Source: a virus (lineage: Duplodnaviria > Caudoviricetes). From it: a stretch of DNA of 36,074 nucleotides. Made by a program: the position numbers and the translations under genes. The notes under the pieces were generated by a model. That model did no database searches. It saw nothing but the letters and a program-made list of their open reading frames with translations, and was not told the origin of the DNA. Numbering within the stretch: position 1 is the first letter of the stretch; each line of letters begins with the position of its first letter. The DNA lies in IMG/VR virus record IMGVR_UViG_3300020044_002638, positions 1 to 36,074 of that record, one strand, 5' to 3'. Of the stretch, positions 1 to 36,074 are shown piece after piece.

Positions 1-361
1 CCCGGGCACCCACCTCGCGAGGACAACCCTCGCCGGACCCATCCTCTCCGGGCCTATCCTCGCCGCGGCCAACCTCGGCTGGGCCAACCTCGCCGGGGCC
101 AACCTCGCCGGGGCCAACCTTGACGGCAAAAAACTGATTGGAAATCGCCCAATTCTCATGATTGGCCCAATCGGCTCGCGCTACTCCTATTTCACGTCAT
201 ACATTACGGATGCGGGCGTGATGCTTCGTGCTGGATGCTTTTTTGGCACAGTCGAAGAATTTAAAGCAAAACTCATTCAAGAGCACGGCGAAAACAATCA
301 CCGACAAGAATACGAATCCGCACTTTCATTGATTGAGTGCCATCATCAAATCTGGAAATAA
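1..361 (+). CDS. Pentapeptide-repeat protein, C-terminal part (5' partial), with DUF5758-like C-terminal domain
   Basis: Frame from nt 2 is open: ...[38 protein letters not shown]...GCFFGTVEEF...; continues the gene starting at 35791. Confidence 0.85.
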   Translation, partial: PGTHLARTTLAGPILSGPILAAANLGWANLAGANLAGANLDGKKLIGNRPILMIGPIGSRYSYFTSYITDAGVMLRAGCFFGTVEEFKAKLIQEHGENNHRQEYESALSLIECHHQIWK

Positions 362-374
362 CCAAGGAGAAACC

Positions 375-1253
375 ATGTTCAAAAACGCCACCATTTACCG
401 CTATCAAATCGAATCATCATTGCCGCCAGACCTTGGTGACTTCACTCGATTCGTGCCATGCGGCGATCTGCAAGAAAAATCAGTCGGCTGGATTGAGCCT
501 CGCGGCCACAATCACGGGCCAATGGTCGAGATCGTCAACGGCGAGCGCATCGTCAAGCTGATGATTGAAACCAAAACAGTGCCAGGAAAAGTCCTGCGCG
601 ATGAGGTGGACAATCGCATTTATGAGATTGGACGCACGCAAGGCCGCAAGCCCGGAAAAAAGGAAATCCGCGAAATCAAAGAAGATGCCCGACTCGCCCT
701 GCTGCCCCAAGCCTTCCCAAAACAGACTTCCGTCTTGGCGTGGCTGCGCGACGATGGCCTGATGGTTGTTGACACGGCAAGCCAGTCGCGTGCTGACGAC
801 TTTGTTTCTGCGCTGATGGCTGCAATTCCAAGCCTGAAGCTGTATTTGTTTTCCACGGTGCAAAGTCCGCAAAGCATGATGACCAACTGGCTGCTTGGCG
901 ATCATGAAGAAGTGCCTTACGGTTTCAGCATTGGCCGCGATTGCCTGCTCGAGTCAATCGGCGAGGATGTGTCAAAGGTCAAATTCACGCATCACAATTT
1001 GGACTGCGATGATGTGCGCCGCCATGTGTCAGAAGGAAAGCTACCAACAGCGCTGAGCCTTGAATTTGAAGACAAAGCGCAATTCACTCTGACGGACTCC
1101 ATGCGCATCAAGAAAATCAACTTGCTGGACACTGGCGATGGCGAGCGCGGCGAAGATGCGTTTGATGCGGACGTTGCGATTTTTACGGGAACGTTTGGGC
1201 CACTGGTGGATTCGCTGGTCAAAGCATTGGGCGGCGAACATGAGACACGGTGA
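375..1253 (+). CDS. rdgC: Recombination-associated protein RdgC
   Basis: MFKNATIYR N-terminus, SVGWIEPRG, ALLPQAF, LVKALGGE C-terminus; AAGGAG RBS at 364-369. Confidence 0.92.
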   Translation: MFKNATIYRYQIESSLPPDLGDFTRFVPCGDLQEKSVGWIEPRGHNHGPMVEIVNGERIVKLMIETKTVPGKVLRDEVDNRIYEIGRTQGRKPGKKEIREIKEDARLALLPQAFPKQTSVLAWLRDDGLMVVDTASQSRADDFVSALMAAIPSLKLYLFSTVQSPQSMMTNWLLGDHEEVPYGFSIGRDCLLESIGEDVSKVKFTHHNLDCDDVRRHVSEGKLPTALSLEFEDKAQFTLTDSMRIKKINLLDTGDGERGEDAFDADVAIFTGTFGPLVDSLVKALGGEHETR

Positions 1254-1788
1254 CGGCGGAAAAGGCTCTGCGCCTAGGACATTCAGCGTGCCGCTTGAGA
1301 CATTTGGCAAAAACTTTGATGCGATTTTTAGGAAAAAACCAATGACCAATTTTGAACGTACCGCCAACTGGCTCAAGGCCTGCGGCAAAGAACCAACGCC
1401 AGAAAACCTATCGACACAGGCTGGCGTGCATATCGAGGAGTTCTGCGAGTTCTTGGCTTGCCTGCGAACTGATAGCGAAGGCTATGCCAAGCTGCTTGAC
1501 CGCACGCGGTTGGATTTGGAGTGGTTCGCCTCAAAGCTCAAGCGCGGCGAGCAATCGGTCTATATCCCAATCCACCTGCGCGTTGATGCTTTGGATGCGC
1601 TTTGCGATAGCGAGGTCACGGGCAATGGCGTTGCTTACCTTGCTGGGTTTGACAAGGATGCAGCCGATCAGGCAGTGCTTGATTCCAATGACTCAAAGCT
1701 GGAAAACGGCGTGGCCGTGATTCTTGATGGCGGCAAGATTGGCAAGGGAAAGGATTACAAGCCGCCAAACCTGCGCGGCTTCGTTTAA
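1240..1788 (+). CDS. MazG-like / PRA-PH all-alpha NTP pyrophosphohydrolase (alternative start 1342)
   Basis: IEEFCEF...LDALCD...SNDSK...GKIGKGKDYKPPNL motifs; in-frame 34-aa N-terminal GGKGSAPR segment. Confidence 0.8.
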   Translation: MRHGDGGKGSAPRTFSVPLETFGKNFDAIFRKKPMTNFERTANWLKACGKEPTPENLSTQAGVHIEEFCEFLACLRTDSEGYAKLLDRTRLDLEWFASKLKRGEQSVYIPIHLRVDALDALCDSEVTGNGVAYLAGFDKDAADQAVLDSNDSKLENGVAVILDGGKIGKGKDYKPPNLRGFV

Positions 1789-2219
1789 GCGAATGGCCGT
1801 GTCCCGGCCTTGTCAATGGTCAGCGCTTGATTTCGGGCAGGCGTTGATTCAGTGTTTGGCACGCTGATATGTGTCCATGACCAAAACTCGCAAATCACCT
1901 GGTCGAAGTTGATGCCGCTGGCGATGATCTTGCGCACCACTTGGTCAGGCGTCATGCCTGGCACACGAATATCAGCCGCGCAACCGATGCGGTGCTGGCT
2001 TGTGTCCTTGCTGCCAACGGCATCGTTGACTTGCTTGCCACGGTAGGCTGAGTTCACCAGCACTGGCTTGCCAAGTAATGCGCGGACTTGCTCGAGCAGG
2101 TCGGCCAAGCGCTTCAGGTTTGCAAGCTCTGACGGGCCTGGGGTGTTGTCCCAGCCATTGCGTGCGGCTGTCTCGCTGGCCGTCAATTCTTCAATCGTAA
2201 AGTTTGGTGTGACGTTCAC
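1785..2219 (-). CDS. Endolysin, peptidase M15A family (Zn D-Ala-D-Ala peptidase fold)
   Basis: NFTIEEL, SAYR...N.AVG...SQHRIGCAADI, WTHIS motifs; last gene of late operon. Confidence 0.9.
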   Translation of the reverse strand: MNVTPNFTIEELTASETAARNGWDNTPGPSELANLKRLADLLEQVRALLGKPVLVNSAYRGKQVNDAVGSKDTSQHRIGCAADIRVPGMTPDQVVRKIIASGINFDQVICEFWSWTHISVPNTESTPARNQALTIDKAGTRPFA

Positions 2220-2710
2220 TTTGCGCCCTTTGACATTGCAACGGTCTTGTCTTGCGAAGACTTAGAAGACCCAAAATAATAGGACAAAACCTGTTGCGCA
2301 CTTGCCGTCATGAATCCAAGCGCAAAAATAATGAGTTGCTGCTGCTCGGTTGGCACGACTTTGAAAAGCAAAATGCCGACGAACAGATACGTCAGCGCCA
2401 CCGTGCCAACCGCCAAGACCGGCATAACCAATTGAGCGATTGGACTGCCGCCAGCCGCAACAAGATTGACCTCACGTTGGCGTGCGCTGTCTCGATCTGC
2501 CGCCTCAGCTTGAAACTGCTTTAAGTCGATTTCCGCAAGTTTCTCAGCCGCTTGAGGGTCTTCCTGGATGGCTTGCGTGACCGCTTCAACAGTGTCTGCG
2601 ACACCCATTTTTTCAGCAATGGCCTTGACCACCAAGCCGCCAGCAGGGCCAACAGCAAGAGTAGCCAATGCTGGCGCAGCGGTTTTAAGAAGTGCCAATA
2701 AGTCATTCAT
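2216..2710 (-). CDS. Holin (GTA-holin / 3TM-like)
   Basis: DRDSARQRE, two hydrophobic helices, VLSYYFGSS motif; adjacent to endolysin. Confidence 0.75.
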   Translation of the reverse strand: MNDLLALLKTAAPALATLAVGPAGGLVVKAIAEKMGVADTVEAVTQAIQEDPQAAEKLAEIDLKQFQAEAADRDSARQREVNLVAAGGSPIAQLVMPVLAVGTVALTYLFVGILLFKVVPTEQQQLIIFALGFMTASAQQVLSYYFGSSKSSQDKTVAMSKGAK

Positions 2711-2722
2711 GGGATGCCCTTG

Positions 2723-3217
2723 TCATTTGCCGCACTGAACGGCTTTGCAATAAAAAACAATCTCAATGCCGATCCACATCAGCACAAAAAGAACGATTGA
2801 TGCCAGCGATACAGCCACAAACAAATCAAAGTTTTCGCGGCGCTTTTTCCTTGCTTGAATGGCCGCATCAGCCGCACGCCTGCGCTGCGCCTTGTCGTCT
2901 TCGTCCATTTGCTTTCGGCGGTTGACGATCTTCTCCCACACATCCATGTTGTGCGGGAAAAACAGTTGTTTGACCTGTTCCTCAAACTGGCGGGCATTTT
3001 CAATTGCCAACTCAAGCTCCACTGCCTTGCCCATGTTTGAGCCGCTAAACCCGCCTTTGTGGACTTCTTCCAAGACCTTGATGGCATCGGACTTGGCGTC
3101 AAAGTATTTGCCAAGCACAGGCCCAAGGCTGCGCACATCGTCAACGGTCTTTGCTGCCTTTTTGACGAGGTTGACGGCGGCTGATACCGCTGCAAGTGCG
3201 CTTAGTGGGTCAATCAT
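2723..3217 (-). CDS. Membrane-anchored coiled-coil protein in lysis cassette
   Basis: MIDPLSALAAVSAAV N-terminus, charged helix, C-terminal transmembrane segment; ATGA-coupled. Confidence 0.7.
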   Translation of the reverse strand: MIDPLSALAAVSAAVNLVKKAAKTVDDVRSLGPVLGKYFDAKSDAIKVLEEVHKGGFSGSNMGKAVELELAIENARQFEEQVKQLFFPHNMDVWEKIVNRRKQMDEDDKAQRRRAADAAIQARKKRRENFDLFVAVSLASIVLFVLMWIGIEIVFYCKAVQCGK

Positions 3218-3447
3218 TTGTCCTGCTTCGCGTCCAGCTTGTCAAATATCTTGCCAAGCATATCCTTCAACTCGCGCATATCCTCGCGGAAATCATCACG
3301 GGTGACGTAGGTCTTGGGCAGTTCCTCGCGCAGTTTTGCAAGGTCTGACTTCAGGTCTTTGACGGCAGACCAAAGCTCACGGGCAAACCATCCGATAGCA
3401 GTTGATGCAATGCCCAAAACGAAGTTGATGACTGTCTGAGGTTCCAT
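3214..3447 (-). CDS. Small single-TM coiled-coil protein (lysis-associated)
   Basis: N-terminal TM then LPKTYVTRDDF coiled coil; typical first gene of lysis cassettes. Confidence 0.7.
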   Translation of the reverse strand: MEPQTVINFVLGIASTAIGWFARELWSAVKDLKSDLAKLREELPKTYVTRDDFREDMRELKDMLGKIFDKLDAKQDK

Positions 3448-3767
3448 TACTCACCTGCAATTGAATAGCGTGCCTTGATGGCGTTGATCTTGTCAATCCA
3501 CTCTTGCTGCGTGGCCTCGCCTCGCTGCCACTTGAAATAGATTGGGTCTGACTCGTTGGCGTATGCAGAACGGCGAAGCTCTGCCGCTTGCTCTGGCGTG
3601 TACACCACCGGCGTGCCGCCTTCAATCTCGCATGGCGGCGCGATGGGGCCATATTGACCGGCGATGATTGCCTGGTACAAGTCGCCAGAATCAATGTAAA
3701 CAACAGCCTCTGCGGTGTCATGGCAGATTCCAATGTGTTCGTGGTTTGCCCAGCGGATGTTGTTCAT
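3447..3767 (-). CDS. Putative tail fibre assembly chaperone
   Basis: GQYGPIAP and LRRSAY.NESDP...W...I.AIKARY motifs; follows tail tip gene. Confidence 0.6.
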   Translation of the reverse strand: MNNIRWANHEHIGICHDTAEAVVYIDSGDLYQAIIAGQYGPIAPPCEIEGGTPVVYTPEQAAELRRSAYANESDPIYFKWQRGEATQQEWIDKINAIKARYSIAGE

Positions 3768-4348
3768 GGGTTTAAGTTGTCAAGCTGTGAGATGTATGCG
3801 ATGCGATTTGTGTATGCATCAGAGCCAGATACAGATGGGTTGCTGAAATATGTGAATATTCCAGATGCATTTACCCTAATGCGCCATTCAATTACATCTC
3901 CTGGAGCAATTGTTACGTCATTTGTTCTTTCTACTGGAGTTTCTGATTCTGATGTGTATTGCTGCACCAAAACATTATTTTTATACAGCGCCATATAAGT
4001 TGGCCCACCACCGCCGGTGGGAACTCCAGTATGCGATGCCTTAAATCGAAGACTCCCAGAATAATTTGCAATTGTGTATCTTTGCGCAACAACGTATGAG
4101 GTTGACCCTGTGTCAAACAGAAAAAAAACTGGATTGCTTCCAATTTGCGCATCGTATGTGTTTGCCGCGCTAACAGTCAAAACGGGCATTTCTTGGAGGC
4201 GCTTGACAGCCTTGCCGACAAATCTAGGCGCAGCCGCATCACCCTCAAACATGGCGATTGGGTTATCGCGCAATGCGAGGCCATCGATTGATCGAATCGG
4301 CTTGCCAGGCTCAAGGCTTGAGTTTGGAATTGTCGTGAATGTCGTCAT
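3764..4348 (-). CDS. Short tail fibre / tail tip protein
   Basis: N-terminal LRDNPIAMFEG..AAPR anchor, beta-rich C-terminus; position after hub gene. Confidence 0.6.
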   Translation of the reverse strand: MTTFTTIPNSSLEPGKPIRSIDGLALRDNPIAMFEGDAAAPRFVGKAVKRLQEMPVLTVSAANTYDAQIGSNPVFFLFDTGSTSYVVAQRYTIANYSGSLRFKASHTGVPTGGGGPTYMALYKNNVLVQQYTSESETPVERTNDVTIAPGDVIEWRIRVNASGIFTYFSNPSVSGSDAYTNRIAYISQLDNLNP

Positions 4349-4355
4349 TGGTTCC

Positions 4356-6071
4356 TCATTGCCATTCGTAGCCGCTTTCGCCGTCGATCAGGCCATCAGC
4401 GTCTGACCACCATGCGCCTTCAGCCTTTTCTTCATCGGTTGCCAAAGAGAAAATAGGCGCATCGTCGGCCATCCAGTAGGCGTATTTTGCCGTGAAATCG
4501 TAAGTCTGCAAAACGTACTTAATCACAGCGCCTGGTTGCACCTCTTGGGCGCTGATAACCTGGTATCGGCGAGTCAGTGGTAGGCCTTCAGTGTTTGTCT
4601 GAAGGCGTGAGCTAACGTCCACTACGTCAGCCGTCCAAGTGTTGCGGTCTTTCGCATCTACGCTGATCGTCAGATATAGCGGATCGTCACGATAGCGGGC
4701 CAGGATGCGGGTCGTAATAGCGATCACGATTGAGTCAGTGCGCACCCATCGAGAGTAGATTTTCTTGACGGCGCTCTCGTCGTATTCGCGGGCGCTCTCG
4801 GACTCGGCGTCAATCCTGATTCGGACTTTGCGGTAGTTGTCCTCAGCGTCCACCTTCTTGGATAAGTCGGATGGCTCGTAGTAGTACCAAAGCTGGCTCA
4901 CTCGCTCGTTTGGCGCGGTCTTGATAGACTGCGACCCGGCCAGAATGTTTGCATCCTCGTTGAATTGCACTGGAACTTCAGTTGGTGGCCGCACGGCACG
5001 CAAAAGGATTTTTTGCAGGCGCTCGTCCCACCAGATAAAGAATTGCGCATCCCGGCAAAGCTCGGCAAGCAGCGTGTTCAATCCTGTTGGTTCGCTGATA
5101 ACGCCAGACACAATGAAGCCATCCAGCCACTGCGCGGCCTCAGCAGTCCATTGCGTGGTGTCAATGTATCCAGCCGCCGATGGCGCGTATGTGTCAATCA
5201 GGTCTTTGGCGACTTCCCATGCGTTTTCGTTTGTGTAGCGCACGCAAGTCTGCACTCGGCTTTCGGCTTTGTGTTCTTTAGCCGCGCTGCCGTCTGTCGC
5301 CCTAGTGATGCCGGTGAACGTGATGATTCCTGCGGCCTCTGTGCGGCCAGTGTAGGTCATCAACTCGGACTCAATGCGCAGCGTGCCAGTTGCCGGATAA
5401 TCGGCCAAGACAGCGCTTGTCACGGTGATCGTTGTTTGGCTGTTGGTGATGTCGGCGCTCAGGTAGCCCTTGGACTGGATGGGCGCTTGGCTTGTCTTGT
5501 CATCCAGCAGGCGCAAAGGGTCAACAGCACGGACGGTGACGATGCCGTTTGAGTTAGGGCCATCAATGGAGTCGATCAGATATTCCCGCGTCACCATGTC
5601 GCCCGGGTCTTGGCCAATGTAGCCATCGCGGATGCGCAAGGCGCGGCCCTTGGCAATCGGCCAGCGGGCCTTTAGCTTTGTCCAGAACGTGCCATTTTCA
5701 AACGGGTTCAGTGATCGAGTGGCGACGTATGGGTCGGTCAGCGCGTCAGAATACGGATGATCTTCAAACGTAACAGTGGCCTGGGCGCGTTTACCCAGTG
5801 GGCCAGACGATGCGTCAACATCACCAACGTTCAATTCTGTTGGGCTTGTCGTGCTTGACCTGACCGATGGGATGGCATCCAGCGACATCGGAATGTCGGC
5901 TCGTGGCTTGGAAAACCTAATTGTCTGCGTTGTGACGGCAAAAACCGGCTTGATCTGGCAAGTCTGCCATGTGTTGTAGCATGGCGTGCCAGTGGCCGTG
6001 CAAAGTCCCACGCCATAGGTCAGGGAACAAACGTCCCTGTCGATCTCAACCAGCGTGATTGGGTCAGTCAT
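4356..6071 (-). CDS. Tail tip hub / central tail protein
   Basis: 571 aa, beta-rich, CYNTWQTC motif; two genes after tape measure; start reassigned to MTDPIT. Confidence 0.7.
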   Translation of the reverse strand: MTDPITLVEIDRDVCSLTYGVGLCTATGTPCYNTWQTCQIKPVFAVTTQTIRFSKPRADIPMSLDAIPSVRSSTTSPTELNVGDVDASSGPLGKRAQATVTFEDHPYSDALTDPYVATRSLNPFENGTFWTKLKARWPIAKGRALRIRDGYIGQDPGDMVTREYLIDSIDGPNSNGIVTVRAVDPLRLLDDKTSQAPIQSKGYLSADITNSQTTITVTSAVLADYPATGTLRIESELMTYTGRTEAAGIITFTGITRATDGSAAKEHKAESRVQTCVRYTNENAWEVAKDLIDTYAPSAAGYIDTTQWTAEAAQWLDGFIVSGVISEPTGLNTLLAELCRDAQFFIWWDERLQKILLRAVRPPTEVPVQFNEDANILAGSQSIKTAPNERVSQLWYYYEPSDLSKKVDAEDNYRKVRIRIDAESESAREYDESAVKKIYSRWVRTDSIVIAITTRILARYRDDPLYLTISVDAKDRNTWTADVVDVSSRLQTNTEGLPLTRRYQVISAQEVQPGAVIKYVLQTYDFTAKYAYWMADDAPIFSLATDEEKAEGAWWSDADGLIDGESGYEWQ

Positions 6072-6840
6072 TTGCGATCCCCGCCACTTTGAAGCCAACG
6101 CTCATGAAGTTGCGAGGCCCGGTGTTTGATGGCCTGATGTCTCCAGTCGTCCAAACAAATCCGACCTCTGCCGGGTATTGCTCTGGCCTCCATGCGTAGA
6201 AGAACGGCGACTCACGCGCAGCCTCGACGAATGGATCAAAGTTTGCCCTGTACCAATCGGCGGTCAGGTGCTGGTATTCGCACGACGTTTGCAGGCCTTT
6301 TCGGATGATTGACCGGCCCAAATACTGCCCTGTTTCGGATGTGTTTTGAGTTGTCTCGGTGATGCGTGAAAGCGTCAATGGCGTGTGGCCTTGGTATAGC
6401 TTGCGCTGCATGGCAAGGGCTGCACCGATGTAAACCACGGCAATGCTTGGCACTGCGCCAGTCACTTGGATGCGCCAGTATCTTGCCGTCACCGATTCAA
6501 ACAAAAACATTGCGACCCGGCCAGTCGGTGCGCCGCTGACTTGTGTTGTCCATGTGCTGTTGTCTGGGCTGCTTTGGACGTTGATTGTTGCGCCATTGAA
6601 GTCGCCGACCAAACCAAAGTAATCGCAAGCAACATCAGAGCCGTTGTCGATGGCCCATGTCGCTGGCACTGTTGATGGCTTCCAATACTCAAATGTTGTT
6701 GGGTACGTTGCAGCGATTGCAGGGTATCCCGTGGCCGCCGACGATGCCGTTGGCGTTTTGCCTTGCACAATGTTCTGGATGCCGATGCGGCTGTGCAAGA
6801 GGTCAGGCGTTGGCTCGTAGCCTGATTGGATGTAAATCAT
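6064..6840 (-). CDS. Distal tail protein with discoidin/CBM-like insert
   Basis: Directly after tape measure; VQSSPDNSTWT and TARYWRIQVT discoidin-like motifs; PFFYAWRP. Confidence 0.65.
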   Translation of the reverse strand: MIYIQSGYEPTPDLLHSRIGIQNIVQGKTPTASSAATGYPAIAATYPTTFEYWKPSTVPATWAIDNGSDVACDYFGLVGDFNGATINVQSSPDNSTWTTQVSGAPTGRVAMFLFESVTARYWRIQVTGAVPSIAVVYIGAALAMQRKLYQGHTPLTLSRITETTQNTSETGQYLGRSIIRKGLQTSCEYQHLTADWYRANFDPFVEAARESPFFYAWRPEQYPAEVGFVWTTGDIRPSNTGPRNFMSVGFKVAGIAND

Positions 6841-8669
6841 GACAAAACCACCTTTGATCCATTGCGCTGGGCTTCAATCAATTGGTCGATCAGCCCGCGC
6901 ACGCTGTCGCCGGTGAACATATCGCCAGCGCCGATGCCTTGAATTGTAATGACTTGACCAGCACCGGACGATCCTTGGCCTGCCTGCATGGCCGCTTGAC
7001 CTGTTGCCGCGGTGCTGCCGCTTGGTGCGTATGCCGTGCCGCCACCACCGCCGCCAAATGTCTGCGAACGGATCGCGTTAATTTGCGCACCAGTTGCGGC
7101 CACAGACAGTGCGGCCATTGCAGCACCACCGGCTGGGCCTCCCCACTTGCTGCCGAAGGCGTAAGCGTTCACGGCTGACTCGTATCCCTTAATGACGGCG
7201 TTTGCCAGCGATGCCGCTTTGTTGATCTCAAACATCTTGCGGTTTTCAGTGGCCGCAGCGCCCGTCATGCTCATCAATTCGCTAGCCACGGTCTTGGCCT
7301 GGTCTTTGTAGCTAAGGGCGTTCCATTTTTCCTGATCTGTCAGGCCTTTTTTGCGAATGGCAAGCATCCGGGCCTCATGTTCTTCGGCCATCCTCTCTTT
7401 GACGCCGTGATATTCGGCAATCATCTCAGGCTCGCGGATCAAGTATTCCTCAAGCAAAGCCAGTTTCTGCTCGTGCTTGAATTGCTCCTGATCCAATTCA
7501 GACAGCGTGGACAGCTTCAAGGCTTCGGCATTTCGAGCCAAGAAAGCCGTGCGCATATCTTCCTCACGCTTAAGCCTGTCTCGTTGCTCTTTTTCAGCCA
7601 TCGTCCAATCAATCAAGTCTCCAAGAGGATCGGCTGCATCCTTCTGCTCTTTTTGAGCCTTGGCGATTGATGGCGCACTGCGCGTTGGCTTTGGCAGTTC
7701 TTCAGGCTTTTGGTTCAGTGAGTTCTTGAATACCTCATCGGCTTCTTTGAAGGCCTTTTTTGCGGCCTCCAGCTTTGCCTTTGTCTCGGTGATGTTTTTC
7801 TCCAAGACCTCTGGATTGATGAACGGGTTTGAGCCTCTGGCCTGCAATGCCTTCAGGTCATTGTTCAGGCGAATCACATCATCGGCAAGGCTTGCAAGGC
7901 TTGCACGTTCTGCGCCTCGCTCAAGCGCGGAAAACAATGCGTTCAGATTTGCCAGAAGTGGCGTTGCGATGGCCTTGGCAACGCTGCTGGCGCGTGCATA
8001 CATACGATCAAGGTGATCGTTAAACTCAGCAGCTGCCTTGGCTGTGTTGGTGCTCAGTGTGTTTCCGAGTTTGTCAGACTCAAGCGCCAAAGCTCGAATT
8101 GATGCGCTGCCGCCGTTCAGCATTGGGATCAGTTCGGCACCAGAGCGGCCAAACAATTGAACGGCAAGCGCAGTCTTGTTTGCGCCGTCTTGGTATGTTG
8201 CAAATGCGTCCGCAACATCGTTCATCACATCAAGCTGTGAGCGCATTGAGCCATCGGCGTTTTCAATGTCAACACCAAGCGCACGGAAAGCCGCGGCAGA
8301 CTCATTGGCCGGGTCTTTGCTGTTCGCCATGTTGATGGACAGCTTTTGCAGCGATGCGGTCAATGTCTCGCTTGATGCGCCTGACATTTTCGCGGCCCAT
8401 TGCAAACGGGTAAGGTCTTCAACGCTCACGCCGATGCGCTGGCTCAATTCATCCAGCTTGTCTGCACTGTCGGCCAAGCCGCGCACCATGTTGACAGCAA
8501 ATGCAGCACCAGCCGCAATCGCCAATGGCGCAATGGTTTTTAGGTTCGATGCCAATCCATCCATTCGAGCATTGAAGTCGGATGTGGATTTCTCGGCGGA
8601 TTTCAGGCCAGCATCAAAGTCTGACGTATCAGCCGTGATCTGTACCGCCAGCTTTCCTATCGTTGCCAT
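6837..8669 (-). CDS. Tail tape measure protein
   Basis: 610-aa Ala-rich helical protein; LAVQITADTSDF N-terminus, ALAVQLFGRSG motif. Confidence 0.92.
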   Translation of the reverse strand: MATIGKLAVQITADTSDFDAGLKSAEKSTSDFNARMDGLASNLKTIAPLAIAAGAAFAVNMVRGLADSADKLDELSQRIGVSVEDLTRLQWAAKMSGASSETLTASLQKLSINMANSKDPANESAAAFRALGVDIENADGSMRSQLDVMNDVADAFATYQDGANKTALAVQLFGRSGAELIPMLNGGSASIRALALESDKLGNTLSTNTAKAAAEFNDHLDRMYARASSVAKAIATPLLANLNALFSALERGAERASLASLADDVIRLNNDLKALQARGSNPFINPEVLEKNITETKAKLEAAKKAFKEADEVFKNSLNQKPEELPKPTRSAPSIAKAQKEQKDAADPLGDLIDWTMAEKEQRDRLKREEDMRTAFLARNAEALKLSTLSELDQEQFKHEQKLALLEEYLIREPEMIAEYHGVKERMAEEHEARMLAIRKKGLTDQEKWNALSYKDQAKTVASELMSMTGAAATENRKMFEINKAASLANAVIKGYESAVNAYAFGSKWGGPAGGAAMAALSVAATGAQINAIRSQTFGGGGGGTAYAPSGSTAATGQAAMQAGQGSSGAGQVITIQGIGAGDMFTGDSVRGLIDQLIEAQRNGSKVVLS

Positions 8670-8900
8670 TTATTTCTCCAGCAAATCATAAAGCTCGGCA
8701 CAGTCGGCATCTGTCAGTCCACCGGCATAGTCAAGCTCCCTATCTCGTGGGCGCTTGGCTTCGTACACCAGCCACCATTCGGCTGGCGACATTTGCCAAA
8801 ACTCGGATGGCGACAGGCCCCACCCAATAGCGGCGACATAAAAGCCGCCCCAATCAACATCCGTCAGTTCGACGTTGGTTGTTGATTTTCTTTTTTTTTC
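8670..8900 (-). CDS. Tail assembly chaperone C-terminal extension (gpGT-like) reached by -1 frameshift
   Basis: -1 frame after GAAAAAAAAAG reads RKSTTNVELTDVDWGGFYVAAIGWGLSPSEFWQMSPAEWW...LLEK-stop, abutting the tape measure ATG. Confidence 0.85.
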   Translation of the reverse strand, partial: EKKRKSTTNVELTDVDWGGFYVAAIGWGLSPSEFWQMSPAEWWLVYEAKRPRDRELDYAGGLTDADCAELYDLLEK

Positions 8901-9196
8901 GGCTCAGGGAAAATCGCCATCAGGATTGAATCCCGCATTGCCAGCAAGGACTGGACGTCACCTGTCATCAACTCGCGGTAGATTTCATCATCCTCGACCC
9001 GCGCACCAGCAGCCCGCAAGAACTCGCCAACAACAAAGGCTAAGTGAGACAGCGGCGGCGCGTCAGTTGACAGGCCGCGCACCAGTCCAGCCAGGCTTAC
9101 CCGCTGCTCGATCTTGTTCAAAATCATCATGGTCGGCTTGACCGAATAGGCCTTGCCGTCCCATGACAATTCAACGTCCCTGAAGACTGCGCTCAT
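8864..9196 (-). CDS. Tail assembly chaperone (gpG-like)
   Basis: Between tail tube and tape measure genes; ends in PEPKKK slippery site. Confidence 0.85.
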   Translation of the reverse strand: MSAVFRDVELSWDGKAYSVKPTMMILNKIEQRVSLAGLVRGLSTDAPPLSHLAFVVGEFLRAAGARVEDDEIYRELMTGDVQSLLAMRDSILMAIFPEPKKKENQQPTSN

Positions 9197-9585
9197 TAGA
9201 CGACAGGCGTGTAGGTGTAAGCGCCGGACGATTGCAGCGATGCGCTGAATGTCGTGGCCTCGTTATATGTTGCGCCGATTTCAACCGAGGCCACAAAGAA
9301 GTCACCAGCGATGGTGCCAACGCCTGGGAATGTGATTTCCACATCCTCAATCAGGCCAGAAGAACCGGATGCCAATGCGATCAAAGCGCCGTCCTTGGTC
9401 ACGCCTTCAATGGTCATGTCCAAAGTCTTTGTGCCCGCGACAGACAGCATGGTGCGGAAGCCGCTGTCATCGTCAGAAGTGATGTCCACTGGTTCGTTGC
9501 CAATGGTGAATGATTTTGTGCGAGCGCCAGCCACGGTAGCGGCATTGACTTCAACAACAACAGTGCGACCAACAAAAGCAGCCAT
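9196..9585 (-). CDS. Major tail tube protein
   Basis: EPVDITSDDDSGFRTML and EATTFSASLQSSG motifs (TP901-1/GTA-type tube). Confidence 0.9.
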   Translation of the reverse strand: MAAFVGRTVVVEVNAATVAGARTKSFTIGNEPVDITSDDDSGFRTMLSVAGTKTLDMTIEGVTKDGALIALASGSSGLIEDVEITFPGVGTIAGDFFVASVEIGATYNEATTFSASLQSSGAYTYTPVV

Positions 9586-9587
9586 GA

Positions 9588-10052
9588 TTAAACCCCTTGT
9601 TCAGCGACCAAATAATGGCCTGATTCAGATTGCAGAAAAACCCCCGCCTCGGTGTTCAGGTATTGTTCAAGATACCCGTTTTCCTCAACGATCAAACGAA
9701 ACCGGATCACTCCGTGCCTCGTCAAGCCATCAGGGTCTAAGAATGATTCCTCAAACTCTGCGTGACATTCTACCAAGTGACCACCAGTGATGGTCAAGTT
9801 TGCGCGGTTCAGCGTGTGATACACCGAACGCATGATCTCTTTGACTTCTTTGCGGCCACGGTACTGCGACCAAACGTGGATGGTGCAAGTTGTCTCTGAC
9901 CCAACGGATTCATCGGTGTCAAATGGGATGCTTCGATCATCGCCAATGACAATGTAAGGATACGTTGTGACCTGTGGCACATCGTCAAATGTCGGATAGC
10001 CAATGGCCGCGACTGCATCGTAGATGGCGGTCTGGATTTCTTCTTGCATCAT
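9588..10052 (-). CDS. Tail terminator (DUF3168 family) with C-terminal extension
   Basis: FDDVPQ...YPYIVIG, IHVWS, DPDGLTRHGVIRFR motifs. Confidence 0.88.
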   Translation of the reverse strand: MMQEEIQTAIYDAVAAIGYPTFDDVPQVTTYPYIVIGDDRSIPFDTDESVGSETTCTIHVWSQYRGRKEVKEIMRSVYHTLNRANLTITGGHLVECHAEFEESFLDPDGLTRHGVIRFRLIVEENGYLEQYLNTEAGVFLQSESGHYLVAEQGV

Positions 10053-10489
10053 GGCGACAGCCCCTTGGATGCCTGCTCGGCAAGGTTTGCCAGTCGGCGA
10101 TTGAACTTCTCGCGCTCAGACTCAAGCGCAGGCTGAAGGAACGGGCGTGCGGCCATGTTGACCGTGCCAAATTCCAGCGGCGCGGCGTATTGCACGTTGG
10201 CCGATACTTCAGCAGTCAGGCCGGTAATGTCGGCCATGATTGACGATGCAAGCCGCCCAGTATCAGTTGCTGGCGCTTGGCCTGGCGATGATGCGCGGTG
10301 CGTGCGGCGCGGAGAATATTTCTCGTATTTCTTGCCGTTCTTTGGCCCGCCTTGAATTGAGCGAATGGCATTTGTCCGCACGTTCTGCGCAGTCGCCATG
10401 ACGATCTGAGCCAATGCCGCATCAGCTTGAGCACCGAACTGGCGAATGTTTGCGATCAATTGTTTGTCACCAGAGATGGTCATTTTCAT
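10049..10489 (-). CDS. HK97 gp10-family neck/tail completion protein
   Basis: ASSPGQAPATDTGRL, YAAPLEFGT..MAARPFLQPA motifs; ATGA-coupled start at 10489. Confidence 0.88.
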   Translation of the reverse strand: MKMTISGDKQLIANIRQFGAQADAALAQIVMATAQNVRTNAIRSIQGGPKNGKKYEKYSPRRTHRASSPGQAPATDTGRLASSIMADITGLTAEVSANVQYAAPLEFGTVNMAARPFLQPALESEREKFNRRLANLAEQASKGLSP

Positions 10490-10824
10490 GTCGCCACCCC
10501 TTGCAAGCACTGAAGCTCAAGCCAACGATTGCGCATCTCGACGTTGATGATGGCAATTATCTGCATGGGATTATTTCGCATAATCACCCGGTCAGATGGC
10601 AGCAGGTCTTCGCGGTATCGAATAAAGATGCGATGCGACACGCTGGCCTCGCGCTGCATCCCCATCAAATACTCACGGCCACTCAGCGGTCGGACATCGC
10701 CCTTGGTGTGGAACAGGTCAACCCAGTCCAAATCAGTGCCGCCCATGCCGTCAGATTGCGTTTGTCGGCGCTGGAAAACCAACGGCTCACGCAAAGCACC
10801 AGCAGACAAGTCGCAGCACTTCAA
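10486..10824 (-). CDS. Head closure protein (head-tail adaptor, SPP1 gp16-like)
   Basis: AGALRE...Q...DGMGG, PLSGRE, HRIFIRYR; likely TTG start overlapping upstream TGA, with GAGGTGG RBS. Confidence 0.85.
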   Translation of the reverse strand: MKCCDLSAGALREPLVFQRRQTQSDGMGGTDLDWVDLFHTKGDVRPLSGREYLMGMQREASVSHRIFIRYREDLLPSDRVIMRNNPMQIIAIINVEMRNRWLELQCLQGVAT

Positions 10825-11363
10825 ATCACCACCTCGACTTTGTAGGGGCGCAGCAAGTTGGCCGCACCAGACTTCTTGATGGCATCGTTGGCATCGCACT
10901 GTCCTCGATGCTCGTACATGAAGGCCGCGATCATCATGATGGCCGTCTTGATTGCCGTTGGCACGGATGCCATTCCAGCGTTGTAGGTGATCGTGATTTC
11001 AGATATGCCATCCCACCCGTCAATGCGAATCTTGGCTGGCCGTCCAGTGCTGACGATTTCCCAACAAAGCGATGCGCACGCGCTAGACACCGACAGCACG
11101 CTCACCAGCGCCGTAAATGGCAGTTCAAAGATGTTCGACTGGTAGCGCATTGGCGAGAGTTGCGCCTCGGCTCCAATGTTGTCGCCAATCTTCAAAACCC
11201 ATTTGCGCCGGGTCAGGTCTTGATTGATCCAGTAGATGGCCGAATCAGTCGCAGAAACAAGCATCCCATCCAGCAGCGGATCGGTTGCGTCAACTCCCAA
11301 AAATGCCGCCAATTCAGCGGCAGTGACGGGCGATACTGTCTCAGTCTGCGGTGTTGCTTGCAT
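10821..11363 (-). CDS. Head-tail connector (gp6/gp15-like)
   Basis: PVTAAELAAFLGVD, VPTAIKTAIMMIAAFMYEHR, LLRPYKV motifs. Confidence 0.85.
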   Translation of the reverse strand: MQATPQTETVSPVTAAELAAFLGVDATDPLLDGMLVSATDSAIYWINQDLTRRKWVLKIGDNIGAEAQLSPMRYQSNIFELPFTALVSVLSVSSACASLCWEIVSTGRPAKIRIDGWDGISEITITYNAGMASVPTAIKTAIMMIAAFMYEHRGQCDANDAIKKSGAANLLRPYKVEVVI

Positions 11364-11643
11364 CGTCTTTGCGTGGGCGACCACGGCGTTTTGTTTCTTG
11401 TGGGCCGGTCACTTTCGTGATCTCGGGGCCGCTGACCTTTTCAACTTTCGGCTCGATGACCTCGGTCACCATTTGGACTTCGCCTGTCATGCTGGAAACT
11501 GCGCGGGTAACGCTCACAGCCTGACCAAAATCAATGATGCCATTCACCGCCAATTGTCTTGCCATGTTGTCGTCGGCCTCAATCTGAGAGCCTTTGCGGC
11601 CAAGATGGCAATTCATTTTCAGAGTGTAAACAGTCATGGGCAA
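11341..11643 (-). CDS. Hypothetical protein after capsid gene
   Basis: 100-aa ORF ending KRRGRPRK; typical of small genes in this position. Confidence 0.7.
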   Translation of the reverse strand: MPMTVYTLKMNCHLGRKGSQIEADDNMARQLAVNGIIDFGQAVSVTRAVSSMTGEVQMVTEVIEPKVEKVSGPEITKVTGPQETKRRGRPRKDDASNTAD

Positions 11644-11649
11644 ACTTTC

Positions 11650-11683
11650 AAAAAATGGGGTGAGCCACCGTGGCCCACCCCGT
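11650..11683 (-). terminator. Intrinsic terminator after major capsid gene
   Basis: Minus strand GGGGTGGGCCA-CGG-TGGCTCACCCC followed by ATTTTTT. Confidence 0.85.
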
Positions 11684-11692
11684 TTCGCCTAA

Positions 11693-12925
11693 TTAGGCAG
11701 AGGCAACGTCAAACGAGCCTTTGGTGAAGGCTTTTGGCAGTTCGATACCAAAGCCGTAGCGCTCCTCAGCCAAGATGGCAACGCCGTTCTTGACGAAGTA
11801 ATCGCTGTGCGACTCGCTGACGCGAATGTCCATCTGCTCGCGGTCATAGATGGTTGCGCCCATGGTCCAGTCGCCCAACAAGAAGTCGCCTTGAGTCATT
11901 GCGTTGGACACGATGACGGGAACGCGCCACAGACGCTGTTCACCACCGTTGGGCACTGTCACCCAGATGTAGTGACCGTCGCTGCCCTTGGCTGTTTCCA
12001 AGGTTTCCCAGTCGATGGGGTTCACCACCAAGCCGTTGATGTTGTAATACTCAAACGTCTGGCACTTGGTGATGGCCGCGCGGATGTGATTCAACATGGC
12101 GCCAGGCAAATCGGCGTCGGTTGTGCCGGTGGCGATTTCGCCAACGGTGGACACGCCAGAATCAACCATCAGGCCGGTGAGGCTTTGGTTTGTGCCAGCG
12201 CCGTACAGCAACTGGGTGTCGCTGAGCAGGTTCAAGCCGTACATCAGCTTGGTGTCAACCAGACGCTGGAGCATTGGGGCGTCGGACAGCACTTGACGGC
12301 TGGCGGCGATCCAATGAGCCATGGTGCGAACGGGCACGGTGACCAATTCATATGTCAGGTTGGATTCAGCTTTGGACTGGAATTCACCTGCGCCAATGGC
12401 GGTCGAGGCCGAGCTAGGCTGCTGGGGTGCGCTGTTGTTTGTGAAAACGTTTTCGCGCATCACTTCAACGGCGTTGCTTGATGTTGGGATGCTGGTCAGC
12501 AGGTCGCGGATGAAGGCGGTGCGCTGAGCAGGAACAACCACATCGGCGCGGCGCTGAGGTTGCACCAAAGCACCAGCAGAAGCTGCCAAGTTTGACAAAG
12601 CCTTGTTCACGCGCACAGAGTCGGTGCCGTTGCTGCGGGCGTTTTTGTAGGCGTTGGATTCGACAAATTGCTGACCCAGAGATTTGGCTTCAGCAGCACC
12701 ACCAAATTGGCGTTGTGCAGCTTTTTCCATTTCAATGACGCGAGCGTCAATGCGATCCATGTCACCCTTGATGGTGTCCAGGCGCTCGGTGGCCGATGTC
12801 AAAGCCTTGCGGGTAGCCTCAGTGGCTTCGCCGTATTGCTTGATTTCGCTGTCACGCTTGGAAACGGCAGCAGTGATTTCGGACTTGACGGTGTCCAAGT
12901 GACCTTTGAGTTCGGAAATATCCAT
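11693..12925 (-). CDS. Major capsid protein, HK97 fold, with N-terminal delta domain
   Basis: SLGQQFVES, AHWIAASRQVLSDAPML, FVKNGVAILAEER; GGAG RBS before MDISE. Confidence 0.95.
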   Translation of the reverse strand: MDISELKGHLDTVKSEITAAVSKRDSEIKQYGEATEATRKALTSATERLDTIKGDMDRIDARVIEMEKAAQRQFGGAAEAKSLGQQFVESNAYKNARSNGTDSVRVNKALSNLAASAGALVQPQRRADVVVPAQRTAFIRDLLTSIPTSSNAVEVMRENVFTNNSAPQQPSSASTAIGAGEFQSKAESNLTYELVTVPVRTMAHWIAASRQVLSDAPMLQRLVDTKLMYGLNLLSDTQLLYGAGTNQSLTGLMVDSGVSTVGEIATGTTDADLPGAMLNHIRAAITKCQTFEYYNINGLVVNPIDWETLETAKGSDGHYIWVTVPNGGEQRLWRVPVIVSNAMTQGDFLLGDWTMGATIYDREQMDIRVSESHSDYFVKNGVAILAEERYGFGIELPKAFTKGSFDVASA

Positions 12926-12938
12926 GATTTTCTCCAGT

Positions 12939-13610
12939 TTAGATTCGGGCCAGATCGCCCAGTGCAGAATCAATCAAGCTCTTAACCTGATCGACAGACA
13001 ATGGCGGCTGTCCCTTGGATTGAGTGCCTTGCAGCGGCTCACCCTTCAACAGTGCCGTAATGCTGAACAACTCGTCCAGCAATTCTTTTTTGGCCTTTGC
13101 GTTCAGGTCATAACCCTCCGCAAATTGCCGCAGTTCTTTGAGCGTCTTTACGCCCGTGATGATGGCTTGGTCGTTTGCAGGCCATGTGACCAAGGAAAAC
13201 TCAAACAGCTTGCCTTCGTAGATGTGACGGATGCCAGACTGGTCATATTGCGACTTTCCGCCGGGAATGGAAAAGCCAACGCTCATGCGGTCAATCACGC
13301 CATCGCGCATCAACTCCAGCGCCTCGTCGCCTTGGCGGGTCTTGCTGATCTTGCCCTTGACCCAAAGACCCTTTGCGTCTTCGCGCATGTCAATCGGCAT
13401 ACCAATGGGCGAGTCGCTGCGATGCTGCCACAAAACCTTGATACGGCCAGAAGGGAAACCCTCTTTGATTGACTTGGCAAACGCGCCCTGCTCGATGATG
13501 TCATCATCGCTGTCGGTGTTGCCGTATGCAGCAGCGTAACCCTCGAACGTGCGTTCTTCGGCGTTCAGCGCGGCATCATCAAATTTTAGGCTTTTGAATT
13601 CCATATTCAT
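12939..13610 (-). CDS. HK97-family prohead protease
   Basis: FEGYAAAYGNTD..DDIIEQGAF, LWQH, MSVGF, EFSLVTWPAN motifs. Confidence 0.95.
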   Translation of the reverse strand: MNMEFKSLKFDDAALNAEERTFEGYAAAYGNTDSDDDIIEQGAFAKSIKEGFPSGRIKVLWQHRSDSPIGMPIDMREDAKGLWVKGKISKTRQGDEALELMRDGVIDRMSVGFSIPGGKSQYDQSGIRHIYEGKLFEFSLVTWPANDQAIITGVKTLKELRQFAEGYDLNAKAKKELLDELFSITALLKGEPLQGTQSKGQPPLSVDQVKSLIDSALGDLARI

Positions 13611-13625
13611 CCCTCACTTTTGCGA

Positions 13626-13653
13626 ATTATCGCATTGGTCTATGGCGTGTCAA
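13626..13653 (-). promoter_or_regulatory. Sigma70-like promoter for protease-capsid genes
   Basis: TTGACA-16 nt-GATAAT with TGn extended -10, in a 45-bp intergenic gap. Confidence 0.6.
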
Positions 13654-13655
13654 AC

Positions 13656-14438
13656 TTACTCAGTCAAATACACAACCGCGCAGCGGCAGTTGATGAGGTT
13701 TCCGGCGCTCGCGCTTGGGTCGCCAGGGAACATCAACTGCTCACCGCCAACATCAAACGCCTCATTCATGCCCACCACCTGCCCATCGGCATCTGCGTGG
13801 TCAAACTCGTCTGGCGGCGTTGTCCTGGTTCGCTCATCCTGCGCTGAAACCCACTCTTTTTGCATTTTGAGTCCGGTCAACTCAGCGCCTGTCTGCGCCC
13901 CATAGTTTGCGGCTGTGTGCGTTTCGGTTCGGGCAATGATGTTGGCTCGGGTTGCGGACATCGGCGCGGCATAGTCTCGAATGTTCTTTCCGATTTGCGC
14001 CACGCTCAGGCCTTCATCGTAGCCGTTGCGAATGACCGTGCGGATCTGGTTTTCCGTTGTGCGGTCAATCTGAGTCACGCGCCGCGCCACCCACTCAAGG
14101 ATGAAAGTCTCCAGTGCCCGGTTGAAAATGTCCATGATCCCGGCTTTGGTCACGTCCGCGCCATGATGCGACTTGGCTTCGGCCAGGATGCGCTTGCCAA
14201 AATACGATGCCACCGTGCGGTAGTTTGTCGCAAAGGCCTGCGCCATCGCCAGTTTTCGATCATCAATGGCTTGCGAGATGGCAAGCTCCCCGCGCTTTTC
14301 AAACGCATCGGCCACCTGGCGCACGGTCTTGGCAAGCTCAATGCGTAGGCGGTTTTCAAACTTTGCGCTCATGCGGGTTTGGATGGCGTCATCCATCGCC
14401 CGCTGGCGCTGTTTGTTTGATGGGTTGATTGCGCTCAT
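13656..14438 (-). CDS. Minor head protein, Mu gpF / SPP1 gp7 family
   Basis: RANIIARTET, KEWVSAQDERTR, PGDP...INCRC motifs. Confidence 0.9.
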   Translation of the reverse strand: MSAINPSNKQRQRAMDDAIQTRMSAKFENRLRIELAKTVRQVADAFEKRGELAISQAIDDRKLAMAQAFATNYRTVASYFGKRILAEAKSHHGADVTKAGIMDIFNRALETFILEWVARRVTQIDRTTENQIRTVIRNGYDEGLSVAQIGKNIRDYAAPMSATRANIIARTETHTAANYGAQTGAELTGLKMQKEWVSAQDERTRTTPPDEFDHADADGQVVGMNEAFDVGGEQLMFPGDPSASAGNLINCRCAVVYLTE

Positions 14439-15727
14439 TCTTTGCCGTAGGCCAGAGCCTTGAGCATTTCAGGCGACAGGCCGGACAGTTGCAGGTTGTC
14501 TTGCGCCGCGGTAAATCCTGCGGGCAACAAGCCGCCTTGCAAATATCCGATGTCGCCGCCCTCGATTGGTTCAACTCCCAACTTCAAAAGCTCGCTGATT
14601 GTGTTGAAAGGCACGCCCATATCAAACAGCTTTTTGGCCTCGTCCAGCTTCTTGGAGTAATCCTCGCGCAAGGCTTCAACGCCGCCCAAGTCGTAGTCGA
14701 TGTACCACTCAGGACCAAACTGCGCGGCCAATTGTGCGTTCAACTGCGAGCGGATCATGCGCAAAAGCGGCGTGATTGTGTCGGCCCAGAAAATCTTGCG
14801 GGCTGTCTCAATGTTTGCCAGGGTAGCGTTTTCCATGATGCCAACCATGACAGGCGGCACACCCATGGCAGAGCAAATCTCCTCCCAGACCTTGGCGCGG
14901 CTGTTCACAAAGTCCAGTTCAACGGCTGACTGATTCAGAGTCTTAATGTCACGGGTTGTAAAGAATGGAGCGCGGGCATTGTTGCTGCTGGCTTGCTTTT
15001 CTTTGTGCAACTCACGCAACCGGCTCATTTGCTCGGCTGTTGTCTCGGGGTCAATAATGATTGCGTAATCGCTGATGCCTCGGTTGTGCATTGAGTTCAG
15101 TTGCCATTGGCTTGACTCGCGGTCAACGTCCACGGCGCGGCCAGCGGCCTGGATTGTCGGCATCCCAAAAAGGAAGTCATTGGGGTTGACGGTCTTGACG
15201 TGCACCATGTCATCAGACTGGATGTCACGCGAGACACCGCCGTATTGGTAGCGGTATAGCTCAACAAGGCGCGTCTTGCCCGCCTGAATCTTGATTCCTT
15301 GAGGCAGCATCGGCCAAACCTCAACGGGCGCGTTTGCATTGCCAGCCCGGATCAGTGACCAGTACGAATTTCCAGCCAGGTCAATGTGCTGGCTCATGAG
15401 TTCGGTCATTTCTGACCAAGAAAAGTCAGGATTCGGATTGTCAATCAGCTTTTGCAGTGGAGATTCAGGCGCTTCAACCATCGTGCCATCGCGCTGCTTT
15501 TTCTTCGCCACCCATGGTATTTGGCCGACAGATTGAGCGCGGCGGTTGACGCAAGCGTAGAAGATGGCCGAGGCTTTCAAGCCCTGCTCAATCGCCACCT
15601 CTGTGTCCCACTTTTGAAACTGTGGAGCCGTGCGGCTCATGGTCATCAAAAGCTCAGGCAAAGTGACGGACTTCAACTCAACAGTTGGCGCGTTCTTGAA
15701 TCGTTTGAAAAAATTGAAATCCATCAT
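14435..15727 (-). CDS. Portal protein (HK97-like)
   Basis: YACVNRRA, NPNP, LAGNSY, ICSAMGVPPVMVG motifs; 430 aa. Confidence 0.93.
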   Translation of the reverse strand: MMDFNFFKRFKNAPTVELKSVTLPELLMTMSRTAPQFQKWDTEVAIEQGLKASAIFYACVNRRAQSVGQIPWVAKKKQRDGTMVEAPESPLQKLIDNPNPDFSWSEMTELMSQHIDLAGNSYWSLIRAGNANAPVEVWPMLPQGIKIQAGKTRLVELYRYQYGGVSRDIQSDDMVHVKTVNPNDFLFGMPTIQAAGRAVDVDRESSQWQLNSMHNRGISDYAIIIDPETTAEQMSRLRELHKEKQASSNNARAPFFTTRDIKTLNQSAVELDFVNSRAKVWEEICSAMGVPPVMVGIMENATLANIETARKIFWADTITPLLRMIRSQLNAQLAAQFGPEWYIDYDLGGVEALREDYSKKLDEAKKLFDMGVPFNTISELLKLGVEPIEGGDIGYLQGGLLPAGFTAAQDNLQLSGLSPEMLKALAYGKE

Positions 15728-15733
15728 GGTTCC

Positions 15734-17854
15734 TTAAAACACTTTTGTCGAGCCGTAGTAAACAGCAGAAACGGCAGCGCTTCCAAATCGAATGTTGGTG
15801 ATATTCGTTGCGCCATAGTATATGGTCGAGGCTGGCGCGGCAATTTGACCATTGATGTAGCTGATGGACAAATAGTCGTTACTGCCCGCCGTGAAGCTCA
15901 GGCCGGTGTTGTTGCCTGCATCAGTGGAGTTTGCGCCTACGTTCCATGCGCTGGGCCTCTTCAGGATCGCTTGTGTCGTGTTGGTCGAGCCAAGCTGCAA
16001 CAGGTTGCCCAATGCGCCGCTGATTGTGAAGCTGGTGAACTCGTTAGTCGTACCGCCGGTGAACTGAATGCGGCCAATGGCTGTGTTGGTCAGCCCTGCG
16101 AACTTGTTGGAGCCTGTGACGGTTAGCGTACCCGTGCCGCCTTGGTTCAGCGTTGGGTAGGTCTGGATGCCGCCGCCCTGAAACGATTTTGCGGAAGCAC
16201 TTGTCAGGCTGATTGTGCCTGTGCCTGTGACGGTGAGATTTGTAGATGTTGAAGTGTTCCAACCCACACCACCCGTAGCAGCACCAGCAATAGTCCATGT
16301 ACCAGAACCGACTGCAATTGTTCTGGTGTTGCTGCTTGTGCTGACAAAAGAAGAACCGCTTCCACTTAAGGTTACGTTGTAAGTGTTCGCATCAAGTGTT
16401 CCAGACGTAAGCGTTATAGCGCCCGCGTTGCTTCTGTTTGTTGTGAAAGCATCCTGCAAAGTCACAGAACCGCCTGTAGTGTCAACAGTAACCGCTTGAG
16501 TAAATGTAATCCCTGCACTTGTAATCGTCTGACTGCCACGACCTGCAAACGTCAGAACACCACTCCCCGACAGCGTAGTGCCAGTACCGTTAATCCAGTT
16601 GCCGTAGATTGCTGGTGTGGTCGAGCCTGTCGCCAGCGTCATGGTGTTGCTGGTACGGGCAGACATGTCAATTGTGCCAATGTTGTAGGCGGCGTTGATG
16701 GTGACAATTTTTCCTGTAGGCAGAACAGCGTTGTCGATTACCGCCGTATCCTGAGCCAAAGGGAAAGCACTGTAAGTCGTGGAGCCGCCAGATGTAAGAC
16801 CCCAAGTTAAAGCCCCCCAGTTTGAACTATCAACAAAACACCAATACACCGTCTTAGCCGCATCAAACGTAATCCCGCTGTTGCCTTTGCAGTCACCCAA
16901 GCGAGTACCAGACACAGGAGCAGCAGCACCAGCAATGGTGATGTCACGGAAGTCAATGTCTGTTGCAGTTACAGCAGCACAGGTCAGGGTTCTGGTTGTG
17001 CCAATAGTGTCAGAGCGAACAAACGTCCGCATCGTTGCGTTGGTTCCTGCGGAAAGCGTCAGAGTGCCATTGATGGTTTGGTCTGCGTCAATTCGCAAGT
17101 TTGCTACGCCTGCTGATGATCTACCCGCAACTGATAGATTGTTAAATGTACAAGGGCCTTGAATAGAAGCAAGACTAATGGCGGTATTTGTCCATGAAAC
17201 ATTGTAGAAAGTGACACCAGTTGCGCCTGGAGCAATATTTCCAGATGCGTTTGTTACTATGATTGATGATGTGCCAGCATTAAATGTCAAATTTGTATTG
17301 GTTGTGAACGCAAGAGGACTGGTGGCGCTCAACGTCACCGTACTGCCACCTAGATTGATTGTGCGGACGTTGCTGTTGTTGGACGACAGGGATGTGGCAG
17401 TAACAGCGTAGTTGTTGGTGGTGAAGGTTCCTGCGGTTACAGTTAAGGCTCCAGAAGATGTCAACGCATCCCCAAGAGTTACGGTTAAACCGCTGGCGTT
17501 TGCAGTAATTGGGCCAAGCGTTTTGCCTGCGGAAGTCAATGTCCCCGTCCCAGTTATCGACATAGTGCCGGAATAGGTCGTTGTCATTCCTGCAACAAAA
17601 GTGACACTTCCAGATACCGTCGAATTGGTTGATCCTGCAAAGGTTCCAGTAAACCCGGTAAAGTTAAGACTTTTTGCATTTGCCGCAACGGTTGCAACAG
17701 TCACCGTCACCGCACCAGACGCAGCAGTGAAGAAAACGTCATCGGAAGTAGTTGGCACAGCAGCACCACCAGCACCCCCGTCAGTGGTGGCCCACTTAGT
17801 TCCGGCAGTACCGTTCCATGTGTTAGTCCCGCCAACCCAATAGCGATCAGCCAT
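15734..17854 (-). CDS. Large Thr/Gly-rich beta-solenoid-like virion fibre / adhesin
   Basis: 706 aa, two internal domains starting RYWVGGT..W and VYWCFV...W; T/G/S-rich. Confidence 0.65.
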   Translation of the reverse strand: MADRYWVGGTNTWNGTAGTKWATTDGGAGGAAVPTTSDDVFFTAASGAVTVTVATVAANAKSLNFTGFTGTFAGSTNSTVSGSVTFVAGMTTTYSGTMSITGTGTLTSAGKTLGPITANASGLTVTLGDALTSSGALTVTAGTFTTNNYAVTATSLSSNNSNVRTINLGGSTVTLSATSPLAFTTNTNLTFNAGTSSIIVTNASGNIAPGATGVTFYNVSWTNTAISLASIQGPCTFNNLSVAGRSSAGVANLRIDADQTINGTLTLSAGTNATMRTFVRSDTIGTTRTLTCAAVTATDIDFRDITIAGAAAPVSGTRLGDCKGNSGITFDAAKTVYWCFVDSSNWGALTWGLTSGGSTTYSAFPLAQDTAVIDNAVLPTGKIVTINAAYNIGTIDMSARTSNTMTLATGSTTPAIYGNWINGTGTTLSGSGVLTFAGRGSQTITSAGITFTQAVTVDTTGGSVTLQDAFTTNRSNAGAITLTSGTLDANTYNVTLSGSGSSFVSTSSNTRTIAVGSGTWTIAGAATGGVGWNTSTSTNLTVTGTGTISLTSASAKSFQGGGIQTYPTLNQGGTGTLTVTGSNKFAGLTNTAIGRIQFTGGTTNEFTSFTISGALGNLLQLGSTNTTQAILKRPSAWNVGANSTDAGNNTGLSFTAGSNDYLSISYINGQIAAPASTIYYGATNITNIRFGSAAVSAVYYGSTKVF

Positions 17855-17856
17855 AT

Positions 17857-18039
17857 TTACACCTCCTCAGTTGGAGGCACTTCTTCCGCAGGAGGAGCAG
17901 TCACCACGGCAATCCAGTTGTCGCGGCGCTCGGCCTTCATCGCCTCGATCTGATCGTCGGTTAGGCCATGAGCGTCAGCCAGATGCAAGGCATCACGGAA
18001 CAGGCCGTGTGGGGTTTGAAATTCAAAGTCGATCTTCAT
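17857..18039 (-). CDS. Small hypothetical protein (possible fibre chaperone)
   Basis: 60-aa ORF, ATGA-coupled to collagen gene. Confidence 0.7.
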
Positions 18040-19151
18040 GGCGTGACGATGTAAAGAGTTGTTGCGTCAGGGCTTCCAGGCAGTGCGGACACCACTTCAA
18101 CTTTGGTCAGTCCGCCCGCAAAAAGAGTGGCCCATGTTGTGTCGTAATCCGTTCCGCTGGCCTTGACCAACGCCTGGCCGGTTGTGCCGCCAGCGGCAAC
18201 GCCTGGGCCTGTTGCTCCAGTTGCGCCCGTGGCCCCAGTCGCCCCGGTTGCACCCGTAGCGCCAGTTTCGCCCTGAATCCCTTGGATGCCTTGCGGCCCC
18301 TGCGGCCCGGCTTCTCCTTGGATGCCCTGCTCGCCTTGAGGGCCGACCAAGGATGCCAGCCACTGAGCCTCGGTGCCGACGAATCCGTTTGCGACCGCAA
18401 CTTCATAAGCCGAGTCGCCGTCCGCACCGGTTGCGCCAGTTGCTCCTGTTTCGCCTTGGACTCCCTGAATCCCTTGTGGGCCTTGCGGGCCTGTCTCGCC
18501 TTGGATGCCTTGCGGGCCGACAAGCGAATCAAGCCATTCTGCTTCAGTGCCGACAAATCCATTTGCCACTGCGACCTCATAGGCAGAATCACCGTCAGCG
18601 CCTGTTGCACCCGTGGCACCCGTGGCACCTGTTGCGCCAGTGGCTCCTTGAATCCCCTGGATTCCTTGTGGGCCTTGCGGGCCTTGCGGGCCGGTTTCGC
18701 CTTGAATTCCTTGCGGGCCTTGATCGCCTGTGTCGCCTTTAATGCCCTGGATGCCCTGCGGCCCTTGATCGCCTGTGTCGCCCTTTGGCCCAGTTGCGCC
18801 GGTTGCACCGGTTGCACCGGTTGCACCGATTGCGCCGGTTGCGCCTGTTGCACCTTGTACGCCCTGAATACCTTGCGGGCCTTGGGGGCCAGTTGGGCCA
18901 GTCAAATCACTGGTAATAACCGATTGACCATCGCCGTAAAAAACAGTCAGCGTGCCATCGCCATTGTCTTCAACATTGGTAATGCCTGGGCCTTCTGGGC
19001 CTTGAGGGCCTGCGCCAATGATCTCAATGGTTTGCGCCACTTCCTCAGTGACAACAACAGTTCCATCCTCAGTGATGACAATTTGATCTGTAATTGTTTG
19101 ACCATCAACAACTACGCTGCCGTTTTGTGTGACGACAACCACATCATTCAT
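18036..19151 (-). CDS. Collagen-like fibre protein
   Basis: Long Gly-X-Y tracts, two [20 protein letters not shown] interruptions, C-terminal [13 protein letters not shown]. Confidence 0.9.
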
Positions 19152-19495
19152 CGCGTCACCTCGCGCTCAAACGTCACTGCGCCATACAGGATGGCCGTGA
19201 CAAAGCCGCTGGATGACTCAAGCTCCAAGTCGTAAACGCCGCATCCGGCAGTGATTGCGGCGGTGGTGTCTGCGTCGATCTCCAAAACAATCGTGCCAGC
19301 CACGCCTCCAAGAGTGATCCTGTCGTTCTCCGTTGTCAGTTCAACGATGACGTCAGGATTGCAAACGCCTTGGCGAATCTGCATCCGTGCGATGTAGCCT
19401 GTCAGGTCAACTGGCACGCCTTCGGAATCTTTCCAGACAAGGTTTTGCAGGAATGTCGAACCCTGCCGAATGGTGATGTCGTATTCTGCTGCCAT
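19148..19495 (-). CDS. Fibre adaptor / collar protein (beta-sandwich, BppU/LtfC-like)
   Basis: [34 protein letters not shown] motifs. Confidence 0.7.
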
Positions 19496-19504
19496 GTTTT
19501 CCCC

Positions 19505-20230
19505 TTATGCCGGAGCAATCACAGTGACCGTTCCGCTTGAGCCTTTGAATTTGAGTGCGCCACCCTCAACGTAAATCACGCCACCACCGCTAGGCGTTGT
19601 TGGTGCTGCTGTGTTTGGCAATGGCAGAACGCTGGAATTCTCCCAGACCGTGTTTGCCGCATTTCGAGTCAGAATCTGCTTTGCAGCCACCGATGTGATT
19701 TTGACATCGTGCAATTCTTCAAGCTCGTAGCCGTTTTGCGTGTGGATGTGGACGATGCCGCCACCAGACGATCCGCCCTTGACAACGTAGCCAACCATGA
19801 CCAAGTGCTGAGGAGCAACCGGTTTTGTCTTTGTGATCCCGCCAGGCACTGTCGGCGACAGCCAAAGCACATCCCCATCTGAATATCCAGCCGTGCTGAT
19901 CCCCGTCACTTCCAAGCCGCTCGTTGCAATGAATCCTTCAGCATTATTTGCGATGTTTGTCAGCGCCACGCCAAGGATTGTTGCCGATGTCGCATCCGAA
20001 TTACCAAGCGCCAGCGCCACGGTCATGCGCGTGCCTTGCGAGCCGGTGACGTAAACGACTTGCCCTTTGTTGATCTGCGAGCCGGTCAGGTTGACGACAG
20101 TCGTCAGCGGCATGAACTTGCTGGCTGCGACTTTGACAGACACTCCACCCTGAACCACCATGACAAGTTCATTGCCGGTCAACTCGGCTGCGTTGTTCAA
20201 TTCACTTACTTTGAGTGTTGGTGCTGTCAT
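19505..20230 (-). CDS. Putative neck/head fibre protein
   Basis: N-terminal KVSELNNAAELTGNELVMVVQGG, central INKGQVVYV...LWLSPTVPG, LEELHDV, C-terminal GALKFKGSSGTVT. Confidence 0.6.
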   Translation of the reverse strand: MTAPTLKVSELNNAAELTGNELVMVVQGGVSVKVAASKFMPLTTVVNLTGSQINKGQVVYVTGSQGTRMTVALALGNSDATSATILGVALTNIANNAEGFIATSGLEVTGISTAGYSDGDVLWLSPTVPGGITKTKPVAPQHLVMVGYVVKGGSSGGGIVHIHTQNGYELEELHDVKITSVAAKQILTRNAANTVWENSSVLPLPNTAAPTTPSGGGVIYVEGGALKFKGSSGTVTVIAPA

Positions 20231-20266
20231 TTGGAAATCCTCGGTTTTGCGACATTTTAGGCCGGA

Positions 20267-21490
20267 TTACAAAAATTCCATAACGATGTCAGCCTTTGGA
20301 GCCTTGATAAGCGGTGCCAGTGCGTACCTGATAGCGTCCATGCAATGGTTGTGCGCGTCCACCACATCAGGCAGAATGTCGCCCGTCAGCCTGTCCACTT
20401 TGTAGCTGTAAAGCCGCGACTCTTTGACCGTCTCAACGCATCGAGGGTGGATAACGATTTCAGAATAACCCCTCATGTGGGCGATGCCATCCTGCACTGA
20501 TCCGGGCCACTTCTTCACGGCTTCAATGCGTGAAAGCCCTTTTCGCTTGAGATAGCTGATTGTCTCTGGCCGCGCAGAATCAGCCCGGATGACGTGATTT
20601 TCAATGCCGGGCACGCATTTTTTGAGGTAATCCGCTGTCTCGTCAATCTCAAGCGCCACCTTGTAGGCCTCATTCTCGACGTAGAGATTCCCAGCGTGAA
20701 TCCAGCACTTGACCGCCGTTGTCGGGTCTTGCGCAAATCCCCAGTCTGCGCCGTGGTAAGGGCCATCCCAGTCAGCACCAGGCACAAACTCAGCCACTTT
20801 TACCTTGCGGGCCAGCACCTGTGAATCGCTGTTTTGCAGGTAAGCGCCTTCCCAAATATGGGCATATGTGGCCGGGTCAAGCGTGGACTGCTGGTGCTTG
20901 CGCAGTTTCTCAAGGCCAGCAGGAAACCAAGGGTTGTCCCCGTGGTTCATCTCCACAATCATTGAATCCTTTGGCGGGTTCTTTCTAAACCTTGAATCAA
21001 CCGGGCTTCCGTCTAATCGTGGGTTCCAGACAACCCACATCTCGGACTTTGGACGCCTGAAGACCGTGGCCTCCAGCGCCAGCCAGGATTGCTCTGGCAC
21101 ATCCTCGGCTTCTTCAACAATGGTCAGGTCAATCTTTGCCAGCGATTTAATCGACCCGGTGTTGTGCCTTAGGCCCCTAAAAATGAACTCAGTGCCGTTA
21201 TAGCCGCGCAAATAATCAATGCCCACATCGTATGCGGCCTCAAGCCATGGATATGTGGCAATCGCCGCCTTCAACTCGGCGTGAAAAGACTCTTTAATGC
21301 TGGCCTGCAAGTCCCGCGCACACAAAACCCTGATCGGCTCGGCATAACCCCAGATTGCAGCCATCAAGGCGAACGAAAACGACTTGGCCGATCCTCGCCC
21401 TCCGTGAGCGCCCCTATATTGCAGTTCGCCTCGCTCTTTGGCGAAAAGCGGGACTAGCTTTGGCGGCAGTTCAATCTTTGCTTCGGTCAC
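20267..21490 (-). CDS. terL: Terminase large subunit, PBSX family
   Basis: Walker A GGRGSAKS, Walker B IVEEAE, WNP, GADWGF..DP, NHCMDAIRYA; GTG start coupled to terS stop. Confidence 0.95.
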   Translation of the reverse strand: MTEAKIELPPKLVPLFAKERGELQYRGAHGGRGSAKSFSFALMAAIWGYAEPIRVLCARDLQASIKESFHAELKAAIATYPWLEAAYDVGIDYLRGYNGTEFIFRGLRHNTGSIKSLAKIDLTIVEEAEDVPEQSWLALEATVFRRPKSEMWVVWNPRLDGSPVDSRFRKNPPKDSMIVEMNHGDNPWFPAGLEKLRKHQQSTLDPATYAHIWEGAYLQNSDSQVLARKVKVAEFVPGADWDGPYHGADWGFAQDPTTAVKCWIHAGNLYVENEAYKVALEIDETADYLKKCVPGIENHVIRADSARPETISYLKRKGLSRIEAVKKWPGSVQDGIAHMRGYSEIVIHPRCVETVKESRLYSYKVDRLTGDILPDVVDAHNHCMDAIRYALAPLIKAPKADIVMEFL

Positions 21491-21876
21491 TGCTTGGCAA
21501 TGATTCGGATAACAGTCGGCTTCATGCTGCCATCGCTGTTCATCAAGTCCACCTTTTGGGGCGCGTTGAATCCGTGCATGGCATTTAGCTCTTTGACGGC
21601 TGACACCTTCACGGCCCCATTGCCCTCTTGGTACGCTTCCAAAAGCGCCTGAACGCTCATTTCTCGCGTCCAAAGGGCCTTTTGCGTGAGTTTCTCTCGC
21701 AGTTCGGCGACCCTACCCTTAATGTCCCCGTTTTGCATCAACTCGCTTGCACGCTTGACTGTTGTCTCTGGCTTTGTGCCTGGCTTGACATTGAAGGCGG
21801 CGCGGTACGCCTCAGATTGAGCCATTCCATCAGCCACGCACTGCGCAAACTTTTCCTGTTTCGGCGTCAAACTCAT
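21487..21876 (-). CDS. terS: Terminase small subunit
   Basis: LTPKQEKFAQ...SEAYRAAF HTH; directly upstream of terL. Confidence 0.9.
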   Translation of the reverse strand: MSLTPKQEKFAQCVADGMAQSEAYRAAFNVKPGTKPETTVKRASELMQNGDIKGRVAELREKLTQKALWTREMSVQALLEAYQEGNGAVKVSAVKELNAMHGFNAPQKVDLMNSDGSMKPTVIRIIAKQ

Positions 21877-22060
21877 AATCTTTCCTTGTTCTGGCCCGTT
21901 CCCAAATTAACACCTTACAACTTACGGCCTTCCGGTGATTGACCTCGCAGCGTCATGAGTTCTCTTGCGGGTAGCGCTGGTCTGGCATTTGGGCTTTTTG
22001 ACAAGTGGGCATCCTTATCTGAAAGTTGGAAAGCCCCGCCAACTGCGCGAATTTTATGCG

Positions 22061-22300
22061 TTAATCCTTTGGGTGTGGGCAATTATCAGGCGGCACGATC
22101 ACACACCAGACAGATTCAAATTGACCTCTTGAGCCCGGGTTGACTGTCCACCTATCAATGTAGGCATCTGGCATAGCCTGGAGGCTTTTGTAAACAACCA
22201 TCTGACTTGCACCGATGTACTCGGAAATGCTGCGAGTCGTCATGCCATCGTCAAACTTCCTCAAAAGAAGGCGAATTTCTGGATGGCGCGATTTGCTCAT
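22061..22300 (-). CDS. Small HTH-like protein (candidate late regulator)
   Basis: DGMTTRSISEYIG HTH-like segment, MPDAYIDRW; last gene before terS intergenic region. Confidence 0.6.
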   Translation of the reverse strand: MSKSRHPEIRLLLRKFDDGMTTRSISEYIGASQMVVYKSLQAMPDAYIDRWTVNPGSRGQFESVWCVIVPPDNCPHPKD

Positions 22301-22545
22301 GGCTGTATTTTTGCAGAATTGGCCGTTTGTTTTAAATTTTCACGGACAAACTCTGTTTTTTCCAATTCCTCGATGGCGCGTTTGCAGTAAATCGCAGCGT
22401 CCAAAAGTTCCTCATATTGGTGTTGCAGCCATTCTTTGAGGCTTAGTGGGTTTTGCTCAATGCTGACGCCGTATTTTTCCAGGCCAAGCCGCTGGCGCTT
22501 TGCGATGTCTTGGCAGACTCTGGATTCTGTTCCTTGTGCTGTCAT
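22297..22545 (-). CDS. Small all-alpha protein, MazG-like signature
   Basis: GLEKYG...WLQHQYEELLDAAIY (EExxD). Confidence 0.6.
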   Translation of the reverse strand: MTAQGTESRVCQDIAKRQRLGLEKYGVSIEQNPLSLKEWLQHQYEELLDAAIYCKRAIEELEKTEFVRENLKQTANSAKIQP

Positions 22546-22570
22546 GTGTTCTTCTCCTTGAGTTTGGCTT
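22542..22570. repeat. 29-bp direct repeat, copy 1
   Basis: TCATGTGTTCTTCTCCTTGAGTTTGGCTT identical to 24487-24515. Confidence 0.95.
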
Positions 22571-23312
22571 CGATGGCGCGGGCAAATGCAATTGTGTACT
22601 CAAAGCCCTCTTGCCCTGCGTCACACGCATCAGCAGTTTTTCGTATTTCCTCATCCGTCAGCCCAACCCACGCACTCCTTCGATCCTTCGGATCTGGTGC
22701 TGATTGCCGCTGTGCTGCGGGTGCTGGGTGTGTATAAAGTGGAATGTTGTAGTTCCCGAATTTTTCCTCTCTAACATACAGCTCGACATCGTCCGTTTTC
22801 CACGCCACAGGCTCCTGCACAGGCGCTGTCTGTGCGGCTCGGATGCAACCCATGTGCTCACGATGGTAGGTCATGTATCCACAACATTGACACCTCACGT
22901 CATTCAACGAGTGTTCTTTCACCGCCGCAGCATCTCTGTTTTTTCTCGCCTCAATACGGGCAAACACACGCTCATCTTGTTCAACGCCAATGTCCTGCAC
23001 AGGTGCTGCGGGTGGGGTGGTGTATAGGGGCACAACCTCCCGCTTTTCGTCCGAAAACTTGAGGCTTAATCTTTTGTGGTGCTCAATGGCATCACTTTCA
23101 CGAAAGAAAAAATTACCGCAATGCACACCACTCCAAGTAACTGACCACGCCACTGGCTCCTGCTTCTCAACGGCCTCGATGGCGGTGCGGAGGGTAGTGA
23201 TGGCAGTTATTCTGCGTTTGACACCCCCAATCTCGTAATCGTTCGCCAATTCCAACGCCTCCAGCGCCTGCTTCATTGCTTCAACGTCACTTCGTGTCTG
23301 GATGTGGTTCAT
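22542..23312 (-). CDS. Mosaic hypothetical protein with repeated QEPVAW / PLYT / APVQ linkers
   Basis: Two QEPVAW, two PLYT, two APVQ; ends AIEAKLKEKNT. Confidence 0.8.
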   Translation of the reverse strand: MNHIQTRSDVEAMKQALEALELANDYEIGGVKRRITAITTLRTAIEAVEKQEPVAWSVTWSGVHCGNFFFRESDAIEHHKRLSLKFSDEKREVVPLYTTPPAAPVQDIGVEQDERVFARIEARKNRDAAAVKEHSLNDVRCQCCGYMTYHREHMGCIRAAQTAPVQEPVAWKTDDVELYVREEKFGNYNIPLYTHPAPAAQRQSAPDPKDRRSAWVGLTDEEIRKTADACDAGQEGFEYTIAFARAIEAKLKEKNT

Positions 23313-23611
23313 TTGGTTTCTCCTCTTTTCGAGGCTTCATCGCTTCGCTGGCCTCTGGCTCGGATTTCCGTTGCAGTAGCGCTGAGCGCTTGAAACGTCA
23401 TAGGTAAACCGGCTTTGCCATAATCTGCCGAAAGAACATCACACACCTTCGCACACGCCTCACGCTCTACGCTCCGCTCATCAGCACGCACAAGGGCTTC
23501 AAAGGCTTTGAGTTGTTCAGGATTGAATGTGTAAGCCGTGCGGTCTGGATAGCGTCTGTATGTGTAGGCGGCGGCTTTCACCTCACAGGCCATGTCCATG
23601 ATGTCTCTCAT
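23309..23611 (-). CDS. Hypothetical protein (EREACAKVC...IRARG type)
   Basis: ATGA-coupled at both ends; start reassigned to MRDIM. Confidence 0.7.
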   Translation of the reverse strand: MRDIMDMACEVKAAAYTYRRYPDRTAYTFNPEQLKAFEALVRADERSVEREACAKVCDVLSADYGKAGLPMTFQALSATATEIRARGQRSDEASKRGETK

Positions 23612-23763
23612 GCTGACACCTTTGCCATTTCCCAGCCCATTTGAAAATAGTTCCACCTGGTCTGAATTGCTTGGTTTGTATATTTCCCGGTTGACGTTTT
23701 GCTGAAGTCTGTTTGACCTTTGCTGCGCTGGATTGCTTCAAATACTCGTTGTGATTGGCTCAT
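23608..23763 (-). CDS. Small hypothetical protein, 51 aa (not in ORF track)
   Basis: MSQSQRVFEAIQRSKGQTDFSKTSTGKYTNQAIQTRWNYFQMGWEMAKVSA fills the gap exactly, ATGA-coupled. Confidence 0.7.
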   Translation of the reverse strand: MSQSQRVFEAIQRSKGQTDFSKTSTGKYTNQAIQTRWNYFQMGWEMAKVSA

Positions 23764-23764
23764 T

Positions 23765-23998
23765 TCAGACTCCAAGTTGTTTCAGTGCTGCCTGCAAGCC
23801 AGCCAAGCCGCCGACACGCTGGCCGTTGATGAAGATTTGTGGCATCTGGCGTGCTTCTGGGAACCTGCGAAGCAGGTTTGCCAACTCGTCAGGCTTTTCG
23901 GTGTCGAGTTCGACAAACCTCAGCCCCTTTGACTTCAGCAGGTTCTTCGCTGCCACGCAGTTTGGGCAGGCGCTCTTGGTGTAGATGGTGATTTGCAT
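23765..23998 (-). CDS. Glutaredoxin (dithiol, Grx3-like)
   Basis: IYTKSACPNCVAAK, MPQIFING..VGG motifs. Confidence 0.92.
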   Translation of the reverse strand: MQITIYTKSACPNCVAAKNLLKSKGLRFVELDTEKPDELANLLRRFPEARQMPQIFINGQRVGGLAGLQAALKQLGV

Positions 23999-24007
23999 AA
24001 TTGTTCC

Positions 24008-24490
24008 TTAAATAACGCAGTGACTATGTAATTCACGCTTTGCTTTTAAATATGCTTCATGCGCTTGCTCTGGTGTTTTAAAGTAGCCGATAGACACTGG
24101 TTTGCCGTCAACTTGAATTTGCGCTTTCCATGTCTTTGTTCTCCACCAATAAATTACGCCAAGAAAACCGGATTTGTTGTTGGCCTGAGGCTTTCGTTTG
24201 TTTTGACTGTTTTGCGATCTGTTAGCAAGGCGCAGATTGCATAGCCTGTTGTCATCGGTTTTTCCGTTGATGTGGTCTACTTCAGCAGAAGGCCATTCAC
24301 CATGTGTATATAGCCATGCAAGACGATGTGCCAAATATAACTTTCTGTTAACGCCGACTTGAACGTAGCTTCGCCCGTTTAAAGTTCCAGCTTGACGCCA
24401 AGGGAGTTTTCCAAGCAAACCAAATCTCCAACGAAAAACACCAGTTGCGGGGTCGTAGTGCAAAACAGACTTCAAAGATTCTTGGTTCAT
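24008..24490 (-). CDS. HNH-AP2 homing endonuclease
   Basis: YDPATGVFRW, AHRLAWLY, VDHING...DNRLCNLR, AP2 WKAQI...IGYF.TPEQAHEAY; more AT-rich than flanks. Confidence 0.9.
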   Translation of the reverse strand: MNQESLKSVLHYDPATGVFRWRFGLLGKLPWRQAGTLNGRSYVQVGVNRKLYLAHRLAWLYTHGEWPSAEVDHINGKTDDNRLCNLRLANRSQNSQNKRKPQANNKSGFLGVIYWWRTKTWKAQIQVDGKPVSIGYFKTPEQAHEAYLKAKRELHSHCVI

Positions 24491-24515
24491 GTGTTCTTCT
24501 CCTTGAGTTTGGCTT
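24487..24515. repeat. 29-bp direct repeat, copy 2
   Basis: Identical to 22542-22570. Confidence 0.95.
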
Positions 24516-24765
24516 GGTAAAACTTCACGAGGTTCATCACCCCGCGCTTGCCGTCCGGCTGTCCGCGCACGAACCATTTGCCCGTGCCGGGCCAGAAGTC
24601 TATGAACCCATCGCCACACTTGACGATGAGGTGTGCGCCCATGTTGTGGCTTGTGAACTCAATGCCGAACGTGCGCAGGGTCTGTGCGCTGTTCGCCCGG
24701 TTACTTGCGCGTTTGGCTTTGCTGCGCTCAGCGTAGCCTTCCCACACTTCCGCCATGTCACCCAT
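24487..24765 (-). CDS. Hypothetical protein (MGDM...IDFWPGTGKW type)
   Basis: GAHLIV, IDFWPGTGKW; ends AKLKEKNT. Confidence 0.75.
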   Translation of the reverse strand: MGDMAEVWEGYAERSKAKRASNRANSAQTLRTFGIEFTSHNMGAHLIVKCGDGFIDFWPGTGKWFVRGQPDGKRGVMNLVKFYQAKLKEKNT

Positions 24766-24776
24766 GATTTTCCCCC

Positions 24777-24884
24777 TCAAAACGGCGCATCAGGCATTTG
24801 ATTGCGCTGTTGCTGGTTGTATTGCTTGATTTGCTTTGCAGTCCACGGCACTGCGCCCGTGGCTGGCGGGAAAGGCCAGTTCAT
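24777..24884 (-). CDS. Small peptide, 35 aa (not in ORF track)
   Basis: MNWPFPPATGAVPWTAKQIKQYNQQQRNQMPDAPF; ATGA-coupled. Confidence 0.6.
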   Translation of the reverse strand: MNWPFPPATGAVPWTAKQIKQYNQQQRNQMPDAPF

Positions 24885-25207
24885 GCGCCAATCCCCCGTG
24901 ACTTGATTTGCATGGCATCCATTGCGCCAGGGCGAACAGGCATAAATTCCTTGAACACCAGCGGCTCGTAGATAAATTGCTTTTGGACTGTGATCTTTCC
25001 AATCCTTGCCAAGCCTTCATTTGTCAGGCGGTATTTGCGAAGCTCACGGGCTTTTTTTGGCAGACCGACGATCATGCCTTGCTGCTGCATATAGTTCACG
25101 ATGCGATGCAATCCGGCCATGCCTAGCAATCGCTCCAAAGCCAAATAGTCTTGCGGGCCGTTCAGGTGAAGTGCGTTCAAAATCGCTGCGTGTTTTACGT
25201 TTGTCAT
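24881..25207 (-). CDS. Winged-helix-like hypothetical protein
   Basis: ILNALHLNGP...KYRLTNEG; C-terminal RPGAMDAMQIKSRG. Confidence 0.65.
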   Translation of the reverse strand: MTNVKHAAILNALHLNGPQDYLALERLLGMAGLHRIVNYMQQQGMIVGLPKKARELRKYRLTNEGLARIGKITVQKQFIYEPLVFKEFMPVRPGAMDAMQIKSRGIGA

Positions 25208-25359
25208 TGGTTGTTCCCGTTGTGGCCGCAATCGGCGCATGGTTGTTCTGTGTCTTCGCCGTGGCGGTGTTTGCACCAGCAGCACGGGGCGTTGAATGTC
25301 GATCCTTCTGGTTCAAAATGATCGTTTTCGACGATTGGAATCCAGACTGGCTGATTCAC
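25204..25359 (-). CDS. Small Cys-rich (Zn-finger-like) protein, 51 aa (not in ORF track)
   Basis: GTGA/ATGA coupled; PCCWCKH...PCADC. Confidence 0.6.
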   Translation of the reverse strand: MNQPVWIPIVENDHFEPEGSTFNAPCCWCKHRHGEDTEQPCADCGHNGNNQ

Positions 25360-25622
25360 TTCTCGCCTCGCACTTCGTCAATGATTGCGCGGATGGCCGC
25401 TACTTTTTCGCTTTTGATGCCGTACAAATGCTCTGCCAATGGCAGCAAGTTCAGCACGGCTTGGTAGAGGTCTTTTGATGCGGCGATCAGTCGGGTATCG
25501 GCTTCGCTTGTCTCTGGAAAGTGGCCGTGAGTCGATGCGACAGGAAGGCCGTCACAGTAAACGTCGATCCATCCGGATGATGATCCAATCTCTCCAATTG
25601 TCCATTTTCCTGGTGTGAACAT
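25356..25622 (-). CDS. Hypothetical protein (TPG.W ... LIAA..DL type)
   Basis: MFTPGKW, EADTRLIAASKDLY; GAGGT RBS. Confidence 0.75.
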   Translation of the reverse strand: MFTPGKWTIGEIGSSSGWIDVYCDGLPVASTHGHFPETSEADTRLIAASKDLYQAVLNLLPLAEHLYGIKSEKVAAIRAIIDEVRGEK

Positions 25623-25630
25623 GGCTTACC

Positions 25631-25765
25631 TCACTTGGACAGGTGAACGAACAGCAGCGCGGCCAAGCCAACGCCGATTGCGACTGCCAGCAAAACGCCC
25701 ATTGCGGACTCTGCGCGGCTGTTGATTTTTTGAGCCTGACGCTCATAGTGCCATTGATGTTTCAT
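25631..25765 (-). CDS. Small membrane peptide, 44 aa (not in ORF track)
   Basis: MKHQWHYERQAQKINSRAESAMGVLLAVAIGVGLAALLFVHLSK; first ORF after promoter. Confidence 0.65.
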   Translation of the reverse strand: MKHQWHYERQAQKINSRAESAMGVLLAVAIGVGLAALLFVHLSK

Positions 25766-25811
25766 GTCTGACTTTCGGTTGTGGCTGCAAGATGTTTGCC
25801 GCCTGTTTTTA

Positions 25812-25850
25812 ATTGTAATCTAATATTTTGCGATTGTGCAAAATTATTTT
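25812..25850 (-). promoter_or_regulatory. Sigma70-like promoter of small-gene operon
   Basis: AT-rich UP element, TTGCAC(A)...TACAAT; spacer similar to 34534-34573. Confidence 0.7.
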
Positions 25851-26023
25851 TTCAGTTCTTGCATGGCCTTTGCTAAGTCGGTATCAATGCCCTTGAACAC
25901 CTCTGACTTATCGGCGGCAAGCTCCTTTGCGTGATGCCATGCCCAGGCCTTCCACTCTGGCTTTTGAGCGATCATGATTAGCTTTTCAAGTTGCAGCTTG
26001 TAGGCGAGTTGGTAGTCCATCAT
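25844..26023 (-). CDS. Small hypothetical protein
   Basis: MMDYQ...WKAWAWHHAKEL; ATGA-coupled. Confidence 0.65.
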   Translation of the reverse strand: MMDYQLAYKLQLEKLIMIAQKPEWKAWAWHHAKELAADKSEVFKGIDTDLAKAMQELKK

Positions 26024-26340
26024 GCTTTCCTCCAAACATTCTTAGGCGAGCAATGGCAAGTCGCCGACTCCTGGCGCTTGTAGCCAATGCTGCGGATCAC
26101 GTTGGCCTTGCTCGCGGCCATAAACACGCCACCCCATGCGCGGGCGTCTGGCGGCTTTGGCATACCGCATGACTCAGCCCAGACCCTGACTTGCTCGGCC
26201 ATGAACGACTTGCCTGGGTTTTGCTTCATGAACAAAAGCATCATCACGCTGGCCTTGTCGAACCAGTCGCCGTGAACACGCTCGGCGTGATTGACTGCGC
26301 GGGTTATGCCGGTGTCTCGGCGTTTTTCAGCTTGTTTCAT
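26020..26340 (-). CDS. Hypothetical protein (PPDARAWGGV type)
   Basis: GAGGAG RBS before MKQAEK; FMAEQVR, AWGGVF motifs. Confidence 0.75.
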   Translation of the reverse strand: MKQAEKRRDTGITRAVNHAERVHGDWFDKASVMMLLFMKQNPGKSFMAEQVRVWAESCGMPKPPDARAWGGVFMAASKANVIRSIGYKRQESATCHCSPKNVWRKA

Positions 26341-26350
26341 TATTGTCTCC

Positions 26351-27331
26351 TCATGTCTTGTAATGCGGATAGTTTGGGAAAAATAGCGGGTAAGAGTCAC
26401 TTGATTCGCGGTATTGCTGGCTGTCCATGTCAAACCACAAATTGATCTGCGGCTCTCCATCGCTTGAGCCTTCATAGTTGCGCTGCTTCCTGACAAAAAG
26501 CACCTGGTCAGGCTCTTGGCCTTTTTCACCACCTTTGCCAGACCGGATGGCGATCTCCTTCGACTTGTTCCTGAAGACCAAAATGATGTTGTCCACTTGA
26601 TCGGCGATGGCTCCAGAACCTTTTAGGTCGTTCTTGTCTGGCAGTTCCGTTTCCTTGCTTGGCTTTTTCAGGTGATGCACGATGTGGACGTGAATCTGGT
26701 TGTCGCGGGCAATGCTTGTCATTTCATCAACAAAAGCCTTCTGCCCGTTGTAGTCGTCCTCACCACTGACCACCTTTGCCAAGTTGTCCACAAAGACGTG
26801 CTGAAGGCCAAGCTCGACGGCGCAATATCTGACCATGCCAATCACCAATTCCCTGTCTGCCGTTCCTTGCTGGTCGTAAATCCAAAGCCGCCGGTCAACC
26901 CAGCCGCCAAACTCTTCATAAAGCTCGTCAATTGCTTGGATGCCATCCCTGCCCTGAAACTCTGGAGAAAATGGATTCATGCCCGCATACATTCGCGCCA
27001 TGCGCTGAATTGTCATGTGCGGCTTCATCTCAAAACTGGCAATGCACAATTTTTGCTCTTGGCCGATCAGTGAAAGCGCCACCATGCTGGTGACAAGGCT
27101 CTTGCCGTGGCCGTTCTGACCAGCCCAGACAGTGACCTCACCTGGCCGGAAATCAAAATTGTCTCGGGTCTTCGGCCATGGCAAAAAAACCTTCTTCTCG
27201 TTTTGCTTGATGCGCAGTCTGTCTTTGAGCGTTTGCGTGTAGTCGGCGGCGTTCTTCACGTTCGCCTTTGCATCCGACTCTTTCAGGTACTGCCTGAAAT
27301 CAATCGAATCTGACGTGATGATTGTTGTCAA
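26351..27331 (-). CDS. SF4 DnaB / T7 gp4-like replicative helicase (no primase domain)
   Basis: Walker A AGQNGHGKS, SFEM, FVDNL, DLKGSGAI, KQRN; likely TTG start after GGAGG. Confidence 0.9.
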   Translation of the reverse strand: MTTIITSDSIDFRQYLKESDAKANVKNAADYTQTLKDRLRIKQNEKKVFLPWPKTRDNFDFRPGEVTVWAGQNGHGKSLVTSMVALSLIGQEQKLCIASFEMKPHMTIQRMARMYAGMNPFSPEFQGRDGIQAIDELYEEFGGWVDRRLWIYDQQGTADRELVIGMVRYCAVELGLQHVFVDNLAKVVSGEDDYNGQKAFVDEMTSIARDNQIHVHIVHHLKKPSKETELPDKNDLKGSGAIADQVDNIILVFRNKSKEIAIRSGKGGEKGQEPDQVLFVRKQRNYEGSSDGEPQINLWFDMDSQQYRESSDSYPLFFPNYPHYKT

Positions 27332-27677
27332 TCTGGCCTCCAAAATCTTTAAAAAACAACTGGCTTTTTGATGCCGTCTTTGAATACGGGTCTTGCTGTG
27401 GCGATGGGTAGCTGCTCGCGGCCACGATAGACGCGCCCATGGCGATACATTTTTCTAGCAACTGATCGGCTCTCGCTTCGCTGTTGCTTTCAATGAAAAC
27501 AACCATGCCGATCACAAAGCGCAAATCAAGGTCAACTACCGCCTCACCGTGAACACATACCCTTGGCAAGTCGCCGTATTTTGTCCAGTCGGTGTCGAAC
27601 GGATAATCGTAGATTGCCACACTTGCTGGCTTCTTGCTTGCCATCCTCATTTTGATGAGGTCGATGTGTCCCTTCAT
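27300..27677 (-). CDS. Hypothetical protein between initiator and helicase
   Basis: LDLRFVIGMVV motif; ATGA-coupled to initiator. Confidence 0.7.
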   Translation of the reverse strand: MKGHIDLIKMRMASKKPASVAIYDYPFDTDWTKYGDLPRVCVHGEAVVDLDLRFVIGMVVFIESNSEARADQLLEKCIAMGASIVAASSYPSPQQDPYSKTASKSQLFFKDFGGQIDNNHHVRFD

Positions 27678-28351
27678 ATTCCACCTGTCAGCAAGGATGG
27701 CTGAGGCGTTGCCTGAACCTTGGCATTTCGACACCAGTTGCGCCAAGTGGCCTCCCAATCCAGCTTGGCGGCGTTTCGCCCACTTGTCGCCACCCAGTAG
27801 TCTCGAAACTTCTCGGCCTCAAGTCTGACCGTTGCTGTCTCCCAGCCCATTGTCTCCAGCGTCCACTCTCCCCATGCTTTTGGCAGTTGCCAATCAGGCG
27901 AAAGCCTTTTTCCTTTGGCCTTGCCGACAGGCGGGGCGTCAACAACTGGTGTTGGTGTTGGTGTTGGTGTTGGTGTTGGTGTTGGTAGCTCAACATTCGT
28001 TGAGCGGACGTTGAACGACCGTTCAGCGTTCGCTTTGCGTGCGTTCACAGATGCTTGAGCGGACGCTTTAGCCTTAGCCTGTTTGTCCTGCATTTTCTCA
28101 ATTTCTTGATCGCATCGAGTGTGCCTCCAGCCATCTTCGCAAAGCTGAAAAAACTCATTCAAGACATCGCGCACAGTGGCCGCATGGTCGCGCATTCTAA
28201 TGATTCTGGCGACTTCACTGGCATCTTTTGGAAGCGGGCCTTCACGCAGGTAGTAGGCATCCAGGCATCGGCGGTAGGCCAAATCCTCAAGCAAGTCGAG
28301 ATGACCGGTATGAGCGGAATAGTCGCCCAAATGAAATGGAAAGTAATTCAC
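27674..28351 (-). CDS. Replication initiator, DUF1376/YdaU family with DnaT-like C-terminus
   Basis: MNYFPFHLGDY, AYRRCLDAYY, RCDQEI; C-terminal FRDYW...KLDWEATWRNWCR. Confidence 0.85.
   Translation of the reverse strand: MNYFPFHLGDYSAHTGHLDLLEDLAYRRCLDAYYLREGPLPKDASEVARIIRMRDHAATVRDVLNEFFQLCEDGWRHTRCDQEIEKMQDKQAKAKASAQASVNARKANAERSFNVRSTNVELPTPTPTPTPTPTPVVDAPPVGKAKGKRLSPDWQLPKAWGEWTLETMGWETATVRLEAEKFRDYWVATSGRNAAKLDWEATWRNWCRNAKVQATPQPSLLTGGI
27947..27986. repeat. (TGGTGT)6+ hexamer repeat encoding a Pro-Thr linker
   Basis: Six perfect copies plus TGGT. Confidence 0.95.
27989..28065. repeat. Seven degenerate 11-bp units, candidate replication-origin iterons
   Basis: CTCAACATTCG TTGAGCGGACG TTGAACGACCG TTCAGCGTTCG CTTTGCGTGCG TTCACAGATGC TTGAGCGGACG. 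Confidence 0.6.
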
Positions 28352-28379
28352 GGGGTGTTACCTTTTTCGCACCTTTGAA

Positions 28380-28446
28380 GAAACGTGGGCAGGGGAAGGT
28401 GTAACCCTTTTCGGTCGGGGGATCAGTCCCGGCCTAGCCTCGTTTC
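28380..28446 (-). ncRNA. C4-antisense-like structured RNA upstream of initiator
   Basis: Closing stem GAAACG/CGTTTC plus GGC/GCC, two inner hairpins joined by GAAAA; TAAAAT -10 just upstream. Confidence 0.6.
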
Positions 28447-28459
28447 AATCTATTTTACA

Positions 28460-30655
28460 TCAAGCGAACAATCCTTGCTGCTCTTTTGATGCGTCCGTGA
28501 TGTTTAAGCAGGCCAGCTCAAAGTATTGCGGCTTAAGCTCAGTGCCAACAAACTTGCGCCCCATCTTGATGGCTGTATAGCCCTCAGATCCAATGCCGGT
28601 GAATGGACTAAAAACCACATCGCCTTTGTTTGTCCAAAGGTGGATGCAGCGCTCAATCACGTCCAGCTGCAAAGGGCACATATGCTTCTCGTCGTTCTCG
28701 TCACGGGCAGGCATTTTGTTCAGCGTGCGGCCTTGGTCGATGTCATCCCAGATCGGGCTGGCATACTTTTGCCACAGGTGGACGGGCAGGTCATCGCCGT
28801 GCGTGACGCGCTCCTTAATCTCTCCAGGCTTGCGCATGGTCACGACGTAATCAGGCAAACCCATGCGGCTCATGGTGCTGTTTTCTCGGATTGTCTTGTG
28901 CAGCAGGCCAAGCGCCTTTGTGCGCTGCATGGCGACAACTGGGTCTTTCCAAATGCAGACCTCTGAGTGATAGATGAATCCAGCATCTTGGAACGCGCGG
29001 ATCAAATCTCCACGGAAATCACGCAGGCCGATAAAGCCCTGGCGCATCTTTGTTGTCGGCAAGTTCATGCAATGGAATGACACATTGCGGCCAGGCTTCA
29101 TAACACGGAAAAGCTCAGAGATCAGGAACTTCAACTGCTCGACAAATTCCTGATCGTTTTTGCAGTTGCCCATGTCGTGATCGCTGTTTGAGTAAACAAA
29201 CAGATCGGCGAATGGCGGCGAGAAAACAGAATAGTCCACGCTGTTGTCTTCCATGCGGCGTGACCATTTGACGCAGTCGCCCAAATGAACCGTAAAGCCA
29301 TCGCCATTGAATGTGTCTTCGCGGTATTCGTCCACGATGTTTTCTTGTCCTGCGAGTTCTTTGTTCATAATGTCTTTCATGTGTTCGATCATGTTTGCGC
29401 TCATCTCGTGATGTTGCACTTCTTTGCGTTTAAGGTTTGCCAGAATCTGGCCTTCGTTTTCTGCGGTGAACATATGCACCTGCACATTGCGCTTTTGTCC
29501 GAATCGGTAGCACCGGCGAACGGCCTGGTAGAACTTTTCAAATGAGTCGTCTAGGCCGACAAATGCCATGCGCGCGCAGTGCTGCCAATTTAGGCCATAC
29601 CCTGCTATTTTTGCCTTGCTAATCATGACTCGAATGTCACCATGCGCAAATGAGAGCAAGTTTTTTGCTTTTGATTCTGGCGAGTCAGACCCCTGAACAT
29701 TCACAGAATCGTCTATCAGCTGCTTGAGCAATTCAGCTTCATCATTCAAGTGACACCAAATAATCCAAGGCTCTGATTTATCGGCATTGACAACATCCGC
29801 CAATGCGCGGCATCGCGCCTCAATGCTATCTCGCTGGGCCTTTCTTCGCTCGGTCATGGTCATGGCTGGGCGCGAGAACAAATCGCCTTCAATGGACTCA
29901 GTCTGAATAACGTGCTCAAAATACTCAAGTGGCGGCAACTCATACCTTGCGCCATCAAATCCCAAATCAGATGGATTGCGCAGCACCACGGCCCATGATC
30001 CCATCCATTCCCAGAACTTTGACGCACCCCATCCCTTGAGTCGCCATGTTCCAGTGTCTCCGGTGTCGTTGACAAAGTAAGTCGCCAGCATCTCGGTGCG
30101 AGTCATGACGCCCAAGAACTCGCATTGGTTGCCAAGCTCCTCAAAATCATTGGGCGATGGCGTGGCAGTGCAACTCAGTCGATACGGAACGCCCTGGGCC
30201 GATGTGATGATGTGCTGGCGCGTTTTGCCATCGTGAGCCTTCAGGATGGATGATTCATCCAGCACCAGGCCATGCAACTCAGTGAAGTCGATGGCATCCA
30301 TGCGCTCGTAGTTTGTGATCCAGACGCCGGGCGAATCAATCACGCCAGAATGAGGCACGCGCTTGACCTCAATGCCAAACGTGGAGCCTTGCTCAATTGT
30401 CTGCTCAGACACGGCAAGCGGGGCCAGCACCAGCACCGATCCACCTGTATGGCTTGCCACCTCATCGGCCCATGAAAGCTGCATCAGCGTCTTGCCAAGT
30501 CCTGTATCGGCGAAAATGGCTGCGCGGCCACGGCGAACGGCCCAGCTAACAATAGCGTGCTGAAAGTCAAACAAATGCTCGTTCAGGTCGCCAGGTTGAT
30601 GGCCTGTCGCCACTTCTTTTCGGCGCTTGGCCGCTACAAAATCCTCATATTCCAC
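28460..30655 (-). CDS. SNF2-like helicase fused to beta-class N6A/N4C DNA methyltransferase
   Basis: FADTGLGKT, LDESS, TATP, QAVRRCYRFGQ; then FSPPF and SPFTGIGSEG; GTG start after GGAGAG. Confidence 0.9.
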   Translation of the reverse strand: MEYEDFVAAKRRKEVATGHQPGDLNEHLFDFQHAIVSWAVRRGRAAIFADTGLGKTLMQLSWADEVASHTGGSVLVLAPLAVSEQTIEQGSTFGIEVKRVPHSGVIDSPGVWITNYERMDAIDFTELHGLVLDESSILKAHDGKTRQHIITSAQGVPYRLSCTATPSPNDFEELGNQCEFLGVMTRTEMLATYFVNDTGDTGTWRLKGWGASKFWEWMGSWAVVLRNPSDLGFDGARYELPPLEYFEHVIQTESIEGDLFSRPAMTMTERRKAQRDSIEARCRALADVVNADKSEPWIIWCHLNDEAELLKQLIDDSVNVQGSDSPESKAKNLLSFAHGDIRVMISKAKIAGYGLNWQHCARMAFVGLDDSFEKFYQAVRRCYRFGQKRNVQVHMFTAENEGQILANLKRKEVQHHEMSANMIEHMKDIMNKELAGQENIVDEYREDTFNGDGFTVHLGDCVKWSRRMEDNSVDYSVFSPPFADLFVYSNSDHDMGNCKNDQEFVEQLKFLISELFRVMKPGRNVSFHCMNLPTTKMRQGFIGLRDFRGDLIRAFQDAGFIYHSEVCIWKDPVVAMQRTKALGLLHKTIRENSTMSRMGLPDYVVTMRKPGEIKERVTHGDDLPVHLWQKYASPIWDDIDQGRTLNKMPARDENDEKHMCPLQLDVIERCIHLWTNKGDVVFSPFTGIGSEGYTAIKMGRKFVGTELKPQYFELACLNITDASKEQQGLFA

Positions 30656-30667
30656 TTCTGACTCTCC

Positions 30668-30771
30668 AAAAAGAAAACCCATGAAAGCCGATGGGACTAG
30701 CATCGAACATTCATGGGTCAGCCAATGAAGGCTTAGATGTATCTGCACCTAGTCCGTGCAACATCTAAGCC
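30668..30771 (-). ncRNA. Two-hairpin RNA with complementary loops; second hairpin terminator-like
   Basis: Loops GGACTAG and CTAGTCC on two long stems; U-rich tract after hairpin 2. Confidence 0.75.
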
Positions 30772-30785
30772 ATCAAGTTGATATC

Positions 30786-31142
30786 TTACCCGATCAAAAA
30801 CATCGGTTCAAGATTTATTTTTACCATCCCCCCAACATCGCCAGCAAATGAAAAGCTCATTGTCCACTTGCTGTCGTCAACGCCGCTGATCTCGGCCACA
30901 GCGTCGATGGCTTGCTTGATCCTAGCGATGCAGTTGTCCAGGTCAATCCTGCGCTTTGATGGCGGGTAAAACGTGATTGTGGCGTGCAGGCGTGGCGCGT
31001 CAATGCGAGTTAGGCCTTGCTGCTTTGCGGTGATGTAGCAGGCTTGGCGGTAGGCTTTGGCTGCACGGGCTTTGATTGCCCAGTGCCCGCGGGCGTTGGG
31101 GCTTAGGTCTGGCGATGGCCAAGGCAAAGTGAGTTCAATCAT
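30786..31142 (-). CDS. RusA-like Holliday junction resolvase
   Basis: LTLPWP..LSPN, PPSKRRIDLDN, K.AIDAV...GVDD motifs. Confidence 0.8.
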   Translation of the reverse strand: MIELTLPWPSPDLSPNARGHWAIKARAAKAYRQACYITAKQQGLTRIDAPRLHATITFYPPSKRRIDLDNCIARIKQAIDAVAEISGVDDSKWTMSFSFAGDVGGMVKINLEPMFLIG

Positions 31143-31341
31143 TGGATTCCTTTTGATCGGCGAACAGATCGCCCTGGCCGTCGCTTTCAGCTTTGATCGG
31201 CTTGATAAATTTCAGCCGACTATTGCGCCAAGACTTTGACAGCAGTCCAGCCTTGGCTGCGCACCTCGGGCCGATAGCTTCGCGGCCAATCATGACGAAT
31301 GGCTTTGTAGGTCGGCCACAAAGTGCGCAGATGGGCTTCAT
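31135..31341 (-). CDS. Small Zn-ribbon-like protein
   Basis: CALCGRP...IGPRCA; QGDLF near C-terminus. Confidence 0.65.
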   Translation of the reverse strand: MKPICALCGRPTKPFVMIGREAIGPRCAAKAGLLSKSWRNSRLKFIKPIKAESDGQGDLFADQKESND

Positions 31342-31802
31342 ATAATTCGCCTTGCGCCACCAGAACGGATAACAGTCTTGACGTAATCGACTGCCTTTTC
31401 AAGCTGCGCGACGTTGATGATCTCAAGCTGTGCGTCGTGGATTTCCATCGCAAGATTGAGCGCTTTTAGTTCTTCTGCTTTGAAAACAAACCGATCGCCC
31501 TTTTGGACTCCACGGGCGCAAAGCTCCTTCAGTGCATCCTGACCTGCTCGGATTTCGGTAGCGTATTCATTGCCAACGCCATCAATCGCCAAAGCCTCTG
31601 CAATGTTCATTGCCGCAATCAAAATGTCCATGTCGCTGCGTGTGGCATGGCCCTGCGCAGTTGATGCCATTGCGCCGTGGTTTTTGATTTTCAGCATTGC
31701 CAAAGAGTCGCCAGTTTGCGTGAGTGGCTTGAATCCAGACAAGACGTAATTGACGACATCGGCTCTGACTTGCCTTGGCCGGTATGAGCTGCGCTTTCTC
31801 AT
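31338..31802 (-). CDS. Conserved-looking hypothetical protein
   Basis: MRKRSSYRPR N-terminus, helical; coupled to neighbours. Confidence 0.75.
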   Translation of the reverse strand: MRKRSSYRPRQVRADVVNYVLSGFKPLTQTGDSLAMLKIKNHGAMASTAQGHATRSDMDILIAAMNIAEALAIDGVGNEYATEIRAGQDALKELCARGVQKGDRFVFKAEELKALNLAMEIHDAQLEIINVAQLEKAVDYVKTVIRSGGARRII

Positions 31803-32320
31803 AAGCCCGCCCATGGGTTGTTCTTGTATTGCTTATAGCCCCTTCCGCTTCTGATTCGGTTGACCACATCAAAGTTGATGCCAAGCTCCCTGGCAATGCC
31901 TCGATGCGTGCCTTCCATGTTCCTGATTTTTTCAATCAACTCAAGCGGATGCGGTGATCGTTCGCGTGCGGCCATTGCCAGCTTTTGATTGCGCACAGGG
32001 TTTTTGTGGTACTGGGTGCGCTTTGCCGCATCTTTTGTCAGCGTCTTGCGGTTCTTCATGGCGACATGACTTGGCTCAACACAAAGCGGATTGCCGCATG
32101 ATGTGCTGGCGAGCAAGCCATCGGTTTTCAGATTCAGCACGTTGGCCGCAATCCACCGGCGAACAGGCATCAACTTTTTGTTGTCGTTGATGTAAGGCAC
32201 GCCGGAAACTTTGCTGGTTCCTTTTGCGCCATCCCAGATCAGGCAGTCGCCGTCTTCATGGCTTTTTGATCGGATGAACTCCATGGTGATTGGCTCACCG
32301 GGTTTTCGTCTGACTTTCAT
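31799..32320 (-). CDS. Degenerate HNH-like Zn domain plus C-terminal HTH
   Basis: DCLIWDGA, SCGNPLCVEPSH, HRGIARELGINFDVVNRIR. Confidence 0.7.
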   Translation of the reverse strand: MKVRRKPGEPITMEFIRSKSHEDGDCLIWDGAKGTSKVSGVPYINDNKKLMPVRRWIAANVLNLKTDGLLASTSCGNPLCVEPSHVAMKNRKTLTKDAAKRTQYHKNPVRNQKLAMAARERSPHPLELIEKIRNMEGTHRGIARELGINFDVVNRIRSGRGYKQYKNNPWAGL

Positions 32321-32359
32321 TGATTTGTTGATTGTTGTTGATGGGAATTTTATTGTATA

Positions 32360-32683
32360 TCAATTTTCAGGAATTGGCACATCATCAGGCCACAATCCTA
32401 AGCCGGCCAGCTTTTTCACGGTCTTTTTGTGTGCGGCACTCCACATCTCTAGGCGCTCGGCTTTGCTCATGGATGCGCCTTGGTCAAGCGCGTGGTGGCA
32501 TCGAAAACAGAGCGAGGCGATCAGGTTGTCGCTGGCCTTGATTCCTCGGCCCTTGCCGCCGCCGTGGTTTGTATGAGCCGCCACCACAGTCCCGTCATCA
32601 GCGCCGCAATGCTGGCATGGAATCTCGCGGGCGTTGCGCAGCAGGGTCTTACTGCGGACGTAATCGTGTTTTGGAAATCTCAT
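32360..32683 (-). CDS. DUF968/DUF1364-like His-Cys nuclease-fold protein
   Basis: PCQHCG, VVAAH, GRGIKASD, LCFRCH motifs. Confidence 0.75.
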   Translation of the reverse strand: MRFPKHDYVRSKTLLRNAREIPCQHCGADDGTVVAAHTNHGGGKGRGIKASDNLIASLCFRCHHALDQGASMSKAERLEMWSAAHKKTVKKLAGLGLWPDDVPIPEN

Positions 32684-33204
32684 GCCATTGACAAGATTTG
32701 ATCGACCACCGCATCAAGCTGGGCGCGGTCTTCGTATGTCGTCAGCACTCGCTGAAGCAGGACGTTGACCACGGCAGAATAAAGCGCCTCAAACTCTGGT
32801 TCTTCCATGCTGCCAAATGCGATGGACTTGGCCTTGAGCGACATTGCGCCATCGAGAGTGAATGTCTGCTCATAGAAGCCAGCCAAGATCGTCACGTCAC
32901 TGCGGAATTGGTCGAAGTCCTTGGCAATCTCCATGCCTTTGAATTTGGTGGCCGGTTGCCATGCCTCAAAACCAAGATTCAGCAAGGCAAAGAACTTTCG
33001 ATGAAAACGAAGGTTTCTCGGGAACGATGCCTCTAGGTTGACGATCTGGCCTGGCTCGGACTTGATAAGCCGTGACCACAGCTTCTTCCATGCGGCGGTG
33101 TCTTCTTCGGTGCGGCCTTCAAAGCATTTGAAAAGAAGGGCGCGTGCGCCCTCTAGTTCTGCTGGGATGGCCTGGCCGGTGCGTTGGATGGTGAATTTAG
33201 CCAT
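32680..33204 (-). CDS. DUF1367 family (NinB-like) protein
   Basis: RNLRFHRKFFALL, DFDQFR, KSIAFGSM...FEALYS motifs. Confidence 0.85.
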   Translation of the reverse strand: MAKFTIQRTGQAIPAELEGARALLFKCFEGRTEEDTAAWKKLWSRLIKSEPGQIVNLEASFPRNLRFHRKFFALLNLGFEAWQPATKFKGMEIAKDFDQFRSDVTILAGFYEQTFTLDGAMSLKAKSIAFGSMEEPEFEALYSAVVNVLLQRVLTTYEDRAQLDAVVDQILSMA

Positions 33205-33553
33205 TCAATTTGTTTTTGAGCTCGTAGCCCATCAGAGGCCAGATTTTTTGCACTGCATTGGCGCGGGCGACTTGGCGACCGATCTCAGCGTCAAAGTTCT
33301 CTGGGCTGGCGCAGGCCGACTCTCCGGTGACCGTGAAGCCGTTGCGCAGCGTCAACACGCAAAACGTCAGCAATGTGTGCTCAGTGTTGATCGTCTTGGA
33401 GTGGTCGCCAGTCATAGCAGCGTGCCCAGCAATTCCTTCTGCGGCTGTGAATAAGACTTCCTTCACGATGTTTGCCTTGATGTCTTCAGGCGTGACGCGG
33501 GGGGCTGTCTTGCCCTTGGCGATGATTTCCTGTTCGATGGTTTGATCGTTCAT
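33197..33553 (-). CDS. Phage Gp49/Gp66 family protein
   Basis: TAPRVTP, LTFCVLTLRNGFTVTGESACASPENFDAEIG, IWPLMGY. Confidence 0.9.
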   Translation of the reverse strand: MNDQTIEQEIIAKGKTAPRVTPEDIKANIVKEVLFTAAEGIAGHAAMTGDHSKTINTEHTLLTFCVLTLRNGFTVTGESACASPENFDAEIGRQVARANAVQKIWPLMGYELKNKLNG

Positions 33554-33568
33554 GATTTCTCCTTTGTT

Positions 33569-33698
33569 AAAAAAATGGCGGGCCTACTCACTGCGTCTGT
33601 GTTTGTTTGCCAGTCTTATCGTCCAAGTGCGCTTGTGGCTGGCTGAACGGCACACCCTTCAATAGGGAATTCAAAACACAGCATCCGCTTTCGGCCCG
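33569..33698 (-). ncRNA. Structured RNA between ssb and gp49
   Basis: CGGGCC/GGCCCG closing stem, GAAA/AGTA internal loop, CTGTGTTT/AAACACAG stem, inner hairpins, U7 tail. Confidence 0.65.
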
Positions 33699-33704
33699 TA
33701 ATCG

Positions 33705-34121
33705 TCAAAATGGGACGTCGTCGTCCATGTCATTAAAGCCACTTGATGCGGGCGCTTGCTTTGCCGCTGGTCGCTCTTGGCGCTGGGCGGGTTGGCCTTG
33801 CTCACGTTGGCCTGCGATCAATTCAATCTCCAGCACGGTCGCGGCCAGCTTGTGGCCTTGGCCGTTTTTGCCTTCGTAGGTTTGAATGTGCGGGTCACTC
33901 AGGACGGCGTAAATCTGCGAGCCTTTGAGCAAGTAAGGCGCAAGAGATTCTGCACGCTTGCCCCAAATGGATGCGTCAATCCATTGCGATGGTCGTTTGT
34001 CGTCGTCGCCTTTTTTGCCGTAGTTGTAGGCCAGCGACAGTTGGGCGACAGCATCGCCGCGAGGCGTGTGACGGACTTCAGCGTCCCGGCCAATGCGAAA
34101 AACTCCAGTGATTTGAGCCAT
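33705..34121 (-). CDS. ssb: Single-stranded DNA-binding protein
   Basis: OB fold RIGRDAEVR, YLLKG; acidic tail DMDDDVPF. Confidence 0.95.
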   Translation of the reverse strand: MAQITGVFRIGRDAEVRHTPRGDAVAQLSLAYNYGKKGDDDKRPSQWIDASIWGKRAESLAPYLLKGSQIYAVLSDPHIQTYEGKNGQGHKLAATVLEIELIAGQREQGQPAQRQERPAAKQAPASSGFNDMDDDVPF

Positions 34122-34131
34122 GATCTTCCTT

Positions 34132-34479
34132 TCAGTATGAACTCAGCGCATCGTGCGCCGTTTGAATTGACTTGGCGGCTTTCGCCAGGTCTTGCTTGAC
34201 CTCGACAGCGATGGCTTTGGCCTTGATGGTCTTTTGTTGGATGGCCCCCAGCATTGACGCTTTTTCAACGCCATCATCGGTTTCTGCGTCAACGTGGATG
34301 CCGCAAATGTAGCGGGCCACCACTAGGATGCGCACAGGCTTTGGAATGGCCGTGTCGTTCTCGTAGCCTGATGCGGCAGCTTGCTTGACGCCTATTGGCC
34401 CCCAAAACTCAGCCTGCCCAAGACCCAACGTCTTGCGCAGCATCTTGACTGACTCGTTTGTGATTTCTTGCTCTTTCAT
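34132..34479 (-). CDS. XRE/Cro-like HTH transcriptional regulator
   Basis: LRKTLGLGQAEFWGPIGVKQAAASGYEN; GAGG RBS; first gene at the divergence point. Confidence 0.85.
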   Translation of the reverse strand: MKEQEITNESVKMLRKTLGLGQAEFWGPIGVKQAAASGYENDTAIPKPVRILVVARYICGIHVDAETDDGVEKASMLGAIQQKTIKAKAIAVEVKQDLAKAAKSIQTAHDALSSY

Positions 34480-34533
34480 ATCGTCCTCGGTTGTTCGATG
34501 GCGCATTGTAGCGTGATTTTTTGTTATCCATCG

Positions 34534-34573
34534 AAAATTATTTTTAGACAATCGCTCAAAATTACATTACAAT
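34534..34573 (+). promoter_or_regulatory. Early sigma70-like promoter (rightward)
   Basis: AT-rich UP element, TAGACA-17 nt-TACAAT; an opposite-strand TACAAT at 34505-34510 may serve the HTH gene. Confidence 0.75.
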
Positions 34574-34615
34574 AATTTCCGTGGCACAGTCGCCATGCAA
34601 ACCGAAAGTTAGACC

Positions 34616-35146
34616 ATGCAAAAAATCGCATCGGCGCTTGTCAAAGCTCAGAAGGCTTTTGGCCCGGCGCTCAAGTCTTCAACCAACCCTCACTTCAAAA
34701 GCCGCTATGCCGATCTTTCGGCGTGCGTTGAGGCTGTCGTGGACTCTCTCAATGAACACGGCATCATGCTCATGCAGCCTACCCATGAATGTGAGCACGG
34801 CGTGACAGTTGAAACGCTATTCATCCACGAATCTGGCGAGACATTCAGCGCCGGTCGTTTGCACGTTCCAGCGGCCAAGCAAGACCCACAGGGATACGGC
34901 TCGGCGTTGACCTATGCCCGCCGATACTCGCTCATGTCTGCCTGCGGTATCGCTCCAGAGGACGATGATGGCAATGCGGCCAGCAAAAAAGCGCCGCCAA
35001 AAAAGGAATCTCTGACAAACGCTCGATTTGCTCAGGCCGTGGAGCGCATCAAGGCGGGCCAATACACCACTGAAAAACTGCGCGATACATTCGCACTCAC
35101 GGCAGAGCAAGAGTCTGCACTGGTGGAGGCGATCGCAAATGCTTGA
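34616..35146 (+). CDS. erf: ERF-family single-strand annealing protein
   Basis: NPHFKSRYADL, HESGE, QGYGSALTYARRYSL, EDDDGN motifs. Confidence 0.93.
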   Translation: MQKIASALVKAQKAFGPALKSSTNPHFKSRYADLSACVEAVVDSLNEHGIMLMQPTHECEHGVTVETLFIHESGETFSAGRLHVPAAKQDPQGYGSALTYARRYSLMSACGIAPEDDDGNAASKKAPPKKESLTNARFAQAVERIKAGQYTTEKLRDTFALTAEQESALVEAIANA

Positions 35147-35780
35147 CCATAAATTGATCTTCCGCGCATCGTCGCTGGCCGACATCATGACCGAGCCCAA
35201 AAGCAAGAGCGACAAGCTCTCTGTCGGGGCCAAGACCGCCATTACCAAGATGGCAAAAGAGGCTGTGTACGGGTACGACGAGCGCATAACCAGCAAGCCA
35301 ATGACCAAGGGCATCCAATGCGAAGACCAGTCAATTGAACTGCTCAATTCAGTGCTGTTTGCCAGCCACGCAAAGAACACTGAACGCAAAACAAACGAAT
35401 GGATAACTGGCGAGTGCGACATCTTCACCGGCTCCAAAATCATTGACATCAAGTCATCTTGGTCGCTTGCCACGTTTCCAGCGCTTGCAGAGGATGGAGA
35501 AAACAAAACCTACACTTGGCAGCTTGCCGCTTATATGTGGCTTTGGGATGTTGATAGCGCGGCCATTGCTTACTGCCTTGTGTCAACGCCAGAGGAATTG
35601 ATCGGATACGAAGACCGCCAGTTGCACATTGTTGACCACATCGCGCCAGAGTTGCGCGTGACATTGGTGCACCAAGAGCGCGACAAGGCAATGGAGGCCA
35701 AGATCATCGAAAAGGTCGAGGCTGGCCGCGAATACTATCGCCAAGTCATTGATCGCATCGCCAACGAACACACTTTCTGA
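35139..35780 (+). CDS. YqaJ / lambda-exonuclease-like nuclease
   Basis: [37 protein letters not shown]; GGAGG RBS. Confidence 0.85.
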
Positions 35781-35790
35781 AAGTAAAGCC

Positions 35791-36074
35791 ATGAAACATC
35801 AAATCAAAAGCCGCCACACGGACGAAGTTCTTTTTGAGTGCGAATTGCCGGATGGCACACAGTCAGGACTTGCAACGCGACACGCACTAGAAAAAGCCGT
35901 AAACGCCAGGGCCAACCTCGCCTGGGCCAACCTCGCCGGGGCCAACCTCGCCAGGGCCAACCTCGCCGGGGCCAACCTCGCCGGGGCCAACCTCGACGGG
36001 GCCAACCTCGCCGGGGCCAACCTCGCCGGGGCCAACCTCGCCGGGGCCAACCTCGCCGGGGCCAACCTCGCCGG
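35791..36074 (+). CDS. Pentapeptide-repeat protein, N-terminal part (3' partial)
   Basis: [18 protein letters not shown]...ALEKAVNAR then (ANLAx)n running off the end. Confidence 0.88.
35905..36074 (+). repeat. 15-bp tandem repeat GCCAACCTCGCCGGG, about 11 copies
   Basis: Visible tandem array; same unit at 68-126. Confidence 0.95.

Follow-up and report, generated by a model that had tools for sequence, protein, structure and literature searches.

The leader element and its surroundings

The window, by which we mean the whole stretch of DNA analysed (positions 1-36074), is a 36-kb record of a tailed phage. A PHROG scan of its ORFs gave matches to terminase, portal, capsid and tape-measure proteins, and among cultured phages even the nearest capsids reach only about 51% identity. 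No integrase or CI-type repressor was matched among the window ORFs scanned, which were a subset of the total. Elsewhere in the record, an RsaL-like HTH gene (34132-34551, minus strand) is divergent from an ERF gene (34616-35146, plus strand).

The element of interest is read on the minus strand, between a gene for a RusA-like resolvase and one encoding a helicase fused to a DNA methyltransferase (helicase-MTase). The latter has a GTG start codon at 30655 and is followed by a DUF1376 initiator-like gene and then by a DnaB-like helicase gene. Behind a -10 box, the intervening leader of about 108 bases runs through a first hairpin (P1), a short linker and a second hairpin of terminator type (P2) to a U-tract, after which comes an RBS (Table 1). 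The original prediction had described two hairpins with 7-nt loops, an 11-nt linker, a U-tract and an RBS on the minus strand, and a check of the sequence found all of these in their places, the 11 nt being the distance from the P1 core to P2 in the window copy. Its view that the element is a kissing loop carried on a terminator-type hairpin ahead of a gene also agrees with this anatomy; P2 and the U-tract are followed by the RBS and GTG codon. The built-in promoter and the variable loop code described below are additions to that description.

Table 1. Coordinates of the leader, its flanking genes and the copies of a second leader fold
Feature	Position	Strand	Evidence
Upstream gene, RusA-like resolvase	30786..31142	-	PHROG 34, E 3e-22; ORF list
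-35-like hexamer TTGAAC, 17-nt spacer	30806..30811	-	sequence
-10-like hexamer TAAGAT	30783..30788	-	sequence; TAnnnT box kept in family copies
Hairpin P1	30726..30775 (core 30771-30730)	-	folding; covariation
Loop 1 GGACUAG, first kiss half	30749..30755	-	covariation; loop-blind scan
Linker, near-invariant GGC at 30723-30721	30719..30725	-	alignment columns; scan leaving GGC free
Hairpin P2, predicted intrinsic terminator stem	30677..30718	-	covariation; consensus terminator scan
Loop 2 CUAGUCC, second kiss half	30694..30700	-	covariation; loop-blind scan
U-tract	30668..30676	-	sequence; kept across copies
RBS GGAG	30664..30667	-	sequence
SNF2-type helicase fused to N6/N4 DNA methyltransferase, 731 aa, first gene behind leader	28460..30655	-	PHROG 16/67, PF00176, PF00271, PF01555, PF07120, PF03796 (Pfam list for gene and followers)
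Second-fold copies	L009:2860-3000, L078:2855-3000, L083:2860-3000, L080:3640-3790, L038:5290-5430, L638-L757		

The TAA stop codon of the rusA-like gene forms the first half of the -10 box (30786-30788). Together, the two hexamers make up a predicted σ70-like promoter (TTGAAC-17-TAAGAT, 30811-30783) directly upstream of P1, and transcription is predicted to start at about 30776-30773, that is, at the base of P1. The latter has a 3-nt bulge at 30743-30741, five pairs beneath loop 1, and a consensus scan placed a terminator-like site ending at 30678. When 141 nt were folded, the z-score was -3.99 and loops 1 and 2 were unpaired in both the MFE and centroid structures; for the 107-nt element it was -6.25, with both loops open and none of 200 shuffles equally stable. 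The opposite strand also folds strongly (z = -7.36). Because both strands fold well, assignment of the leader to the minus strand relies on the U-tract, promoter, RBS and G-U pairs rather than on fold energy. The tetranucleotide CTAG is strongly avoided in the window, with 21 occurrences against 138 expected, yet it is present in both loops.

A family of phage leaders

An exact 17-base search recovered five close relatives of the window element, and a structure-only scan of the best 80 of 509 helicase-MTase loci found further copies with different loop letters. With a first, loose viral pattern, 37 of 122 matches among those listed had an exact complement upstream, the remainder apparently being due to chance. 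A tighter pattern, which left loop 1 free, was run on viral loci and on GTDB genomes. It gave 70 matches in 64 viral loci (42 of them distinct, overlapping loci being counted twice), and all 70 carry an exact complement of loop 2 located 52-56 nt upstream. None of the 13 matches to the same pattern in GTDB genomes has the kiss, and no prophage copy was found among them. The original prediction that the two loops are exact reverse complements is upheld, and with 70/70 viral compared with 0/13 GTDB matches the kissing-loop match in the window is far beyond chance.

Omission of the linker from the viral pattern gave 73 exact cases among the 122 matches listed; the other 49 are mostly far weaker folds, and the four that were printed lack the family fold. 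A loop-blind viral scan, in which both loops were free, returned 107 hits, comprising 106 family members (68 distinct) and one chance hit. The 7-nt loops are exactly complementary in 106/106 members; a script flagged 105 of these, and the remaining one, L594, which it had passed over, was recognized by eye. When 35 whole records were searched with a covariance model that left out the kiss, three copies beyond those of the pattern scans came to light, two of them exact and one imperfect. In the imperfect copy (L621:397-503, G026), loop 1 is 6 nt long and the linker is altered, and the start of the gene behind it resembles that of the HNH gene behind the L540 copy. Patterns with longer gaps (one metagenome scan and one viral scan) gave 105 loci; 3 of the 100 searched with the model were members. 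All of these copy counts are lower bounds.

A blastn query with the window element gave 11 short chance hits among 50,697 phage records, and one with a relative's copy found a single GenBank record, MW202710.1, in which the leader is unannotated, and no real plasmid match. In Rfam 15 there were no matches in the window (best local E 1.2, a chance value), and none reached the gathering level in 20 related loci; across seven family loci, the only hit was a sub-threshold miRNA match on one P1 (E 0.03). The Rfam/Infernal check that the original prediction had called for thus found no family at the gathering threshold, and its statement that the element could not be assigned to a named family stands.

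Anatomy across copies

Conservation of the layout extends well beyond the loops. All 75 rows that include upstream sequence (73 distinct copies) have a TAnnnT box whose end is 23-28 nt ahead of loop 1, and it is this fixed distance that places the predicted transcription start at the base of P1. Many relatives (35/75 rows) have a TG extension instead of a -35-like hexamer. In 74 copies P1 is 15-21 bp long, falling within 17-20 bp in 67 of them, and a 5-bp upper stem with a 3-nt bulge is found in 54/74. The unpaired linker is 7-8 nt in 60/74 copies. P2 measures 14-18 bp in 74/74 and 16-18 bp in 72/74, and the 9 nt past its stem include 7-9 T in every one of the 74 copies, the first four T being fixed by the search patterns. 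The combination of a strong G+C hairpin and a U-tract that is characteristic of intrinsic terminators was found in 74/74 copies, and P2 is a predicted terminator. A start codon follows 15-31 nt from the beginning of the U-tract (18-23 nt in 71/76 rows). The GGC columns of the linker are occupied in 75, 75 and 76 of 76 rows, with GGC having been included in most search patterns; a scan with no GGC requirement printed 16 new distinct copies, and each of them has it.

G-U pairs account for 264 of the 2612 pairs in the stems, as fits an RNA on the minus (leader) strand. This bears on the idea that the element works as DNA next to the replication genes, for example by forming a cruciform or serving as a single-strand origin signal, which we regard as scarcely credible. 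It could draw on the adjoining initiator genes and on the strong folding of both strands, but the G-U pairs, the one-sided U-tract and the fixed spacing to the -10 box and RBS fit an RNA read from one strand.

The closeness of the RBS, within a few bases of the U-tract, raises another alternative, namely that the leader acts after transcription by protecting the 5' end of the read-through mRNA or by controlling access to the RBS. The window linker can indeed pair beside the RBS. Against this, the surroundings of the RBS vary widely with no conserved anti-SD partner among the 74 copies, and 5' protection needs no kiss; we consider such a role improbable.

Several smaller observations were made on the same copies. 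In 44 of the 67 copies with enough flank, P1 is reached 6-24 nt after the stop codon of the upstream gene, which is often part of the -10 box; in this layout P2 would also end upstream transcripts. The GGC linker can pair with GCY of the 3' arm of P1 (30721-30734 in the window), such that a mini-hairpin of 3-5 bp is possible in 74/74 copies. Four-base spacers are found in copies that include L406, L409, L521, L525, L543, L554, L567, L582, L607 and L384, and 10 of 12 such spacers are GNRA. By prediction, the mini-hairpin would cost 1.4-13.7 kcal/mol except where the 5' end cannot pair, and it remains an unexplained hint. Two further candidates were rejected: a consensus pause at the linker, for which the Y-G consensus fits 52/74 copies and fails in divergent ones, and a pairing of the linker with the RBS, which is possible in the window copy and is not conserved across the 74.

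Covariation and the loop code

Two alignments were examined. The first, A1, contains the window copy and 39 of the 42 distinct copies of the loop-1-free pattern, three near-duplicate or truncated rows having been excluded. Overall, 98.2% of its cells pair; the kiss is paired in 280/280 cells, compared with 35-44% in slid controls, and four of the seven kiss pairs change on both sides. The second, A3, has 76 rows, for 74 of which an exact kiss was required at collection. Its 100% kiss pairing is therefore by construction, and the unbiased figures are those of the loop-blind scan and the covariance-model copies. In A3, six of the seven kiss pairs change on both sides, the pair between A6 of loop 1 and U2 of loop 2 never varies, and 22 exact loop codes and one imperfect code are represented. 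Covariation in the P2 stem extends to 15 of 16 pairs. The loop-loop pseudoknot of the original prediction is well supported by these two-sided changes and by the uniformly exact loops of the loop-blind scan, and the covariation that it had asked to see between homologous loops is present in both alignments.

Swaps were also counted on trees built without the tested block, and such counts are rough because the alignments are short and subject to recombination. Kiss pairs 2 and 5 showed 19 and 24 swaps, more than any stem pair (at most 16 Watson-Crick swaps each), with the most variable unpaired columns, at 23-24 changes, close to them. As sums over seven pairs, the kiss scored 71 and the stem blocks 19-72, such that the kiss is not above the most variable stem block. 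From these patterns, a fast turnover and diversification of the code is suggested. In 71/74 copies the pairing ends at 7 bp with no extension into the stems, which argues for a kiss rather than the seed of a strand swap.

The variability of the loops weighs heavily on the idea of a small-molecule riboswitch akin to guanidine-IV. The topology is the same, with a terminator serving as the expression platform, but six of the seven kiss pairs vary, there are no other conserved loop bases, and the downstream genes have no common metabolite theme; a ligand is consequently very unlikely. A code that is variable but strictly exact would be better matched to an RNA partner.

A small set of features varies little or not at all. 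It comprises invariant or nearly invariant pairs at the base of P1, a U-G wobble (60/76 rows), the invariant U17-A40, the invariant A6-U2 pair of the kiss and the GGC linker. These could point to a phage or host protein that binds the P1 base, the linker or the kiss and so decides termination, either through autoregulation by the downstream product or by stabilizing the loop-loop pair. Rop, which stabilizes kissing RNA loops, offers an analogy for the latter. However, the proteins encoded downstream are mutually unrelated, making product autoregulation unlikely, no candidate binder was identified, and part of the invariance stems from the search patterns. A protein as the deciding factor therefore seems to us rather unlikely.

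Genes behind the leader

The downstream proteins are diverse. Among 37 that were scanned from the 74, chosen to cover the types present, 11 are replication initiator or primosomal proteins, seven are HNH nucleases and five are antirepressor-like; the remainder comprises one RdgC, one ParB-like protein, five with unknown PHROGs and seven with no hit. Pfam domains among the downstream proteins include DUF1376, Rha/ANT and Bro-N. A recurrent 39-aa ORF and several of 56-74 aa lie behind the leaders of L225, L230, L573, L601 and L620, with no PHROG or Pfam hits among those scanned. A specific link to the methylase, as had been proposed from the window alone, was not borne out. The leader lies upstream of the helicase-MTase gene in only six of the best 80 of 509 such loci, and that gene is behind only four of the 74 copies. 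The association is incidental.

Two copies of the leader occur in 7 of 35 records, always with different codes. Judged by the code frequencies in A3, chance alone would give different codes in all seven in roughly one case out of two, and the length of three of these records would accommodate two phages.

A second fold in the same slots

A different leader precedes the same helicase-MTase gene in L009, L078 and L083 and, as judged by eye, in L014. Its predicted fold starts with a small 5' hairpin, and the 7-nt loop strand of this hairpin is complementary to a junction strand of the branched, three-way terminator that follows. Among the matches listed in a scan for this second fold, 116 of 120 have an exact 7-nt partner. 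Three codes were found among the 59 distinct copies tallied, four of the code letters being fixed by the pattern, and no Rfam hit was obtained in the loci tested. The second fold is associated with the same kinds of downstream N-termini and occupies the same promoter slots as the kissing leader. An unrelated fold with the same predicted loop-to-terminator logic thus takes the same slots.

The window itself has a second leader at 28370-28444 on the minus strand, with a TAAAAT -10 box ahead of it and the DUF1376 initiator-like gene behind. It weakly resembles the Rfam int-alpA family (21.6 bits, E 0.016, below the threshold of 35.8), and its fold is no stronger than those of shuffles. In L008 and L011, a second kissing leader lies behind the same promoter where the window has this int-alpA-like leader.

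How the kiss might act

A classical antiterminator helix was sought by folding the window copy with either arm of P2 forced open, and none formed. Apart from the kiss, therefore, no conserved contact was found through which the terminator could be influenced. We propose that it forms during transcription and hinders closure of the terminator base, letting some polymerases into the downstream genes, a reading to which we would give about an even chance of being correct. Polymerase would start at the base of P1. By the time loop 2 appears, about 55 nt further on, loop 1 would be unpaired and could capture it before the lower 11 pairs of P2 form. The kissed, tethered structure might then strain the linker of roughly 8 nt or crowd the exit channel, with less termination as the result, as proposed for guanidine-IV. 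Because the kiss, at about -9.3 kcal/mol, is weaker than the lower P2 stem, at about -16.6 kcal/mol, the outcome would be kinetic and partial, and a stable terminated RNA of ~108 nt would be the common product. At equilibrium, the terminator is favoured over the kiss by about 7 kcal/mol, which counts against the kiss as an ON state.

The opposite arrangement, in which the kiss coexists with a complete terminator, has also to be considered. P1 would bend at its bulge and the stems would lie side by side, giving either a compact, nuclease-resistant RNA of ~108 nt or a reinforced terminator that is opened by a protein or RNA, the kiss then being the OFF state. The lengths of P1 and P2 are matched and the bulge position is conserved, features that may suit such a compact, closed form equally well, and the resulting RNA would have its 5' end in a helix and its 3' end at the terminator. 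In a planar toy geometry with assumed angles, the kiss and the fully closed terminator lie within reach of the linker in 6 of 12 settings, a result that allows coexistence and does not settle ON versus OFF. However, every copy has a gene with an RBS 15-31 nt behind it, and in many cases that gene is essential for replication, so that read-through must occur. Moreover, in the one tested natural case, guanidine-IV, the kiss is described as the ON state (PMC7736828; PMC11611296). On balance, coexistence seems unlikely, and the kiss as the ON state is the reading that we prefer.

If the kiss does promote read-through, something may regulate it, and the only RNA partner found is the leader's own released copy. 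We tentatively suggest, while recognizing that it is some way from probable, that the released leader RNA is the most likely input: with its loop 2 unpaired, it would bind loop 1 in newly made leaders that share its code, and expression of the replication genes would fall. Next in line is a protein that would recognize the invariant base of P1 and the GGC linker. The original prediction had also allowed for an antisense-sensitive switch. As a cis-encoded antisense RNA, this fares poorly: across the 74 copies only 10 antisense -10 boxes turned up, and these are scattered with no peak at any one position. A third site that tracks the code was likewise absent from nine whole records, in which extra copies of a record's own code look like background. 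One extra site with the window's own code, at 21451, is in the terminase coding region.

Taken as a whole, these elements could form a self-contained device for feedback and self-recognition. The kiss would open the terminator in cis, and released 108-nt leaders of the same code would block the kiss in trans, with the code serving as a private address in the manner of a plasmid incompatibility group; at least two unrelated folds would have converged on this solution in the same gene slots. We offer this larger scheme as a speculation that, taken as a whole, is unlikely. If true, it would apply to phages without a recognizable integrase or repressor. As no hit to an integrase or CI-type repressor was obtained among the window ORFs scanned, feedback in trans need not amount to lysogenic immunity. 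Should the codes act independently, they would explain initiator dosing as well as self-recognition among related phages, and would constitute an orthogonal set of RNA-controlled terminators.

Comparison with known systems

No published description of the kissing leader family was found, although the supplement of Weinberg 2017 or the alignments of Fremin 2023 could hold one. In passages of three motif surveys (PMC5737381, PMC8632094 and PMC11109978), the nearest items are the fhsA and HRC-8-4 candidates. The fhsA motif is described as belonging to a chromosomal gene of one-carbon metabolism with folate as its proposed ligand (PMC11109978), a description that sets the leader apart. Fremin 2023 reports 8,495 candidate structured RNA models mined from IMG/VR (PMC10690425), and this set may contain part of the fold without the kiss; no motif or contig name was found in four of its supplements.

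Comparable phage RNAs are the P4 CI RNA, with its seqA/seqC sites, and IsrK of Gifsy-1, which are described as leaders with premature termination ahead of replication or antirepressor genes (PMC4825925). The kissing leader shares with them a predicted termination event ahead of such genes and a short product that could act in trans on the long transcript. P4 CI, however, is described as being processed out and pairing with two flanking sites (PMC4825925), whereas the kissing leader has a single 7-nt pairing inside a 108-nt unit, with no third covarying site in the nine records.

The put RNA of HK022, to which the original prediction had likened the element, is similarly described as two stems near an early phage promoter (PMC9378689). 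An equivalent action would have the leader bind RNA polymerase and confer resistance to terminators further downstream, for which its two long stems, placed right after an early-type phage promoter, and the invariant bases near the stem junction might seem suited. As described, however, put is a V-shaped RNA with a triplex that binds the β' zinc-binding domain and acts on distant terminators; it is not described there with paired loops or with a terminator and U-tract of its own (PMC9378689). The P2 hairpin of the leader has a U-tract, and its loop pairs and covaries with loop 1. A put-like action is accordingly very improbable, and the likeness drawn earlier is not retained.

The proposed effect of the kiss on termination has a parallel in a preprint, which describes a 'tug-of-war' antitermination in which tertiary structure tethered just upstream lowers termination without an alternative helix (PMC13307975). 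There, aptamer and terminator are separate and joined by spacers of 0-4 nt; in the kissing leader, the terminator loop itself takes part in the tertiary contact and the linker is 7-8 nt. According to the same source, termination was already favoured once spacers reached lengths of up to 4 nt, and strong terminators were little changed by simple hairpins placed upstream (PMC13307975). Given the linker of 7-8 nt and the strong terminator of the leader, compared with the short spacers that were effective there, only the kiss could supply such an effect.

The closest relative in design is the guanidine-IV (GGAM-1/mepA) riboswitch, in which, as is predicted for the kissing leader, an intrinsic terminator has its loop paired to that of a hairpin preceding it, and kissing is proposed to keep the outer pairs of the terminator open (PMC7736828; PMC11611296). 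The differences lie in the loops and the genes. Highly conserved loop bases are described as binding guanidine in the riboswitch, whereas the leader has over twenty variable codes and no apparent ligand. Guanidine-IV is reported upstream of transporter genes, mostly in Firmicutes, and the leader precedes phage replication, nuclease and antirepressor genes. No sugE/mepA-type transporter was found among 37 downstream proteins by their listed PHROG hits, seven of the 37 having none.

Judged on its sequence patterns, the kissing leader is a well-covarying and uncatalogued family of phage leader RNAs with a predicted role in control of termination. It would resemble guanidine-IV in its manner of working but lacks the conserved pocket and the genes of that class, and its structure sets it apart from put and CI as these are defined. 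Loop-to-terminator kissing has so far been tested in one natural riboswitch class. The kissing leader provides what would be a ligand-free version, with more than 20 natural codes and a template of 110 bases with its own predicted σ70-type promoter, so that the effect of a kissing loop on termination can be tested directly, using compensatory mutants and purified polymerase.
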